A stretch of 64,000 bases of DNA. It comes from Planctomycetota bacterium (GTDB lineage Bacteria; Planctomycetota; PLA2; JAEUHO01). The stretch is from the NCBI GenBank assembly GCA_965222115.1, contig CBDCTJ010000003.1:160001-224000 (forward strand), in the 5' to 3' direction. The notes beneath the pieces are model-generated. The model had not been told where the DNA came from and ran no database searches. It saw only the letters and a program-made list of their open reading frames with translations. Shown piece after piece: positions 1 through 64,000 of the stretch (positions within the stretch are counted from its first letter, which is position 1; every line of letters starts with the position of its first letter). Position numbers and translations under genes: made by a program.

Positions 1-34
1 GTCGATCGCCACAATGGAGTCGGGCATTGCCACC

Positions 35-2445
35 TTAGGATCTCTCCGACTCACTGCGTCTACGCAATCGCAACGAGTTGGAGACTACCAAGAAGCTCGA
101 TAGTGCCATCGCCCCCGCCGCGATGCGGGGATCCAACTTGCCCGCCGCGGCCAAGGGAATAGCGAGGGTGTTGAATCCGAATGCCCACCAGAGATTTTGT
201 CGAATCGTTCGAAGCGTGGCACGTGCAAGTCGGAGTGTTTCGGGCACGCGACGCACGTCGCACGAGACAACACACACGTGTGCAGCCTCCGCGGCCACAT
301 CGGCCGCGTGTCCAAAAGCAATGCCAACATCGGCCGCGACCAAAGCCGGCGCATCGTTTACTCCATCCCCCACCATGGCAACGACGCCGTGAGTGTCTTT
401 CCAATGCTTCACAACCTTCGGTTTGTCGTGCGGCAAGCACTCGGCATGTGCTTCCCCAATTGAAAGCGAACGCGCTACGGCGAGAACGACATCCCGTTGG
501 TCCCCGGACACCACCCCCGTCGCGACGCCCAGCGCATCGAGTGACTTGATGGCCTCGCCCGCTTCGGTGCGCACCGTATCGCGAATGGAAATGCAACCAA
601 TCAATCGATTCTCGCGCGCAACAAGCACGGAGGTTGCGCCCGCGACCACGGCCGCCTGGGTCCACCGGTCGCTAAGTCCTCGATCTTCGACTCCCTGCTC
701 GTCGAGGTAGGCACGGCTGCCAGCGAACACGGTGGCACCCTCAACGATCGCGCGGGCGCCACGGCCGGGTGTGGCGTCAAAGTTCGTTGTTATACGACGC
801 GGTAGGGATGCACGTGCTGCGGCCGACTGAATCGCCCGGGCAAGCGGATGCTCAGACTTGGCTTCGACGCTCGCAGCCAACATTAAAATGCGCCGCTGCT
901 CGTCGTCCCAGTCGCCGGGTGCTCGCTTCCACGATGACGATGAAACTTCGCGCGTGTGAACGTCTACGACCGCGGGCGAACCCGAAGTGAGTGTGCCCGT
1001 CTTGTCAAAGAGCACTCCGCGTACGCGCGCCGCAGTTTCAAGGGAGGCGCCATCGCGAAACAAGATGCCGCGCGACGCAGCCTGCCCCGTGCCGACCACG
1101 ACTGCCGTTGGTGTCGCCAAACCAAGCGCACAGGGACACGAAATCAATAGCACGGCCATGGCCGCGTAAAGCCCGTCTTGCCATCCAGTTTGCGCACTAC
1201 CGAAGAAGCCCCATGCAAGCCATGTAAGCGCAGCAATTGCGATCACCGCGGGGACAAAAACGGCAGCAACGCGGTCTGCCATGCGCGCGATGGGCGTTTC
1301 CGTGGCCTGGGCACGACGAACCCACGCTGCCATGGTTTCAAGCGTGCTTTCGGATACGGGCGCCTCCATCCTCACGTCCAATGAACCCGTACCGTTGGTC
1401 GTCCCGCCGATGACCCATTTACCTTCGTCCTTTGCAACCGGCGCGGATTCACCGGTGAGTAGCGACTCATCCACCGATGACGATCCATCGACGACAACGC
1501 CATCGGCGGGATGCGGGCACCGGGCAGTACACGAACGACGTCGCCCGGGAGCAGTTTGGATCGTCCGATACGTTGCGTTTGCTGCTCTGGATCAACAAGT
1601 AATGCAGACTCAGGTGCAAGGCGTAACAACGCGCCCACAGCGTCGCCCGAAGCGCGCGCGGCCCGCGATTCCAGGAGTCGTCCCAAACACACGAGGGCGA
1701 CAATGACCGCCGGTGCGTCCAGGAACTTGGGCGAACCGTGACGTTGCCAAAGCAAGGTCGCATAGGCCAGTGCCGCAAGGGCTCCAATGGCAACAAGCAC
1801 ATCCATGGTCGCTCGGCGAGCACGTAGCGCCTGAAATGCGCGCAGCAAAATGGGTGCGCCGGCTACGAAAACCGCCACGCATGCGAGCAGAAAGGCGAGG
1901 CGCGGATCGGAAAGAAGTGAGATTGCCGACCACGAATCAAAGAGGCCAACGCTTCGCGCAATAAGAAACAGGGCGATGGGTAACGCAATACACATCGAAC
2001 GAAACCAGCGCTTCGAATCGGCATACAGCAGTCGTTCGCGGGGATCTTCACCCGTGTCAAAGGATGAGGGATCCACGACAAACTCGCGGAGTTGGTTGAG
2101 CACGCTCGGGTCATCAACATGGTGTACCCGCACCACCTCGCCGTCTCGCGTGACGTGATCTACGCCTTCAATGGCCTCGATCGATGAAACCGAGGATGCG
2201 GGCGAAATCGAAAAGGACGTTTCGCGCCGTCCGATGCGATAGCCACCTTTCTGCAGGGCGGCATCTAAGGACGCAAGGGAGACGTCACCGACAATTTCGG
2301 CTCGATGGGATGCCACGCTTACATGGGCTCGATCCACGGCATCTTGACGCTCAATCAATGCCGCCACTGTGGATGCGCAACCCGCGCAGTGCATGCCTTC
2401 GATAGGGAGGCTGCGTCGAATGGGTGGGGATGCATGCACCGGCAT
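35..2445 (-). pseudogene. copA: Heavy-metal (Cu+-type, P1B-1) P-type ATPase, split by an apparent 1-nt deletion near 1507-1510 (real frameshift or assembly error)
   Basis: ORF 1372..2445 has GMHCAGC, TM helices and PGARIP. ORF 35..1474 has DESLLTGES, CPCALGLATP, DKTGTLT, HPL, GDGVNDAP and MALSS. Adding one base at atc-ccg-ccg-atg restores IPADGVVVDGSSSVDESLLTGES. Confidence 0.85.
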
Positions 2446-2558
2446 CCCAAGAGCTTATCCGACCTGCAAGGAATCCAGCTTCTGCGCCTCTGGTTGGCTG
2501 CGCTTGGCGCGACTTCGGGTACCTTGACGCCAGCCTTGACCAACAAAGAAGGAAGCCC

Positions 2559-3449
2559 GTGAGCCAGCGCACCCTGTACGAGATCTTGGGCGTCCGAAAC
2601 GACGCCGCGGAGTCAGAGATTCGCGCGGCCTATCGCAAACTGGCCATTCGTTTTCACCCGGACAAGAATCCGGGGGACAAACACGCCGAAGAACGGTTCA
2701 AGGAACTGTCCGAGGCCTACGAGGTGCTCTCCGATCCGCAAAAACGAGCGGCGTATGATCAGCGCCTCAGTGGTGGCGGTGGACCGGTTGACTTCAGCGA
2801 TCTGTTTTCGGGCATGGGTGGATTGTCGATTGAAGACATCTTGCGACGGCACGGTGATTTGTTCGGCGGGTTTGACGGCATCTACGGCGGAGAAACGCGG
2901 GCACGGCGACGCGGGTTTGATACGAAGGCCGACATCGAAGTTGACTTTGTCAAAGCCGCCAAAGGCGGGTCGATTGAACTCAACTTAAAGACACCGTCTC
3001 TTCAATCGCCCACGGGTCAAACAAAGAAAGTTGAAGTCCGCATTCCCCCGGGCACGCGAAACGGCGATACGTTGCGACTCAAAGGCATGGGGCAAACCGC
3101 ACCGCGCGGCGGCAATGCGGGTGATCTGCGACTAACGATCCGAGTGGCGCCAAGTCCTTATTTCAAACGTCAAGGCGATAAGGTCTTGGTCGATCTTGAA
3201 GTCCCGCTTCATGTGGCCGCACTGGGCGGGCATGTACGCGTGCGCACACTCGACGGTGAGGGTCGGTTGCGCGTTCCCGCGGGGACACAGTCGGGCGCCA
3301 AGTTACGCATTAAGGGCAAGGGTATTCGTGGTGACGACATGCTGGCGCGTGTCTTGATTCAGCTACCAGATCCGATGACGCCGGAGCACACAGCACTATT
3401 CGAGCAGCTAAAACTCCTCGCTGAAGGTGAGGAAACGCCGTCTACTTAG
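2559..3449 (+). CDS. DnaJ-class co-chaperone without zinc finger (CbpA-like)
   Basis: J domain with HPD (RFHPDKNPGD), G/F-rich linker, DnaJ C-terminal domains, no CxxCxGxG repeats. GTG start follows AAGGAAG. Confidence 0.9.
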   Translation: MSQRTLYEILGVRNDAAESEIRAAYRKLAIRFHPDKNPGDKHAEERFKELSEAYEVLSDPQKRAAYDQRLSGGGGPVDFSDLFSGMGGLSIEDILRRHGDLFGGFDGIYGGETRARRRGFDTKADIEVDFVKAAKGGSIELNLKTPSLQSPTGQTKKVEVRIPPGTRNGDTLRLKGMGQTAPRGGNAGDLRLTIRVAPSPYFKRQGDKVLVDLEVPLHVAALGGHVRVRTLDGEGRLRVPAGTQSGAKLRIKGKGIRGDDMLARVLIQLPDPMTPEHTALFEQLKLLAEGEETPST

Positions 3450-5550
3450 GCGACACCTCAAAGTGCAAGGGTGCTCCATCCAAATGAGCTGTTGAACATC
3501 CAAAGTGAGTCATAACGGTGGCGGCTATGTCCCGTACGTGTGCCTTTCGGCTCGCCTTGAACGATTGCAGTGGACGATTGGTAAGCAACACACCCGGAAC
3601 CAGCGAGGGGTCACAACTGCAGTGGTCTCCTGACCATGCACGCTCGTTGGGTTCAATTACGGGATGGCCCCCAGCGCTACGCATACCTCCGAGCAAGGCG
3701 GTTTGCCACGACACGCGGTAGCCTCGCGCAAAGCCCACTTGGAGATCGGGTGCATTCGCCAACAGGGGGCCGTAGTAGTGATCGTGCAAGCGGTACACCT
3801 TGTGAACGGGGGATCGTGAAATCGAGGATTGTTCGCCGATGAGTGGGTTCTTTAGCGCACGCAACTTAGTTTGAATCTCATCCATGAGTGCATCCACGTC
3901 GTTGCCCTCGACGATTCCCCGTGATTCCCGACCGGCGCGGTTGATGTAGATCTGACCAAGCCCCATGGCGTAGGCACGTGTCTTGCTCCAGTCGACTGCA
4001 TCTTCGGGACGCGCGTCGCGGAAGAACGCGCCCAGCGACTTCGCGCCGGGTGCGTCGCGGAGCACCATGTAGCCCTCATTCACAAGCCATTGATTAAGGT
4101 TTACCGCATAGCGCCACGTGGCAAATCCGTGATCCGAACACACGATGAGTGTGTCACCCGGATCAATTGCTCGTTCCACTGCTGCAATGTATTCGTCTGC
4201 ATGACGCAGCACCCTTAGGTAGGGATCGCCATCCAACGTGAGTTTCGCGGTCTGTCGCGCCGGATGGTCTTCGTCCAAATAGCGATAGAAACAGTGGGCA
4301 GCGCGATCGGTGGCGGTCACGGTCATGAACACGAGCCGTGCCTCGGGCTTGCGTCGCAGTTCGCCCAGAAGTTGGGCGCGAGAAATGTCCATATCCTCCA
4401 GCAAGTCTTCGAGGAATCCCGCATCGTCCTGCCAACCGTCATTGAGTTGAAAGGTCTGCTCTTGCCAGCCCACGGTTTCGAAGGGACCGTAGTTTGACTG
4501 GAGCTCCGTCGCGTACGTATCGGGCGTGCTAATGGGCATGGGCGTGTGCCCGGGGCGCATATTGACTGCCTCGGTAACCACAACGAGGGGTTCGATGCTT
4601 CGTACATTGAAGCGAACGACGCCATGCACGGTATGCGCTGGAATCGTAGACAGTTTGAATACGACGCGGAAGTGTCCGCTGCGAGTGGGTCGTCCGTCGC
4701 GCATCTGAATGCGCTCTGTTTCGCCGTTGACATCGATATCTAGAACTCGCGCACCGGGCGTTACGCGAAACGTCAAGGGCAGGCGTGCGTGGCGCAACTC
4801 GCCCGACTCACCGCGCGCTTTCGCTGGGTCTGGAGGCCCTTCCAAATAGGTTTCGAAGGTGACCCCACCGTCGTTTGACGAGAGAGGGATGCGGCGCCCC
4901 CCCATCTCCGTTTCACCGGCGAAAAACCCAGCTTGATTGGAATAGACGGCGTAGAAACCCGCTGATCCGGCAATGTCGGGCGTACCCAGTCCACTCGTCA
5001 TCCACGCACCAGGCCGCGCGGGCGTAGGAAAGTTGAGCGACTGGCGCAGCGAGAGTACGGGGTATCCCGCTTGCCAAACCACATCACTAAACGTGGGCGC
5101 CTTCAGTCGCGACGCTACGCGGGGCGGACGGATCGGGACCCTTCCTAGTGCTAGCCGCGCTCGCTGAACGGACACCATGCCGTTCTGCGGTCGATAGTTT
5201 AGATCGCGCGTAACAAAGTCGAAGATGCCGTGTCGTCCAGGATTCACACCCGTTTGAAGCGACGCCAATGCGACCGGCGACTCCGGCGGCAACTCACTCT
5301 CAAGCGGCTCGAACGCGCCCTTCTTTGCAAGGGCGGAAAAGGTCGGCAGATCGCCCCGCTCCATGGCCTCTTTGGTGAGTCGATAGTCGAGACCATCAAG
5401 CACAATCACAACCATGCGCCCGATCGACTTGGCATCATCCGCAGGCGCGGGCTGCCGCACCGCCATCGTGGTTCGAAATGCCCCCGCAAACATCCACGTC
5501 GTGGCCGCGATGCCAATCAAACTCAAGATTTTGAGACGCCATCCGCTCAC
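3442..5550 (-). CDS. Alkaline phosphatase superfamily (type I phosphodiesterase/nucleotide pyrophosphatase-like) protein with N-terminal anchor
   Basis: VLDGLD, PPESPVA..TGVNPGRHGIFDF, CSDHGF and WSGDH motifs. Start is uncertain; I chose GTG 5550 because GAGGAA lies upstream. Confidence 0.85.
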   Translation of the reverse strand: MSGWRLKILSLIGIAATTWMFAGAFRTTMAVRQPAPADDAKSIGRMVVIVLDGLDYRLTKEAMERGDLPTFSALAKKGAFEPLESELPPESPVALASLQTGVNPGRHGIFDFVTRDLNYRPQNGMVSVQRARLALGRVPIRPPRVASRLKAPTFSDVVWQAGYPVLSLRQSLNFPTPARPGAWMTSGLGTPDIAGSAGFYAVYSNQAGFFAGETEMGGRRIPLSSNDGGVTFETYLEGPPDPAKARGESGELRHARLPLTFRVTPGARVLDIDVNGETERIQMRDGRPTRSGHFRVVFKLSTIPAHTVHGVVRFNVRSIEPLVVVTEAVNMRPGHTPMPISTPDTYATELQSNYGPFETVGWQEQTFQLNDGWQDDAGFLEDLLEDMDISRAQLLGELRRKPEARLVFMTVTATDRAAHCFYRYLDEDHPARQTAKLTLDGDPYLRVLRHADEYIAAVERAIDPGDTLIVCSDHGFATWRYAVNLNQWLVNEGYMVLRDAPGAKSLGAFFRDARPEDAVDWSKTRAYAMGLGQIYINRAGRESRGIVEGNDVDALMDEIQTKLRALKNPLIGEQSSISRSPVHKVYRLHDHYYGPLLANAPDLQVGFARGYRVSWQTALLGGMRSAGGHPVIEPNERAWSGDHCSCDPSLVPGVLLTNRPLQSFKASRKAHVRDIAATVMTHFGCSTAHLDGAPLHFEVSPK

Positions 5551-5667
5551 CGCGTAGATTCCTCGCATCAACTGCGTAAGAATCTCACACACCTATCATG
5601 CGCGTGTCCACCAACCCCCTTCCGATTCCCAAACATGCCCGAAAACCAGCCACTCCACGCGGCGCTC

Positions 5668-5676
5668 TGTTAGGCT
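5668..5676 (+). promoter_or_regulatory. Putative extended -10 element (TGnTAGGCT) for the tRNA locus
   Basis: TGTTAGGCT ends 10 nt before the first tRNA-like sequence at 5687. Confidence 0.4.
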
Positions 5677-5686
5677 CCCCTCCCCC

Positions 5687-5787
5687 GGGCGCATAGCTCA
5701 GTTCTTCGCCACCGGTGCTGCTTTAGCTGCATGAGGAGCCGAGCCTGCGCAGGCTCCGAAAGGTGGGGCAGGAATCAAGTCGCGCCT
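5687..5787 (+). repeat. tRNA-Val 5' fragment fused to a 69-nt structured element (copy 1, 5704-5772) and a degenerate T-arm/acceptor end
   Basis: GGGCGCATAGCTCAG is identical to the tRNA 5' end. The element matches copy 2 at 66/69 nt. It ends CAGGAATCAAGTCGCGCC, resembling the tRNA 3' end. Confidence 0.85.
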
Positions 5788-5828
5788 GGACACTGCCAGT
5801 GTCTGACTGTAAACACCATCCAAAGATC

Positions 5829-5905
5829 GGGCGCATAGCTCAGCCGGCTAGAGCGCATGCTTCACACGCATGAGGTCACAGGTTCAAGTCCTGTTGCGCC
5901 CACCA
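5829..5905 (+). tRNA. tRNA-Val(CAC)
   Basis: GGGCGCA/TGCGCCC acceptor stem, TAGCTCAG D arm, CATGC-TTCACAC-GCATG anticodon arm, GGTTCAAGTCC T arm, encoded CCA. Confidence 0.97.
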
Positions 5906-5921
5906 CTCTCAACGCCCCGAC

Positions 5922-6029
5922 GCTTCACACGCACGAGCTTCGCCACCGGTGCTGCTTTAGCAGCATGAGGAGCCGAGCTAGCGCAGGCTCCGAAAGGTGG
6001 GGCAGGTTCAAGTCCTGTTGCGCCCACCA
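5922..6029 (+). repeat. tRNA-Val 3' fragment with the 69-nt element (copy 2, 5938-6006) in the variable-loop position
   Basis: GCTTCACACGCACGAG (anticodon-loop copy), then the element, then an exact CAGGTTCAAGTCCTGTTGCGCCCACCA tRNA end. Confidence 0.85.
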
Positions 6030-6177
6030 ATTTCTTCGGAGCAAACCTCCCGAAACGCGGAACGGCTTCCTCGTTCTTCTCGAACTTGAACCTGTGTCCC
6101 GCCACACTCTGCGAGAATCATGCCTCCCTTCGAATGCTCGCTTGTCAATCAACATCCCGAAACCAGGAGTCGCCCTC

Positions 6178-6540
6178 ATGATCAAGTTCGTCATGTGCCT
6201 GCACCGCAACCCGAGTCTCACGCGCGCAGAGTTTCTGGACTACTGGCAAAACAAGCATGCCCCCTTGTTTAACTCGTTCGCGGACACGCACAACGCAAAA
6301 CGGTATGTACAGGATCACACACTCGAATCGCCGATGAACGAGTTCCTCCGTGAGTCGAGGGGCATGGTTGAGGCGTATGACGGCATTGCCCACGTTTGGT
6401 TTGAATCGGAGCAAGCATTTGTGGATGCAATGAGCTCGGAAGCAGGGCAGAAGCTCGGCGCGATTCTCCACGAAGACGAATCAACGTTCATCGATCACGC
6501 TCGGTCAACGGCCTTCCTTGCTAAGGAAGTTGAAGTCTGA
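6178..6540 (+). CDS. EthD domain-containing protein
   Basis: MIKFV..R.P.LTRAEFLDYW..KHAPL, YDGIAHVWFES, DE..FID. AGGAG RBS. Confidence 0.88.
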   Translation: MIKFVMCLHRNPSLTRAEFLDYWQNKHAPLFNSFADTHNAKRYVQDHTLESPMNEFLRESRGMVEAYDGIAHVWFESEQAFVDAMSSEAGQKLGAILHEDESTFIDHARSTAFLAKEVEV

Positions 6541-6661
6541 ACTGAATCTCTCGCAGTCGGCATTCACGTTCGATCACGGTACATCGACGGTGTTAGCCAC
6601 GATTTGCGAAGTTAGGGAACCGGCCGAGCGTGAACCATGGGGCAACGTCTCACGCCCCACC

Positions 6662-8623
6662 TCAAGGCCCCACCCCAACTCGCCCCTTGATCGCGGCCCC
6701 AATGTTCTCCAACAACACACTCACTTGAACCGGCTTATGCAGCACACCAGCCAACCCTGCTCCCTGAAAACGATCGAGAATGTCCTGCTCGGCAAAGCCA
6801 CTGATCAGAATCACAGGCACGTCTTCTCGGATCTTTCGAAGCTGCGCGAACACCTCCTCGCCGTCCAAGTCAGGCATGCTCAGATCCAGCAAGATTGCGT
6901 CGATACAATCGGCATGTTTGGCGAATGACGCGATGGCTTCCCTGCCGTCGCTGGCCGCGACGACGTCGTACCCGCCACTCTTGAGCATGCGCGAATGGAT
7001 GTCACGAACAGCGCGTTCATCGTCCACGACGAGAACACAATTTTCGCGAGTAAGGACTTGTGACGCTGCGGGCGTGGGCGATTCATCGGTCGGCGGGAGT
7101 TTGCGCGGGAGGATCACCGTAAAGGTGGTTCCTTCGCCGACGGTGCTATCTACAGAAATCGCACCCCCATGACTTCGCAGAATGCCTTGCACCGAAGCCA
7201 AACCGAGGCCACGCCCGGTTGGCTTTGTTGTGAAGAAGGGCTCAAAGATCTTTGCCTGCGTCTCAGCATTCATGCCCATGCCCGTGTCTTGAACCTGGAT
7301 TTCCACGTACTCGCGTTCGCCCAAGTCGTCGAGTGGGTGCGATCGCCGCAGCTGCTCCTCGCGTAGGAAACAGGCGCGCGTACGCACGCTCACTCGTCCA
7401 GATGCCGTGCCGATGGCATCCGACGCATTGGTGATGAGGTTCATAACAACTTGGCGCAGCTGACCACAATCCGCTACGACACCCAGCGGCTCGTCCGACA
7501 AGTCGAACTCAAGCGTGACTTTCTTAGGCACCGATACCAGGAGCAGTTCAGAAATCTCTTTCACCAGTTGCGTGCAGTCTATGTGTTCCGTCGTGCGCGC
7601 GCCGCGCCCGGCGTAGTTCAGCATTTGATTGCAGAGTCCCGTGGCAATCGAGCTTGCACTCACGATCTCCTTTAGACTCTCGCTGACACGACTGTCCGTA
7701 CCAAGTTCCGCAATCGCCAACTCTGCATTCCCTAGAATCACCGCCAGGAGGTTATTGAAGTCGTGGGCGATGCCGCCAGCAAGCACGCCAACAGCACGAA
7801 CGGTTGTTGCTCGGCGCAACTGCTCTTCAAGTCGGTCCCGCTCGATCGCAAGCCCCACCATGCGGGCCGCAATCTCAAGCATATTCATCTCATTGAGCTG
7901 AGGTGCCCGCGGGGCATCGTTGTAGAGCGCCATCGCGCCAAGCACGTCGCCGTTGTTGGACGCCGTAATTGGCACGGACCAACACGACCGAACGCCCGCT
8001 ATCGCCGCGGCCTCGCGCAAGTCTTTCCAAAGCGGATCTCGATTGATGTCCTCGACGACGACGGGGACATTCCAATAGGCTGCGGTGCCGCACGAGCCCA
8101 CGGTGGGGCCAATATGAAGTCCATGAACAGCCTTGTTGTACTCATCGGGCAAGCTCGGACCGGCACCAACCAAAACGCGCGTCGCATCTTCATCCACGAG
8201 CAGGATCGAACACCGCAACCCTTCGGCATTGGCTTCAAGGGTGCGTGCCATTTCCTTGAGCGTGTCGGTGAGCGTTGAATGCACCAAAGGAACACCCAAT
8301 TCGGGAACCCGGAGCTGAGATTCCTGCTCCAAGACCGGCAACCCAAGCGCGACCTGCTTGCCTTCGTGAGCACACACCCGCCACTCCAGATTCCGCCAGG
8401 CATCGTGGCCTGTCCGGTGACGGGAGCGCAGGCTTCCCTCACCTCGTGCTAACCACGAATCGAACTGTTGCTGGTCTTCAGGATGAATCCACTCGCGGAG
8501 AGGCGCGTCCGCGAGCTGCTGATGGGTCAGGCCCAGTTCTTCTTCGAACTCGGCGTTGATGCGGAGGAAAGCTCCATGACCCGGCGAGCGCAGAATCATG
8601 GGCCTTGAGGATAATGAGGACAT
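6662..8623 (-). CDS. Hybrid sensor histidine kinase (PAS-GAF-HisKA-HATPase-REC)
   Basis: WIHPED PAS, GSCGTAAY GAF, GGIAHDFNNLL H-box, NLITNA, DTGMGM, FEPFFTTK, GRGLGLA, receiver VVDDE..LLDLSMP..KP. Confidence 0.93.
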   Translation of the reverse strand: MSSLSSRPMILRSPGHGAFLRINAEFEEELGLTHQQLADAPLREWIHPEDQQQFDSWLARGEGSLRSRHRTGHDAWRNLEWRVCAHEGKQVALGLPVLEQESQLRVPELGVPLVHSTLTDTLKEMARTLEANAEGLRCSILLVDEDATRVLVGAGPSLPDEYNKAVHGLHIGPTVGSCGTAAYWNVPVVVEDINRDPLWKDLREAAAIAGVRSCWSVPITASNNGDVLGAMALYNDAPRAPQLNEMNMLEIAARMVGLAIERDRLEEQLRRATTVRAVGVLAGGIAHDFNNLLAVILGNAELAIAELGTDSRVSESLKEIVSASSIATGLCNQMLNYAGRGARTTEHIDCTQLVKEISELLLVSVPKKVTLEFDLSDEPLGVVADCGQLRQVVMNLITNASDAIGTASGRVSVRTRACFLREEQLRRSHPLDDLGEREYVEIQVQDTGMGMNAETQAKIFEPFFTTKPTGRGLGLASVQGILRSHGGAISVDSTVGEGTTFTVILPRKLPPTDESPTPAASQVLTRENCVLVVDDERAVRDIHSRMLKSGGYDVVAASDGREAIASFAKHADCIDAILLDLSMPDLDGEEVFAQLRKIREDVPVILISGFAEQDILDRFQGAGLAGVLHKPVQVSVLLENIGAAIKGRVGVGP

Positions 8624-8858
8624 GAAACAACCTACCAAATTGAGCGATGGGAATGCCTGGGGCGGCGTACGAACCGACGGATCAAATCTGAGTATGACCC
8701 ACGTTCGGTCTTGCGGCCAATCGCGAATTAGATAGGCGTTCCCCCGCAGATTCACGCCGCGAGGGAACTGTGTGTGTTAGCAGGTTTCTCAGAGTCTTCG
8801 GCCCAAGTGCAGCGCGAAACGGACACCATTTCACCTGACTCGCGACGCATGCGACTGC

Positions 8859-9815
8859 TCAGTTATTGACGCTCCCGCGCGTTTCCACGAAGGGTTGATC
8901 GCCGAGTAGCCCAATACCCATGACGGCGAGTGAACGCGTGTTGGCGTCATACTCCCTGGGGCTCCTGACTACGCGAAACAAGGTTTCGCGCACGCGCGCA
9001 AGTTCGGTCACCGAAAGCTGGCGATGCTTGCTGCTACGACGCAAGTTCCCAAGGCCAAGCACAGCGCACTGCTTGATGAGCTGCGACTCCTTGCGCCCTA
9101 GGCCACTCAGGATTTGCTCTACATGAGTCGGTGACGAAGCGAGTTTGCCGGCGGCGATAAACGCGGCGGGGCGAACATTGGATCGACCGTCTTGATTTCG
9201 CCTCATCGCCCACATAAGTGTGTCCATGAGATCTGTACGGACGAGCGCATCCATCGCGTGACCTGCATCAGAGCGATTCACTGTGTCATTTCCACCGATT
9301 TGAAACAGTGGATTCTGTGATGTGACGCGGGTATAGAGCGAACGCTTCAGGTTCTCGATGCGCGCATTGTTGTGTTTGTACCAGTTCAGCCATGAACTTG
9401 GATCGCGCGTAGCGTTTTTCGCACCTTTCGGCCCGCCAGCGGGTCCGGCCGGGCCGCCCGCGCCGGCGTCTCCCGCGCCACCCTTATTCGGTGGCGGAGG
9501 CGTAGGCGGTGGATTTCCGGAACCCGTGCCCCCGGATGTGCCGCCACCTCTCTTTTGAGGAGTCCCACTTGACGTCGTGGGCCCGGGCGGCACGGGGGTT
9601 AGGGCGCCCACCGAACCATTGCCGGCATTTGAACCGCTCACGGCGGCTGGACTACCTCGTAGTCAGATTACGGCGCCAGGAGGGAAATTGGGTGTTGCGG
9701 ACGTCCCCGAGAAGTGCACGGGAAGCGTCATCCCGGCCTCTGCTGGACTGGCGCTGGTGGGTGCGCATGCGAGTGCAAGGAGGGCGGCGGATGCTGCTAT
9801 GGCGACGTGTTTCAT
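8859..9815 (-). pseudogene. Secreted Gly/Pro-rich, HEAT-like protein with an in-frame TGA at 9663-9665; probably also C-terminally truncated
   Basis: RBS and ATG 9815 give a signal peptide (MKHVAIAASAALLALAC..AEA). The same frame continues past the TGA into ORF 8859..9641 (PPPTPPPP, W..WY..N, HEAT-like helices). Confidence 0.6.
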
Positions 9816-10057
9816 GGAATCTCCCGAGCGTGAATGTCGATGGGGACGTGGATAAGGGAGCATGAGCAGTGCCAATGAACATCGACGACTCTTGGGGCAC
9901 GGCCCCATCGAGTTGCACGCATAAAATGGAGGTTTCACGAACGTGTGGCGCGAGCGTAACAGATCGAACCGTAACCGGCATGCATCCGCGATGGCACCTG
10001 GTGGTAGCAACCGCGCTAAGTGAGGAGCCTTACGCAGCGCCAGGACTGTACTCGATC

Positions 10058-10897
10058 TCAGTTGTGAAGATGGGCGCCACATTGATGGCAGTAGTTGGCC
10101 TTGTGATCGTGGTCCTCGGCGCCGCATGAGGGACACGCTTGCGTGCTCACCGGTTTCAACGGCTCGGACCGCGCAAGCTCTACACTTACAATGCCCGTGG
10201 GAACGGCGATGATGCCGTAACCACAGATCATGACCAAGGACGCGATAAACTTGCCAAGCACGGTAATGGGCGCAATGTCGCCGTAGCCCACAGTGGTCAT
10301 GGTCACAATCGCCCAATAAACACTCTCTGGAATGCTCGTAAAGCCCGCCTCGGGGGGCTCGATGATGTACATGATCGTGCCGAGGATGAACACGAGCGCC
10401 ACCACACACACCAAGAACACGAGAATCTTGCGACGACTTGCCGCTAAGGCGCGCATGAGTAGGTCGGCTTCTACCAAAAAGTGGCCGAGTTTGAATACAC
10501 GAAACACGCGGAGCAGTCGCAGCACCCGAATGACCGCGAAGCTCGCCGAGCCGGGCCACAGGAATGTGAGCCACGTAGGCACGATCGCTAGAAGATCGAC
10601 GATGCCGTAAAAGCTGCGGGCATAGCGCAGAGGACGATCCACGCAGTAGAGTCGAAGGACATACTCCGCGGTGAATGCAATGGTGAGACCCCACTCAATC
10701 CTTGAGAGCAGATCGCCGTACCGCTCGCGAATCGCAGTCACGCTTTCAAGGCTGACAACAACAACGCTGGCCACAATGGCGATCAAAAGCGCGACATCAA
10801 ATGCCTTGCCCGCGGGCGTATCGGCCTCAAAGATGATCGTGTGCAGCTTGCGGCGCAGGCCGATATCTTGTGTGGGAGTCGTATCCACACGGGTCAC
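10058..10897 (-). CDS. Voltage-gated potassium channel (ion transporter) with C-terminal zinc ribbon
   Basis: S4 RVLRLLRVFRVFK, selectivity filter TMTTVGYGD, CPSC..CHQC tail. Confidence 0.93.
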   Translation of the reverse strand: MTRVDTTPTQDIGLRRKLHTIIFEADTPAGKAFDVALLIAIVASVVVVSLESVTAIRERYGDLLSRIEWGLTIAFTAEYVLRLYCVDRPLRYARSFYGIVDLLAIVPTWLTFLWPGSASFAVIRVLRLLRVFRVFKLGHFLVEADLLMRALAASRRKILVFLVCVVALVFILGTIMYIIEPPEAGFTSIPESVYWAIVTMTTVGYGDIAPITVLGKFIASLVMICGYGIIAVPTGIVSVELARSEPLKPVSTQACPSCGAEDHDHKANYCHQCGAHLHN

Positions 10898-10948
10898 AAT
10901 AGACCGCTCACATTGAGGTGCCAGAGAAACATTGCATTGGACGTCGAG

Positions 10949-11398
10949 TTAGCCTTCGGCGGACGGTTCGGCACCTTCATCGGTCGGTGTCGCAGGTCGC
11001 TGCGTCTTGCTCACGCGAATGGCCTTTGTAGCAATCAAGCTTTCGTCCGAGAGCAGGTGAAATTCATATGTTCCGGGACGCGGCAGCGTCACGTTTCGGA
11101 GCTGCGCCGAGAGCTCGGTGGTTTGTAGAGGGCCGGGGATGCTGATTTCCGGCGGACGCCCCTTACCCAACACCTTGCCTTCTTCGATGTCCACGAGGCG
11201 GATCTCGAACTTGTACTTCCCGCGCGCATTCGTGATGTTGGCATAGATCCACAGCACGGGATGCACCGCCGGAAAGCGATCCGAACGCAGTTCATGGAAC
11301 ACGCCCACAAGTGACTTCTTGCCGGTCTGCGCATCGTGAATTACGCAGTCGCAAACGAGAAATGCCTTCACAACAGGGTCGGGCTTGGCCGTACTCAT
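10949..11398 (-). CDS. DUF6941-like hypothetical protein
   Basis: AFLVCD.VI.D..TGKKSLVGVF and PGTYEF pattern. Confidence 0.7.
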   Translation of the reverse strand: MSTAKPDPVVKAFLVCDCVIHDAQTGKKSLVGVFHELRSDRFPAVHPVLWIYANITNARGKYKFEIRLVDIEEGKVLGKGRPPEISIPGPLQTTELSAQLRNVTLPRPGTYEFHLLSDESLIATKAIRVSKTQRPATPTDEGAEPSAEG

Positions 11399-11420
11399 CG
11401 GGCTTGAAACTCCATGCGAC

Positions 11421-12332
11421 CTACTTTCGAGCACCAAAGGTGCGCGAAGCATCCTGCAAGAACGAACGTTCTTCACTGGTCAACGCATCCATGCCATTCG
11501 CTGAAATCTTTGCCAAGAGCGCATCGACGCGTTCGCGCACACGCCCCCGATCGGACTCGGCCCCATCCGATTGGGTATCGCTTGCATTGGGTTCTGGCAC
11601 GCGCACACTCGTCTTTCGCCGTAACCGTTTGGCCGGCGCCCCGCCCGGAAGACGAGCTCCAAGTCGTGTCCACAACCACGCCAGACCGACCGCAGCCACA
11701 CACACAACGCCACCCATAGGCACAAACAGAGCGCCACGCGACAGTCCGCGTGTCGCGCGACCGAATGCCACTTCTGTCGTCGCAATGCCCAGAATCAACA
11801 CGCCCGCCACCACGAAGAGCGGAACGTTGAAGAGACCGAAGGGTCGCACGTTGTCTCGCGGCCGATGGATCGCCGCAATGGCAAGAAGCATACAGAGCAA
11901 TGCATCCATGCCGACCGCCGCTCGTACCGGTCCACCCATGGCGAGTCCGATCACGGCATACATAAGCGCCAACACCACCATCGAGCCAAGGCAACACCAG
12001 AGATAGCGCCCGCGACCGAGCAGCGCTTCAACACGACGCCCCACCCAAAAGAACACGAGCATGTTGAAGAGTAGGTGGCCTACTTGAGGCAGGTGTAACC
12101 ACGGCGCGGTAAACAAACGCCATAGCTCACCCCCGCGCAGCGTGGCTTGAGGCTCCAACGTCAGGTGGGTAAAGATCCAGCGACCCGCGGGACTGCCCGA
12201 CCGCGCCATGCCTGCACTCACTACCCACACCACCACATAGACCGCCATCAAGACCAACGTGACGCGACCCGCTGCCGCCATTTCGGCCACAGTCGAGCGC
12301 TCTCGGATGTAGTCGCGGTCGTGAATGCCCAT
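11421..12332 (-). CDS. Rhomboid-family membrane protein with DUF6576-like tail; catalytic dyad apparently absent
   Basis: MGIHDRDY start, ELWRLFTAPWLH, HLLFNML, C-terminal VDALLAKIS..GM..LT.EER.FL. Confidence 0.85.
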   Translation of the reverse strand: MGIHDRDYIRERSTVAEMAAAGRVTLVLMAVYVVVWVVSAGMARSGSPAGRWIFTHLTLEPQATLRGGELWRLFTAPWLHLPQVGHLLFNMLVFFWVGRRVEALLGRGRYLWCCLGSMVVLALMYAVIGLAMGGPVRAAVGMDALLCMLLAIAAIHRPRDNVRPFGLFNVPLFVVAGVLILGIATTEVAFGRATRGLSRGALFVPMGGVVCVAAVGLAWLWTRLGARLPGGAPAKRLRRKTSVRVPEPNASDTQSDGAESDRGRVRERVDALLAKISANGMDALTSEERSFLQDASRTFGARK

Positions 12333-12487
12333 GCGGTGTCCTGGCGAAGCGTTGCGCCCGAGTTTCACGGCGATTTGCGCGTCCGAAAAGCGGGAACCGG
12401 CCTTCCATTCACCTTACTCCCTCCATGAGCGACTTCGTGCTGGTGCCACAGGTGGTCGCGACCGCCACGTGCCCCGATACTCCGCGC

Positions 12488-13405
12488 ATGACCACCTCGT
12501 CGAAGCCACACATCTTGGATGGCCGCGCGCTCGCCGCGGAGATTCGCAAGGAATTCGCGCCCCGCGTGGAGGCGCTTGTCGCATCGAGACGCCGACCACG
12601 ATTGGTGGTTGTCGAAGTGGGTGAAGATGAGGCGGCGCGCGCGTACTTGCGCGGTCAGCGACGGGGCGCCGAGCGCTGGAACATTGGATTTCGGCGGCTC
12701 ACCCTGCCTGCCGAATCTACCGAGCGCAGCGTTGCGCGTGCGATTCGCTCGCTCAACAACGACGACACGGTCACCGGCATTTTGCTTTCCATGCCCCTCC
12801 CCCCTGGCCTCGGCGCGCGCACGCTGCAACGGACGATTGACCCCGAGAAGGACGTCGAGGGCGTTCATCCCGAAAACCTGGGTGGGTGCCTCTACGGACG
12901 CTATGGGCTATTGCCGTGCACTGCGCTTGCGTCGATGGCCTTGATCGAAGCAAGCGGTGTCCCCCTGCAAGGCAAGGAAGCCGTCGTGGTCGGCCATAGC
13001 GAGATTGTTGGCAAACCACTGAGCCTGTTGCTTCTGGCACAAGACGCCACCGTCACCACGTGTCACAAGTTCACCGCAAACCTCGCTGCTCACACGCGAC
13101 GCGCCGATGTACTCGCCGTCGCCGTCGGCAAACCGGACCTTATTCGTGTAGACATGGTGAAAGAAGGCGCCGTCGTCATCGACATTGGCATTAACGCCGT
13201 CACTCACCCCGACGATTCCGCAAAGATGCGCATTGTAGGAGACGTGGCGTTTGATGAAGTGGCCGCGAAGGCGGCCCACATTACGCCTGTTCCCCGTGGC
13301 GTGGGGCCCGTTACGGTTGCGATGTTGATGCGTAACACAGTGCTAGCGGCGGAGGGCATGCCGCCGTTGGATGATCCGAATCAGTTGCCTTTGTTTCAGG
13401 TCTAG
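12488..13405 (+). CDS. folD: Methylenetetrahydrofolate dehydrogenase/cyclohydrolase family protein
   Basis: ILDGRALA, PLP, KDVEG, PCT, GHSEIVGKP, DATVTTCH, IDIGIN, VGDV, ITPVPRGVGPVTVAMLM. Confidence 0.93.
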   Translation: MTTSSKPHILDGRALAAEIRKEFAPRVEALVASRRRPRLVVVEVGEDEAARAYLRGQRRGAERWNIGFRRLTLPAESTERSVARAIRSLNNDDTVTGILLSMPLPPGLGARTLQRTIDPEKDVEGVHPENLGGCLYGRYGLLPCTALASMALIEASGVPLQGKEAVVVGHSEIVGKPLSLLLLAQDATVTTCHKFTANLAAHTRRADVLAVAVGKPDLIRVDMVKEGAVVIDIGINAVTHPDDSAKMRIVGDVAFDEVAAKAAHITPVPRGVGPVTVAMLMRNTVLAAEGMPPLDDPNQLPLFQV

Positions 13406-13583
13406 CAGCGTCTCGATTCGGGCGAGATCACCCTTCTCTGAACCTGAATCTTCATCTGTTTCCTCACTCTCTATCCTTCACCAACTCGCAATCATTGAGC
13501 AGCACGCGCACGTTCATGTGATCGCTACCAAAGTCAGGGCCGGGCGAACGATCCACCGCCAGCTTCGAAGTTGGTACAAAACG

Positions 13584-13616
13584 AAAAAATCCGGCGCCCC
13601 GGGAGGAAGCGCCGGA
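13584..13616 (-). terminator. Intrinsic terminator downstream of the porin gene
   Basis: TCCGGCGC/GCGCCGGA stem followed by T6 on the minus strand. Confidence 0.75.
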
Positions 13617-13737
13617 ATCCCATGAATCAGGCGGGAGAGAAACATAAACATGCGCGCAAGTGCACATTCATGAATCGATGAGGGTTCGAGGGTCGAACCC
13701 GAAATCATTTATCTATGCGTTCTACGAGTCGACGTGT

Positions 13738-15090
13738 CTACCAGTCAACTTGGAAACGCATACCGAAAGCGGAGAAGTCTTCGTCGCCACCGACGCCCAC
13801 GAGGCCACCATCCTGAACGTTGCCGATGATGTAGTTGGCCATAATGCGTGCGTTCGGTGTGAGGTGCCAGTTGACGCCCAACGTGATGAGTGTCTGTTCG
13901 CCGCCAGCAACATTCCCGTCGTTGAGATCGAGAACGTCGTAACGCGCCGCAACTTCCCAGCCACCCTTGCAGCAACAATCCTCATCCAAGAAGTCGCAGC
14001 AAGGCTTTACGCGACTAAACAGTCCCTTCTTGTATTTGCGACACTCGCCCGTGAGCCAGTAGCTCGCTTGTACGTAGTAACCGCTAAAGGTTGGGTCATC
14101 TGCAAGCCCTGAGTCCACGCTGGCACTGAAGTACTCTGCCTGAACCGACCATGGGCCGTACACAAGCGCGGTTTCCAGACCCCAGACCAAGTAGTCTTCG
14201 GCATCCTCGCCGGCGACATCGCCCGGAATCGTTCCGGTATTCACCAATCGCGTGTCATCGATATGAAGACCCGGACGTGCGCGGAAGCGTACGCGAGATG
14301 TGTCATGGCGACTCGTCACCGAAGCGCCGATGTGCCACAGTTTGCAATCACATGAGCAGTCCATCCAGGGCGTGTAGCCGACGCGAGCCGTGATTCCATA
14401 GCCATCGTCTTCCCAGATGTTGGCGCCTTCGTCACCCGCAACACCAGGCGTTGCACCACCGAAGAAGCCCACGCCATAGTTCAGCTGACCACCGAGAAGT
14501 GAATCGTAGAGCATGACGCCTGCGTTGCGAGACGGTGCGAATGCGTTGGTAGACGCCGCGCGTTCCATGAAGGTGATGTACTTAGAACTTGTCTGCGCTT
14601 CCAACCCAAACGGCTCAAAAAAGTGACCGACGCGGAAGTTGGGCACGCCACATCCCCAACACTCGCGCAGGTGATTGAAGTCGATGTAGAGGTCCTTGAA
14701 CGAAACATCGCCATCGGCAAAGTCGAGCTGCGACTTAAAGCCAATGTGTTTGCTGATCTGACCAGCAAAGTAGATTCGTGCCCGACGGAACTCGACGCCG
14801 TCTTCGAGATCAATGTTCAGTGGCGGATCCTCGAGGTCATCGTCCCCGTAAAATCCAAAGTCCACCATTAGGCGTCCGCCCATCTTGAGCTTGACATCGC
14901 CTGCGTCCATGCGGATCCCGTTCTTCCAGTACACCCGGAAGTCGCCTTTTCCGCCGCCGCCATGCTCTTTCATGTACGACTTGATTTCTTCCTGAACGAT
15001 CGAGCGGACGTCGTCGTCGGCTCTTGCTTCCTGCGGCCACGCCACCAAACCGATGGTGGCGACCACGAAGCACAATGCAATTGCGCGCAT
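13738..15090 (-). CDS. OprO/OprP-family phosphate-selective porin with Cys-rich inserts
   Basis: Signal peptide, GVEFRRARI, GHFFEPFGLE..TSSKYITFMERA, QAEY, GYYVQASYWLTGE, WEVAARY, TLGVNW, C-terminal RFQVDW. Confidence 0.92.
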   Translation of the reverse strand: MRAIALCFVVATIGLVAWPQEARADDDVRSIVQEEIKSYMKEHGGGGKGDFRVYWKNGIRMDAGDVKLKMGGRLMVDFGFYGDDDLEDPPLNIDLEDGVEFRRARIYFAGQISKHIGFKSQLDFADGDVSFKDLYIDFNHLRECWGCGVPNFRVGHFFEPFGLEAQTSSKYITFMERAASTNAFAPSRNAGVMLYDSLLGGQLNYGVGFFGGATPGVAGDEGANIWEDDGYGITARVGYTPWMDCSCDCKLWHIGASVTSRHDTSRVRFRARPGLHIDDTRLVNTGTIPGDVAGEDAEDYLVWGLETALVYGPWSVQAEYFSASVDSGLADDPTFSGYYVQASYWLTGECRKYKKGLFSRVKPCCDFLDEDCCCKGGWEVAARYDVLDLNDGNVAGGEQTLITLGVNWHLTPNARIMANYIIGNVQDGGLVGVGGDEDFSAFGMRFQVDW

Positions 15091-15344
15091 AGGGACTCCC
15101 TCCTTAAGAAACGTCCTTGCGCATTCAGTCTAGGTTTTGAAAACAACTCGCCAAAAACCAAATAGACACTGAAATATGAACATTTGAAGTAGGTCGGGCG
15201 CTATGGGCCGTTGGGACCGGCGCCTACGTCCCGCTGCATTCCCGACGCCGATACGAGGTCAATGTTCAATCGGCACGGGCCATGCCGTGCGGCGTATACG
15301 GGCCATGCCGGATGGTGCACACGGGCTGCGTCCATGGTTTTGCG

Positions 15345-15390
15345 ATCTTCTCGCAGTCTTTTCACAATCTTCTCGAAATCTTCTCACAAT
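15345..15390. promoter_or_regulatory. Four tandem 11-bp direct repeats; putative OmpR/PhoB-type binding array upstream of the porin
   Basis: ATCTTCTCGCA GTCTTTTCACA ATCTTCTCGAA ATCTTCTCACA in the porin-tkt intergenic region. Confidence 0.6.
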
Positions 15391-15651
15391 ACGTCTGCCG
15401 ACACACTACGTCCGCAAACACACTGGGAGCGAGATCCAATCGCGTCATTCGATCGTTACGCATGTAGCCCCGCGTGTTGCCCGATGAATACGCATTGGAA
15501 ACGGGGAGCATGGATACAGATTATGATTCAGCTTCGGAGAAGGATCCTGCTTCTACGCTGAACCTGAGCCGCTTGCCCTACCCAACGTCTAGGTGCTATC
15601 GCAGTTCGTCGCGGTGATACGAACGTGACAATACGGAGGGGTTGTGTCGAC

Positions 15652-17754
15652 TTAACGCTGCTCGCTCTGCGCAAGCGCTTGACGCACCGTATGGCAAACA
15701 CCGTCAACATGGAATCCGTAGTCGCGGAACAGCTCTGTGGCAGGTGCGCTCGCCCCAAATCGGTCCACACCCACAATCGCGCCGTGACGGCCCACCCAGC
15801 GATGCCAGCCAAAACTTGCGCCCGCCTCCACGGCAATGCACACATCGCAACCGCCGAATACCGCTTCGGTGTCGGATTGCGACTCGAATTGCTCCCAACA
15901 GGGCATAGACACGACACGAGCGGCAATCCCCTCCTTCTTGAGTGCTGCTGCCGCGTCGACTGCAAGGCCAACTTCGGATCCCGTGGCAATGAGTACCGCA
16001 TCGGGCCGTACGGCACCCTCGACGACGATGTAGGCGCCGTTCTCAACGCCTGCCGCGGGCGGGGTCGCGGGCGATTCAATTGGTGCTGTGCGCTGACGCG
16101 TGAGAATGAGCGCCGTAGGACCCTCGCGCTTGAGTGCCAATCGCCATGCCGCGGCGGTCTCGACCGAGTCCGCAGGCCGGACGACGTGAAGACCGGGCAT
16201 GGCACGCAAGCTGGCCACATGCTCGATGGGTTGATGGGTGGGCCCGTCCTCCCCCACGCCCAACGAGTCGTGCGTGAACACGTAAATCACTGGAAGCTTC
16301 ATGAGCGCCGCCAAACGAATGGAAGGGCGCATATAGTCGCTAAATACAAGGAACGTGCCGCCGTACGGACGGAATCCTCCATGCAGCGCCATGCCGTTGA
16401 GAACGCCGCCCATGGCGTGTTCGCGAATCCCAAAATGAATCGTGCGTCCACTGAAATCTGCGCGCGACACGTCGCCGGATCCCTTGATGGTGGTCTTGTT
16501 GGAGCCCGCGAGATCGGCGGATCCACCCACCAACGCCGGGATAACGCTACCGAGTTTGTTGAGTACACGACCCGATGAGGCGCGCGTGGCTTCTGCACCT
16601 TGCGGACCCTTCATTTCACCGGCAATGGTGTCTTCCCAGCCAGTTGGCAACTCGCCGCGAACATCGCGCAAGAATGCCTTTGCTTTGTCTGGGTTGGCCT
16701 CTGAATAGGCGGTGTACTGCTTGTCCCATGCGTCCCGCAACGCCTCGCCGCGCCGACCCATCTCATGCATATGCGCTCGAACCCGCTCGGGGACGAAGAA
16801 CGTGGCATCCTCGGGCCAGCCGAGCGCCTTCTTCGTGAGGGCAATTTCTTCTTCGCCAAGTGGGGCACCGTGGGCCGATGACGTGTCTTGCTTGTTGGGA
16901 CTCCCGTGGCCAATGTGGGTGCGGCAGATAACGAGCGTGGGTCGATCCGATGAAATCGCAGCGTCAATCGCGGCACGATACGCCGGGAGCCCTTGGTCTT
17001 CTTCATCGACCGAGGCGCTCGTTACATGCCAACCGTAGCTCTTGAATCGCGCGCCTACGTCCTCAGAGAATGACAGATCGATACCGCCATCGATGGTGAT
17101 GCGGTTGTCGTCCCAGAACACACAGAGCTTTTTTAGACGCAGATGCCCCGCAAGACTCGCTGCTTCACATGCGACGCCTTCCATCAGATCACCGTCGCTG
17201 GCAATGACCCACGTGCGGTGGTTGACAACGGCGTGCTGCTCGGTGTTGTAGCGTGACGCAAACATCTCTTCAGCGAGCGCCATGCCAACGCCATTCGCGA
17301 CTCCCTGTCCCAAGGGTCCGGTTGTGGTTTCGACACCGGGCACTTCGCGGTACTCAGGATGACCTGCGGCCGGACTATGCCGTTGCCGGAACGCTTTGAT
17401 GTCATCCAAACCAAGTTCGTAACCGGTGAGATGGAGCATGGCATACTGCAACATGCTTGCGTGCCCGCAAGACAAGATGAATCGATCGCGGTCGATCCAA
17501 TCCGGATTCGCGCTCGTGTACCGCATCCCGTATGTCCAAAGCGCATAGGCAAGCGGTGCAAGTCCCATGGGCGTTCCAGGATGCCCCGAACGCGCCGCCT
17601 GCACAGCGTCCATACTCAGACAACGAATGGTGTCGATGGTTAGGCTAGCGACATCGCGATCCTTGACGGCCCGTTCGAAACTCGACGCATCAGATGACAC
17701 CGCTGCTTCCTCCGATATCGCTGTGCTCCGCGACTGCTTTCGTCCCTGTTCCAT
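15652..17754 (-). CDS. tkt: Transketolase
   Basis: SGHPGTPMG, RDRFILSCGH, TTGPLGQG, DGDLMEG, GGSADL, FGIREHAM, THDSLGVGEDGPTHQP, RVVSMPC, FGASAP. Confidence 0.97.
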   Translation of the reverse strand: MEQGRKQSRSTAISEEAAVSSDASSFERAVKDRDVASLTIDTIRCLSMDAVQAARSGHPGTPMGLAPLAYALWTYGMRYTSANPDWIDRDRFILSCGHASMLQYAMLHLTGYELGLDDIKAFRQRHSPAAGHPEYREVPGVETTTGPLGQGVANGVGMALAEEMFASRYNTEQHAVVNHRTWVIASDGDLMEGVACEAASLAGHLRLKKLCVFWDDNRITIDGGIDLSFSEDVGARFKSYGWHVTSASVDEEDQGLPAYRAAIDAAISSDRPTLVICRTHIGHGSPNKQDTSSAHGAPLGEEEIALTKKALGWPEDATFFVPERVRAHMHEMGRRGEALRDAWDKQYTAYSEANPDKAKAFLRDVRGELPTGWEDTIAGEMKGPQGAEATRASSGRVLNKLGSVIPALVGGSADLAGSNKTTIKGSGDVSRADFSGRTIHFGIREHAMGGVLNGMALHGGFRPYGGTFLVFSDYMRPSIRLAALMKLPVIYVFTHDSLGVGEDGPTHQPIEHVASLRAMPGLHVVRPADSVETAAAWRLALKREGPTALILTRQRTAPIESPATPPAAGVENGAYIVVEGAVRPDAVLIATGSEVGLAVDAAAALKKEGIAARVVSMPCWEQFESQSDTEAVFGGCDVCIAVEAGASFGWHRWVGRHGAIVGVDRFGASAPATELFRDYGFHVDGVCHTVRQALAQSEQR

Positions 17755-17925
17755 ACCGTCGCTCCATTCGAATCAAGCGCGAATCGCGCCAAAGTCGAGC
17801 AATCACCCGCGCGCGTATCGTTCCCTGCCTTGCGAGGGATTCTAGTCCTCCCCGGCCCCATGGAATCACTCGCGCCACCGCCTCCCTCCAGTCCACCCCA
17901 CGGGCAACGCTGACCCCTCAACTCC

Positions 17926-17966
17926 AAAAATAAAGCTGACCCCACGCCCTAAGACGCGGGGTCAGT
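17926..17966 (-). terminator. Intrinsic terminator downstream of the Cys-rich repeat lipoprotein gene
   Basis: CTGACCCC/GGGGTCAG stem followed by TTTATTTTT on the minus strand. Further hairpins lie at about 17974-18050. Confidence 0.7.
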
Positions 17967-18093
17967 AATTCGTGCCGAGGCGTTGTACGGGCCACCTCGG
18001 CCCGAGAGAAGCCTCAGTTCGCCCCGCGGCGTCTTACAACGCCGCGAAGCGGACTATCAAAGCGATTATCGCTGGTTCGTTAGCTACCGACTG

Positions 18094-19704
18094 CTAGTTG
18101 CAGGGAGAGCATAGCCCGGGGACCTCGCAGCCGGGGCTACGACGCCATTCCCAGCGGGAGGGCGCAACCATACGACGGGTCGTACGAGTCGCGTACTCGG
18201 CGGGAATCGGGATGCAACGCGTACGCGCAGGCGTAACGACGTATTGCTCAGCAACTTCGCGGTACTCAGCAGGAATGACTTCCTGGCGGCAGCTTGCGGG
18301 CTTCACCATCACACGCTCCATGACCGTCTTGTATTCGGCCGGGATCGGGATCTGGCGGGTGCTCGCGGGGCGAACGAGAACCTGCTTGGTACGTGTACCG
18401 TACTCAGCGGGAATGGTTTCCGTGCGGCAGCTTGCGGGCTTCACCATCACACGCTCCATGACCGTCTTGTATTCGGCCGGGATCGGGATCTGGCGGGTGC
18501 TCGCGGGACGAACGCAAACCTGCTTGGTGCGCGTGCCGTACTGGGCGGGAATCACTTCCGTACGGCTGCTAGCCGGGCGAATGCAATAGCGCTCCTGAAC
18601 GGTGCGATACTCGGCGGGGATGGTCTCGGTGCGGCAGCTTGCCGGACGAACCAATACGCGCTCCTGAACAGTATTGTACTGAGCGGGAATGGTCTCGGTG
18701 CGGCAGCTAGCGGGACGCACACAAACCTGACGGGTAACCGTCCGGTACTGCGGCGGGCACTGCTGAAGCTGCCAGCAATCACCACGGGTTTCGCCGGGAT
18801 TAACACCGCCACCCGTCTGGCAATCAATACGACGCCACTGGGTGGAACCGGGGCTGACCATGACCTGCTGCGACTGCGTGGTGTATTCGGCAGGAATCGG
18901 AATCTGACGAGTGCTCGCCGGACGTACGCAAACCTGCTTCGCACGCATTGTGTACTCGGCAGGAATCGGAATCTGGCGAGTGCTCGCCGGACGCACGAGA
19001 ACCTGCTTGGTACGTGTACCAAACTCAGCGGGAATCGGAATCACGCGAGTGCTCGCCGGACGAATGCAGTAGCGCTCTTCGACCGTGTTGTACTGCGCGG
19101 GAATCGTTTCGGTACGGCTGCTAGCCGGACGCACACAAACCTGCTTCGGACGCATTGCGTATTCAGCGGGGATCGGAATCTGACGAGTGCTCGCCGGACG
19201 AATGCAGTAGCGCTCTTCGACCGTCCTGTACTCGGCGGGAATCGTTTCGGTGCGGCAGCTTGCCGGACGAGCCAAAACCTGCTTCGGACGCATTGCGTAT
19301 TCAGCGGGAATCGGAATCTGGCGAGTGCTCGCCGGGCGGACCATGACGCGACGCGTACGCGTGCCCATCACAGCAGGAATCGTCTCTTGACGCTGCGAAG
19401 CTGGACGCACGCAAACCTGGACGGGAACGTCCTGATATTGCGCAGGTACCATTACGCGGCACCATGCCTCGCCGGGACGTGCTTGCGGCGGAAGGTCACC
19501 AGGACCTCCAGTTACGCCAGCAACCTGACCGACAGGCATTGTACCAACAGGCATCGCCGGACCGCACGCAGGCGGTTCGGGATCGGGAGACGGGCTCGCG
19601 TTAAGCGAGCACGTGTTGCAGGTAGGAAATAGGTCAACGCCGCAACAACCAGCGAGGACCGTGCAGAGACCCACAACGAACAAGGTGAAAATCCCTCGTC
19701 GCAT
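18094..19704 (-). CDS. Cys/Pro-rich lipoprotein with 18 copies of a 23-aa repeat (9+9 around a central loop)
   Basis: GAGGAGGG RBS, lipobox VLAG-C20, repeat PAxYxxxxxxVxVRPASxRxxxI visible at protein and DNA level. Confidence 0.92.
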   Translation of the reverse strand: MRRGIFTLFVVGLCTVLAGCCGVDLFPTCNTCSLNASPSPDPEPPACGPAMPVGTMPVGQVAGVTGGPGDLPPQARPGEAWCRVMVPAQYQDVPVQVCVRPASQRQETIPAVMGTRTRRVMVRPASTRQIPIPAEYAMRPKQVLARPASCRTETIPAEYRTVEERYCIRPASTRQIPIPAEYAMRPKQVCVRPASSRTETIPAQYNTVEERYCIRPASTRVIPIPAEFGTRTKQVLVRPASTRQIPIPAEYTMRAKQVCVRPASTRQIPIPAEYTTQSQQVMVSPGSTQWRRIDCQTGGGVNPGETRGDCWQLQQCPPQYRTVTRQVCVRPASCRTETIPAQYNTVQERVLVRPASCRTETIPAEYRTVQERYCIRPASSRTEVIPAQYGTRTKQVCVRPASTRQIPIPAEYKTVMERVMVKPASCRTETIPAEYGTRTKQVLVRPASTRQIPIPAEYKTVMERVMVKPASCRQEVIPAEYREVAEQYVVTPARTRCIPIPAEYATRTTRRMVAPSRWEWRRSPGCEVPGLCSPCN

Positions 19705-20295
19705 GTTCCCTCCTCATAGGAAGTATGAAAAAACCAAACGCCCGGAAGATCTGAACCCAACCCACAGGTTGCGAACCAAACCCACGCTCCGACACGCGCC
19801 GAAGCATCCCAACCGAGACGTTTTTCGAAAACTTGCCTCTGACGCTTCGACGCGAGCCGTCGCGAATCAGAAACTTCATCCGTCGCAAAACGGATTGGAC
19901 TGCCAGCCACCGAGACGCTCGATTCACGAGCCCCGGTAACCCTGCCGCCCTCCTTCGTCGCCACAGTGTAGGGTACGTCTTGACAGACGCACACCTTTAC
20001 TCATGGAAACCAGTAGAAGATTCAAGCCCACGTAAGGCCGAAATCAATGGTCGGAAAGCCAAACAAGCAGGCTTCTCGGACGAATTCAGGATCGCCGCGT
20101 CTCCAAAATAAAGCCGCGGCGAAGCCCGTCAGATCGGTCGCTCAGGAGTGAGACTTGAGGGTCTCCAACGGGGCTGTCACCGCTGTGTCATCGACTGCAA
20201 TGTCTTTGCGCTGTTCGTGCGTTCTTGTAGTACTCGGATACGGTCTTCGGCGCCCCAATGCGAGGCATCAATTCGGCCCGGGCGAAGGAGTCCAC

Positions 20296-20562
20296 GTGGA
20301 ACAGATAGCCATTCGCCTCACACAGAACGACACGTGGACGTACCTCGCGGGGGATTCGGATGCGAAGAAGGATCTCGAGGTCGTCGTGCGCGCCTTTGAC
20401 CACGATGCGCTAGCACGAACAGGCGCGTCTCAGACCGCACCTGATGGCGAGGAAGTGCTCGTGCCCGTGGGGCAAGGTCGCCGCCTGATCGGTAAACACT
20501 TCTTCGCCAGGCCCGCTGGAAAACACCGCCGCTGTTTGATTTCTTATCGCGGCATTGAGTAG
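20296..20562 (+). CDS. Small hypothetical protein (88 aa)
   Basis: AAGGAG RBS before GTG 20296; globular-looking sequence upstream of the TolC operon. Confidence 0.6.
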   Translation: MEQIAIRLTQNDTWTYLAGDSDAKKDLEVVVRAFDHDALARTGASQTAPDGEEVLVPVGQGRRLIGKHFFARPAGKHRRCLISYRGIE

Positions 20563-20623
20563 TCCGTCCCCGCGTACCGATTCGACACACTAGGGAGACC
20601 TGCCTCCCTACGGAGTCGGTGCT

Positions 20624-22369
20624 GTGCGAAGTCTCCCCTTGCCCGAGTGTTTGCGCGGGTTACTTGTTGCGTTGCTCGCCACCGGTTCATGGGGTTGCCA
20701 GGCGTGGACACCCGCGGCCGCCGATCGCGATGTGTATGGATTGCTTCACCATGCGCGCCAACAGGTACCGGACGTTGCGGGATCGCTGGCGCTGGATCAA
20801 GCGGAACGCGAGGCACGGCCGTATCGCAAAACCTGTGCGCAGCACGTAACGTTGGCGGAAGCGCTGGTTCTTGCCACCAAATCGTCGCGAACGTATCGCA
20901 ATGAACGCGAGTCGGTCTATCTCGCAGCGCTCAATCTGACGCTCGAGCAGAACGCGTTTCGTAAGCAACGATCCGGAAGCGCTTCTCTTGGCCTCGACAT
21001 CGACGAATCAGGTGAAACGCTTGAGGGGGAAGCGCAGTTCGGAGCGAGCAAACGTTGGTCAAATGGCGCGAGCGCAAGCTTCACGAGTCTTACCGACTTC
21101 GTTAAGCAGTTGGCAGAGAACCCCTTAAGCGCCGCACAGATGGTTCTCAATGCCAACTTTACGCTCCCCTTGCTTCGGGGTTCAAGCAAACTGGTGGTGC
21201 GCGAGCCACTCACGCAGGCCGAGCACGAGTTGCTCTACGCGCTTCGTGACTACGCGCGATTTCAGCAAACCTTCACGGTAGATGTTGCGACGCAGTATTA
21301 CCGCATCTTGCAACTCAAAGACATTGCTCGCAATGAGCGCGCATCAGAAGAACGACTTCGACGCTTGGTGGAAGTGCAGACCGACAAAGCAAAAGCGGGT
21401 CGCATTGCACCGTTCCAAGTGGACCAAGCCCGGCAGGACGTTCTACGCGCGCAGGATCGCGTGCAGCGCGCCGACGCCGATTTTCAAAACGCATTGGACG
21501 CGTTCAAGCTCGAGTTGTCCCTGCCGATTTGCGCCAAGCTCGAACTTGACCACAACGAACTTGCCCAGTTGCGTTCACGCGGGTTGCAAGACGCCCCCAT
21601 GCCGCAGCGACGCGCCATTCCCTTGGCATGTCACCATCGATTGGACTTACGGAACGAGCGCAACCGTACGCGCGACGCAAAGCGACAAATCCTCGTCGCA
21701 CGTGACGCGATTCGCGGGCAGTTGGACATTTCGCTTGGACCGCGCCTGGCCACGCCGGATCGCCAACCTTTCAATCTGTTGAATCTCAGTCCGTCGGCAC
21801 TGTTGGGTTTGGAGCTCGACTTGCCCTTGGAACGCACGCAGGAGCGCAACGCATGGCGCCGCGCGTGCCTCGCGGCGGTTCGCGCACGTAGAAGCGAAGA
21901 GCGCCTCAGTGACCAAGTCGTCCTGCAAGTACGTGAGGCCTATCGCCGCATTGAGCGCGCGCGTCGAAGTTTCGATATCCAGAAGGAAGGTGTTGAGGTT
22001 GCCGAACGACGCGTGGAAAGCACAGAGATGCACTTGGAACGTGGCACGGCATCGATTCGCGACCGGCTCGAAGCCGAGGCGTCGTTGGTCCAGGCGCGCA
22101 ATGCGCTAACAAGTGCCCTCGTCGATCACGCATCGATTCGGCTATCGCTCTTGCGCGACATTGGTATCTTGCGTGTGGACGCTGCAGGCCGTTGGGAACA
22201 CGTTCCCCCACCGATCGATGCCCCTGCGGCGGATTCGAAGCAACCCGCGCCAATCGTTCGAAGTGCCGATGTGCCCAATCTCGATGGTGCGCCCTCGCAA
22301 GCACGAGCCCCCCGCTCCGTGCATAGCGAAGGTGATCCCGAAGCGTCATTGGGCACGGCTCGCCGGTAG
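20624..22369 (+). CDS. TolC-family outer membrane efflux protein (likely lipoprotein)
   Basis: Signal ending SWGC, VTLAEAL..A, LPLLRG, VATQYYRIL, RLDLRN, QVREAYR, DRLEAEASL. First gene of the adaptor/ABC operon. Confidence 0.88.
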   Translation: MRSLPLPECLRGLLVALLATGSWGCQAWTPAAADRDVYGLLHHARQQVPDVAGSLALDQAEREARPYRKTCAQHVTLAEALVLATKSSRTYRNERESVYLAALNLTLEQNAFRKQRSGSASLGLDIDESGETLEGEAQFGASKRWSNGASASFTSLTDFVKQLAENPLSAAQMVLNANFTLPLLRGSSKLVVREPLTQAEHELLYALRDYARFQQTFTVDVATQYYRILQLKDIARNERASEERLRRLVEVQTDKAKAGRIAPFQVDQARQDVLRAQDRVQRADADFQNALDAFKLELSLPICAKLELDHNELAQLRSRGLQDAPMPQRRAIPLACHHRLDLRNERNRTRDAKRQILVARDAIRGQLDISLGPRLATPDRQPFNLLNLSPSALLGLELDLPLERTQERNAWRRACLAAVRARRSEERLSDQVVLQVREAYRRIERARRSFDIQKEGVEVAERRVESTEMHLERGTASIRDRLEAEASLVQARNALTSALVDHASIRLSLLRDIGILRVDAAGRWEHVPPPIDAPAADSKQPAPIVRSADVPNLDGAPSQARAPRSVHSEGDPEASLGTARR

Positions 22370-22372
22370 AGT

Positions 22373-24274
22373 GTGGGGATGCCGCCCTCGTTTCCTTATC
22401 GCTTCGCCCACGCACCCCATCGTTCCGGTCCCCCACGCCGTTCGCACACGACGTGGTTGACGTCTGAATATGGTGGCGCTCGACTGGGCCTCTTGGCACT
22501 CGCACTTTTGGCCGGATGTGGATTTGGCGCATGGTGGCTCATGCGTGACGGCACGGCTGCCGAACGGTCCACGTTGTCGTTCACGCCACCGATCGCGCCG
22601 CGCGCGGTAACACTCAACGTGATTGAAAGTGGCAGCCTCGAAGCGTTGAAGTTTCACCGCGTAACCAGCGAAGTGGAGTCGCGCGTTGAAGTGACCTATA
22701 TCGCGCCCGAGGGCAAGATCATTACCGACGAAGACGTACGCAACAAGGTTGTGCTTGTGCGACTCGATGGTTCGACCATTGAAGAAAAGTTACTCGCTCA
22801 AGAGAGCAACGTCATCACTGCCCAAGCAAACTACGACAATGCGATCGCGAGTCGCGATATACAAGTTCAACAGAACGCCAGCGACATTCGCAAGGCGCGC
22901 CTGGATGTTCGTTTCGCACGATTGGACGTCGAGCGCTACGTGGGTACAGCGGCCTGGGAAGACCTTTCCGCGATCCAGGAAATGTCGAAGACCACCGACG
23001 GCGACACATCCACCAAAGGCAATGTGTCTACGGCAAGCGAAAACCTCTTGTCCGCAATCGAGGGGTTGTTGAGTCGCAAGGAACTTGATGGCGAAGCACT
23101 GCAGAAGACGCGCGAACTCGACAGCGCGATTTCACTTGCCCAAGAAGAACACTCCCGCGCCGATGACAAACTCAAGTACTCGGAACGCTTGGAAAAGAAG
23201 GGCTTCATTAGCCGTGATGAACTCCAGGCCGACCGGCTTGCCTTACAGCGTCGGGCGATTGAGTTGGAGTCGGCCAAGACCGCGCGCAATCAGTTCGTAC
23301 GCTACGACTTTCCGAAAGAAGTCGAGCAGTTGCTATCGGATGTATCCGCGGCCGAGGACGCCTTGGCACGCGCCATCGCGAAAGCCAAGTCCGCACGTCG
23401 TCGCGTGGAAGCCGACGTGCAAAACGATCTCACACAGGTCAAGCAACAGACGCGGCGGCGGGATCGCTTCAAGCAGCAACTTGAGCATTGCGAGATTCGG
23501 GCGACCAAGCCGGGGCTTGTGGTGTATGCCAGCAGCGGCAGGGGGCGATGGGGACGCGACGAAGACGAGATTCGAGAAGGCGCCACCGTGCGTCATCGGC
23601 AGACGTTGATTCGCATTCCTGACCCCAAGCGAATGGGCGTTGAAACCACGGTGCACGAAACCGTCGTGGATCGCGTCAAAGTCGGACAACGGGCTTTCGT
23701 CGTGGTCGATGCCGATCCCAATACGCGCCTGAACGCAAGAGTCATCAAAGTGGCGCGTATGCCCAAGCCACCGAACCGGTGGATCAACCCCGATTTGAAA
23801 GTGTATGAAACCACGCTGGAACTCGAGGGCACGCACCCCGAGCTAAAACCTGGCATGAGCGTACAAGTTGAGATTGTGACGCGCACGTTGGACGAGGTGC
23901 TTGCGATTCCAATTCAGTGCCTTGCAGGGCCTGTTGAAACGCCACATGTATATGTTCGACGTACGGACGCCGACGGGCACGAAGCGACGAAGAAGCAACC
24001 CGTTACGCCAGGGCCAACGACCGAGCATCTCGTTGTGATTGAGAGCGGATTGCAGTCGGGGCAACAGGTGTTGCTCAATCCGCCAGAAGAGAAGGCCGAA
24101 GAAAAGAACGTGAATTCGGATAGGCGCGACGCACGACCGCGAGGCGATGGTAAGCGTGCGAACGAAAAGGGGCCCGGCGCCAATACGTCGGGCTCCAGTA
24201 GGCATATGCCGCGAAAGAAGTCCACGCCCGGCGAAACGTCTGGCAAAGGCAAGCCCGCCCGGACGCGGGAGTAG
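22373..24274 (+). CDS. Efflux periplasmic adaptor (HlyD/MacA-like) with long coiled coil
   Basis: N-terminal TM, ESGSLEA, EIRATKPGLVVY, VKVGQRA, LKPGMSVQVEI, IESGL..GQQV. Confidence 0.9.
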   Translation: MGMPPSFPYRFAHAPHRSGPPRRSHTTWLTSEYGGARLGLLALALLAGCGFGAWWLMRDGTAAERSTLSFTPPIAPRAVTLNVIESGSLEALKFHRVTSEVESRVEVTYIAPEGKIITDEDVRNKVVLVRLDGSTIEEKLLAQESNVITAQANYDNAIASRDIQVQQNASDIRKARLDVRFARLDVERYVGTAAWEDLSAIQEMSKTTDGDTSTKGNVSTASENLLSAIEGLLSRKELDGEALQKTRELDSAISLAQEEHSRADDKLKYSERLEKKGFISRDELQADRLALQRRAIELESAKTARNQFVRYDFPKEVEQLLSDVSAAEDALARAIAKAKSARRRVEADVQNDLTQVKQQTRRRDRFKQQLEHCEIRATKPGLVVYASSGRGRWGRDEDEIREGATVRHRQTLIRIPDPKRMGVETTVHETVVDRVKVGQRAFVVVDADPNTRLNARVIKVARMPKPPNRWINPDLKVYETTLELEGTHPELKPGMSVQVEIVTRTLDEVLAIPIQCLAGPVETPHVYVRRTDADGHEATKKQPVTPGPTTEHLVVIESGLQSGQQVLLNPPEEKAEEKNVNSDRRDARPRGDGKRANEKGPGANTSGSSRHMPRKKSTPGETSGKGKPARTRE

Positions 24275-24283
24275 TTCCCACAC

Positions 24284-25003
24284 ATGGCGGAAACGTCGCT
24301 ACCGATTGCGCCCGCCACGACCGACGTGGTTGCACTTGTGGATGCCCGTCGCACCTATGCAATGGGTGACAGCGAAGTACACGCACTCGATGGCGTCAAT
24401 CTGACCGTGCCACCAGGCGAGTACCTCGCCATTATGGGACAGTCCGGATCCGGCAAGAGCACCATGCTCAACATTCTTGGTTGTTTGGATCGACTGACAA
24501 GCGGGCACTATCGTTTGGATGGCAACGACGTGAGCGCGCTCGACGACAGCAGTCTGTCGCGTATGCGCAATCGACGGCTCGGTTTCGTATTTCAGTCCTA
24601 CAACTTAATCCCTCACCTAACGGTTCTCGAAAACATCGAAGTCCCTATGGAATACGCGGCCGTATCACGCAGTGCCGCCCGTGCACGCGCGATCGAACTC
24701 GCCACCCGCATGGGACTCGATCAACGCATGCGTCACCGCCCCACCGAACTCTCGGGCGGCCAGCAACAGCGTGTGGCCATTGCCCGTGCCCTGGCGAACG
24801 CACCGTCGGTGATCCTTGCCGATGAACCCACCGGCAACCTGGACTCCGCCACAGGCCGCGAAATTTTGAATCTACTCGATGACTTGAGTACGGCGGGCAA
24901 CACGCTGATCGTTGTGACGCACGATCCAAGTGTGGCGGCCCACGCACACCGCACCATTCACATGCTCGACGGGCGCATCGACCGCGAAGAGAGGCGTTCA
25001 TGA
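24284..25003 (+). CDS. ABC transporter ATP-binding protein (MacB/LolD-like)
   Basis: [47 protein letters not shown]. Confidence 0.96.
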
Positions 25004-26271
25004 GACTCGGGCGACTGTTTCGCTTGGCGTGCAAGAGCCTGTGGCTGCACCGCTTGCGCTCACTACTCACGGTGTTGGGCATTGTCTTCGGCGTGGGCAG
25101 CGTCGTCGCCATGTTGGCCATCGGCGAGGGCGCCAGCCAAGAGGCACAAGAACAGATTCGCCGCATGGGCAGTCGCAACATATTGCTTGCATCGGTACCG
25201 CCTCCCGATGAAGGCGACGCGTCGCAGGAGAACTCGCGAGTAAGTGCGTATGGACTGCTGCAGAGTGATCTGGAGGGCATGCGCGAGACCATTCAGGGCA
25301 TTCGGCGCTTTGTGCCACGGCGCGACATCCCCTCCGAGGCGCGCTACGGGCGTCGAAAGTTCAATACGGTCATCATGGGCACCACCCATGACTACGTAGA
25401 ACTCGCCAACCTCCAATTGGCGACCGGACGCTTTCTCAATGCCCGTGATGCTGCCTATCGCGCCTCCGTGTGCGTGTTGGGAGCCAGCGTGCGCGACGCA
25501 TTGTTCAAGAACATCGATCCCGTGGGACTTCAGCTTCGTATCGGTCGCAACAGTTTTCGAATTGTGGGTACGCTTGAAACGCGCGGCGAAGGGACCGGCG
25601 CCACGGCGGGCTACGGCGGCGAGTCGGATGCGGCCGTGTTCATTCCATTGGAGACCATGAAGCGGCGCTACGGCCAAGTCATTCGACACAACTCAAGCGG
25701 AAGTTGGACGCGCGAACGCATCGAATTGCATCGCATCACCGTTGAATCCGAAAGTGACCACGAGGATGACATTGCCCGCACCGCGGCAGCGCTTCGACAT
25801 TTCCTCAAAGGTCGTCATCCGAAGAACGATGTGCGCGTCACCGTTCCGCAAGAACTGCTGCGACAAGCGCGTGAAACGAAACGGCGCTTCACGATTATCT
25901 TGGGTTCCATCGCTGCCATCTCGTTGCTCGTGGGTGGGATCGGCATTATGAACATCATGCTCGCCACCGTGGTTGAACGAACACGCGAAGTGGGTGTGCG
26001 GCGAGCGCTCGGTGCGCGACGAAGTCACATTATTGCGCAATTCCTCTCTGAAACGGTGTTGCTCTCCATTGGCGGCGGCCTGCTTGGATTGGCGCTGGGG
26101 GTTGCACTACCCAAACTCGTCACCAAGTTCTTTCACATGGCCACCGTTGTGGATCCCCGCTTCCTCATTCTTGCTTTCGGCATTTCGGCGCTCGTGGGCT
26201 TGGTCTTCGGTATGTATCCGGCAATTCGCGCGGCGGACTTGGATCCCGTGGAAGCGTTGCGACACGAGTAG
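25000..26271 (+). CDS. MacB-type ABC transporter permease
   Basis: RSLLTVLGIVFGVGSVVAM, ISLLVGGIGIMNIMLATVVERTREVG, PA.RAA.LDPVEALR. ATGA overlap with the ATPase gene. Confidence 0.95.
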   Translation: MRLGRLFRLACKSLWLHRLRSLLTVLGIVFGVGSVVAMLAIGEGASQEAQEQIRRMGSRNILLASVPPPDEGDASQENSRVSAYGLLQSDLEGMRETIQGIRRFVPRRDIPSEARYGRRKFNTVIMGTTHDYVELANLQLATGRFLNARDAAYRASVCVLGASVRDALFKNIDPVGLQLRIGRNSFRIVGTLETRGEGTGATAGYGGESDAAVFIPLETMKRRYGQVIRHNSSGSWTRERIELHRITVESESDHEDDIARTAAALRHFLKGRHPKNDVRVTVPQELLRQARETKRRFTIILGSIAAISLLVGGIGIMNIMLATVVERTREVGVRRALGARRSHIIAQFLSETVLLSIGGGLLGLALGVALPKLVTKFFHMATVVDPRFLILAFGISALVGLVFGMYPAIRAADLDPVEALRHE

Positions 26272-26273
26272 CG

Positions 26274-27740
26274 TTACTTGGTCAAACTCATACGCAACAC
26301 ACGCACCAACTCATTGGCCACTACCTCGTGACCTGCAGGGGACCAATGTTGATCATAGGTAAAGTACGTCTGCATGCCCTCTTGCGTAGCACCACGCAGC
26401 GGCTCCGTAAGTGATACAAACGAAATTTCGTTCCGCTCGCAGAACGTGCGAGTGGTGTCTTCCAGTGTGTCAAGATTGTCGTTCACGACGTCCTTTACCA
26501 ACGAAACATCTGGCGCGTTGCGCGTTTGATAAGAGAGAAAACGGTGAAGTGATGCCGCGTCAACGCTGTCGGCCACCAGGGGATACACCACGTGTGGCTT
26601 GCTGGGCGCGTAGAGCAGATGCAATGAACACGCATGGGCATCACACAGTGCTTTGAGACGCGCAAACGCACCGGCCGTATCAGTCCAACCGCGGCTCGCA
26701 CGGAACGCATCCGGTGTCTTCATGAGGCGCAGGAGGCGCTTCGGTTTGTAGCTGTAATAGGCGGTTCGTTGCTGGGAAGAGACTCGGTGCGGCATCCAGT
26801 CGAGTCCGTGCCAACCGCCGACCATCGAGTTCGCCCCAACGCCGCCTAACGATGAGATCGCTGCGCGCTTGAGTCCAAGATAGATCGCCGACGTTTCGAC
26901 AATTCGTTCGAGCCGCGCTGACAACGAAGGTGTTGCTCGGTCGCCCGTGCGACGCGATCCCTTGAAGTCGTTGCCTTCATACACCATCAGCAAAACGTGC
27001 TTCGGTCGTAGCGTCTCGATGTGCGCCTCAAGCGCGGCGATTGCACCATCCGGATTGGCGCCTGAAATCGCGAGGTTGTATAGCGACACGCCCAATGTAC
27101 TCGCTAGGCGCCGCGGCCAGGTTGCCTCATCCGATACGCGCGATCCCTCCGCAAAGGAATCCCCAAGCACGACTACGTCGTAGCCTTCCGTGGGCGCCTC
27201 CGCGTGTTGGAGATTTCGAAATCCTCGTTCGTCCGTCGTGAGCGTGGCCTCGACCGTGCCATAGCCATCTGGAGCGTTGGGGTAGCTGCGCCGCGCTTCG
27301 GGTCGGTCCGTGTAGGTAACTTCGTATCGTCTGTTGGGTGGTCGCGAACGATACGTCGATAGCACGTGATCCCGTGGCCAATGGTCCATTTGTGCAACGG
27401 ACGACGTAACGTAGCGCGGTTTGCGCAGCATTCGTCCAACCACCTCAACCGCCACCACTCCGATGACCAATGCGAAGATCAGCGCAATCAACCGAAATGC
27501 AATCTGCCGACGCGACTTGGTCTTCCTCAACCACCAACACCATGCAGCGATTAGAAAGAATGGCGTGGTTAGGCATGCGAGCACGAGAAAGTGATTGACG
27601 TGATAGGCGTTGAGAATCACAGGCTCTTGGCGCGCAATCAACGCGGCCACATCGCTCGTGAAAAACCAAGGCGCTACGGCTCCGACGAGCGATAGCAACA
27701 CCATCCACGTGCATCGCGAACGATGATCCATGCGTGCCAT
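26274..27740 (-). CDS. Membrane-anchored SGNH/GDSL hydrolase (AlgX-like)
   Basis: N-terminal TM helices, VLGDSFAEG, YNLAISG, YEGND, DQHWSPAGH. Confidence 0.85.
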   Translation of the reverse strand: MARMDHRSRCTWMVLLSLVGAVAPWFFTSDVAALIARQEPVILNAYHVNHFLVLACLTTPFFLIAAWCWWLRKTKSRRQIAFRLIALIFALVIGVVAVEVVGRMLRKPRYVTSSVAQMDHWPRDHVLSTYRSRPPNRRYEVTYTDRPEARRSYPNAPDGYGTVEATLTTDERGFRNLQHAEAPTEGYDVVVLGDSFAEGSRVSDEATWPRRLASTLGVSLYNLAISGANPDGAIAALEAHIETLRPKHVLLMVYEGNDFKGSRRTGDRATPSLSARLERIVETSAIYLGLKRAAISSLGGVGANSMVGGWHGLDWMPHRVSSQQRTAYYSYKPKRLLRLMKTPDAFRASRGWTDTAGAFARLKALCDAHACSLHLLYAPSKPHVVYPLVADSVDAASLHRFLSYQTRNAPDVSLVKDVVNDNLDTLEDTTRTFCERNEISFVSLTEPLRGATQEGMQTYFTYDQHWSPAGHEVVANELVRVLRMSLTK

Positions 27741-27744
27741 TCTG

Positions 27745-27969
27745 TTAAAAGAGCGGATAGAGGAAGGGACCGACGCCTGCGCCCGCCATGACCACCAGCA
27801 CACCCAACACGCCAATGACGAGGAGTAGCGGGAGCAGCCACCACTTCTTGTTGTGTTTCAGGAACGCCCAAAACTCGGACAGCACGCCCTGTCGTTCGCC
27901 CTCCGCGAGTGCGGCGAAGTCGTCATGGGGTGCAGACTCGTCTTCAGTTGGCGTCGATTGCTCGGTCAT
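27745..27969 (-). CDS. DUF5989-like small membrane protein (SxtK-like)
   Basis: EFWAFLKHNKKWWLLPLL...PFLYPLF in typical carbamoyltransferase context. Confidence 0.85.
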   Translation of the reverse strand: MTEQSTPTEDESAPHDDFAALAEGERQGVLSEFWAFLKHNKKWWLLPLLLVIGVLGVLVVMAGAGVGPFLYPLF

Positions 27970-28032
27970 CGTGTCCTCGATTGCGTTCTAGTTTCCCCGC
28001 CGCCACGGGCACGCGAAGAGAATTTGGCCGAT

Positions 28033-28452
28033 TCAAAACTGACGAAAGTAGCGCCGCAGGTCGCCTACGGATTCGCGTGGTACCCAGTAGGTTTCTGCCT
28101 GGGGATCCAAGCGCCGCGTCAAGGCATCGCGCCCCATAAGTCGAAAGACAAGTCCCAGCGGTGTCATCAAACCAAAATAGATGAATCCCAAGACGAGATA
28201 GGAGATCACGAGTCCTATAGGAAACGTCAACACCGTCAGCGCGAGGTAGAGCGGCAGATTCCACTTCGGTGCGATCCATGCACACAGCGCGCAGAACAGT
28301 GCAAGCCCGCCAGCCGTCCATGGCAGCCACCCCGGCGACCAGCCCTTCAAGGCGGCCCATGCAGCGAGGCCCCCAAAGAAAGCGGCCCCCACCGCGCTAA
28401 AGCGCCGAAGCATGGTGGTGCCGGGATTCCAATCTATGTCGATCATCGCCAT
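28033..28452 (-). CDS. SxtJ-family membrane protein
   Basis: LRRF, PIGLVIS...IYFGLMTPLGLVFRLMGRDAL, TYW, RYFRQF. Confidence 0.85.
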   Translation of the reverse strand: MAMIDIDWNPGTTMLRRFSAVGAAFFGGLAAWAALKGWSPGWLPWTAGGLALFCALCAWIAPKWNLPLYLALTVLTFPIGLVISYLVLGFIYFGLMTPLGLVFRLMGRDALTRRLDPQAETYWVPRESVGDLRRYFRQF

Positions 28453-28457
28453 TGGGG

Positions 28458-30281
28458 CTAGTCCAGTGCAAAAGTTGAGGGGAGCGCGTGACTCGTTACG
28501 AGTTCCTGCGGTTGCCGATCCTTCCGCAAGACCGCACGACCCAAGACCAGTACGTCCATGTGCGTCGCCAGGAAGCAACGCAGCGCGTCGGCCGGAGTAC
28601 ATACAATGGGTTCGCCGCGCACATTGAAGCTCGTGTTGATCAACATGGGGCAGCCCGTGAGGTGTTCAAACGCCTTCAAGATGGCCCAATAGCGGGGATT
28701 ACGGGCCTGATCCACCGTCTGCACGCGCGCCGACCCGTCCACATGCGTGATGGCGGGCACGTCGGAGCGAACCTGCTTGAGCTTGTCAAAGCCTCGTGCG
28801 TGTTCTTCGACGCGGTGTCGCTTATCCGCATGAACCGGAGCGACAAGTAGCATGTAGGGACTCTCGTGGCGCGCGTCCAACTCGAACCACGAGGCTGCGG
28901 CGTCCCGCAGCACACTCGGCGCAAAGGGTCGAAACGACTCTCGAAACTTGATCTTTCGATTGATCAACGACTGCATCTTTGGCGAACGCGGGTCCCCCAA
29001 AATGCTCCGATTGCCGAGCGCCCGGGGGCCAAACTCCATGCGGCCATGCATGTGCCCAACCACATGACCGTCGGCAATAGCCTGCGCGACGTGTTCGGCA
29101 AGGGCATCCTCGGTGTCGATCACATCGAAGACGGCTCCTGCTTCGCGCAACGTGTGCTCGATCTCGTGCTGATCGTAGGACGGGCCCAAGAGCGATGCGT
29201 GTTGCTGATCGGGGAGCATCACCGTTCTTGGCTTGTTCAGCAGTTGATACCAAACGAAGAGCGCCGCACCAAGCGCCCCGCCCGCATCGCCGGACGCCGG
29301 TTGAATCCAAACGCGATCAAACGGTCCTTCTCGAATGATACGCCCGTTGCCTACACAGTTCAGGGCCACACCGCCCGCGAGTACAAGGTTGGGCGACCCT
29401 GTCATGTCATGCGCGTGCCTTGCCGAACGCAACATGATGTCTTCGGTCACGCATTGCACACTCGCGGCCAAGTCCATCTCACGCTGCGTCATACGCGATT
29501 CGGGGGCACGCGCCGGACCGCCAAACAACTTCGCAAACCGCTTGTTGGTCATAAACGGCGTGTTCAAGTAGCCAAAATACTTCATGTCGAGACGAAAGGA
29601 ACCGTCTGGACGCAAGTCGATCAAATGGTCGCGAATCACCTGTTCGTAGCGCGGCTCCCCGTAGGGCGCCAAACCCATGAGTTTGTATTCGCCGCTGTTC
29701 ACCTTGAAGCCACAAAACCACGTAAACGCAGAGTACAACAATCCGACCGAGTGTGGAAAGCGAAGCTCCTTCAATAGCCGGATTCGATTTCCCGTGCCGT
29801 GGCCAATGCTCCCGGTGGCCCACTCCCCCACTCCATCCAATGTGAGAATCGCCGCGTCGTCAAATGGCGACGGGAAATAGGCACTGGCGGCGTGCGATTC
29901 ATGATGTTCCGTGAATACATAGCGCCCTTGAAACGCCTTGTTTAAACCGCGATCGAGCGCGGCGGGTGTCCGCAGCTTTCGCTTCAACCACACGGGCAAG
30001 CCGCGTTGAAACATGCGAAACCCGCGAGGCGCCGTCGCGACCCAGGTCTCCAACAAGCGCTCAAACTTCGTAAGCGGTTTGTCGTAAAACGCGACATGGT
30101 CAAGGGCATCGGCAGCGATGCCGGCTTCGTCCAAAACGTACTGAACCGCGTGCGCAGGAAACGCGTCGTCGTGCTTCTTGCGGGTAAAGCGCTCCTCTTG
30201 TGCAGCGGCCACCACCACACCATCGCGAACCAAGCACGCCGCGCTATCGTGGTAGAAGGCTGAGATGCCTAAGATGTTCAC
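28458..30281 (-). CDS. O-carbamoyltransferase (NodU/CmcH family)
   Basis: ILGISAFYHDSAA, EERFTRKKHD, HHESHAASA, EYKLMGLAPYG, GGVALNC, EFGPRALGNRS, RESFRPFAPS, NTSFNVRGEP. Confidence 0.96.
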   Translation of the reverse strand: MNILGISAFYHDSAACLVRDGVVVAAAQEERFTRKKHDDAFPAHAVQYVLDEAGIAADALDHVAFYDKPLTKFERLLETWVATAPRGFRMFQRGLPVWLKRKLRTPAALDRGLNKAFQGRYVFTEHHESHAASAYFPSPFDDAAILTLDGVGEWATGSIGHGTGNRIRLLKELRFPHSVGLLYSAFTWFCGFKVNSGEYKLMGLAPYGEPRYEQVIRDHLIDLRPDGSFRLDMKYFGYLNTPFMTNKRFAKLFGGPARAPESRMTQREMDLAASVQCVTEDIMLRSARHAHDMTGSPNLVLAGGVALNCVGNGRIIREGPFDRVWIQPASGDAGGALGAALFVWYQLLNKPRTVMLPDQQHASLLGPSYDQHEIEHTLREAGAVFDVIDTEDALAEHVAQAIADGHVVGHMHGRMEFGPRALGNRSILGDPRSPKMQSLINRKIKFRESFRPFAPSVLRDAAASWFELDARHESPYMLLVAPVHADKRHRVEEHARGFDKLKQVRSDVPAITHVDGSARVQTVDQARNPRYWAILKAFEHLTGCPMLINTSFNVRGEPIVCTPADALRCFLATHMDVLVLGRAVLRKDRQPQELVTSHALPSTFALD

Positions 30282-30416
30282 AGGCTGTCCATTGGCGGAG
30301 TGGTCCTTGGTGTCGCAGCGAAGGTGCCGGTAGATGTAGACGCACCTTTTACCCGCAAAGTGCGCAATGCCTCGCGCGGAGTTGTCGCAGATTCGGCAAC
30401 TCGATACAGTCGCACG

Positions 30417-30827
30417 ATGGACATCTTCATTCTCATTCTGTTGGGCCTCGCCGCAGGTTCGCTGGGTAGCTTGCTTGGACTGGGCGGTGGCTTCTTGGTG
30501 GTCCCCGCGCTCATTCTCCTTCGCGGTGTCGATCCGCGTATCGCAAGCGGGACTTCCGTCGCGGTCATCGTCCCGGCTATGGCCATCGCTCTCTGGCGAC
30601 GAGGCGCGCAGGGGCACGTAGATCTGCCAGTGGCTGCGTGGATGGCCCTTGGCGCCGTCGCAGGCGCGTTCATTGGCTCGTGGCTCGCGGGCATTGTTGA
30701 CGCCAAGCTGATTCGACGCCTATTTGCCGCGGTATTGATCGTGTTGGCGGCGCTGCTGGTGTTTGGCGAAGAACGCGGGTCCGCTCCCGAGCCTTCCAAT
30801 AGCGGTCTGCCGTCAAATGGAAGATGA
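30417..30827 (+). CDS. TauE/SafE (TSUP) family membrane protein, half-size
   Basis: GLAAGSLGSLLGLGGGFLVVPAL, ASGTS, GAVAGAFIGS. Confidence 0.85.
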   Translation: MDIFILILLGLAAGSLGSLLGLGGGFLVVPALILLRGVDPRIASGTSVAVIVPAMAIALWRRGAQGHVDLPVAAWMALGAVAGAFIGSWLAGIVDAKLIRRLFAAVLIVLAALLVFGEERGSAPEPSNSGLPSNGR

Positions 30828-31050
30828 CAGGTCGTCGTCGCCAATGCGTGTCAGAGAATCCGCACCATTCATGACTCTGTCACGCACGGAGACGAGGAAT
30901 GTGCAGGGGCTTTGCATGAAACTCACCTCGATCGCCGTGGCAGTGGTCAGGCCCCTTTCGCGAAGTTGGTACACTCGGGCGGTAGCGCGTGACGGCAGCG
31001 CGCGAGTCGCCGCCAACGTGGGCAAGACACGGGACGTCGCCGGGCGAAAT

Positions 31051-32637
31051 ATGAATCGAGAGTCGCTCAAACTTTGGACACACCCTTGCGTGCTGGTTCT
31101 GTTGTGTGTCGCCACCGCCATGACCGCGCTCACCGGGTGTCGGACACGACTCTTGGCGCTTGAAGAAAACGAAGTTACGAGCCACGCGATCGATCGTCTG
31201 GAAGGGTTCGATCCCCATGACGTTCGCCCCGTGACACTTCCCGAGGCATTGCCGGATCCAACGACGTCCGATACCGCGGGCGAATCATCTTCACTCCCCG
31301 CGCCAATGGAACCTCCCCCATCGCTCGAATCGCCTGCACTTGTGGTGGTGCCCACACGTGAGCAACTTGAGGAGCAGGTCGACAAGCTAAAATTGGTGGC
31401 CGAACGCCGCGTGGGTGCGCCCGAACGTCTGCATCTCATGCGCGACTTCTTGCAGAGCGACTACGCCCAGGCGCAGGATGCGGCGCACGACGCGTCATTT
31501 CGCGACGCCCTGGCCTCGAGTCTTACGCGCGTGGACCTCGACGGCGCGGTGTTTGCGCGCAACGCGAAGATTCGGCGCGCACACATGGCGCTGCGCGACG
31601 CAGTCGAGTCCATCTACAAGCTTGGTGACGACGCCCTGCTTGTAGATCCCCTTGCTCCCACAGTGATGGAGGAGGATGAGGGCGAAGTTATCGACGTGGC
31701 CACCAGTGCCTACCAGGCACGTCCCGGCGCGCTTTGGTTCCAAGAAAAGCACTTGGCACGTAAGTTCGATCAGGCGTTAGCAACGTATGCAAGTGTAGTA
31801 CGCACTGAGTTGGTCCGGGCAGGCGCCCTGTTCTCTGACTACGAGTACGCACTGTTTGCATTGCGTGCGACGGAACGCGCCACCAAGGAACTCGTTGAAG
31901 CCACCGCCGGGCGCGATCCGGAGCAAGAGCCCGGTCTTGCCGACGCGCTGGCACGTCTTGTGAGTGACCGCAAGCGGTGGACACTGCGCATGGACTCGAT
32001 TCGCACCGATATCGCCGAAGCCATGGATATGCCACCGGCGCTCAACCTGGGTCCGCCCAGATCGAAGGATCATGAGCCGTCTGCAATCTGCGAGTTGCCT
32101 TCCCGTGACGATCTCTATCGCATGGCGATGGCGCGCCAACCCGACGTACTTCGTGCGGAGGCCCACGCTGCCGCCACCGACTTGGTAACCAGCTTTGCCT
32201 GCGAGGGGCTACCGAAGCAGGATGAGATTCCCGCCGACGTTTCCGACATCAACGCCTATCGCCTCAAGTTGTCTGCTGCGCGCCAAGTGTGTCGCGTGGC
32301 ACGTGAGACCTCGCGCAGCGCCCAACGCCGCTGGCACTCCGTGCGCAACCGTACCGTGATCGCCATCTCCGATGCCGTTCATCGCTTTGGCGACGCCTGC
32401 GAACGCATCGAACAATATTCACTGGCCCTCCCCAAGGCCGAACTCGCGGTCGCCGATGCTCTCAAGCAATACGACGGCGAGCACATTGACGCGCCGTCGC
32501 TCATCGCGGCCATTCTTCAGCGCAGGAATATCGAACAAGAACGACACGCCGCGTTTCGTGACTTGGCTACCGCGCGCGTGAAACTCGACGGGGTTGTCGG
32601 CAGAACAGTGATCCCGACGCCTCGACGACCTCAATAA
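31051..32637 (+). CDS. Divergent TolC-like lipoprotein
   Basis: Lipobox LTGC, helical segments ARNAKIRRA, AMARQPDV and LATARVKLDGVVG resembling outer-membrane efflux proteins. Confidence 0.6.
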   Translation: MNRESLKLWTHPCVLVLLCVATAMTALTGCRTRLLALEENEVTSHAIDRLEGFDPHDVRPVTLPEALPDPTTSDTAGESSSLPAPMEPPPSLESPALVVVPTREQLEEQVDKLKLVAERRVGAPERLHLMRDFLQSDYAQAQDAAHDASFRDALASSLTRVDLDGAVFARNAKIRRAHMALRDAVESIYKLGDDALLVDPLAPTVMEEDEGEVIDVATSAYQARPGALWFQEKHLARKFDQALATYASVVRTELVRAGALFSDYEYALFALRATERATKELVEATAGRDPEQEPGLADALARLVSDRKRWTLRMDSIRTDIAEAMDMPPALNLGPPRSKDHEPSAICELPSRDDLYRMAMARQPDVLRAEAHAAATDLVTSFACEGLPKQDEIPADVSDINAYRLKLSAARQVCRVARETSRSAQRRWHSVRNRTVIAISDAVHRFGDACERIEQYSLALPKAELAVADALKQYDGEHIDAPSLIAAILQRRNIEQERHAAFRDLATARVKLDGVVGRTVIPTPRRPQ

Positions 32638-34169
32638 CCGCGATACGCCGTTTGCAATGCCAACAATGTAAGCGCCATCTGCTCAATGCCGGACCCGTTG
32701 GTGCGCACGCCGCCCGAGTCGGCAGTAGCAATCGTGCTAATCCACGCGGGTGCATGGGCGGAGAGCCACGAGCGCACCTTGTCGTGTGACAACCGCTTTT
32801 CAGACCGCGACGACATGGCACGCATCATGACGGCGCCACGAAGCCATGCACGCAGTTCATCGCTGAGCGCCCCGTCGGCATCGACATCACTTGCTGAAGC
32901 CAACCACGTCTCTTGACTGGACGCATCGGGGGCCTGAAAACCGGCTCGCACGAACGCGCTCTTGCCCATGTTCAACCAGACGCTCGTGAGCGCGTCGCCC
33001 TCTAAATCGGGCGCAGCCTTAGCAAGCGCTTCGCCAAGAACATGCAACTCGCGACTGCGCTGCCGTACCTCGCGCACGCTGAGCGATCCGTAGCTCAACA
33101 TAAAATCTTCCGCCAGGGCGGTGGTCGCGCAACCCAACTCCACCGACGAAAGGCCACGTACGAGGGAGGGTTCTTCGGTCCCCCGAATTTCGCCGCTCCC
33201 CTGAATGACGCGCTTGCGAATCCAGTCCACGCCACGCTTCACCACGCGCTGCGCGTCGACGCCCGCCTCCTCAAGCGCGCTCCCCTTGCCTTCGCCGAGG
33301 AATGGCAAAAGTGCGAGTGCGGTGGAGTGAATCGTCGATCCCTGCTTGGGTGGCGGGAACGAACCATCTTCGGACTGACGGTGGCGCAAGTAAGTAAGTC
33401 CACGTCGCATGGCGCGCATGGTTTCGCGCCCATCCAGACCCATGAGCTTGAGTTTACGCCGCTTCAGTTCATCGGAACGGCGAACGAACATCGCGGGGGC
33501 AACATGCAGAGGGTGATCAAAGGCCAATGCCCCGGACGCTGCGGGACCAATCGGCGCAGAACGCTCCCTATCACTTCCCGACAACACGGAATCAAAGTCG
33601 GTATCGCGCTCGACCTCATCGGGAAATTGCAATAGCGCTTCATCGGGCACATCGACCGCTAAGCCGTCGGCATGGCTTTGAAACAGCTCTGCTTGACGAA
33701 ACGAATAGAGATCCACGCTCTCAGGTGCGGGTTCGAAGCGCGCCTCAAAGCGTTGATCGTTGGTCGGGGTCTTGGCTTGATCGCGAGTGAACCACCAGAG
33801 CGTGCCCAACGCCAACACATGGGCAGCTACCGACCACGCAAACACATTCGCTAAGCGGCGTCGGCGACGGGCTCGACGCGTCAAACGTGTTTTTGGAGCG
33901 CGCGCGCGCGCATCTTCATCGGCGCGCACATTCTTTCGCACGAGATAGGCCACGCGCTTGGCCTCTTGCTCGCCGCCCAACAGCTCAACGGTGCGCGCTG
34001 CGCTCATGGCTTCGAGATCGAGCAGTGCGCGCCAGCGTTCTGTTAGATCAGATGCTGTCGAATCTGATTCCCCGTTTGGCGTCACACGCGCTTCGCCCGT
34101 CGCGCGCGGCTCGATGGCATCGACGACCTCGGACAGGTCGTGATCTGGATTGGTGGGATCACACGTCAT
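32631..34169 (-). CDS. Single-pass membrane protein with prenyltransferase/squalene-cyclase-like repeat; candidate anti-sigma partner
   Basis: TM SVAAHVLALGTLWW, RGLTYLRHRQSEDGSF, TALALLPFLGEG, VKRGVDWI. Directly downstream of the ECF sigma gene. Confidence 0.7.
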   Translation of the reverse strand: MTCDPTNPDHDLSEVVDAIEPRATGEARVTPNGESDSTASDLTERWRALLDLEAMSAARTVELLGGEQEAKRVAYLVRKNVRADEDARARAPKTRLTRRARRRRRLANVFAWSVAAHVLALGTLWWFTRDQAKTPTNDQRFEARFEPAPESVDLYSFRQAELFQSHADGLAVDVPDEALLQFPDEVERDTDFDSVLSGSDRERSAPIGPAASGALAFDHPLHVAPAMFVRRSDELKRRKLKLMGLDGRETMRAMRRGLTYLRHRQSEDGSFPPPKQGSTIHSTALALLPFLGEGKGSALEEAGVDAQRVVKRGVDWIRKRVIQGSGEIRGTEEPSLVRGLSSVELGCATTALAEDFMLSYGSLSVREVRQRSRELHVLGEALAKAAPDLEGDALTSVWLNMGKSAFVRAGFQAPDASSQETWLASASDVDADGALSDELRAWLRGAVMMRAMSSRSEKRLSHDKVRSWLSAHAPAWISTIATADSGGVRTNGSGIEQMALTLLALQTAYRGY

Positions 34170-34238
34170 GATTGCTGGGAAATCGCCTTCTAGGGAATCG
34201 AGGGATAGAACGGTTCCAGGGGGTTGAACGGGGTCGCG

Positions 34239-34823
34239 CTAAGGCGGTTCAACGCCGGCTGCGAGAAGTTCCTTTCGGAGGTGGCGCATGGCGGCGTGCA
34301 TACGGCTCTTCACGGTCCCCACGGGGATCTCAAGAATCTCGCCAATCTCCTGATAGCGCAGAAGTTCCACGCGTGCGAGCACAAAGACCTCCCTTTGGGC
34401 CTGGCCCATGGTGGCCACGGCGCGCTCCAAAATGCGGGCGAGATGGAGTCGCTGCTGGGCGGCGGGCTCCTCCGGGCGCTCATCGGGAAGCGTCGAGACC
34501 CACGAGCGCTCGCCGTCGCCTCCACCGGCATCGAGAGACGCGGGCGGGGGGCTGGATTGGCGCTTTCGATAGCGGTCAATCCAATGGTTGCGGGCCACTC
34601 GGAACGCGTATGTCACAAACTTCGAGCGCGGTTGATACCCACGACGCGAGCGGTAGATCTTGGTAAAGACCTCTTGCGCACAATCTTCTGCGGTCGCCGC
34701 ATCGGCCCCTTGACGACGAAAATACCCAATCAGCCGTGGCCAAAGCGACGTGACGAGTGGCTCAAACGCCGAGTCGTCTCCCGCCGCCACGCGAATCATG
34801 AGTTCCGTTAACGGATCCGCCAC
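34239..34823 (-). CDS. ECF RNA polymerase sigma-70 factor
   Basis: GDDSAFEPL, AEDCAQEVF, FRVARNHWID, REVFVL...YQEIGEILEIPVGTVKSRMH. Confidence 0.94.
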   Translation of the reverse strand: MADPLTELMIRVAAGDDSAFEPLVTSLWPRLIGYFRRQGADAATAEDCAQEVFTKIYRSRRGYQPRSKFVTYAFRVARNHWIDRYRKRQSSPPPASLDAGGGDGERSWVSTLPDERPEEPAAQQRLHLARILERAVATMGQAQREVFVLARVELLRYQEIGEILEIPVGTVKSRMHAAMRHLRKELLAAGVEPP

Positions 34824-35259
34824 AGACGCCTCAACTCTCGATGAATGAACGGGCCCCCTACCGGGAGATGCGGGCGGACCGGGCAGTAGACACTGTAGCG
34901 GAACTTAGGGCAATCGGCGCAAAGTAGGCGTCCTACAGGAACGAGGGCCTTGGACATGGGCTCCGGCAGCGAATTCGTGTTTTGACAGCGCCCGCAAGTT
35001 TCTTCGGCTCAGAATCTCGGTATCCGCCTAAATGGACAATTTCTTGAAGGCTACACGCAAACCCCAATTGGCGAACTTGGTGGGAAAAGACTCGACATGG
35101 TGTCTGCAGGCCTCCAACAGGATGCTCATCGAAGACAGGCAAACTCGCATCGCGGGATCTTAGGCAAATTCCTTCACGAAGAAACCCCGGCTGACATCAA
35201 AGTCTGCCGGGGTTATCGAGAAGCGCATACGTCATCGTACCGCAGTAGATGTAAGCGAG

Positions 35260-35874
35260 CTATTCAGTGGCGATCTGGGACGTAGCCCATATGGCGACAG
35301 GCACGAGCTCCATGTTTTCGTTGAGTTCAGTTACAACGGAAACGTGCATTCCTGCGCGCAGGTCTTCCCACGTCGCCAATGCCTCATCAACGTAGATGGT
35401 CGATTCGTAGGGGAACTCGAACCACCACGTTAGAAGTTCACCCTCGAATTCGATCAACACCGCAATACTGTCGTCGCCTGCTGCAGGATCGATCAGCTCC
35501 AGATAACCATCGTTGTACTGCGGTATCGTCATGTCGCAGATCATCCGAGTGACCATAGGCTCACCAGAATCCGATGTCTCAATAAATAGGCGACAGCTCA
35601 TGCCGGCCTGGATTGAGCGCGGCTCGATCTCCCAACCGTCCCATGTGATGCCGTCCATGTTGTCATACGCAAATGTCTGCGTGCCGAGCTTGCCGACATA
35701 CTCAACCGTCACGGTCATCGCATCGCGATCCGTATCGATGACGGTGCCCACGCGCATGCTCTTCTGCGGAGACGCCTTGGAAGCGTCTGCGAGTGCCACG
35801 TCGTTTGGTGCCGTCAATCCAAGTACAAGCCAAACTATTGGCGCCAGTACCGCTACGTGAATCAATCGATTCAT
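35260..35874 (-). CDS. Secreted acidic hypothetical protein with two small beta-barrel-like (DUF5666-like) repeats
   Basis: GGAGG RBS, signal peptide ending ALA, repeated SIQAGMSCRL and DLRAGMHVSV. Confidence 0.7.
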   Translation of the reverse strand: MNRLIHVAVLAPIVWLVLGLTAPNDVALADASKASPQKSMRVGTVIDTDRDAMTVTVEYVGKLGTQTFAYDNMDGITWDGWEIEPRSIQAGMSCRLFIETSDSGEPMVTRMICDMTIPQYNDGYLELIDPAAGDDSIAVLIEFEGELLTWWFEFPYESTIYVDEALATWEDLRAGMHVSVVTELNENMELVPVAIWATSQIATE

Positions 35875-36368
35875 GTGTCAACCTCCATAAGTGCCGCGGG
35901 ATCGTAGTAAGCAGGGACAGTCGGCACAATCTCACTCATGAGCCATGATTCGCGTGAGAGCGAACTCTTCGACCGATTCAACCGAATTTGGCATTCTTGT
36001 GTCGTCTATGCTCATACTTCGCAACATTCGCAGGTCGATGTTTAGAGATTTGAGCGTACGAATTGCTTACGAGGAAAGTCGCTCGACTTAGATCGTAGTC
36101 GCGCGTTGGCGCTCGAATGTGCATTGACGACGTGTTCGCACCCAAGCGATAGGATTCTGTGCCGCGTTTTTGTCACCCAATTGGTGACTCTTGACCCGCA
36201 CGCATTCGAGCGCGTTATGGATACCGAGATGGAATGAAAGGGTCAGTACTGCTTATCCGGCGTGTACGGGCGAAAGAACGGTTCTGTACCGAATTCTGAA
36301 CCATCCACCCGACGCACCAAAGCACAAATCCGCCACCCGGCCAACGCCGCGTGCTGTGGGGCACGCTC

Positions 36369-36641
36369 CTAGCCTCCTGAAATGGCCTGGACAATAAGGA
36401 TTTCGTCCCCGTCGCTGAGCGTGTGTTCGCCGAACGTGGCGCGAGGCAGGACTCGTCCATTGAGTGCACACAGCACGTGAGGACGAAGCGCGCCCTTGCC
36501 TTCCAAGATGTGGGCTCGAAGTCGTGGCAGCATCGCACACGCTGCCTCGAGTCCTTCTCCGACCGTTTTGCCTTCTACGCGCACGCGATCGGCCCCGACG
36601 GCAACTTTAAGCACTGAAGGGAGCCGAAGGGTCGCGCTCAA
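36369..36641 (-). CDS. ThiS/MoaD-family ubiquitin-like protein (about 90 aa)
   Basis: LRLPSVL, EGKTVGE.L, LRPHV, LSDGDEILIVQAISGG with C-terminal GG. TTG start overlaps the upstream TGA (TTGA). Confidence 0.92.
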   Translation of the reverse strand: MSATLRLPSVLKVAVGADRVRVEGKTVGEGLEAACAMLPRLRAHILEGKGALRPHVLCALNGRVLPRATFGEHTLSDGDEILIVQAISGG

Positions 36642-37759
36642 GACACGACTGCCACAGTTACAGAGAGAATGCCGGGCAGGTGCTGCGCGATGATGCTCCA
36701 ACTCACGCCGCCGTCGTTGCTGGCAAAGAGCGAACCACCTTGCGTACCGAAGTAGACACCGCAGGGATCGAGTGTGTCATTCGTTAGGGCTTGGCGAAGC
36801 ACGCTCACATGCGCATGCCGCCGGGGTAATCCGCGGTTGCGCTTGCGCCACTTCTTTCTTCGACCGTACTCGTAGATCGCCAACTCGCCGTCCGTGGCGC
36901 GAAAGCTATAGTCCACATGGGCAAGGGGGATCACGAAGCAGGAATGCGGGTCTTGCGCATGCAACGCGAGCCCGAATCCAAAGTCCGATGGGAGACCGCC
37001 GTCGATGCGCTCCCAGCCCTCCCCCGCATCGATCGACTTGTAAACGCCTACGTGATTTTGCTGGTAGAGAAGACCCGGAACCTCCGGGTGCGCGAGCAGC
37101 TTATGCACTCAAGTGAATACTTCGCTCTGCTCCGGCGCGCCGACGTAGCTGGCGACGCAGCTATTGATGGGCTTCCACGTGGTACCACCGTCGTCTGAGC
37201 GAAACGCTCCCGCAGCAGAAATAGCCGCGTACATGCGAGCCGAATCGCCAGCGTCAAACTGGATGCTGTGCAGGCACTGTCCGCCCGCCCCAGGCGTCCA
37301 GTCCTTACGCGTCTTGTGCTTGTTAAGACCGTCCACCGGCTCCCACGTCTTCCCGCGATCCTCGCTGCGGAAAAGTCCAGCGGGTGCGGTGCCCATGTAG
37401 AGCACGCTCCTTTGCTTGGCCGGGCCTGGCGTGATGTTCCATATCTTCGGCGACGCATCGAGCCCGAATTGCTTAGCAAACTTTGACGCCTTCGGATTGA
37501 GCTTCGGAAACGTGGGCAGACGCTCGGCTGCCTTGAATTTCAAAGTGCGTAGCGGCGCGGACTGCACTGTTACACCGAACGCGTAGTGCGACGCACCCGC
37601 ATGAAGTTTTGGTGCACCGCGTGTATCGATCACCGCGTAGGGAACCTGCCAACCCCGTAGCAGTGGCTCGGAAACGCTCCACCGCTTACGTCCGACGCCT
37701 CCCTCGACAAGAAACAGTCCGCGCTTTGTGCCGACCGATAGGATTACACGTCGTGCCAT
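36638..37759 (-). CDS. BNR/sialidase-like beta-propeller protein, 373 aa if the TGA at codon 217 is read through (candidate selenoprotein)
   Basis: GGAGG RBS and ATG 37759. Asp-box motifs SEDRGKTW, SDDGGTTW, SIDAGEGW and SNDGGVSW lie on both sides of the in-frame TGA at 37109-37111. Confidence 0.85.
37073..37089 (-). promoter_or_regulatory. Putative bacterial SECIS hairpin
   Basis: ACCCGGA-GGT-TCCGGGT is a perfect 7-bp stem with a G-first apical loop, 26 nt after the in-frame TGA. Confidence 0.6.
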
Positions 37760-37975
37760 GGATGACCTCCGGGTGTAGGCGATTCCCGCCCACCGATGTC
37801 TACGCGGTAACTTTACCACGTGGCCCAATTCGGTTGGAAGCCGCACAATTGTGCCCGCTTCCTATTCACGCAGAGTTAACCAACACAACCACATCAACGT
37901 TCACGTCCGCGCGCACGGCCTCGCTTGGCGATCTTGGCGCCCTTGGTGAGCCCCTTCTTCTTCCAAGATGTACCG

Positions 37976-40900
37976 CTACCTAATGTCGACCCGAAGCGTG
38001 CAGCGTGCGACACGGCCTTCGGCAATCACCAGAGGTTGCTCGACGACATGCGCCGGTGACCCATCGACGCGCACTCGAACGGTGTAGGGACCGGGTCGCA
38101 GATCGGGAATAACAAGCGAACCATCTTCGGTGAGCCGCCTCGTTCGCTTGCCTACCGAGGCATCGGAGACTTCAGGTAAGTGAACGAGCGGTAGCGATTC
38201 GCCCCGTTGAAAGAGCGATACTTCGGCACCGCGCAGCACATGCCCGGCGCTGTCCTCAATGCGCACGTGCGCCGATCCCGATGGCACGAGCGTAAGTTTG
38301 ACCGTAGAAAGTCGGCCGGATCGCACGGGAATTAGCGACGACATCGCCCGGCCATAACCCTGCGCATGGACGCGCACGCACGCGCTTCCAATGGCCACGC
38401 CTTCGAGCAAGAGTTTGCCGTCCATGCCGGTGGTGAGCGTGGAGCGGTGCAAAGGATGTCCATCGGCATCGTGAATCACAACCGTCGCATCCGGCACGCT
38501 CTGTTTCGATTTGTCGATGGCCCACACCTCAATGCGTCCACCGTGGCTGAAGCGAAGATCCATGGAAATCGTATGACCGGCTTTGTCGCTCTGCATATTG
38601 TCGGCGAGTAGCGGTGGCCATCCCTCGGCTCGAACTTCCACGTTGTAGCGTCCGTAGGGAACGCCCGCAATTCGAAAGCGACCCAACGCATCACTGCGCC
38701 CGCGGGCTTCAAAGACAGGGCCGTCATAGCTCTTGGACGCTTTGTTGCCCATCCATGTCGCAATGACGTCGGCCTCCAACACGGGATCGCCAAAGGCGTC
38801 AACCACCGTGCCTTCAAGCAACGCGTCATACACTTCGAGCTCCACCTCGACGTCTTGTCCCTCGTTAAGTTGAACGACGTGCTCTACTTGCATCGCGGCG
38901 TCGGTCTGGCGCAGGCGATAACGACCGGGTGGAATGCCACGAACCGAAAAGCGTCCGTACTCGTCACTTCGCAGTGCGTGACGGCGGAAATAGGCCGACG
39001 CACCTACGTCGGTAAGTAGCAACTCAAGCGATACGCCCGCCGCACCCTCGCCCCCGTCGCGACGAATGATGCCCGACAGGTGCGTATCACTGGAATCGCG
39101 AAAGGTAACTTCGCTGCGCTTCTCATTGGCCACATCCACGAGCACCGTCTGATCGGCGGGCACCTCGATGCCACGTACACGGCGAAACAGTCGGTAGGAA
39201 CCGGGTTGCAATCCGTCGAGCTCTGCGATGCCCTGCTCCGACGTCACCATGCGCCATGTGGGACCCACATCGTCCGATCGAGTAACCGCAATCATCGCGC
39301 CATCGACCGGCTCCCCATTGCTTGCTTCGGCGCGAACCACAATCGTACCGCCGTTGGTCATGTTGATCGGGGGCAACACGAGCACTTCGTTGGGAGGGAG
39401 CCGCACAATTTGTGTATGCACGCCACCATCGGGCGTGACCACCGTAAGCCGCCAAAGACCGGAAGCGATCTCGTCGTAGGCAAACGCGCCGTTGTCGCGC
39501 GTGGTCGTGACGCGTTTGCACCCCGGCCCATAACGCGCCATGCCGGGACCCTGTAGGCGCTCGGCTTGAATGCGCGCGCCAAACACGGGCTTTCCGTCGG
39601 CGTCAAATACGGAACCCGCAAGGCGCGAGATGGGCATGAGCGTGAGCGAGACGCCGTCCACATTGTCGGTTTTCACCAACACGCTTTGAACATCGCTGTC
39701 GCGCAGGCCCTGCACGGCACGCAACTCGTACCGACCCGGGGGAACGTCTTCGATCGTAAAGCTAATGCTCGACCCTTCGTCTTCCGTGGGATAGGTCCCG
39801 ACCTCGCGAAACGAATAGACATCCTCTTTGGCGTTGTACACGCTGGCGTAAAGCGAGACATGAATGCGTTCGTCGCGGTCGCTATCTTCGACGCGGCCCG
39901 AAATGGACACAACAGGCGGGATCACCAAATCAATGGCGGATTCAATGCCGGGCATAACCTGATCGCGCTGCGCCAACACGTGACTCGACTGCTCACCTCG
40001 TCCCAAGACTTCAAACACCAACGGGTCGGATGGGAGTCCGTCCATTTGAAATGTGCCGTCTTGACGGGATTGAATGACCTTGGTGAAGTCACTGCGATGC
40101 GCACGCGCTCGTACCGAGTAGGCGTTACGTACGGGCCCGGTAAGACGACGCACCGCGCCAGAGATCTCGTGAAGTCGAGTTAGCGTGGCCTCCACATCCC
40201 GCACTGTTCCCGACGAAGGAAAGAACTCTTTGCCACGCGCGAGTTGGTAGCCGGGCGCGGAAATGGTCCAAACCACATCGTCTTCCGGCATGTGCGCAAT
40301 GACCGCAAGCCCCTCGGCGTCAGTCGTCGCAGTCAACCTCGGCATGAATTCGGTGTCCCAGATCGAGAAGGCCTCCTTGGCCATGGGATGGGCTGTCACT
40401 TTGGCGTCGGGAACCGGTTTTCCATGAATGTCGCGCGTCTTCACGCGCAGTGACCACGCCGGCTTGACGGCGATATCCCCCACGTCGTTGGCGCCGCCCG
40501 GTGTGACATCCAGAAGCTTGTCGAGCACCGGCATGATCGCGTCGCTCACCAGCAAAATGCGATAGTCGGATGCCGGAGTAACGCCATTGATTTCGAACTG
40601 CCCGTTCTCATCGCTCATTACAGGTTGTGGCACCGCAATTCGGCTTCGCGCGTTGGACGAGTTTGGCGGACGCACCAGCGAAACCGTGACGCCTGCCACC
40701 GGTTTCTCATCGGACCAAATCACACGACCGCGCACCGTCGTTCGTCGTCGCGCAAACCAAAGCTCGCGTTCGTTGACGCGAATGTCATCCACCTGCACAA
40801 GTGTATGGGGATCGGCCAATGTCCACAGGGGATCGGCCATCTCGACGCGATACACACCCGGTTGCAATCCCGTAAAGAGAAAGCGCCCCTTGTCGTCAAC

Positions 40901-41725
40901 AACAGTTTCAAGCGGCGCTTCGTCTTCAAGCGCCGACTCGTCTTCTGTGGGTGTGCGAGTGAGCCGCTTTGCAACCGCACCGCCCTCACCCCGGGGTAGC
41001 GGCGTCAATCGAACGCGCGCACCTACGGCGTAGACTTCGCCGTGCGCATCCGCATCCATCACGCGACCGCGCAGTTCGATGCCCTGTCGCAGCGTAATTC
41101 CCTTGGCCTCACCGCCCGATTCCGCGCGTCCCAGATACTGCAACCGCCCTGTAGGCGTCCTCAGGAGCAATGAGTAAATCCCTGGGGCGAGATGATCAAA
41201 TGCGTAGCTGCCATCGTCGCTACTCGTCGCGACGGAAGCCAAGTCGCCCTTGTCGGAGGGCAATGCATAGACGACAGGCCGCGCCTTCTTCGTGGCACCC
41301 AACAGCTTGACCGTGCCGTGCAAGCGCTTGCCTTCAAGCAATCGCAATGTGACCGTCGTCATCGTCGTATCGCTTGGCACACGAACGGATGCATGGCCGG
41401 GTGCCCACACGACATAGTCGCCAGGGATTTGTCCTGACGGCTTCTTGGCTGCGAGGTAGTCCTCGATCATGCCGTCTTTATTGCTATGGGCACGAACGTC
41501 GCGACGCGGATCAAAGAGTGGTAGGTGATGCACGTGCTCTGTGACCCAACTCACGCGGGCACCCTGGAATGGACGTCCGGTCTTACCCAAGACCTGAATG
41601 CGCGCGGGCCAACTCGCTTTGGGCGTCGCGTCTTCTTTGGCAACGGATTGCGATTCAGTAACAAGCACCGCGCTACAAACAAGCAGCGTTGACATCAACA
41701 ACGTGGCGCCAAACCTCATCGTCAT
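37976..41725 (-). CDS. Large secreted protein with multiple carboxypeptidase-regulatory-like (transthyretin-like) repeats
   Basis: Signal peptide; recurring GRV.D..G.PV.GA.V and TD..G.F...GL.PG.Y motifs. Confidence 0.88.
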   Translation of the reverse strand: MTMRFGATLLMSTLLVCSAVLVTESQSVAKEDATPKASWPARIQVLGKTGRPFQGARVSWVTEHVHHLPLFDPRRDVRAHSNKDGMIEDYLAAKKPSGQIPGDYVVWAPGHASVRVPSDTTMTTVTLRLLEGKRLHGTVKLLGATKKARPVVYALPSDKGDLASVATSSDDGSYAFDHLAPGIYSLLLRTPTGRLQYLGRAESGGEAKGITLRQGIELRGRVMDADAHGEVYAVGARVRLTPLPRGEGGAVAKRLTRTPTEDESALEDEAPLETVVDDKGRFLFTGLQPGVYRVEMADPLWTLADPHTLVQVDDIRVNERELWFARRRTTVRGRVIWSDEKPVAGVTVSLVRPPNSSNARSRIAVPQPVMSDENGQFEINGVTPASDYRILLVSDAIMPVLDKLLDVTPGGANDVGDIAVKPAWSLRVKTRDIHGKPVPDAKVTAHPMAKEAFSIWDTEFMPRLTATTDAEGLAVIAHMPEDDVVWTISAPGYQLARGKEFFPSSGTVRDVEATLTRLHEISGAVRRLTGPVRNAYSVRARAHRSDFTKVIQSRQDGTFQMDGLPSDPLVFEVLGRGEQSSHVLAQRDQVMPGIESAIDLVIPPVVSISGRVEDSDRDERIHVSLYASVYNAKEDVYSFREVGTYPTEDEGSSISFTIEDVPPGRYELRAVQGLRDSDVQSVLVKTDNVDGVSLTLMPISRLAGSVFDADGKPVFGARIQAERLQGPGMARYGPGCKRVTTTRDNGAFAYDEIASGLWRLTVVTPDGGVHTQIVRLPPNEVLVLPPINMTNGGTIVVRAEASNGEPVDGAMIAVTRSDDVGPTWRMVTSEQGIAELDGLQPGSYRLFRRVRGIEVPADQTVLVDVANEKRSEVTFRDSSDTHLSGIIRRDGGEGAAGVSLELLLTDVGASAYFRRHALRSDEYGRFSVRGIPPGRYRLRQTDAAMQVEHVVQLNEGQDVEVELEVYDALLEGTVVDAFGDPVLEADVIATWMGNKASKSYDGPVFEARGRSDALGRFRIAGVPYGRYNVEVRAEGWPPLLADNMQSDKAGHTISMDLRFSHGGRIEVWAIDKSKQSVPDATVVIHDADGHPLHRSTLTTGMDGKLLLEGVAIGSACVRVHAQGYGRAMSSLIPVRSGRLSTVKLTLVPSGSAHVRIEDSAGHVLRGAEVSLFQRGESLPLVHLPEVSDASVGKRTRRLTEDGSLVIPDLRPGPYTVRVRVDGSPAHVVEQPLVIAEGRVARCTLRVDIR

Positions 41726-42315
41726 GGGTTCGCCTTCTCCTGCATCTGTGCAATGCGCGCTCGCAGCGCCTCGAGAAGTGCGCGTGCGTGCGGCCCCGTG
41801 CCACGCACCAATACCCGTCGGGGGTGAACAGGTGGTTCCTCCGGCAAGGAATCCTGTGCGCGAACCGCGTCGTGTTCCCCGACCACCGTCTCAAGCTCAA
41901 TCATGAGCCGATCGTCCGGCAGGGCTTCCTCAACGCGGTCACCCCATTCGACGGCAGTCAGACGTCCCGACCCACAAAGTTCTTCAAATCCAATGCCCTC
42001 AAAGTCCTCCGGACCGCCGGTTCGATAGGCATCCAGGTGGTGAAGTGTCCTCACAATGTCACCGCCGGGTAGTTCGTAGACGCGATGCAGGGTGTAGGTG
42101 GGACTCAGAACGGGCTGCGACGACGGTACGCCGAGCGCGCGGGCAAGGGCGCGCACAAAGACCGTCTTACCGCTTCCGAGATGGCCGCGCAGGTCCAGAA
42201 CCAAGCCCTGTTCGAGCGCATCTCGGTTGGTGGGATCCACGATCGAGGCCGCCAATTGCTGTGCAAAATGGCCAAGTGCGTCGGGCGTAGGTATGACGAG
42301 TGCAAGAATGTTCAT
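41722..42315 (-). CDS. tsaE: tRNA threonylcarbamoyladenosine biosynthesis ATPase
   Basis: L.GHLGSGKTVFVRALA, SPTYTL, HLDAYR, VEWGD. Confidence 0.92.
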   Translation of the reverse strand: MNILALVIPTPDALGHFAQQLAASIVDPTNRDALEQGLVLDLRGHLGSGKTVFVRALARALGVPSSQPVLSPTYTLHRVYELPGGDIVRTLHHLDAYRTGGPEDFEGIGFEELCGSGRLTAVEWGDRVEEALPDDRLMIELETVVGEHDAVRAQDSLPEEPPVHPRRVLVRGTGPHARALLEALRARIAQMQEKANP

Positions 42316-42402
42316 CGACGCGTTCAGTCTTTCGCGCGCGGGGGACAGGCCCGCACCTCAGGCGTATCGTAGACGCGAATCATCCAATCGGAGGAGGTCG
42401 TG

Positions 42403-43410
42403 ATGGCCAAGATGAGTCGTTTGTGGGCAATTGCCCTCGTCGCCATGTTTGTTTCCGCTCCTGCATACGCCGAAGACGAGACGCCCGACGTGCGCGAACA
42501 GTTGGAGCGCGCGAAGGAACAGACGCGGAAGGCCCATGAGAAACTCAAGAAGGCGCTAGACGCGCGCCGGCAGGCCGAAGAGAGTGCGCGTGCGCTCTAC
42601 GAAGTCAGTCGCGCGAGCCGCCAAAACGAACGACGGCGCGACATTCGCCGCGCCATTGCCGGCGGGCTTGAGGGCCTGCGTGCTTTGGGTGGTCACGAGC
42701 AGCTCGCCGATCGCCTTCAAGCGGTACTCGGTGAACTCTCGAAGAAGATAGAGTCCGAGGGCCGTCATTTCCGCGAGAAACACCGAAACAGCCCCGCCGT
42801 TCGCAATTTCCCCGGCGGCAAAAAGCGAGCGAAGGCGAATGCGCAGGCTGAAGCTGTCCGAGTTTTGGCATGGCGAATCGGCACGCTACGCGTCGCCATG
42901 AAAGCTTTGCTCGAAGCAAAGAAACAAGATGCCGCCGAACTCATGGAACGCGCCATTCATACAGGCGAACTCATGCTGGAAGGTCGTACCGACAACGAAG
43001 CACAAAAGGTCTTCCGTCAGACGCCCAACCTTGGACAACTGTCTGAGTTGCTCGGTGTATCAAGCAAGCTGTGGTCGAAGTGGGGCAATGCCAAGAACGC
43101 CGAAGCCACCGCCAAACTCGCCGAGTACTACCAAGATCGCTGGCAAGCCCAGAAAGCCGAGCGACGTGCAGCACGCGATGAGCGCGAAGTCGAGGATGTC
43201 GTCGAAGCAGAAGATGAAGAAGAGCGCCGACGCGTTGTGGAAGCCGAAGAGGACGAGCGGCGCCAGCGCGATCACGCGGACCGACGCGCGGCGGAAAACC
43301 GCCAGTTGCGCGCCCACGTCCACCAGCTCGCCACGCAGATCGCAGCGATGCAAGAGCGCATCAATGGCCTCACCCACAAACTGCAAAAGATCGTTAACGA
43401 GCTGAAGTAG
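42403..43410 (+). CDS. Secreted coiled-coil hypothetical protein
   Basis: GGAGGAGG RBS, signal peptide ending AYA, E/R/A-rich helical sequence. Confidence 0.8.
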   Translation: MAKMSRLWAIALVAMFVSAPAYAEDETPDVREQLERAKEQTRKAHEKLKKALDARRQAEESARALYEVSRASRQNERRRDIRRAIAGGLEGLRALGGHEQLADRLQAVLGELSKKIESEGRHFREKHRNSPAVRNFPGGKKRAKANAQAEAVRVLAWRIGTLRVAMKALLEAKKQDAAELMERAIHTGELMLEGRTDNEAQKVFRQTPNLGQLSELLGVSSKLWSKWGNAKNAEATAKLAEYYQDRWQAQKAERRAARDEREVEDVVEAEDEEERRRVVEAEEDERRQRDHADRRAAENRQLRAHVHQLATQIAAMQERINGLTHKLQKIVNELK

Positions 43411-45949
43411 CGGCCTTGCCCGCAGCCTCGCGAATGTGAGGCATTGGGTCCGATTGTGCGATGCGGGCAAGTAGCTCTCGCGTGGCATCGCCGAGTTGTG
43501 CATTTTGGGCGAGCCCGCGAACGGTCATGAGGCGCACACTGGGCACCGCATCGGCGAGCGATTTCTCTATCTGACTCGCTGCGCGCGGATCATCGGAGGA
43601 CTTGGCAAGCAGGATCGCGGCAAGTGCGCGACGATCGGACTCCTTATGCCCTGCAAGCTCAATGAGAGCGGGAATTGCCTGACGGGCCGATTCTCCACTC
43701 TCTTGCAGTACGCGCATGGCCATGGCGTACTCCCTCCACGACGGTCGAAGCGCCATGTGCGCGGCGTGCGAGATGCTCTTAGGACCAAGATGCGCCAAAG
43801 CGACGGCACATGCGTCGCCCACCGTGCCACCAAAGTGCGTCGTCGCGGCCTTCCAAAGGGATGGCACGTGATCGCTTGCAGCCGAGCCCATGCGCTTCAA
43901 TACGTTCGCAGCCATTTGAACAATCTGAGGATGCTTCGACGACAACTGGCCTGCCACGTCCTTACGAAGACCCGTCGCGTGACCTGAGCACTCGTTCAGG
44001 ATCGTGAGAGCGGTGAGCGCCTGCTGGTCACCGGCTGCCAAGTCTTCCTTGAGTCGCGGCGCCACGATTGTGACATCTTTGCCGAGCGCTTTCGCTACCG
44101 ACGGTGCAAGGGGACTGACACGAACAGCATGCCAATGCTGCGCCATCACTTTTGCGACGGATTGACTCTGTCTCGACACGACGCGTGTCAAGAGCTCAAA
44201 CGCTGGCATGCTTCGTCGACCCTTCTCCAGGAAAAGAGCCTCGACGAGTGGTGCCGAAACATCGGGTGCATGATCCGAAAGCAAAAGCACCGCCATCGCA
44301 TGGCTCGCAGGATTTGAATCCACGAACGACGCACCCGATAGCACCTCGCGCAGCGGATGCGACTCCCCGATTCGAGCAAGCCAGAATCGAGCTGCGAGCG
44401 CCGTATCGGAATCGCGGGATGTGGCCATCTTCTGCAGCCACGGACGATGCTTTTTGATTTGTTGGAGGATGGGCGCAAGCAGACGCGCGCGCTGACGCTG
44501 AAGTTCGGGCAAAGATGAGGAATCCAACGCAGGTGAACAGAGGATCAATACGTGGTTAAGGGCACGCATGCACGCGCTTCGCTTTGAGGTTTCTGCCTCG
44601 CGAGCGATCCTCAACAGGGTTTCAAATTCGCTTAGCGAAGGCAGTACACCCTTCTGAAACGGCGACACCGCCGCTTCGCGCACGAGATCCGAATCGTTCG
44701 ACAGATGGGGCAAGGTCAAGCGAAAGACAGCGTGCGCCTGTTTCTTCCTGATCGCAACGATGGCGCCCAATATCTCTAGTAAGTATGCCTTGTGAACGGG
44801 ATCGTTCGTTGCCCGAAGCTCAAGTCCTACAAGGGTGATGCCAGGCATCCCAAAGCCCGCCACAGCAGCAGCAACGCTCTCCAACACATGATCTCGTGAG
44901 CGCAGAAATGGCACTCCACGCAAGACATCCACCGCCATCTTGTCGGTTACGCGTGACAGCGTGAACCATGCCAACAATGCCTCGGATTGCTTCGCGTGGA
45001 CACGCTTGCGTAGCGCCTTACGAAGGGCATCGCTGGGTGCCGCGATGCGCGCCAACGCTTGGCAGACATTGAGCCGTACGCCTTCGTCGGCTGCATCGAG
45101 ATGGGGAAGGAGTGCCTTCGTGGCGTCGGCGTCCTCGTGGTACAGACTCGCTGCCTCGCCCTTGGGCTTGGCCAATGCATGAAGCAGTATGGCCATGTTT
45201 CGAATTTCAACGACCGACGTCGATGCCTCGAGTGTCGAACAAAGCATCTTGTTGGTTGCCGGTTCCAACGCGCGCAACGCCTCAATGCCCAAGCGTTGAA
45301 CCTCCAAGTTGTCGGTCTTCATGATGTGCTGGACAATGGAATGAACCGCACCCGATGCTCGATCCTTCATTGCGCCGAGTTGTTCGATTGCGTGACGAAC
45401 GAATCGTTCGGGCGTTCCATTGGATTCGAGCACTGCGCTGTACACGATCGCCGGTTCTTTGCTAGTCTTGTCGTGGGCAAGAACGACATCGGCGGCAGCA
45501 AGGCGCGTGAGCAGGTCGTTGCTCTCTCCGAGCAATCGCGCAACCCGTCCAGCCTGCGGCGGCTCAAGATAGGGCGCCTTTGCAAGGGCCATCAGGGATA
45601 TCGCGCGCTCGCTTCCCTTCTTTGACTCAATGAACGCAAGCAGTTCGTCAACGCCCTTGCCTCCAATGGCGGATAGCGCTAGATACACGTTGACGTGAAG
45701 ATCGCTTCGCGTTGATTTGAGCAACGTAGTCAGCGAATGCACTGCCACGGGTGCGTCGGGGCCCAACTGCTTTATAGCGTCGAGCGCCTTCCCGACCGTG
45801 GCGTCGTCCTTGGAATGCAACTCCGCAATCCATGTTGAAGCACGCTTGCCCATCATCCATGCTTCCGGCGCGTCTTTGCATGACGTCAGCATGCAAGCTA
45901 GTGCCACGACAAAGCACAGCCACTTTGCAAAGCGATTGGGGAAACACAT
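43394..45949 (-). CDS. HEAT-repeat lipoprotein
   Basis: Lipobox-like LTSC, GKRASTWIAEL, recurring ..VR..A..AL..LG..A..AVP.L motifs. Confidence 0.85.
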   Translation of the reverse strand: MCFPNRFAKWLCFVVALACMLTSCKDAPEAWMMGKRASTWIAELHSKDDATVGKALDAIKQLGPDAPVAVHSLTTLLKSTRSDLHVNVYLALSAIGGKGVDELLAFIESKKGSERAISLMALAKAPYLEPPQAGRVARLLGESNDLLTRLAAADVVLAHDKTSKEPAIVYSAVLESNGTPERFVRHAIEQLGAMKDRASGAVHSIVQHIMKTDNLEVQRLGIEALRALEPATNKMLCSTLEASTSVVEIRNMAILLHALAKPKGEAASLYHEDADATKALLPHLDAADEGVRLNVCQALARIAAPSDALRKALRKRVHAKQSEALLAWFTLSRVTDKMAVDVLRGVPFLRSRDHVLESVAAAVAGFGMPGITLVGLELRATNDPVHKAYLLEILGAIVAIRKKQAHAVFRLTLPHLSNDSDLVREAAVSPFQKGVLPSLSEFETLLRIAREAETSKRSACMRALNHVLILCSPALDSSSLPELQRQRARLLAPILQQIKKHRPWLQKMATSRDSDTALAARFWLARIGESHPLREVLSGASFVDSNPASHAMAVLLLSDHAPDVSAPLVEALFLEKGRRSMPAFELLTRVVSRQSQSVAKVMAQHWHAVRVSPLAPSVAKALGKDVTIVAPRLKEDLAAGDQQALTALTILNECSGHATGLRKDVAGQLSSKHPQIVQMAANVLKRMGSAASDHVPSLWKAATTHFGGTVGDACAVALAHLGPKSISHAAHMALRPSWREYAMAMRVLQESGESARQAIPALIELAGHKESDRRALAAILLAKSSDDPRAASQIEKSLADAVPSVRLMTVRGLAQNAQLGDATRELLARIAQSDPMPHIREAAGKAATSAR

Positions 45950-46037
45950 CCGCACTCTTGTACCAGCCGCCACCTTGCGTGTGCTAGGAAGTTGCACAAT
46001 TTGCTCCCGGTGCAAATTGTGGACCCTTGCAGTCGAT

Positions 46038-46334
46038 CTCACGCAGAGGCGCCACGATGCAGAGGCGCGGGGGCGCAAGCGTTGAGGATCGTAGCTGGTA
46101 AATGTGCTGGCGTGCCGTACGCGGGACGGGCCTTGAAGATGAAAATTCTCACCAAGGAAAGGCGAAGGTCACCAAGCGCGACCGAAGATTGAAACGATTG
46201 CCGGCTTTGGGTCGTTTGCATCTCAATCACAAGAATGAGTCTCTTCAATACGCGGCGGGGCCGGGCGAATCCTAGTCATCGGCTAACGACACGGATGCTC
46301 GCTGCGCCTCTCCCACTCGGCGTCTCTGCGTAAG
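46038..46334. repeat. About 300-bp segment bounded by 33-nt imperfect inverted repeats (MITE/REP-like)
   Basis: CTCACGCAGAGGCGCC-N7-AGAGGCGCGG at 46038-46070 matches the reverse complement of 46302-46334, CTTACGCAGAGACGCC-N7-AGAGGCGCAG. Confidence 0.6.
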
Positions 46335-46468
46335 GTCACCCACGTGCGACGAACAAGAATTCGCTTCGAGTCCGAACGGCGTCCACTTCGATGGGCTACG
46401 CGCTCAACATTTGCTCCCGGCACAAATTGTGAAGTTGCGCAAACGCTCCCGGTGCGAAACCTAGGGGG

Positions 46469-49400
46469 TCACCGCAGATCGATCACGCGCTCCACATCGT
46501 TCACGCCGTCGAATTCAATCACTTCGTCGATTCGTGCATTGGAGCTACCGTACGACATGCCGTTTACGCGGAAACTCCCCTTGCAGATTCCTCGAATCGT
46601 GAGCGTACCGGCGCCATCAGCACGCCGGCTATACGTTGGACCCCGCTGGGCAGTTGCAAAGATGTGCATGCGTGGGGGTGACTGACCATCTTTTACTTTC
46701 ACGATGAGCCGAAAGGTCGATCCTGGATTCGTGGCGACCGTTCCCAAATCAATCGATTCGTTGGTAAGCGTCACCTTTGGCATAACCAGGGGCGCCTTAT
46801 TTGGCACATCGACCCAGAGCGTGTACGTACCTGGTTTATAGCCACCAAGCGTCAATGTGTCATGGGCCCCATTGAGCATGACATGGATCGGAGCCTTTTC
46901 TTCGGCACGCATGGCGTCACGATAGAGGTACGCCGTCAGCCGGCGTGCGCTTCCGGGATTCATGGAAATCTGCGGCGGTGGATCCAGTGTGACGGTTGCC
47001 GTTGGCCCTTGAATGGCATACAGTTCTATGCCTTCGATCGGTCCGTCAACTGTTGCAAAGCCCTTGGTTGGATGGGGTAAGCACGTCGGGTGGTAAAGCC
47101 GAATTCTCTTGGGCTGACCCGCGACGGTTCGAAACCAAAATGTTCCATCCGTTCGATCGACGGGCTTGCCAACGGTACCCGGCCCCATTCCATACATGGC
47201 AAAGCCGCTGGGGCGTTCGCCCTCCGCCCCCACAGAAAACCCTACATACGAAACGCCGTCGGGGGGGACAACCTTCCCCTTAGCCCAGCCGGCACCCGAG
47301 AGATCGAGGGCAACACTTGCCGTGGGACTCGACGGCCCCACGTCGAAGGAGACAGTTGCCAAGCCGGACGTGGCGTCAACCGCTCGATAGCGCCCTGGGG
47401 CCAATCCTCCAAACGTCACAACGCCATTTGCGTCGGCGCGATCAGCCCCCGTACTCATATGAGCCAATGGACTTGGCTGCCACGACTTTTTGTCTGCGTC
47501 CCACGCTTGGTAGTAGACGCGGTGCCGGCCGTCTTTGGGCAACGTTACGTTGACCAGAACCTTGTAGGTGCGGCGCAGCGCAACCGGCACAGGAATGGGA
47601 TCCGGCAGGCTGAGGTCAGCAGAAACGGGTTTCTCTACTCGATAGCCTCCCATGCGAATCGGCAACGACGCAATGCCGGTTTCGGTGAGTGGAGCAAATA
47701 CGACGTCGCACACGCCCTGAGCATCGGGCTTGAGTGAGACGTTCGTTTCTCCCCAGACGACGTCTTGGTTAAATCCCTTGGGAGGCGGTGCACCATCTAC
47801 TGTAATCGTCACTCGCAACGTGCGCTCGCGCGGAAACGTATGCTCGAACCTCCCGTCACCGTTGCTTAGATCCACAGCGCCCAAGGCGGCCCTAGCAAAG
47901 GGTGTGTTTGTCCGCGAGACGAAACAGTTGACACGCCATCCAGGAGTAGAGTAGAGATCGCGAAGGACGGCGTACCCATCATCGTTGGTCTCTGCTGGAC
48001 TTTGTATCAGGTTGTTCCCGGGCCCCCGCGCCGACAGCCAAACGCCGATTGCCGGGGATCCGTCGGGCTCCTTCGCGAACAGTTCGATCTTTCGCAAGGG
48101 GTAAAACGCGGCAGGTGAACCCACGTCACTATCGCGTTTTGCATGGAGTCGCGCCGCGCCAACGCCATCTGCGTAGGCAATCGCCGATGCGTATCCGGGC
48201 CCCCACCCTTCCACCACGATGTGACCATCTTCTACGCGCCCTGTGGAGGGAATGTTATTCAGCCCGCTATTTGCGAACGGCTTGAGCACGATGGTCGCAC
48301 CTTCCGTCGGCACACCATGCCCCTTGTCCTCCATGGGCCAACGAATCGTACGTGGGAGCGGAAGCTCGACGACGCATGTCGTCTCTCCCGGCTTGGCTTG
48401 GGAGACGCCCGGCCCGACGCTGGCACGGCTGCTCCTTCCGAATCGAACCGGATAGCCGTCCGCTTCAGCGCGCACGTTGAGGTGATCGTCTGGAGCCAAC
48501 CCCGATACCAGGCATTGCCCGCGTTCATCGGTCACAAGCTGACTCGGTGACGTGAAGAGAGGCGTTTCGCGCCGTATTCCTCGATCGCGACTCGTTATGC
48601 CTACGTAGACGTTTGCCCCGGGGACAGGCTTTTCGGTCGTCGCTTCCCGCACAAGCACTGTTACGGATCGTTCTCTAGGAACCACAATGTTTATTGGCGC
48701 CCGCGCTTTGCGAGGAACGGCAATGTCCACCCTTCCCTGACCGCATCCGGGAGCACTTGCAACGATGAGCCAATGCCCTTGCGGAACGCGTTCCAGACGC
48801 AAAGACCCGTCCTTATCTGTCTTTCGCGTCCGGCGGACGGTGTACTGCCCAAAAAGACTGTGCACCAGATGGACCGTGGCGGGAATGCCACCGTCACAGT
48901 CACTTGTCACCTCCAGTTGAAGGCTCTGCGGGTGTACAACTACTATCGGCTGCACCTTCAGGTCGCCTGTCCGAACTCGCGTATCCGTGCGGGAAACTTG
49001 AGGAAGGAACAGCGTCGTCAGACCCATCCGCCCATCCGCCGTCGTAGCGAGGACCTGCGTTGGGATTCGCCGCTCCCACATCGCAGGAAGTGCAAAGCTG
49101 ATTTCATAGGAACCTTCGGTCCCTGTGGTTGCGGTCCCCAACGTGTTTCCGTCGTATTGAATCTCGACGGACGCGCCTTCGACTACGTTTCTCTCAGAGT
49201 CTTCGACTCGCCCCACGACCCGAATCGAGGCTTGGTCATCTGTCTTCGGACTCTGACGAACCGATGGATCACCGCGTAGAGCTACTGCAGTGTCATCGTC
49301 AGCTTCTTGCGCCAACATCGGTGCGTTCGTCTCGGACTCTTTGGTGTCGACGGTATTCGACTCAACGGGCATGTACTGAGTCGAAGTAAAGAGCATCTGG

Positions 49401-49480
49401 TTCGAGAGAACGTATGCACCAACACCCACCGCCACAAAGACCAGTGCCAACACCCACCCCCGCAACGACATGCGAATCAC
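46469..49480 (-). CDS. Membrane-anchored protein with carboxypeptidase-regulatory-like repeats
   Basis: N-terminal TM, GRVEDSE..VEGASV, TD..G repeats, GLAPGRY. Confidence 0.85.
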   Translation of the reverse strand: MIRMSLRGWVLALVFVAVGVGAYVLSNQMLFTSTQYMPVESNTVDTKESETNAPMLAQEADDDTAVALRGDPSVRQSPKTDDQASIRVVGRVEDSERNVVEGASVEIQYDGNTLGTATTGTEGSYEISFALPAMWERRIPTQVLATTADGRMGLTTLFLPQVSRTDTRVRTGDLKVQPIVVVHPQSLQLEVTSDCDGGIPATVHLVHSLFGQYTVRRTRKTDKDGSLRLERVPQGHWLIVASAPGCGQGRVDIAVPRKARAPINIVVPRERSVTVLVREATTEKPVPGANVYVGITSRDRGIRRETPLFTSPSQLVTDERGQCLVSGLAPDDHLNVRAEADGYPVRFGRSSRASVGPGVSQAKPGETTCVVELPLPRTIRWPMEDKGHGVPTEGATIVLKPFANSGLNNIPSTGRVEDGHIVVEGWGPGYASAIAYADGVGAARLHAKRDSDVGSPAAFYPLRKIELFAKEPDGSPAIGVWLSARGPGNNLIQSPAETNDDGYAVLRDLYSTPGWRVNCFVSRTNTPFARAALGAVDLSNGDGRFEHTFPRERTLRVTITVDGAPPPKGFNQDVVWGETNVSLKPDAQGVCDVVFAPLTETGIASLPIRMGGYRVEKPVSADLSLPDPIPVPVALRRTYKVLVNVTLPKDGRHRVYYQAWDADKKSWQPSPLAHMSTGADRADANGVVTFGGLAPGRYRAVDATSGLATVSFDVGPSSPTASVALDLSGAGWAKGKVVPPDGVSYVGFSVGAEGERPSGFAMYGMGPGTVGKPVDRTDGTFWFRTVAGQPKRIRLYHPTCLPHPTKGFATVDGPIEGIELYAIQGPTATVTLDPPPQISMNPGSARRLTAYLYRDAMRAEEKAPIHVMLNGAHDTLTLGGYKPGTYTLWVDVPNKAPLVMPKVTLTNESIDLGTVATNPGSTFRLIVKVKDGQSPPRMHIFATAQRGPTYSRRADGAGTLTIRGICKGSFRVNGMSYGSSNARIDEVIEFDGVNDVERVIDLR

Positions 49481-49618
49481 TCCTCTCGAACCGTGTACAC
49501 CTCGCGCGACGCGGCGACAATGAAAGACGCACGCGCGAAGAAGTCCATCGTATCACGTTCGACGCCACGAATCCTGCGCATACTGTGATGTTGCGAATAC
49601 GCTCCCGGTGCAAATCGT

Positions 49619-52183
49619 CTACTTGCGACCCTCTTTGGCGCGAATCAACTGACGAAGTCTTGCGCGACTGCGCATAAGCCTTTCGGAGCCAGGATCGCCC
49701 GGTGGGAGCGCATCCAACTGAGACTCAACGGTCGATAGCGACCGACGGACATGCGCAAGGTCGACTTGCTTGAGGATCTCTTCATTAGCAGGTGCGCCTT
49801 CCCACAAGCGGCCGGCGGCAGCACTGCCGCTGGCTACGGCATCCATGGTGCGACCGGCGACCCACTTGGTAAACGACGAGAGGGTGTACCCCTCCATGCC
49901 TTTCTGGCCAAATCCAACACTGGCAGTCGTGAAGAGAATCTGTGATCCGGCCTCCGCTGCAAGCGTCACGGGAAACCCTGCGATTGCAAAGTCGATGGCA
50001 AGATTCACGGCACTACGACCTACTGCTTCGCTTGTCGCCATGCCATTCGCCTTGTTCTGAATGACTTCGGACGTCGATGCCGCAAGCGAAAGGAGCAGTA
50101 GACGACGGTCCCACTTGCTCATGTTCTGAAAACCTGCCTTTGCCTTGCTGGCCTTGGATCGAAACTGCGCACTCCACGTCTTTCCAAATTCCTTCACGGC
50201 GGCCGCGGTCATTGCACGATGCGTGGATGCGAGTGCAGCTGGCACGCTCTTTACGCGACCTAAAATCGACTTCAGACTAGGCAACGCAATGGAACGGCCT
50301 AGCGCAGCCAAGGTACGCAACGCCTCAATGCGTCGGCGGATGGCTTGAGCTTCGCGCGAGCCCGCGCCCATCTCATCAAGCGTTTCGATGAGCGTACCCA
50401 GATTCTTGTCTTCTAAGATGCCCGACCGAAAGACATCTTCCATCTTCTTGAAGAGGGAGGTGCGCAGCAGCCGCATGTTCTTGTAAAAGTCGTCTGCTTT
50501 CGCATCGAGCCGTTCAAACGCGTCGAGGAACCGTCGGATCGTCTCCGACGCCTCCATCAATTTGCGAACCTCCGCTGCTCGCGCACCTTTGAATGCCTCA
50601 ATCGTTTCTTTGGCGTCAGGCAAACCCTGCGCCCAATCAGCCATATCCTTCAACCACGTTGTGAAATCCGCCGCTCGCAAGGCGAGTCCGGGATCTTTCA
50701 TTTCCGTATCCCGAAGTGCATGTTTCCAGGCATCGCGGGGGTCACCATGTACGCCGCTACTCTTGGAAACGTAAATCTTGTCTCCATACTCATCGAGACG
50801 ACGCTGAGTCTCTTCCTTGGATTCGCCGGAGTGCCCCAACTTTCGAATATGCCGCACAACGATGTCCCGCGGCAATTCACCACTCGTCGTTTTCCCTCCA
50901 CATGGAGTTTCGGCCAACGCGCGCTTGAGTCGGGTGTTGATGTCACGACGCCGATTCTTGATGTCGGCCTTGAAGACGCGCTCGTGTTCTTTGAGTACGT
51001 CTTGGAGGTGCTCAACTTCGCCGCGACGCGCGAAAACCCACTGCCGTACTGCCTTCTGCCAATGACCGTACATTGCAGCCCAATGGGCCTTTGCCTTTGC
51101 ATCTTTGGCCTTGGACTGTGCGTCCTTGCACGCCTGACCCGTCAGGCTCCCCGGTCGCTCCTTAACAAATACCCGTGCGTGGTCGCCCTGCGATTGAAAG
51201 TCCGTAATCTTCTTTTCAATCGCCGCAATGGCATCCTTGATCCAGCCATTTGTGACGGAGGCGCGTCGCTCTGGATTGAATGCACGGTATGACGCTTTTC
51301 TCCATGCGGCGATGCGTTCCTCGATCGCTCGATTCGCGTCGGCGATCATTTTCAGGACGCCGTTTCGATCGGTGGTAGTCCGAATCGTTGGGACAAAGAG
51401 CCTATACGTGCCGGCACTGATGCGGGTACGAGCATCGGCCAGGGCATCTTTCCGCTTGCGGAGCATTTGATCAATACCGTCACCAGTGAGAGAAACTCTC
51501 ACGGGCTTCAGAAAATACGCGTTCTTACGAGCGTCCGCGTCCGCCAACTTTTGCTCTTCCTTCGCAATCGCTTCGAGAGCGCTCTTCCAGGAAATCGATC
51601 TCCGGATGTTCCTATTGAACACAAGCACTGTTCCCGCAGCATGTGCCGCCATACGATCTGATTTGGCCGCCTCAGTCTTGCGGATGTAGGTTCGCCAAGC
51701 ATTGATGCTATGGGACTGACGGAGTTCCTTCTTGTAGCCCGACGCATCTCCAGATGCGAGCGACCGCTCAAGTGTCTTCGCGCTCCTCTCAACTTGCTTT
51801 GCCTGATTGGCGAGGTTCTTTGAACGAAGCTCGGCCGCGCGCTTTTTGCGCTCCGCGATCTGTTTCTTGCTGCGCGACGTGATCTCCTGGATTGCTTCAT
51901 GGGCCCACTTGAGTCTATTCTGATAGTTCTCAAGCTCTCGCTTCTTCAGCGCTTCGAGCAACGCCTTTGTGCTCGCGATGCGTTTGATGTAGTCACGAAT
52001 GTCCTCCTTTCTCTTCTTGTTTTGTTGCTTATAGGCCTCGAGCGCTTCTTCCGCTCGCTTGACCGAATCTAGGTACGGCGTGAGTACCCGCGCTGCGGTT
52101 TCAGAACAGGTGGTGGGCTTGAAGTCCTTCGCCAGTGCGGGAACGCAGAGCACAAGTATCAAGCAGGACGCAATTGTTTTCAT
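49619..52183 (-). CDS. Secreted basic helical protein with six 35-39-aa repeats and a hydrophobic C-terminal region
   Basis: Signal peptide MKTIASCLILVLCVPALA in a long open frame; K/R/A-rich heptads. Confidence 0.8.
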   Translation of the reverse strand: MKTIASCLILVLCVPALAKDFKPTTCSETAARVLTPYLDSVKRAEEALEAYKQQNKKRKEDIRDYIKRIASTKALLEALKKRELENYQNRLKWAHEAIQEITSRSKKQIAERKKRAAELRSKNLANQAKQVERSAKTLERSLASGDASGYKKELRQSHSINAWRTYIRKTEAAKSDRMAAHAAGTVLVFNRNIRRSISWKSALEAIAKEEQKLADADARKNAYFLKPVRVSLTGDGIDQMLRKRKDALADARTRISAGTYRLFVPTIRTTTDRNGVLKMIADANRAIEERIAAWRKASYRAFNPERRASVTNGWIKDAIAAIEKKITDFQSQGDHARVFVKERPGSLTGQACKDAQSKAKDAKAKAHWAAMYGHWQKAVRQWVFARRGEVEHLQDVLKEHERVFKADIKNRRRDINTRLKRALAETPCGGKTTSGELPRDIVVRHIRKLGHSGESKEETQRRLDEYGDKIYVSKSSGVHGDPRDAWKHALRDTEMKDPGLALRAADFTTWLKDMADWAQGLPDAKETIEAFKGARAAEVRKLMEASETIRRFLDAFERLDAKADDFYKNMRLLRTSLFKKMEDVFRSGILEDKNLGTLIETLDEMGAGSREAQAIRRRIEALRTLAALGRSIALPSLKSILGRVKSVPAALASTHRAMTAAAVKEFGKTWSAQFRSKASKAKAGFQNMSKWDRRLLLLSLAASTSEVIQNKANGMATSEAVGRSAVNLAIDFAIAGFPVTLAAEAGSQILFTTASVGFGQKGMEGYTLSSFTKWVAGRTMDAVASGSAAAGRLWEGAPANEEILKQVDLAHVRRSLSTVESQLDALPPGDPGSERLMRSRARLRQLIRAKEGRK

Positions 52184-52232
52184 GGAACGACCCTTCACAG
52201 CCTGGACGTAACGATTGGATATGTAAACTTGA

Positions 52233-52460
52233 CTACGCACTCATGATCAACGTGTGACCGCCTGCGAATCGCGACGCGGGAACGAGCAAACGCTGCATGG
52301 AATCGGGAAGCGGTGCGCGATCGAGAACACTGAGTGCTTCATCGCCAACAATCTTGATCTGTGCTGCTGGAGCATCGCTGGACGTGCTGGCTGGGGAAGC
52401 GACGGAGGTAGTAGCAAAGTTCGAAAGGGCGATCAGGGTGCAGATGACGATGCGCTTCAT
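52233..52460 (-). CDS. Small putative secreted protein (75 aa)
   Basis: GGGAG RBS and signal-like MKRIVICTLIAL; co-oriented with the downstream gene. Confidence 0.45.
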   Translation of the reverse strand: MKRIVICTLIALSNFATTSVASPASTSSDAPAAQIKIVGDEALSVLDRAPLPDSMQRLLVPASRFAGGHTLIMSA

Positions 52461-52630
52461 GGTGTGACTCCCGCGGACTGCGATAGGCGTCCGATTCACG
52501 GGCATGTACGGATCGCTGGCCCTGCATCGCAGCGAATCACGATTTTTCGGTGATTTGGCTCGTGCCATGCGCCGTCAACGCTGAACCCTCCTAGATCAAG
52601 CACGTTGAAACCCCCATTGGAGGCGGTTTC

Positions 52631-54088
52631 ATGTCCAAGCACGTGCTGAGAATCGCGGTCGCGGGTCTGGTGCTCGCGACTGGATTTGTTCCCGAACGCG
52701 CCCATTCCTCGCCCGAAGAAACCTACGGCACGGCCCATCCCACCCTCGCTCACGAGGTGGACCCCGCCGGGCAATGGATGGTCCTTTGTCAAGTGCGAAA
52801 GGACACCGATGGCGACGGGAAAGTCGAAGCCTTCTTTGATCGTCTTCATGGCAATGTATTGGGTGATGACGTCGAACCCTATCTCGTGCTCGCTCCAGGC
52901 GTGGGCATGCGCATCGAGGACTTTGTTTCGTCCGATCGATCCGGTCGCTGGGTTGCCATCATTCGAGGTGACCGGCTGATACTCATCAATACCCGCACCA
53001 AGAAGGAATGGGACCTCAGTAAGACCGGTGCCTTGACGGACGATGTCGATCCCGTGTTCGGTCCGCACTCGGCCGCGAGTTTCGACGCAGGCGGTAAGCG
53101 CTGCTTGTATCTCCGAAAGAACAAGAAGCGTGTCACCGTCGTGGTCCGAGATCTGGTCACCCACAAAGATGTATTGATTGACCCGGGGCCCGATCTGTTT
53201 CACCGCGCCCATATCGATCCATCCGGCTTGTGGGCACTTGTGTTTGTTGTGGACAAAGACACCGACAAGAACGGAACACTTGAACGTCCAACGTATCCAT
53301 CGTCACTCGTCGAACGCCGTTGCCGAGGATCGGTCGGTGCATATAGCACGTTCGGCCAGCGCGGTGATGACGCCACACTGCGCATCGCACCCACGACCGG
53401 CGGAACGGCTGTGTCGATTCCCGGCTTGATTGCGCCCATTCATGAGGACTTGCTGATTCGCCAATCAAGTGGCGCGTTGGCACTTCGAAAGCGGAACGGT
53501 GATGAGTTTCCCATCGTTGCCGCCCCCGATGCGGCGGTTCTCTACGCCCGTTCCGCCACTACAGCATCATTCGTCCTCGCGTATGGGACGAGCAAAGAGG
53601 ATCGCCCGCTATGGCTTCATCGAGGGAACCGCCGCATTCAACTACCGACAAAAGGGCTCATTAGGCGAGACGACAAACGCAAGATCATCTATGGACAATA
53701 CTGGCCCCATTGGTCTAGGGCGACTACGCCGGGTGTGGCCGATCTCGTGGCGTTTCGCCTGATTCCAACGACTCGCCACGTAGGCGCGATTCACGGAAAC
53801 CGTGCGCTAATTCGAGGCACGAGCGATGGTGATCAACTGCACATCCTGGATCTCGAAACCAAAGAAACGTGGCAGCTACCGGGCACGATGAAGTGCTCGT
53901 GGCGTATGCTCCAAACGGGACCCGCCCTCTTCGAAACAGGACGCATGATTCATCTTCAAGATCCAGATCGCAGTGGCACCTACGAAGGCGACCCGCTAGC
54001 CGTAGACAGCTACGGTCGATTGCTGATTGGCGGCGAGGAGAAACATGGCTTGGTGCTGGGGCCGCTGCGGTGGGTGGAGGTGCGCTGA
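52631..54088 (+). CDS. Secreted beta-propeller-like protein with two DxDxDG-type Ca-binding motifs
   Basis: GGAGG RBS, signal peptide, DPAGQW, DRSGRW and DPSGLW blade turns, DTDGDGKVE and DTDKNGTLE. Confidence 0.75.
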   Translation: MSKHVLRIAVAGLVLATGFVPERAHSSPEETYGTAHPTLAHEVDPAGQWMVLCQVRKDTDGDGKVEAFFDRLHGNVLGDDVEPYLVLAPGVGMRIEDFVSSDRSGRWVAIIRGDRLILINTRTKKEWDLSKTGALTDDVDPVFGPHSAASFDAGGKRCLYLRKNKKRVTVVVRDLVTHKDVLIDPGPDLFHRAHIDPSGLWALVFVVDKDTDKNGTLERPTYPSSLVERRCRGSVGAYSTFGQRGDDATLRIAPTTGGTAVSIPGLIAPIHEDLLIRQSSGALALRKRNGDEFPIVAAPDAAVLYARSATTASFVLAYGTSKEDRPLWLHRGNRRIQLPTKGLIRRDDKRKIIYGQYWPHWSRATTPGVADLVAFRLIPTTRHVGAIHGNRALIRGTSDGDQLHILDLETKETWQLPGTMKCSWRMLQTGPALFETGRMIHLQDPDRSGTYEGDPLAVDSYGRLLIGGEEKHGLVLGPLRWVEVR

Positions 54089-54184
54089 TTCGGTCCTTCG
54101 ATGCACGGCACGCGAATCAACGAATCGTGTTCTTCCGTGCCTACCCGTTCGCGCGATCTGGGGAATCGTAGATGCTGGTTGCAT

Positions 54185-54460
54185 CCAGGGTTTCTCCTCG
54201 CTGCGCTCGTCGTACACCCTTCGTTATCACAGGGTTCGCTTCGCTCACCCTTAGCTATCAGCTTTGGCTCCTTCGGAGCCTCATTCTCCTGAACCACTCC
54301 CATATACCACCGCAACAGAACAACGGGCTGAGCTTGGTGGTCTTGGTGAGAGCCTCTTCTTCAAAGAGCTTCCCGCCACCGAATGCGCTCGCACCCACCA
54401 AACGCTCTCCCCCACGCCTGCGCTTCGTTTCTTGGTTCCCTTCGTGTCCTTCGTGAGAAC
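54185..54460. repeat. Cluster of REP-like palindromes and short periodic repeats between convergent genes
   Basis: Two AGGGT..TCGCT(G/T)CGCTC..ACCCT palindromes, plus CTTGGTGGTCTTGGTGAGA and CTTCGTGTCCTTCGTGAGA. Confidence 0.55.
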
Positions 54461-54495
54461 CGTTTCCTCAAGCAGCGGTCGACAAGATACAGCGC

Positions 54496-55437
54496 TCAAC
54501 GACCCAAGTGATCCCACCCACCTCCACGCAACGGATGAATTGCACCATTCGCGGCTTTGATGCACACACCACGCGCTTCTTCCACGACACGCCCAACTTC
54601 GATCAATGGTGTACCGAGTTCTTCGAGTGCTTTCGTAGCCGCGGTACTCAAGGATCCATGCGTAACAAGTAGTTCGAAGTCCTCCCCATCGTCAAGCGCG
54701 TGCTGCAGCGACGTCATGTCACCCTCGGCATACATCGATACGTCTTCGTGAACCGGAATCTTCGACGCCTCAAGTAACGCACCTACGTGTGACGACGAGC
54801 AAATGCGCGGCAGATCACGAGACAGTCCATCACTTATGTCCATGACCGCATGTACGGCGTCGTCATCCACAAGAACGCGCGCGATGTCCATCCGCGGCGT
54901 TGGCCTCAAGTGGCGACCAAAGATTGAGCCGCCAAGCGGTCCGGTCACACTGATCGTGTCCCCCACCACTGCACTGGATCGAAGCAAGGGACGCTTCCCC
55001 ATTAGTTTTCCAAGGATCGAGACCGAGAGCACCAGCGGTCCATCGGCCACGTTCGTATCGCCACCCAGCAGCGGACAATCAAAGTGCTGGGACGCTTCTT
55101 GCAACCCGCGGTTGAGATCGTCGAGGAGCGCTTGATCCGCGTCGGCAGGTGCTACGAGTCCCACGACCATGCCCAGGGGTGAGCCGCCACACGCGGCGAG
55201 ATCCGAAACGTTTACCGCGACGGATTTGAATGCTGCTTGCGACGGCGTGCACTCGGCCAGTAGGAAGTGAACGCCATCAACAAGTGTGTCGTTAGCGAAG
55301 AGCATGGGGCCGTCGTGCGTGAGCAGTGCCACGTCATCACCGATACCTAGCCAACCGGTTGGCAAATTAGTGTGTGTTTTGGCGAGGCGAGCCGTCCATG
55401 CGTCTTCGCCCGACGGGTGCGTCGATTCGCGTGACAC
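54496..55437 (-). CDS. thiL: Thiamine-monophosphate kinase
   Basis: GIGDDVA, DTLVDGVHF, VNVSDLAACGG, LLGGDT, VTGPLGGS, MDISDGL, GEDFELL, GWDH. Confidence 0.95.
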   Translation of the reverse strand: MSRESTHPSGEDAWTARLAKTHTNLPTGWLGIGDDVALLTHDGPMLFANDTLVDGVHFLLAECTPSQAAFKSVAVNVSDLAACGGSPLGMVVGLVAPADADQALLDDLNRGLQEASQHFDCPLLGGDTNVADGPLVLSVSILGKLMGKRPLLRSSAVVGDTISVTGPLGGSIFGRHLRPTPRMDIARVLVDDDAVHAVMDISDGLSRDLPRICSSSHVGALLEASKIPVHEDVSMYAEGDMTSLQHALDDGEDFELLVTHGSLSTAATKALEELGTPLIEVGRVVEEARGVCIKAANGAIHPLRGGGWDHLGR

Positions 55438-58400
55438 CTAGTTGCCCTTGCTGGTTGCGTCGGCATTGACTGCGTCGGCGCGCGCTTCACGAACCCAACG
55501 GCCCACACGCGAGACCATTTTGTTGGTATCGGCACGTTTGCTGCCGGGATGGAAACCAACATCTACACCCGTAACACGCTGAAAGAGTGCAAAGAGGCGA
55601 TACAGGTAGGCGCTCTTCATGCGCTTACGACCCAGTTCCTGAACAAGTGCGCGGTGTACCGCCCATGCAACCGGAACCGGTTTCATACGGGCAAGTCGCT
55701 GGGCAACCATGTCTTGCACCGGCGTGGCCGGTCCACGTTGCAAACGCAATAATGCAACCATGGCCGCGCGTGAGCGCGGCGCAAGCGTAAGCAGTCCGAG
55801 TGCGGCTGCTTTGCGTACCTCGGGCGATGGATCGCGATCCAATCGAGAAACGAGTGTGGGCACCGCCTTGGTGTCAACGGCATCGACGGCTGCTCCGCAT
55901 GCGGCTTGGCGAACAACCCATGCCTTGTCCTTGATGGCGCGCGCCACCAAGTCGCCGTGGCCCAATGAGCCTGCGGAGAGCGCCCCATCGCGACGCATCA
56001 GTGCGGCCGGATCCAGCAATACACGATCGAGCAGCGCGCGTGTAACCACAGGTGGCGTTGCGCGGGCAGCCGCAGAAAATGCACGATGGCGCACCAGATA
56101 GGCAGGATCGCGAATCTGTCTCAGGAACGATCGATTCTCTTCCAGCCACCCTCCAGGCATCCCCAAGCTCACTTCGCGCCAATGCTCGGCGGGAGGCCTG
56201 CCGGTCAATGTGAGTAGATCATCGTCGAGCGCAGCGTCGCGAAGTGCCGTCATGGGCACCACGCCCGCGGCGATATCAAGATCGCGCGTCACCATTTGTG
56301 GTTGGCTCTTCCAAACAATGGCGAGCACATCCAAACCACGATGCGGTCCCGCTGCGCGCAACAGAATTGCGACAATGGCGTCGCGTTCATCAGGATCACC
56401 ATCGGGATACCGCAAGAGCAGATCTTTGAGTTCTTGTGCCGCCGCGCATCCGCAATCCACGACATCCCGTGACTGCACCTCGCGCGGGCGATCCAGCCAA
56501 CGATCGATACGTTCCCTCGCCTGGGCGCGCGCCGCGGGCGACGGTTCCTCTTGCGCATCGGTAATCGCGATGCCGAGTTCATGAAGTTCCGGTGCTAACG
56601 CGCGCTTACCAACCATCATCACAAACGACTCGGCGGCGCCCGCGCGGTGGTCGGCCAACAACATACGCGCGTACTGCGCACAACCCTTGAGATCCAAGAA
56701 CGCGGGGCCCTCACGTTCCACGCGTTCTCGTGTAGCGTCGAGCCACTGCAGCGGATCTTCCTCCAGTCCCAACATGGGATCGGCGTCGAGTAGCTTGCGT
56801 CGTGCCTCGCTCTTTGGGAAATCTCGATCCAAATTGGACATCAATGTACGCGCCGCACGCTTGTCCCCATCGGTGGCTGACTCGGCGCGAATCAAAAGGG
56901 ACAAGGCGTGCGCCGGATCCCGAAGGCGCATCGCCGCATCCTCTGGAAGCCCGCGTAAGAGCTCACGCGCGGCCCGGCTATCACCTTCCATAAGCGCCGC
57001 TTCCGCGAGTAGCACATGAACTTCATCTCGAATTTCACGGGGTATCTGCGTGGGTAATTCCGATTCCATGGCGGCGCGGCCACCGTCAGCGAGTCCCTTC
57101 TGCGCTCGCTCAAGTGTCTTCCACGAACTGTCATCCATGGTCCGAATACGTAGATGCAACAACGTCATGGCGGGCTCAACCCATGCACCATCAGGCTGTT
57201 TCGTAAACCGTCCCATCAAGCGGTGTGGATCATCACCATCGGCCGCGAAGGCAAGCACCTGACGAACAATGCGAGGGTTGCCTTCTTCCGTAAGCAACAA
57301 CATGGCGGCAAGCGCTGTGGCCTCGGCCGTGTCGTCATCGGCCGGATCGACACGAAGTACATTGCGCTCGCCGAGCGCAAACCGACGATGCAAGGCATCG
57401 AGGCGGGACGACAGATCACCCGCCGCGGCAAGTCCGGCAAAACGGGCGAGCCATACGGGCGTGGCGCGTTGATTGCCCACCAAGGTCTCCAACACGCTCG
57501 CGCCCAAACTGTGGAGCAGCGTTCGATCCGGATCGGCTGTCTTGGCAACAAGCGGCTCGGCATTGACAAGCAGCCGCAGATGGTTGTGCCCCTCAACCAC
57601 TTCGCCGCGCAACTCGTACACCTTTCGTTCATCGCCGAGCGGCGTGAGCACCACACGCGGTGGCTGCCCTTCCGGGAGTCGCAACCCGGTGGTTGTGTGC
57701 AGGCGAGCCACAGCACGGTCAACGCGACGTGACCAGGTGCGAGCGAGTTCCTTGAATCGCGGATCGTTTCGATATTTGCCGCTCACAGCCCACGCCTGCG
57801 TACCGTCTACGCGACCTAACCCTGGGGCTTCCGATGTTTGAGGAATGCCCGATTCGCGCCGGCGCCTTGTTCGCTCGGCCTTTGTTTTCTCTTCGCGCTT
57901 GCGCCGTTCTCGTGAGCGATCGACATACGGCGTGCGAAACGCGCCGGCACCGCGGTAGCGAATGTTCCCCGTGTCCTCGTCATCCTCCTTTGATTTCTCG
58001 CCGCGGTCGGGCAAGACATCATCCAAGGGATCGTCCATGTCGTAGGGATCGTCTCGCGGCGCCTCCCGCATACGCGCATCCTGGGCGTCATCGAACGGTT
58101 CATCGGCAAAAGCAGGGCGCAGCACGTCCAGTTCGTCGTCGGGTACATCGGTCGCAAAGAACTCGTCACGCTCTACTGGCCCAACATCAAATCCGTCCCT
58201 CGACTCGCGACGGCGACGACGAGGCGCGACGTCACCGTCATCTTCAACATCAACGTCACCTGCACTCGAATCATCAACATCGTCATTAGGTTCGAACCCG
58301 TTTGGGTCTTCCTCGCGCCGATCCATGTCGTCTCGTTCGCCGCCATCGGGATCACCGAATGTGCCCCCACGCGTCGAGCGATCCCGTTCACCCCCATCCG

Positions 58401-58578
58401 GATCGCCACGTACCCGGCCTCCGTCCGATGGTTCACTTCGTTCCGTAGAGGACTGGCACGCGTTCAAACCGAGCGAGGCGACGAGCGCCACACCAAACAA
58501 CGACACTCGGATTACGCGACGGCAAAGAACCGCGTAGAGGAATGGCGAGCTGGGGTGGAGAGGCCGAACGGGAGCCAT
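55438..58578 (-). CDS. Large lipoprotein: acidic disordered N-terminus, zincin-like segment lacking HExxH, C-terminal HEAT repeats
   Basis: Lipobox-like LNAC, GDPDGGERD twice, D/E/R-rich tract, DPSPEVRKAAALGL HEAT motifs. Confidence 0.78.
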   Translation of the reverse strand: MAPVRPLHPSSPFLYAVLCRRVIRVSLFGVALVASLGLNACQSSTERSEPSDGGRVRGDPDGGERDRSTRGGTFGDPDGGERDDMDRREEDPNGFEPNDDVDDSSAGDVDVEDDGDVAPRRRRRESRDGFDVGPVERDEFFATDVPDDELDVLRPAFADEPFDDAQDARMREAPRDDPYDMDDPLDDVLPDRGEKSKEDDEDTGNIRYRGAGAFRTPYVDRSRERRKREEKTKAERTRRRRESGIPQTSEAPGLGRVDGTQAWAVSGKYRNDPRFKELARTWSRRVDRAVARLHTTTGLRLPEGQPPRVVLTPLGDERKVYELRGEVVEGHNHLRLLVNAEPLVAKTADPDRTLLHSLGASVLETLVGNQRATPVWLARFAGLAAAGDLSSRLDALHRRFALGERNVLRVDPADDDTAEATALAAMLLLTEEGNPRIVRQVLAFAADGDDPHRLMGRFTKQPDGAWVEPAMTLLHLRIRTMDDSSWKTLERAQKGLADGGRAAMESELPTQIPREIRDEVHVLLAEAALMEGDSRAARELLRGLPEDAAMRLRDPAHALSLLIRAESATDGDKRAARTLMSNLDRDFPKSEARRKLLDADPMLGLEEDPLQWLDATRERVEREGPAFLDLKGCAQYARMLLADHRAGAAESFVMMVGKRALAPELHELGIAITDAQEEPSPAARAQARERIDRWLDRPREVQSRDVVDCGCAAAQELKDLLLRYPDGDPDERDAIVAILLRAAGPHRGLDVLAIVWKSQPQMVTRDLDIAAGVVPMTALRDAALDDDLLTLTGRPPAEHWREVSLGMPGGWLEENRSFLRQIRDPAYLVRHRAFSAAARATPPVVTRALLDRVLLDPAALMRRDGALSAGSLGHGDLVARAIKDKAWVVRQAACGAAVDAVDTKAVPTLVSRLDRDPSPEVRKAAALGLLTLAPRSRAAMVALLRLQRGPATPVQDMVAQRLARMKPVPVAWAVHRALVQELGRKRMKSAYLYRLFALFQRVTGVDVGFHPGSKRADTNKMVSRVGRWVREARADAVNADATSKGN

Positions 58579-58661
58579 GAAGCACTCAGCAAGTCGTTAA
58601 GGTTGGGGGTTGACGAGGGGATAGTGCGCAGGGCACGCGCGGGCACCTTCCCACGTACCCT

Positions 58662-59270
58662 TCATGCGTCGGTCATTTCTCGGAGACAGCGCGCGATGTT
58701 TGCAGGTTTTTCGGTATCGCGTAGCGCCCGGCGGACGGCAAGGCCCACTGCATGATGGGATAGCGGACGTGCATTCGTGGGCTCGATGCCTCCAAGCGCC
58801 ACAACCGGCAGCGACGTGCTCTCACGAGCCGCAATGAAGCCTTCGGCGCCCAAGGAACGACCCTTCTTCGGCACCTCAAACACCGGCGACAGTGTGGCGT
58901 AGTCTGCACCCGCGGCTTCTGCATGGGCCAATTCGTCAGTCGTATGACAACTCGCCCCCAGCCAACCGTTCCAAGACGATCGCACGATATGGATCGGCAA
59001 CGAGCGACGACCGACGTGTACACCATCGGCGCCGGACGCACGGGCAACACTGACATGATCGGAAACTACGAGCGCGACGCCCCGTCGATGGCACCACGGC
59101 ACCAGTTCTACTGCCGAGTCAAATAGTTCGCGGGGCGTGGCACGTGGATCGCGCAGCCAGAGTGCCGTTACGCCCCCGGACACACACATTGCGAGACGAG
59201 CACTGGGTACAGCGGTGTCAAGACTGACGAGATACATCAATCGAATGGCGCTGGGGAGGTCTAGCGACAT
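58662..59270 (-). CDS. Thiamine phosphate synthase family protein (ThiE/TenI-like, divergent)
   Basis: GADGVHVG, GASCH, GADYATLSPVF, PVVALGGI; thiL lies two genes downstream. Confidence 0.85.
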   Translation of the reverse strand: MSLDLPSAIRLMYLVSLDTAVPSARLAMCVSGGVTALWLRDPRATPRELFDSAVELVPWCHRRGVALVVSDHVSVARASGADGVHVGRRSLPIHIVRSSWNGWLGASCHTTDELAHAEAAGADYATLSPVFEVPKKGRSLGAEGFIAARESTSLPVVALGGIEPTNARPLSHHAVGLAVRRALRDTEKPANIARCLREMTDA

Positions 59271-59297
59271 GTGACTCTCGAAACGAAACGTCAAACG

Positions 59298-60497
59298 CTA
59301 CGAGCGTGCATCAAATAGTAGGTGTTCCAAACCATGGACCAACCCAACATGCTCAGGGATGCAGCGAATGCCAAGTAACACGCCGGCGAGATAACAACGC
59401 CGATCCACAGCTTCGTGACGCAACTTAAGTCCTTCAAACGCGTCACCAAAGATCACGTCTTGGCTCGCGTGAATGCCCGGGAGTCGCACGCTGTGAATTT
59501 GCACGGCGTCGGCCGACAAGCCGCGCGCAAGGGCCTGCGATTGACCGGCATCGCGCGGCGCCTCGCTTCCGCGGCTCGACATTTGCGCTGCGGTGTGAAG
59601 GGCTGTGCCGCTCGGCGCATCCGCTTTGCCCTCGTGATGCCGTTCAACGATCTCAGCGCGAGGAAAATAGTACGCCGCTTCACGCGCGAATCGCTGCATC
59701 AGAATCATGCCGAGCGAGAAATTCGGCGCGACCAACACACCGAGTTCCTTTGCTTGTGCCTGTGCGTCCACTTGCGCGAGAAACTCGTCGCTCATCCCCG
59801 ACGTGCCCACAACAACATGGCAACCGTGACGCAGTGCTGTGGCTACATTTTCTTCAACGGCGTTCGGCGCCGTAAAATCGACGACGACGTGAGGCGACGT
59901 GTCGCTGAGGCATTGGTCGAGATCATCATCCCTATCCACGTGCGCAACCAACCTCACGCCCGGGTCGGCCTCTATACCGGGAAGCAGGGCCTTTCCCATA
60001 CGACCCTCGGCGCCCACGAAGACGACGCGCCGCGTTTCGTCCTTCTGCGTGTCGGCAGTGGCCTTCCACGCAGCAGCGAAATCGTGAATGGCGCCGGCTT
60101 GACCGGCCGTCTCTATACTGCCGGGTCGAAGCGTTCGAACGCGGGCAATGGCTTCGTCCGGCGATGCGCCCGTGACCACCAACCACGCGGCGAGTACGGT
60201 TCCGGTGCGACCTTGACCCGCCATGCAATGCACGGCGACGGGATTGCCCGCATTCACCTGTTCCGCAATCCAAGTGACGCACGACGCCAACGTTTCAACA
60301 CTGGGCGTTCCAAAATCGCGAATGGGCACGTGCTGGCGTTCTAGCCCCTTCGTCTCGCGCGAATCGGGGAGGTCCCGTTCGGTCAGTGTGAGGATGGCCT
60401 TCACGCCCGCGTTGCGTATCGCCTTCCAGGAACGGGGCGATGGATGGGCCATGCCCGCCACGTTGCCGTCGTCGATCCAACTGAAGTTGTCGATCAT
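59298..60497 (-). CDS. dapB: Fusion of a dual-specificity (CX5R) phosphatase and 4-hydroxy-tetrahydrodipicolinate reductase
   Basis: N-terminal HVPIRDFGTP, VHCMAGQGRTG and RPGSIET. C-terminal GAEGRMG, VDFT, APNFSLG and HHEGKADAPSGTA. One uninterrupted frame. Confidence 0.88.
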   Translation of the reverse strand: MIDNFSWIDDGNVAGMAHPSPRSWKAIRNAGVKAILTLTERDLPDSRETKGLERQHVPIRDFGTPSVETLASCVTWIAEQVNAGNPVAVHCMAGQGRTGTVLAAWLVVTGASPDEAIARVRTLRPGSIETAGQAGAIHDFAAAWKATADTQKDETRRVVFVGAEGRMGKALLPGIEADPGVRLVAHVDRDDDLDQCLSDTSPHVVVDFTAPNAVEENVATALRHGCHVVVGTSGMSDEFLAQVDAQAQAKELGVLVAPNFSLGMILMQRFAREAAYYFPRAEIVERHHEGKADAPSGTALHTAAQMSSRGSEAPRDAGQSQALARGLSADAVQIHSVRLPGIHASQDVIFGDAFEGLKLRHEAVDRRCYLAGVLLGIRCIPEHVGLVHGLEHLLFDARS

Positions 60498-60611
60498 GAT
60501 GTCGAAGGGATACCGCAAAGGTGGCGCCCACCGCGAAGAAATGCTCCGCCCTTCGCCCCGGACTCCGCAAACCACGGCGGAAATCGAGGGTCTGCGACAA
60601 TAATCCCCTTC

Positions 60612-62387
60612 ATGAGTCCACAAGCCATCACGATTCTCGCCATGGCTTGGGTCCTGTTGGGCGCGGTCGTCCCCAAAATCTCGCTCGACGTGGCTGCGAT
60701 CGCCGCATTCGCGACACTCATTTTAGGCGGCGTGCTGGCGCCGACGGAAGCCGTGGCGGGGTTCGGCAATACCACCCTGCTCACCGTCGCGTGCATGTTC
60801 ATCTTGGCGGAGGCCCTGCAGCGCACGGGCGCGGTTCGGGGCGTAGGCCGCTGGGTGGAAGTGGCCGCCCGCAAGAACATGCGCTTTCTATTGATCGGGC
60901 TGCTGCCACTGGTCATGTTGCTATCGGGCGTCATGAGCAATACCGCGGTGGTCGTGTTGCTGCTGCCCGTACTTGTTGCCGCCACGCAACGTTCGCAGAT
61001 GAGTCCCAGCCGAGTGTTGTTGCCCCTTTCCTACGCGAGCATTATTGGCGGTACGTTGACGTTGGTCGGCACAACGACCACGCTGCTCGTGGACGGGATG
61101 TTGCTACAGGCAGGCCGTGACGGAATCGGTCTCTTTGGCATCACACCCATGGGCGCCGTGTTCTGCGTCGTGGGATTGATCTATCTCGTGTTGGCGGGAC
61201 CCAAGCTCTTGCCGAATCGTACGGGACTCGTGACGCCCATCACGGCGGAGGCCACGCGACAGTATCTAACCGAAATCGCCATTCCCGCAGGGTCACCCTT
61301 TGTTGGAAAGCAATTGGGAGATTTCCCGGCGCTTCTCAAGAAGGTGCGCTTCCTACAAATTGTTCGCGGCGAAGAGATTCTTTGGCCCCCGCTTCAACAT
61401 GTTGAGTTGCAAGAAAATGACGTTTTGTTGGTGAAGGCACAGCAGGATGAACTCGTACGACTGCTCGATCAACGGGGGCTACGAAGTCGCAACGAGACGT
61501 CGCAAGACGAAGAGTCGATCCACAGTCACAATGTTGCGTTGGCCGAAGTCATGGTCGCACCGGGAAGTTCGCTCGCCAATCAGACGGTGCAGGGCGCCAA
61601 GCTCCGCTATCGATTCGGCGTAAGCGTGCTGGCCGTTCTGCGCAAGGGTGCGCACCTTCGGCAACACATTGGAGGACTTGCCCTTCGCGTGGGTGATATC
61701 TTGCTCGTGCAGGGTGAACCCAGCGACATCTCGCGGCTCACGCAGACGGAAGATGACCTCATGGTGCTCGGCGGAACGCGACGCATTGAGGCGCGTCGGC
61801 ACAAGCTCCCGATTGCTATAGCCATCGTGGCGGCAGCACTGCTCTCGGCCGCATTTGGCTGGATGCCACTGGTTGTTGCTGTGCTGCTGGGTGCGGCGGG
61901 TCTTGTGGTGACCGGCTGTGTCTCGCGGGGCCAGGCCTACCGAGCCGTGGACCTCCGCATCCTTGTGATCTTGGGTAGCATGCTGGCCCTCGGTGCGGCG
62001 GCTAGCAAAACGGGACTCGCCGCCGACATCGCAGGCGGGATGGTGTCCTTCGGCGAACGCTTTGGTCCCCACGGCATCTTGGCCATGGTGTATCTCGCGA
62101 CAGCCATTCTGACTGAGCTCGTCACCAACGCGGGAACGGCGAGCATCATGATCCCGATTGCACTGTCCATTTCGGATCGTATGCAGCACAACCATGAGCC
62201 GTACGTGTACGCCGTGGCGCTCGCTGCGTCGTGCAGCTTCCTAACGCCGGTGGGCTATCAAACCAATCTATTGGTCCACGGACCGGGTGGGTATCGCTTG
62301 ATGGACTACCTACGACTGGGCGCACCACTGGCGATCTTGTTGTGGGCCCTGGCTACATGGCTACTGCCCATCGTGTATGGGTTCTAA
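60612..62387 (+). CDS. SLC13-family permease with two TrkA-C domains
   Basis: SGVMSNTAVV, PLSYASIIGGTLTLVGTTT, two RCK-C-like domains, SFLTPVGYQTNLLV.GPGGY. Confidence 0.93.
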   Translation: MSPQAITILAMAWVLLGAVVPKISLDVAAIAAFATLILGGVLAPTEAVAGFGNTTLLTVACMFILAEALQRTGAVRGVGRWVEVAARKNMRFLLIGLLPLVMLLSGVMSNTAVVVLLLPVLVAATQRSQMSPSRVLLPLSYASIIGGTLTLVGTTTTLLVDGMLLQAGRDGIGLFGITPMGAVFCVVGLIYLVLAGPKLLPNRTGLVTPITAEATRQYLTEIAIPAGSPFVGKQLGDFPALLKKVRFLQIVRGEEILWPPLQHVELQENDVLLVKAQQDELVRLLDQRGLRSRNETSQDEESIHSHNVALAEVMVAPGSSLANQTVQGAKLRYRFGVSVLAVLRKGAHLRQHIGGLALRVGDILLVQGEPSDISRLTQTEDDLMVLGGTRRIEARRHKLPIAIAIVAAALLSAAFGWMPLVVAVLLGAAGLVVTGCVSRGQAYRAVDLRILVILGSMLALGAAASKTGLAADIAGGMVSFGERFGPHGILAMVYLATAILTELVTNAGTASIMIPIALSISDRMQHNHEPYVYAVALAASCSFLTPVGYQTNLLVHGPGGYRLMDYLRLGAPLAILLWALATWLLPIVYGF

Positions 62388-62523
62388 TCCTCGACCTGTT
62401 AGTCCGACTGTAGCGCAACATGAACCTACTTCTGCGCACGGTGTTGCATCCGATAGGGAAACGATGTTTGGTAGTTGGTACTTGGTCCACACGATTTTGC
62501 GCAACAAACTCAAGCGCACGCGA

Positions 62524-62554
62524 TTGACAACCGACCTACTATGACCCTAAAACT
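62524..62554 (+). promoter_or_regulatory. Putative sigma70 promoter for the Cys-rich protein gene
   Basis: Perfect TTGACA followed after 18 nt by a weak -10 match, TAAAAC. Confidence 0.4.
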
Positions 62555-62716
62555 GGGGGTGATCGAAACACGGTGTGGCGAAGCCGCCTCTCTCGGGTGG
62601 TGCGGGTCAGGAGGCCCGCTAGGGCATTACGGCATATTCAAACATTGAAGGATGGAAATATGCCGGCCCGAAGGGATGAGAGAGAAAGGGACGCCGCTAT
62701 TTGGAGAGAGAGAACT

Positions 62717-63940
62717 ATGAAGTCATTCTTGCTGGCGATGTGTTGTTGCATCGCCGTATGCGGGCTGGCTACTGACGCAACCGCGTATGACGGTTGTGGT
62801 TGGTCGGCTCCCGTTGTTAGCCCCTGTGCGTATCCTGTAGCAGACCCCTGCTGCACGACCCCGTGCTGGGATCCTTGCTCGTACACCACGCCTGTTCACA
62901 CGACGACGTGTTGGGACCCGTGCGCCTACACAACCCCATGTGTAGATCCGTGCTGGAATCACTGTGGTTGGCACAACTGTGGTTGGGATAACTGCGGTTG
63001 GCACAACTGTGCTTATGACCCCTGCTGTGTAACACCCTGTGCTGTACCGTGTGTCGATCCCTGCCAGCCTGCAGTAACCTCCACGCCCGTGGCCGTAACC
63101 ATGCCGGCGGTTACCAAGGTTAAGTGCAAAGTAGCTGTCTACGAGACGGTCGAAGAACCCATCATGCGGACCGAATGCACCGCAAAGTGGAAGGACGTTG
63201 AAGTAGACGTCTACAAGACCGAGTACCAGCCCATCATGGTTGACTGCAAGGTTGCCAAGTACGAGACGGTCCAAGAGCCTGTCTACATGAACAAGTGCAC
63301 GCCGGTGTACAAGGAAGTCGCCGTTGCTCAGTATGCCACGCGACAGGTTGCGGTCTATCGCACGCAGCGCACGCCGCGCTATTCATGCGTATCCGTACCC
63401 ATCACGTCGAGCTACACCGATCAGTGCTGCAACACGCAGTACGTGACGTGTGGCTACCGCACCGAGCGCCAGTTCGCCGGCTACGACTGCGAGCAGGTCG
63501 TGTGTGGCTATCGCACTGAGACCTACCAGTGTGGCACCACCACGCAGCGTGTGTTCTGCGGCTACAAGACCGAGCAGGTTCAATGTGGCACCCGCAATGT
63601 GCAAAAGCTCGTTGGCTACGACACCAAGCAAGTCCAGTGCGGCTACAAGTGTGTCCAGGTCAAGTCGGGTACCAAGACCGTGAAGCAGTTCGACGGTTGG
63701 GACCGCAAGCAGGTTCAGGTTGGTACACGCAAGTACCAGAAGATCACTGGCTGGGAAGAGAAGGAAGTTGAAGTCACGCCATGCGTCAATCCATGCCCCA
63801 TGCCGTGTCACAACCCCTGCCCCACACCCTGCAGCTATCCCGCTGCCGACCCCTGCACGACTACCGTGTCCTACCCGGCCGCGACGCCCTGCAGCTACCC
63901 TGTGACCTACACCCCCACCTACTACGGTTGCTGGTGGTAA
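62717..63940 (+). CDS. Secreted Cys/Pro/Tyr/Thr/Val-rich repeat protein (reminiscent of planctomycete YTV envelope proteins), 407 aa
   Basis: Purine-rich RBS, signal peptide ending ATA, DPC and WHNCG repeats at the N-terminus, 8-aa then 9-aa periodic core, PCxxPC C-terminus. Confidence 0.9.
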   Translation: MKSFLLAMCCCIAVCGLATDATAYDGCGWSAPVVSPCAYPVADPCCTTPCWDPCSYTTPVHTTTCWDPCAYTTPCVDPCWNHCGWHNCGWDNCGWHNCAYDPCCVTPCAVPCVDPCQPAVTSTPVAVTMPAVTKVKCKVAVYETVEEPIMRTECTAKWKDVEVDVYKTEYQPIMVDCKVAKYETVQEPVYMNKCTPVYKEVAVAQYATRQVAVYRTQRTPRYSCVSVPITSSYTDQCCNTQYVTCGYRTERQFAGYDCEQVVCGYRTETYQCGTTTQRVFCGYKTEQVQCGTRNVQKLVGYDTKQVQCGYKCVQVKSGTKTVKQFDGWDRKQVQVGTRKYQKITGWEEKEVEVTPCVNPCPMPCHNPCPTPCSYPAADPCTTTVSYPAATPCSYPVTYTPTYYGCWW

Positions 63941-64000
63941 AGGACATCCATGATTCGCGCCTCTAACGAGGCGAACCACATCCCATGATCGGCACGCGCC

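Follow-up and report, generated by a model that had tools for sequence, protein, structure and literature searches.

A predicted planctomycete lipoprotein with two mirror-complementary arrays of 23-residue repeats that probably pair as one long beta-hairpin

Introduction

How does a protein fold when its repeats appear to be matched to repeats in a second array of the same chain? This question is raised by P0001, an open reading frame in a 64,000-nt stretch of a planctomycete contig (the whole stretch analysed is called the window here). Repeat proteins usually rely on contacts between adjacent repeats, but in P0001 the pairing of the two arrays appears to span hundreds of residues. A first-pass annotation, made from the DNA letters, had divided each repeat into an A and a B segment, each of two types, and had proposed that the chain folds back at a central loop into a single antiparallel ribbon. 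We consider it likely that the two arrays do pair antiparallel in one two-stranded beta-ribbon closed by the loop, and a role as an envelope fibre or spacer is suggested.

Results

P0001 contains two arrays of nine units

The features of P0001 and its 3′ flank are listed in Table 1.

Table 1. Features of the P0001 locus (positions in the window)
Feature	Position	Strand	Basis
Whole P0001 open reading frame, 536 aa and stop	18094..19704	-	ORF read from sequence
Predicted signal peptide and lipobox L-A-G-C, residues 1-20; Cys20 the predicted lipidation site	19645..19704	-	Read from sequence
Cys/Pro-rich linker, residues 21-77 (Cys21, 29, 32, 47)	19474..19644	-	pLDDT < 50
Arm 1: start motif G-E-A-W-C (78-82), nine 23-aa units (87-293), W290/C295 end motif	18820..19473	-	AlphaFold2 strands 81-292
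Loop, residues 296-309, between C295 and C310	18778..18819	-	pLDDT < 50 at 296-298 and 300-307
Arm 2: start motif (G-D-)C-W, nine 23-aa units (317-523), W520/C526 end motif	18127..18777	-	AlphaFold2 strands 311-522
Short C-terminal tail, residues 527-536, with Cys532 and Cys535	18097..18126	-	Sequence, Pfam scan
Two-unit tandem duplication, arm-1 units 3-6	19033..19308	-	DNA identity between units
Matching two-unit duplication, arm-2 units 4'-7', fold-back partners of units 3-6	18274..18549	-	DNA identity
Terminator-like hairpin, 13-bp stem then T-rich tail	17926..17965	-	Consensus scan only

Unit anchors P-[AP]-x-[YFM] were found at residues 87, 110 ... 271 (arm 1) and 317, 340 ... 501 (arm 2). 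Their spacing was exactly 23 residues in all 16 within-arm steps and the loop was C295-(14 residues)-C310, which reproduced the nine plus nine units around a C-loop-C of the first-pass annotation. The arm-2 start motif was split, C310 and W311 being assigned to the arm and G308 and D309 counted in the loop. Repeat periods of 69 and 138 nt were detected in both halves of the gene by Tandem Repeats Finder. The 9 + 9 count depends on the assembly, in that no read or contig crosses the repeat arrays; short contig pieces from four sequencing runs cover the greater part of the 2-kb region with no more than one difference, but stop within the repeats, and none of them crosses an arm.

The N-terminus (M-R-R, a hydrophobic stretch and L-A-G-C20 at residues 17-20) reads as a type II signal peptide when judged by eye, and P0001 was accordingly taken as a predicted lipoprotein, in agreement with the lipid anchor proposed earlier at Cys20. 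A lipobox-like [LV]-[AT]-G-C was also present in four relatives (L012, L013, L036 and L037). P0001 is rich in Pro (12.1%), Arg (11.8%) and Cys (5.0%, 27 residues in total), and its arms are strongly basic (R+K 16.3% vs D+E 7.5%). The terminator-like hairpin begins ~130 nt downstream of the stop codon.

The two arms are complementary in the loop-centred register

The type rules for A and B segments were scored by script in every unit register. The A types read V R R V R V R R x in arm 1 and V V V R V R V V R in arm 2; the B types read E I E I E I I I and E E E I E I E I, respectively. In the loop-centred fold-back register, 8/8 scorable A pairs and 8/8 scorable B pairs were complementary, confirming the claim that the segments are mirror-complementary in spite of their irregular order along each arm. 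The best of the other 14 antiparallel registers with at least six scorable pairs of each kind reached A 4/7 and B 5/6, and at shorter antiparallel overlaps at most one of the codes was complementary (e.g. A 3/3 with B 1/3). Of the parallel registers, that with shift 0 gave A 7/8 but B only 2/8, and both codes were complete only at overlaps of 2-4 units (shift +5, 4/4 and 3/3; shift -6, 2/2 and 2/2). Thus, no other register with an overlap of similar size equals the 16/16 complementarity of P0001.

When the arm-2 labels were shuffled (200,000 times), the frequency of a 16/16 match was 3.2e-4, and it was 6.5e-4 when neighbouring B and A labels stayed linked. The 16 code pairs are not 16 independent events, because each arm holds a recent two-unit duplication (units 3-4/5-6 and 4'-5'/6'-7').

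At the residue level, the sums i+j from 480 to 729 were scanned. Charge complementarity was best at 603 (23 opposite and 6 like charges), and sum 602 placed 18 Pro against Pro and had the largest number of hydrophobic pairs. No Cys lay opposite Cys across the arms at sums 600-606, as expected from the earlier remark that most Cys lack a partner across the hairpin: 14 Cys inside the arms are without a cross-arm partner, in addition to those of the Cys-rich ends.

Duplicated units are fold-back partners

DNA identity within the recent duplicates was 90% (3 vs 5) and 88% (4 vs 6) in arm 1 and 94% (5' vs 7') and 88% (4' vs 6') in arm 2; across the arms, unit 7 and unit 6' were 88% identical. The duplicated blocks are exact fold-back partners (units 3,4 with 6',7' and units 5,6 with 4',5'), indicating that when two units were duplicated in one arm, a duplication in the other arm matched it. 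The array would thus lengthen by matched duplications in both arms, as a hairpin demands.

Relatives have equal arms and keep the complementarity

Matches at E <= 1e-20 were found in 22 of 28 genomes of the same family and in 0 of 32 genomes from other families. The arms were equal (3+3, 4+4, 5+5, 6+6 or 7+7) at 24 of the 27 distinct relative loci. Two of the exceptions were cut by contig ends and the third was a single 4+6 locus (L011 = L036), whose count comes from a co-assembled bin with possible repeat collapse. The expectation that unit number changes symmetrically therefore held at 24 loci and failed at the 4+6 locus. Several relatives carried one odd unit per arm, and the two odd units were fold-back partners (e.g. 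in L007 and L012 an R-type unit 2 opposite a V-type unit n-1').

In the Cys-rich clade, complementarity was scored in 20 hairpins other than P0001. An acidic position 9 occurred on exactly one arm in 77/85 pairs, compared with fractions of 0.46-0.60 in shifted registers; a single arm of the two carried Pro22 in 47/65 pairs and R/K7 in 61/85, and Pro22 faced Pro22 in just 2/73. Permutation within hairpins gave an expected 80.8 +/- 4.3 against 108/150 observed, with a maximum of 98 in 20,000 permutations, a p-value that is overstated since the relatives are kin. In 63 non-Cys-rich hairpins the arms were uniform (acidic arm 1, basic arm 2) and no register-specific signal was detected, indicating that the mixed code is not needed for the fold. 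The idea that homologues keep the complementarity was therefore borne out in the 20 Cys-rich hairpins, in the fold-back register only, and did not extend to the 63 others. Judged from these sequences, the hairpin family does not require the mixed code, which is an elaboration.

P0001 belongs to a large family of envelope proteins

Among 8,000 candidates that were scored, 4,068 matched at E <= 1e-3 (best E, 4.1e-91), and the family at this cut-off comprised 1,682 representatives of 50%-identity clusters. Source names included Variovorax, Hydrogenophaga, Acidobacteriota and Zhongshania, and the proteins were annotated merely as "peptidoglycan-binding protein" or "OmpA-like". PG_binding_1 was present in 116 of the 120 best matches listed, and OmpA_C in a few. 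The closest named records were from metagenome bins of Planctomycetales (58% identity) and Planctomycetota (48%).

The layout common to homologues was a start motif (G-E-x-W/Y-C), n units, a W-motif, a loop, a second start motif, n units and W...C; P0001 has this equal-arm layout as 9+9. An anchor parser applied to 265 sequences gave 68 of the form 10 + (3 + insertion + 7), 37 of 4+4 and 11 of 5+5. With the final parser, run on 291 sequences, 84 equal adjacent arm pairs were obtained from 74 proteins and seven pairs were unequal, the rest of the sequences falling outside the parser's rule; among the unequal pairs, L031 was a parsing error and P0038 had an irregular 32-residue unit.

No peptidoglycan-binding domain was found in P0001, which had no Pfam match to PG_binding_1 or OmpA_C and has only 10 residues after C526. 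Its Cys-rich relatives also lacked this domain, and thus not every family member carries it. The 23-aa repeats were matched by no model in Pfam or NCBIfam. Chlam_OMP6 (PF03504) scored 10.5 bits (E 0.77) against a gathering score of 34.1, HAUS2 (Pfam) and RemA (NCBIfam) were likewise sub-threshold, and YTV (PF07639) was unlisted by hmmscan for P0001 even at E up to 10.

The arms of homologues covary along one anti-diagonal

For covariation, alignment A2 was used, comprising 102 homologues of the ~800-aa class with 10+10 units, 27-40% identical to P0001. It covered residues 80-527 at a mean of 101.7/102 rows, with at least one position uncovered. APC-corrected mutual information was computed on this alignment with the query left out (102 sequences; Neff 52; 792 columns). 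Among 397 anti-diagonals, sums 884, 883, 882 and 881 (P0004 numbering) had z values of 8.8, 7.8, 6.6 and 4.8, and 19 of the top 50 arm 1 × arm 2 pairs fell on sums 881-885. Arm 2 of these homologues carries an insertion of 46-47 residues, ahead of which the anti-diagonal resumed at sums 836-838 (z 5.0, 4.2 and 3.2). The top pairs, which were true residue covariations, mapped to i+j = 600-604 of the query, i.e. to the loop-centred register. In unit positions, A segments paired at a sum a+b = 16 (8-8, 7-9 and P1-P15) and B segments at a+b = 40 (20-20 and 19-21).

The best parallel diagonal reached a z of 3.1. Local antiparallel diagonals averaged <= 0.010 (MIp), compared with 0.024-0.031 on the long-range anti-diagonal, and in the 102 homologues no local antiparallel covariation was found at any turn centre; the i,i+2 signal typical of strands was present. 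The single anti-diagonal by which the first-pass annotation would have its hairpin recognized was therefore observed, with z up to 8.8 and flat controls. Mutual information pooled over unit pairs of 86 hairpins gave only a broad rise, confounded because terminal units are special and kin were pooled, and column covariation was used instead. The covarying homologues are of a different subfamily from P0001's own clade.

AlphaFold2 models and structure searches

AlphaFold2 with A2 gave a model of mean pLDDT 69.8 and pTM 0.32, which was read as strand strings and confidence profiles rather than as coordinates or a contact map. There were 19 strands in residues 81-292 and 19 in residues 311-522. 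Every strand had a mirror partner at i+j = 603, including the shortened ones at 218-221 and 382-385, a match that would largely follow from the periodic, palindromic strand pattern itself. In 10-residue blocks, pLDDT correlated under the mirror mapping with r = 0.97, other mirror offsets giving r <= 0.55 and the best parallel shift still giving r = 0.69. Complex prediction of arm 1 (78-296) with arm 2 (309-527) gave a score of 0.05 (mark 0.32), which weighs neither for nor against their pairing. A model from the mixed alignment A1 (85 rows) had a pLDDT of 61 and a disordered middle, arm-1 units 4-6 being left uncovered by MAFFT, and was set aside. C526 was invariant in both A1 and A2.

No solved structure matched the repeat region in PDB sequence and Foldseek searches. 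By Foldseek, neither model had a PDB match at E <= 0.001, the top non-significant matches being stems of pore-forming toxins and the phage phi29 tail knob (best E 0.08-0.1). With phmmer, P0001 had nothing in PDB below E 0.9, and the A2 profile matched PDB entries only through its PG_binding_1 positions 763-816 and not through the repeats. In the ESM Atlas there was no match at >= 0.9; the third feature-based look-alike was a YTV cluster (score 0.76), which is a lead only.

Gene neighbourhood

The P0001 gene is divergent from an adjoining gene set of TolC-like OEP, HlyD, ABC and MacB type, and in the genomes of 14 relatives the hairpin gene is flanked by an OEP homologue. This conserved order, in one family of genomes, is weak evidence for a functional tie between the hairpin protein and a TolC/MacB-type pump.

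Discussion

A proposed register-setting hairpin

We propose that the two nine-unit arrays form an antiparallel beta-ribbon of ~212 residues per arm, the tip of which would be closed by the C295-C310 loop, while the lipid anchor and the C-terminus would lie together at the open end. The single antiparallel ribbon of the first-pass annotation (~210 residues per arm) is supported by the covariation, the equal arms, the complementarity of 20 further hairpins and the mirrored AlphaFold2 profiles. Each pair of units would meet at two dyad points, one in the A segment and one in the B segment. In the A segment, position 7 would stand opposite position 9 of the partner, such that a unit with Arg7/Lys9 needs a partner with Val7/Glu9; this pairing would give an Arg-Glu pair and avoid like charges. 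Position 19 of the B segment would stand opposite position 21 (Arg19-Glu21), with Pro22 on one strand only. The facing of Arg and Glu would be the physical reason for both complementarities. The Pro-Ala of P-A-x-Y would lie opposite the Pro-Ala of R-P-A-S, giving alternating 12- and 7-residue segments. Because the mixed types are satisfied only by the loop-centred register, slipped pairing should be disfavoured, and the code would in this way set the register.

The same antiparallel register might instead be formed between chains, as domain-swapped dimers or open-ended filaments. Covariation and complementarity fit contacts within and between chains equally, and the many unpaired Cys and amphipathic faces would suit assemblies. 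However, a loop of 14 residues bracketed by Cys295 and Cys310 favours closure within one chain, as does the conservation of Cys at both arm ends, with C526 invariant in A1 and A2, and equal arms are less strictly required by a swapped polymer than by a closed hairpin; we therefore regard pairing between chains as unlikely.

Less probable still is local folding, in which each 12-residue strand would pair with a 7-residue strand to build a meander or solenoid with independent arms. Turns could be made by Pro-Ala, and the AlphaFold2 secondary-structure string taken alone fits a meander, but mean MIp at turn centres was <= 0.010 where the long-range anti-diagonal reached 0.031, and complementarity of distant units, equal arms and mirrored confidence dips would be left unexplained. 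It seems most improbable of all that the history of repeat duplication produced the mirror pattern without any structural significance. Two-unit duplications did occur in both arms, units 7 and 6' share 88% of their DNA sequence, and partial alternation of types along the arms raises the number of chance matches; yet the irregular parts of the arms match as well, the duplicated blocks are exactly fold-back partners, and relatives with other patterns and unit numbers are also complementary. Pairing of the two arms within one chain is thus the reading that we retain.

Possible function and significance

As a closed ribbon, P0001 may be a long, strongly basic fibre or spacer of the envelope. Its tip would reach up to ~60-70 nm if the ribbon were straight (212 residues × ~0.33 nm), and Pro-Pro kinks may make it shorter. 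Counterparts of P0001 in other phyla would be attached to peptidoglycan through a binding domain at the C-terminus, at the open end of the ribbon; the Cys-rich branch without this domain may, to judge from its Cys content, be fixed by intermolecular disulfides instead. The fuller picture, in which a binary code specifies a single register for a ribbon of ~2 × 212 residues that grows only by matched duplications in the two arms, and in which lipid-anchored, basic ribbons studded with Cys are disulfide-linked into a protein layer of the planctomycete envelope or determine its spacing, in place of a peptidoglycan-binding domain, is put forward only tentatively, as possible but doubtful.

No description of these repeats was found in full-text literature searches, and we consider them novel because of this and because no Pfam, NCBIfam or PDB entry matches them. 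Public databases must already contain predicted models of homologues, which may have been noticed informally. In P0001, as proposed, two-state complementarity fixes the register, and covariation, the evolution of unit number and the duplication history agree; if true, it would be a protein counterpart of the nucleic-acid hairpin. If confirmed, it would provide a natural programmable beta-sheet registry, useful to protein design, a structural reading for an envelope family of 1,682 clusters named only by its peptidoglycan-binding end, and a candidate for the protein component, rich in Cys and Pro, that planctomycete envelopes have long been reported to contain.

Comparison with known systems

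The homologues from Variovorax, Hydrogenophaga, Acidobacteriota and Zhongshania resemble P0001 in having 23-residue units, start and end motifs and equal arms. Those with PG_binding_1 or OmpA_C contain few Cys, a uniformly acidic arm 1 and a uniformly basic arm 2, whereas P0001 has 5% Cys, mixed unit types and no C-terminal domain. Cys-rich proteins in planctomycete envelopes and YTV proteins in planctomycete cell-wall preparations have been reported (PMC8567305). YTV proteins and chlamydial OmcB are, like P0001, Cys-rich envelope proteins of related PVC phyla, but P0001 had no match to PF07639 and its Chlam_OMP6 score was below the cut-off.

As a spacer or tether, P0001 may be analogous to Lpp and the OmpA/Pal-type tethers, which are elongated envelope proteins with a lipid anchor or peptidoglycan binding. 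Braun's lipoprotein (Lpp) is a 58-residue, alpha-helical trimer, and no sequence relation of P0001 to these proteins was found in NCBIfam or Pfam searches. OspA and the G5-E repeats of SasG/Aap are thin, extended, repeat-built beta rods without a conventional hydrophobic core; their repeats fold with sequence neighbours, whereas those of P0001 would pair with repeats up to ~430 residues away. The stems of pore-forming toxins and the phi29 tail knob also contain long two-stranded hairpins, as proposed for P0001, but theirs measure tens of residues per arm and sit within barrels or tubes made of many subunits.

Unit numbers in relatives of the lipoprotein

The paralogue L002, encoded in the same genome as P0001 (the lipoprotein with 9+9 units), contained 3+3 units and the start, loop and end motifs of P0001, and had a long, Pro-rich C-terminal tail. 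As judged by eye, both of its pairs of B segments and the two outer pairs of A segments (A and B being the two-state segments of each unit) were also complementary between fold-back partners. Orthologues of this type (L015, L017, L018, L025 and L029) were 3+3 in all cases. The sole complete relative with unequal arms, from a metagenome bin named Planctomycetales (L011, identical to L036), had 4+6 units. Its sister genomes carried 6+6 units, and at the exact position of a single unit in this locus they had three that were nearly identical; the 4+6 form reflects either repeat collapse during assembly or a genuine intermediate.

In the alignment of P0001 with 102 homologues of the ~800-aa class (A2), an insertion in arm 2 (e.g. 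residues about 507–575 of the reference homologue P0004) shifted the inter-arm covariation line by 46–47 residues, the length of two units, and might have arisen from an unmatched two-unit bulge. A domain of about 170 aa containing several Cys residues was also conserved at the N-terminus of these ~800-aa homologues.

Other repeat-containing loci were found in the same genome (see table). The L005-type relative had a Cys-rich loop and a DUF11 domain at its C-terminus (E = 1.6e-5), indicating that the hairpin module was joined to other surface domains. The P0001-like stretch of L003 was located within an open frame of ~1,000 aa.

Features around the lipoprotein gene and related loci in the same genome
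Feature	Location	Strand	Remarks
Open frame, 462 aa	window 18244–19632	+	antisense to P0001 repeats
Intergenic region, lipoprotein gene to OEP gene	window 19705–20623		about 920 bp
Terminator-like stem-loops	window 19783–19807	-	upstream of lipoprotein start codon, inside intergenic region
TolC-like OEP, HlyD-like adaptor, ABC ATPase and MacB-type permease	window 20624–26271	+	divergent, upstream of lipoprotein gene
Hairpin paralogue, 445 aa	L002 988–2325, contig C7	+	
79-residue stretch	L003, contig C7:35219–35428		69% identity to P0001 units 2'–4' (arm 2)
Hairpin relative with degenerate units	L005 1159–2748	+	same kind: L020, L021

Genes and sequences adjacent to the lipoprotein gene

The coding strand of the P0001 repeats is repetitive and GC-rich, and the 462-aa frame opposite them was most likely its shadow. 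An unusually long intergenic region separated the lipoprotein and OEP genes.

Pump-type genes lay beside the lipoprotein gene, and an OEP homologue flanked the hairpin gene in the genomes of 14 relatives (L007, L009–L013, L016, L023, L024, L026, L030, L031, L033 and L034). At L036 and L037, a transketolase gene followed the hairpin gene. The order of OEP and hairpin genes is conserved among genera within one family.

Follow-up and report, generated by a model that had tools for sequence, protein, structure and literature searches.

A beta-propeller gene interrupted by TGA beside a ThiS/MoaD-like gene

Examination of the window, by which we mean the entire 64,000-nucleotide stretch of Planctomycetota DNA that was analyzed, revealed on the minus strand two overlapping genes along with three associated sequence elements:

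36638..37759, minus strand: propeller gene of 373 codons plus a TGA stop, read through an internal TGA; predicted seven-bladed Asp-box beta-propeller
37109..37111, minus strand: in-frame TGA, the proposed Sec217, immediately ahead of the innermost strand of blade 5
37073..37089, minus strand: SECIS-like hairpin with a 7-bp stem (ACCCGGA/UCCGGGU) and a GGU loop, the stem beginning 19 nt after the UGA
37766..37770, minus strand: Shine-Dalgarno-like GGAGG, 6 nt upstream of the ATG at 37759
36369..36641, minus strand: ThiS/MoaD-like carrier gene of 90 codons, product ending in ISGG; PF02597 (ThiS)

The minus-strand frame that runs from 37759 to 36638 contains a sole internal stop, namely the TGA at 37111..37109 in the context EVFT-TGA-VHKLL. 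A first-pass annotation, made from the sequence alone, had read the open reading frames 37109..37846 and 36638..37108 as a single frame broken only by this TGA, with Asp-box blades on either side of it and no ribosome-binding site ahead of the internal GTG. The frame check confirms the first of these statements and the other two hold likewise: two Asp-box motifs lie upstream of the TGA (SEDRGKTW and SDDGGTTW) and two downstream (SIDAGEGW and SNDGGVSW), and no Shine-Dalgarno-like sequence was found before codon 218 of the window, in contrast to the GGAGG that precedes the ATG at 37759. This GGAGG or a near variant (GGGAG or GAGGAG) is present just before the ATG in the window and in most of nine other upstream regions, the locus L056 having no GGAGG-like sequence there. 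The read-through product matches the BNR and Sortilin-Vps10 (E=6e-10) models of Pfam, and its 373 residues are modeled by AlphaFold (AF2) as one closed propeller (pLDDT 94.6, pTM 0.93). A promoter and terminator scan of positions 36000..38100 returned nothing exceeding shuffled sequences. The 11-mer CACCCGGAGGT occurs both in an arm of the hairpin and in the ribosome-binding region (two matches against 0.02 expected); since it is not kept upstream of the orthologs, we treat this repeat as a chance occurrence.

Recurrence of the TGA at a cysteine column

An alignment of 110 homologous loci revealed that column 217 is occupied by Cys in 85, by the TGA proposed to specify Sec in 8, by Asp in 14, by a TAA codon in two and by Asn in one. 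The TGA is found at the same column in eight other sequences, which are 61-76% identical and come from Planctomycetota MAGs (L025-L029, L053, L056 and L133); together with the window these constitute nine Sec forms in total, with L133, the only further one recovered by a metagenome scan, being an addition to the 110-locus set. None of the nine contains any other internal stop. Column 217 is Cys in all 20 of the full-length database homologs, and the closest Cys form (L054) is 72% identical. Among database proteins, 67 of the 120 best clusters at 90% identity consist of proteins of 212-228 (about 216) residues that cover residues 1-216 and are cut at the TGA, and all six of those that were aligned end at T216. 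Two checks named in the first pass, namely a Cys at this position in most homologs and the TGA together with a hairpin (see below) in several independent genomes, thus both came out in its favor. Among the eight full-length Sec forms, purifying selection is equal on the two sides of the TGA, with dN/dS at 0.186 over codons 1-216 and at 0.178 over codons 218-372. The recurrence of the TGA, its pairing with Cys, and the conservation downstream of it carry the case beyond chance.

One ortholog (G039) has a TAA at column 217 and a second TAA, and looks like a dead gene. We considered whether its TAA reflects loss of the Sec trait and rejected this, as the genome retains selB, and selD with one TGA.

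A candidate SECIS element

Bacterial SECIS elements are stem-loops situated shortly 3' of the UGA, with a G in the apical loop. The hairpin pointed out in the first pass, with arms ACCCGGA and TCCGGGT around a G-first GGT loop, is indeed present at 37089..37073, and the loop G lies 26 nt past the TGA. An equivalent 9-bp stem is seen in the eight other Sec forms, such that all nine possess the hairpin, and 96.3% of the stem cells are paired across them as against 33-54% when the partners are slid. In the Cys form L054 the stem is mismatched and the hairpin is missing from the MFE fold. When synonymous-site identity is ranked over 179 windows of 14 codons, the top eight all begin at codons 217-225. 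The stem displays one compensatory pair (the top C-G pair replaced by A-U) and two G-U switches, a level of covariation that was reached by 58 of 500 shuffles and is not beyond chance alone. Folding of the 86-nt region was no better than that of shuffled sequences (z=-0.92; 39 of 200 fold equally well), and an Rfam scan of positions 36300..37900 at E-values up to 10 recovered neither a SECIS nor any other credible family. The stem also encodes a conserved HPxxPG peptide, and part of its conservation is therefore at the protein level. Taken together, the stem-loop has the location and the apical G of a bacterial SECIS with moderate backing from the statistical controls, and we regard it as a candidate for this element.

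Selenocysteine machinery and support for the TGA

The genome encodes a tRNA-Sec (71.6 bits, anticodon TCA), SelA (480.7 bits) and SelB (346.6 bits), all scoring over their cut-offs. A selD gene is also recovered (150.6 bits, over the cut-off, with the GGUAAK motif), and its reading frame is disrupted near the contig end: the matched frame is interrupted by five TGA and one TAA codons and shows alternating out-of-frame blocks when compared to an intact relative. As it is located in the last 1.2 kb of the contig, an assembly error is the likely cause. Hence, of the machinery that the Sec reading presupposes, tRNA-Sec, selA and selB are in place, whereas selD is broken in the assembly. Of the other TGA-bearing genomes, four were searched and all four yielded a tRNA-Sec over the cut-off, as well as selB and selD. 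Formate dehydrogenase was evaluated as the Sec user of the window's genome and rejected because its FdhA has no in-frame stop. The TGA itself is covered without differences by contigs of the runs X1, X2 and X3, which derive from two samples of one study (X1 being possibly the window's own source); the codon is thus present in public sequence from two samples.

Association with a ThiS/MoaD-like carrier

The second gene of the dyad codes for a small protein that matches the Pfam ThiS model PF02597 (E=5.7e-10; 40 bits against a cut-off of 22.5) and scores below the NCBIfam cut-offs for SAMP1 (41.9 versus 60 bits), thiS (37.1 versus 37.45 bits) and moaD_arch (33.2 versus 49.5 bits). Its TTG start overlaps the stop codon of the propeller gene (TTGA), which together with the Pfam match bears out the earlier observation that the propeller stop overlaps the start of an ISGG-ended ThiS/MoaD protein. 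A GG-ended ThiS/MoaD-like gene adjoins the propeller gene on the same strand in 94 of the 110 loci, inclusive of 8 out of 8 Sec forms, and a ThiS-like gene is missing from 13 loci whose flanks are adequate. Loci of the Asp clade (14 of 110) still keep the carrier. R53, G89 and G90 are invariant across the partner proteins, with the GG seen in all 71 of them, and natural ThiS-propeller fusions also occur (P0161, P0172, P0274 and P0275). The first-pass annotation had described pairs of this kind as being widespread, with a CVH motif in the propeller, and the 110-locus comparison agrees with that description. We accordingly consider it likely that the propeller and the carrier are functional partners.

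Co-folding of the pair from a Cys-bearing ortholog gave 0.49 as against 0.00 for the best control, which is rated as weak support: the mark used was passed by 58 out of 80 solved complexes and, among mismatched pairs, by 2 of 110, and at values of 0.60 or less just 7 of the 80 solved complexes passed, as did both of the passing mismatches. At least 93% of the contacts are shared between the runs, and the partner pLDDT is at least 88. The sulfur-transfer or conjugation role that had been proposed earlier for the pair is something we still infer, with the co-folding models lending it weak support. No gene for an E1, a JAMM protease or a sulfurtransferase lies beside the pair in the window and none recurs across 54 loci, among which clustering of neighbors identified no third recurring gene; a MoeA-like gene is found in only 4 of the 54, all in the carrier-less subclade. 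The neighbors in the window itself, which code for a CarboxypepD_reg repeat protein, TsaE, an ECF sigma factor and a carbamoyltransferase, offer no functional clue.

Fold and the conserved site

A phmmer search recovered the solved structure of Reut_B4987 from Ralstonia eutropha JMP134 (PDB: 3B7F) with E=1.2e-61 over residues 5-368, and Foldseek superimposes it on the propeller model with a TM-score of 0.89 at 34% identity. This solved member sits in the Asp clade. The residues conserved throughout the family are H164, H219, Q234, H236 and R322, of which H164 is invariant, while 90% or more of 90 sequences retain H219 and H236. Judging by the topology of the modeled fold, residue 217 would begin the innermost strand of blade 5, where the central channel opens, with these five residues nearby. 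The Sec/Cys pair at column 217 marks the probable active site of the propeller family. The first pass had also noted a parallel C-L-H-S motif in the preceding blade; this is present as C162-L-H164-S, whereas its cysteine is not conserved across the family: many Cys forms carry Ala or Ser there and the Asp clade carries Lys, so that of the two motifs and their surroundings only position 217 and the histidines H164, H219 and H236 are retained.

Proposed function and alternative explanations

In light of the above, the earlier proposal of a 373-residue protein with Sec217 is supported by the recurrent TGA, the Cys column, the hairpin, and the presence of tRNA-Sec, selA and selB, and from this sequence evidence we are highly confident that the propeller is a real selenoprotein. 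Our best explanation as a whole, which we hold to be very likely, is that the two annotated open reading frames belong to a single gene, whose 373-residue product is a cytoplasmic seven-bladed Asp-box beta-propeller that has UGA217 read as Sec and that works with the carrier. It would represent a genuine and apparently undescribed selenoprotein family, whose chemistry with the carrier we infer as follows. UGA217 would be decoded by the standard bacterial route, using tRNA-Sec, SelA, SelB, SelD and the SECIS hairpin 19 nt downstream within the coding region, and the resulting Sec would take the place of the Cys that most members of a large family, spread over many phyla, retain. The propeller and carrier genes would be translationally coupled, and an E1 encoded at another locus would adenylate and thiocarboxylate the GG tail of the carrier. 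The activated tail may then dock at the site of residue 217, where Sec/Cys217 could act as a reactive chalcogen helped by H219, either binding the sulfur in a selenosulfide or persulfide, or else forming an acyl-seleno(thio) intermediate, after which the sulfur would be handed from this residue to a substrate. Such a relay would resemble the manner in which MoaE, ThiG and CysM use their own carriers. We assign the nucleophile or sulfur-relay role of residue 217 tentatively, as somewhat short of an even prospect, and the occurrence of Asp at this column in 14 of 110 loci argues against an obligatory nucleophile. A more far-reaching version, which is speculative and on balance unlikely, is that the propeller is a new partner enzyme upon whose Sec/Cys217 the carrier GG is loaded as an acyl-selenoester or acyl-(seleno)sulfide, i.e. 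an E2-like or sulfur-relay catalyst unrelated to the known E2s, MoaE, ThiG and CysM, and that the Planctomycetota clade exchanged the catalytic Cys for Sec to gain reactivity.

One challenge to this explanation is that the TGA is a true stop, with the locus encoding a split propeller of 216- and 156-residue polypeptides, or else that it reflects a pseudogene or a sequencing error. Public records do hold 216-residue proteins labeled as 'WD40/YVTN/BNR-like repeat-containing protein' or 'hypothetical protein'. Moreover, a public 155-residue product begins at residue 218 (P0248), and a GTG directly follows the TGA in the window. However, the stop falls on the conserved Cys column in all Sec forms, which counts against this reading, as do the equal selection on both halves and the retention of tRNA-Sec, selA and selB in the genome. 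Further, codon 218 is GTA or GTT, and hence not a start codon, in two of the nine Sec forms, and it is the real start rather than this codon that is preceded by GGAGG; the TGA is also identical in the contigs from two samples and recurs in eight other sequences. We therefore judge a true stop, or an artifact, to be very improbable. With Sec217 taken as real, it might alternatively be a metal ligand, forming with H164, H219 and H236 a mononuclear site of three His and one Cys/Sec/Asp at the channel mouth, with the metal acting on the carrier thiocarboxylate or on a small substrate. Exchange of Cys and Asp is typical of metal ligands, and Sec ligates the metal in [NiFeSe] hydrogenases and formate dehydrogenases; column 217 is indeed Cys in 85, Asp in 14 and Sec in 8 of the 110 loci, while the three histidines are kept. 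The Asn seen in one locus speaks against such a role, which we view as possible, if rather unlikely.

The propeller could also be a binding or sensing module as opposed to an enzyme, one that binds the carrier by its C-terminal tail, or binds some other peptide, and employs Cys/Sec217 as a redox- or sulfane-sensitive switch. The closest folds after 3B7F and GH74 include several solved with bound peptides (Ycf48 with a D1 peptide, sortilin with a PGRN peptide, and DAIP with a thermolysin fragment), and propellers fused to Ser/Thr kinases (P0141) retain C-V-H, both of which would fit a binding function. This is nevertheless improbable, as the invariant His, Gln and Arg residues form a ring more reminiscent of an active site, and known selenoproteins, including those in passages of PMC9312934, use Sec catalytically or as a metal ligand.

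Significance and relationship to known systems

In dozens of public records this protein ends at residue 216 or has its halves called as separate genes, and a family model that tolerates U at column 217 would correct them. The propeller family spans many phyla, has a solved structure and no known function, and is nearly always encoded beside a GG-ended carrier; the Sec/Cys pair, a kind of clue to a reactive residue that sequence alone seldom offers, turns this orphan two-gene module into a testable hypothesis centered on C217 and the GG tail. The consulted passages of Table 1 of PMC9312934 list no BNR, Asp-box, sialidase or propeller family, and BNR, sialidase, propeller, photosystem and glycosyl hydrolase are likewise absent from the main texts of PMC9312934, PMC12013277, PMC13326102, PMC13188914, PMC2398784 and bioRxiv 10.1101/2022.07.06.499078.

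The nearest relative with a structure, 3B7F, is a seven-bladed Asp-box propeller of the same family that was described by structural genomics as a 'putative glycosyl hydrolase with BNR repeats' and whose function is given as 'Not known' in the relevant passage of PMC2716378. Unlike the protein studied here, it has D-P-H in place of C/U-V-H and K-M-H in place of C-L-H, as is the case for the Asp clade, and is not a selenoprotein. The GH33 sialidases and GH74 xyloglucanases share the Asp-box repeats and the propeller architecture, with GH74 chains being recovered by both structure (E of about 1e-11, TM-scores 0.55-0.64) and profile searches (E=1e-18 to 1e-12). In contrast to these enzymes, to which it is 13-18% identical, the present protein consists of just one seven-bladed propeller, its sequence shows no signal peptide, its conserved site is rich in His and Cys, and its gene is linked to that of a cytoplasmic carrier; it scores 60.3 bits with the NCBIfam glycosylhydrolase model (F510_1955), against a cut-off of 175.

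As in the MoaD-MoaE, ThiS-ThiG and CysO-CysM systems, a small GG-ended beta-grasp protein is encoded beside its partner and is sometimes fused to it, the MoaX fusion of M. tuberculosis being a comparable carrier-partner fusion according to a passage of PMC4326299. The propeller differs in being unrelated to MoaE, ThiG and CysM, and no E1 is encoded beside the pair. With other bacterial selenoprotein genes it shares the UGA/Cys pair, the G-first apical loop 26 nt past the UGA, and a genome with tRNA-Sec, SelA and SelB, and it departs from them in its beta-propeller fold and in having no CxxU/UxxC redox motif. Most of the families listed in the consulted part of PMC9312934 are thioredoxin-like, and if our reading is true it adds a selenoprotein with a non-thioredoxin fold. 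Table 1 of the same source includes as a selenoprotein family MoeB/ThiF, the E1 of ThiS/MoaD carriers, which on that account similarly places a Sec in a protein that handles the activated C-terminus of a carrier, although with another fold and at another step of the pathway. The propeller would then provide a second link, after the Sec-containing MoeB, between selenium and carriers of the ThiS/MoaD type.

A probable recoded TGA in a conserved propeller gene

Four features on the minus strand of the window are central to the analysis:

37759..36638, minus strand: propeller gene read through one TGA, from ATG 37759 to TGA 36640..36638; frame otherwise open, 373 residues
37111..37109, minus strand: in-frame TGA, context EVFT-TGA-VHKLL (proposed Sec217)
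37089..37073, minus strand: hairpin ACCCGGA-GGU-UCCGGGU, 7 bp with loop GGU, present in the minimum-energy fold
TTG start overlapping the propeller stop (TTGA), minus strand: ThiS-like carrier ORF, 90 aa, ending ISGG (Pfam ThiS, 5.7e-10)

The first-pass annotation had described a single frame broken solely by TGA, with Asp-boxes on both sides and no ribosome-binding site at the internal GTG, and inspection of the frame and upstream sequences agrees with this. The product matches the Pfam Sortilin-Vps10 domain (6e-10) and BNR repeats, and Asp-box motifs flank the TGA upstream and downstream. GGAGG precedes the propeller ATG, whereas codon 218 has no comparable sequence before it; moreover, of the nine sequences with TGA at this column (hereafter Sec forms), two have GTA or GTT as codon 218, which speaks against a restart at that point. 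The next gene upstream, also on the minus strand (37976..41725), encodes a 1249-aa protein with at least seven CarboxypepD_reg-like repeats; an ORF of comparable size (1436 aa) lies upstream of the ortholog at locus L054.

When the window's genome and 60 relatives, 61 in all, were searched in six frames, the closest orthologs (64-69% identical) turned up in five genomes of other genera, each with one TGA, at the window's column (GT-U-VHKLL). Scans of species-representative genomes and metagenomes added three further Sec forms (L053, L056 and L133). Among 110 aligned loci the column holds Cys in 85, Asp in 14, TGA in eight, TAA in two (one contig seen twice) and Asn in one, and it is Cys in all 20 full-length database homologs (47-73% identity). 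The expectation of Cys in most homologs, with TGA and a hairpin recurring in other genomes, was thus borne out, with nine Sec forms in all. Proteins of 212-228 aa spanning residues 1-216 make up 67 of the 120 best database clusters, with T216 the last residue in all six that were aligned; three bear the NCBI names 'WD40/YVTN/BNR-like repeat-containing protein' or 'hypothetical protein', indicating that public annotation ends the protein at the TGA. Across the eight full-length Sec forms, the median dN/dS is 0.186 for the codons preceding the TGA and 0.178 for those following it, and none of the nine Sec forms has a further stop. Contigs of three public runs, from two samples of one study and with one run possibly the window's source, cover the TGA without differences, in line with the call that the first reading wanted verified.

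The TAA-bearing contig (L024, identical to L055; genome G039) carries an ortholog of 68% identity with a second TAA replacing Tyr121 and an intact hairpin. This genome, 82% complete, has selB and a selD with one TGA, and yielded no tRNA-Sec over the cut-off; its propeller gene is either a recent pseudogene or the product of sequencing errors. The window's genome also encodes a second, stop-free propeller paralog of 31% identity (G000:C7:1119363-1120400).

The SECIS-like hairpin

A stem-loop is found at the equivalent place in all nine Sec forms, as a 9-bp stem GCACCCGGC/GCCGGGUGU with loop GGC in the other eight. The hairpin noticed at first reading is therefore present and conserved, but the 86-nt region as a whole shows no folding advantage over shuffles (z -0.92; 39/200). 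Pairing on the named structure covers 96.3% of cells, versus 33-54% with slid partners. The top pair is C-G elsewhere and A-U in the window, via two amino-acid changes (Ala to Glu and Ala to Val), and two other stem pairs switch from C-G to U-G; the covariation shuffle control is not impressive, being matched by 58 of 500 shuffles. The stem doubles as code for a conserved HPxxPG peptide. A measure that does not depend on pairing is the identity of third codon positions at conserved residues: its pairwise mean reaches 0.70 over codons 218-231 versus 0.52 elsewhere, and of 179 sliding windows the top eight all begin in codons 217-225. At L054, the nearest Cys form (72% identical), the stem has mismatches and the hairpin is lost from the fold. 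Rfam gave no match for the hairpin. Exactly two copies of the 11-mer CACCCGGAGGT lie in the window (0.02 expected; minus strand), one at 37765..37775 over the gene's Shine-Dalgarno region and the other at 37080..37090 as the 5' arm and loop of the hairpin. Upstream of orthologs this 11-mer is not kept.

Selenocysteine machinery

The recoding machinery is conventional. The window's genome (seven contigs, 90% complete) contains a tRNA-Sec (score 71.6 bits, cut-off 47; called by ARAGORN as tRNA-SeC, anticodon TCA), selA (480.7 bits) and selB (346.6 bits). The selD gene, with the Sec-type GGUAAK motif, is present but interrupted in the assembly by five TGA and one TAA in the matched frame, so that the anticipated Sec machinery was recovered with this one gene broken. 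Its position is within the final 1.2 kb of contig C1, next to selA, and blocks matching an intact relative well alternate with out-of-frame blocks; we suspect an assembly error. One part of selA sits at the end of C1 and the other at the start of C7, so these contigs abut (loci at C1:654443-655426 and C7:4-1329). All four other TGA-bearing genomes tested have a tRNA-Sec over the cut-off, and selB and selD are present in each of the five relatives tested, with a single TGA in the selD of four. Formate dehydrogenase is the usual Sec user; the alpha subunit in the window's genome (G000:C7:452777-454882) has no in-frame stop, indicating that it does not maintain the Sec trait there.

Linkage to a ThiS-like carrier

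Propeller and ThiS/MoaD gene pairs proved to be widespread, as stated at first reading: a same-strand ThiS-like ORF lies within ~250 nt in 94 of the 110 propeller loci (82 downstream, 12 upstream), including all eight Sec forms assessed. Three of the remaining 16 loci are short of flank, and the other 13 mostly belong to a Gemmatimonadota-type subclade (QCVHxLRLHP, Ala at 162; L057, L058, L060, L061, L065, L068, L069, L071, L082, L095 and L121). A MoeA-like gene occurs within ~4 kb of the propeller at four loci: three from this subclade (L065, L071 and L082) and L120, where the carrier gene is retained. Natural fusions of ThiS followed by propeller also exist (P0161, P0172, P0274 and P0275). 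One Arg and the terminal GG are retained throughout the carriers, and the carrier of the window scores just below the NCBIfam thresholds of thiS, archaeal MoaD and SAMP1. No gene for an E1, JAMM protease or sulfurtransferase lies beside the pair in the window, and none recurs across 54 propeller loci.

The co-folding proposed at first reading, run on a Cys ortholog (P0003) and its own carrier, scored above its controls (0.49 versus 0.00 for the best of three), which the tool grades as weak support: 58 of 80 solved complexes pass the mark, as do two of 110 mismatches, and passes at 0.60 or under comprise seven of the 80 complexes plus both mismatches. Contact agreement between runs was at least 93% and partner pLDDT at least 88.

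Conserved site and possible function

AlphaFold, using a 90-sequence alignment, predicts one closed propeller (pLDDT 94.6, pTM 0.93). H164 and R322 are invariant across the 90 sequences, and H219, Q234 and H236 occur in at least 90%. C162 of the C-L-H-S motif, taken as parallel at first reading, is not conserved among homologs. In the model, residues 162 and 217 each directly precede a blade's first strand and residue 236 falls between a second and a third; given usual propeller topology, this strand order would place all three on the same face, at the mouth of the channel.

The preferred reading is standard Sec recoding in a propeller enzyme that probably uses the neighboring carrier, with residue 217 as its putative reactive center. 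This chemistry is tentative, because the clade with Asp at this column keeps the carrier, a carrier-less subclade exists, and kinase fusions retain C-V-H. A metal site formed by three His and either Cys, Sec or Asp is an alternative to be taken seriously; a binding or sensing role for the propeller is less likely. In P0141 a Ser/Thr protein kinase domain precedes a propeller of this family, and the propeller of P0189 (539 aa) has an N-terminal extension in which no Pfam domains were found; both retain C-V-H, with Ala or Phe at 162. Kinase-fusion clusters in the Atlas are mostly from Acidobacteriota.

Relationship to known systems

We rate the propeller as a new selenoprotein family. It was not found in the main texts of selenoprotein papers and reviews, nor in the available part of the 87-family table of a 2022 review (PMC9312934); a prior listing in supplements, BSepDB or a groundwater-MAG study, all beyond that scope, is possible. 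Surveys of prokaryotic ubiquitin-like proteins mention no BNR or sialidase partner, and NCBIfam has no model reaching its cut-off for propeller or carrier. The family is present across many phyla, with 25,822 representatives at an E cut-off of 0.001 and 375 when the cut-off is 1e-30, and Sec217 pins down the likely active site of this orphan propeller-carrier module. The top match by both structure and sequence (E 1.2e-61, TM 0.89), and the nearest known structure, is the structural-genomics entry 3B7F from Ralstonia eutropha (Reut_B4987), to which an Asp-box propeller survey (PMC2716378) assigns seven blades and the function 'Not known'. GH74 halves, DAIP, Ycf48 and sortilin rank after it, with far lower similarity to the propeller.
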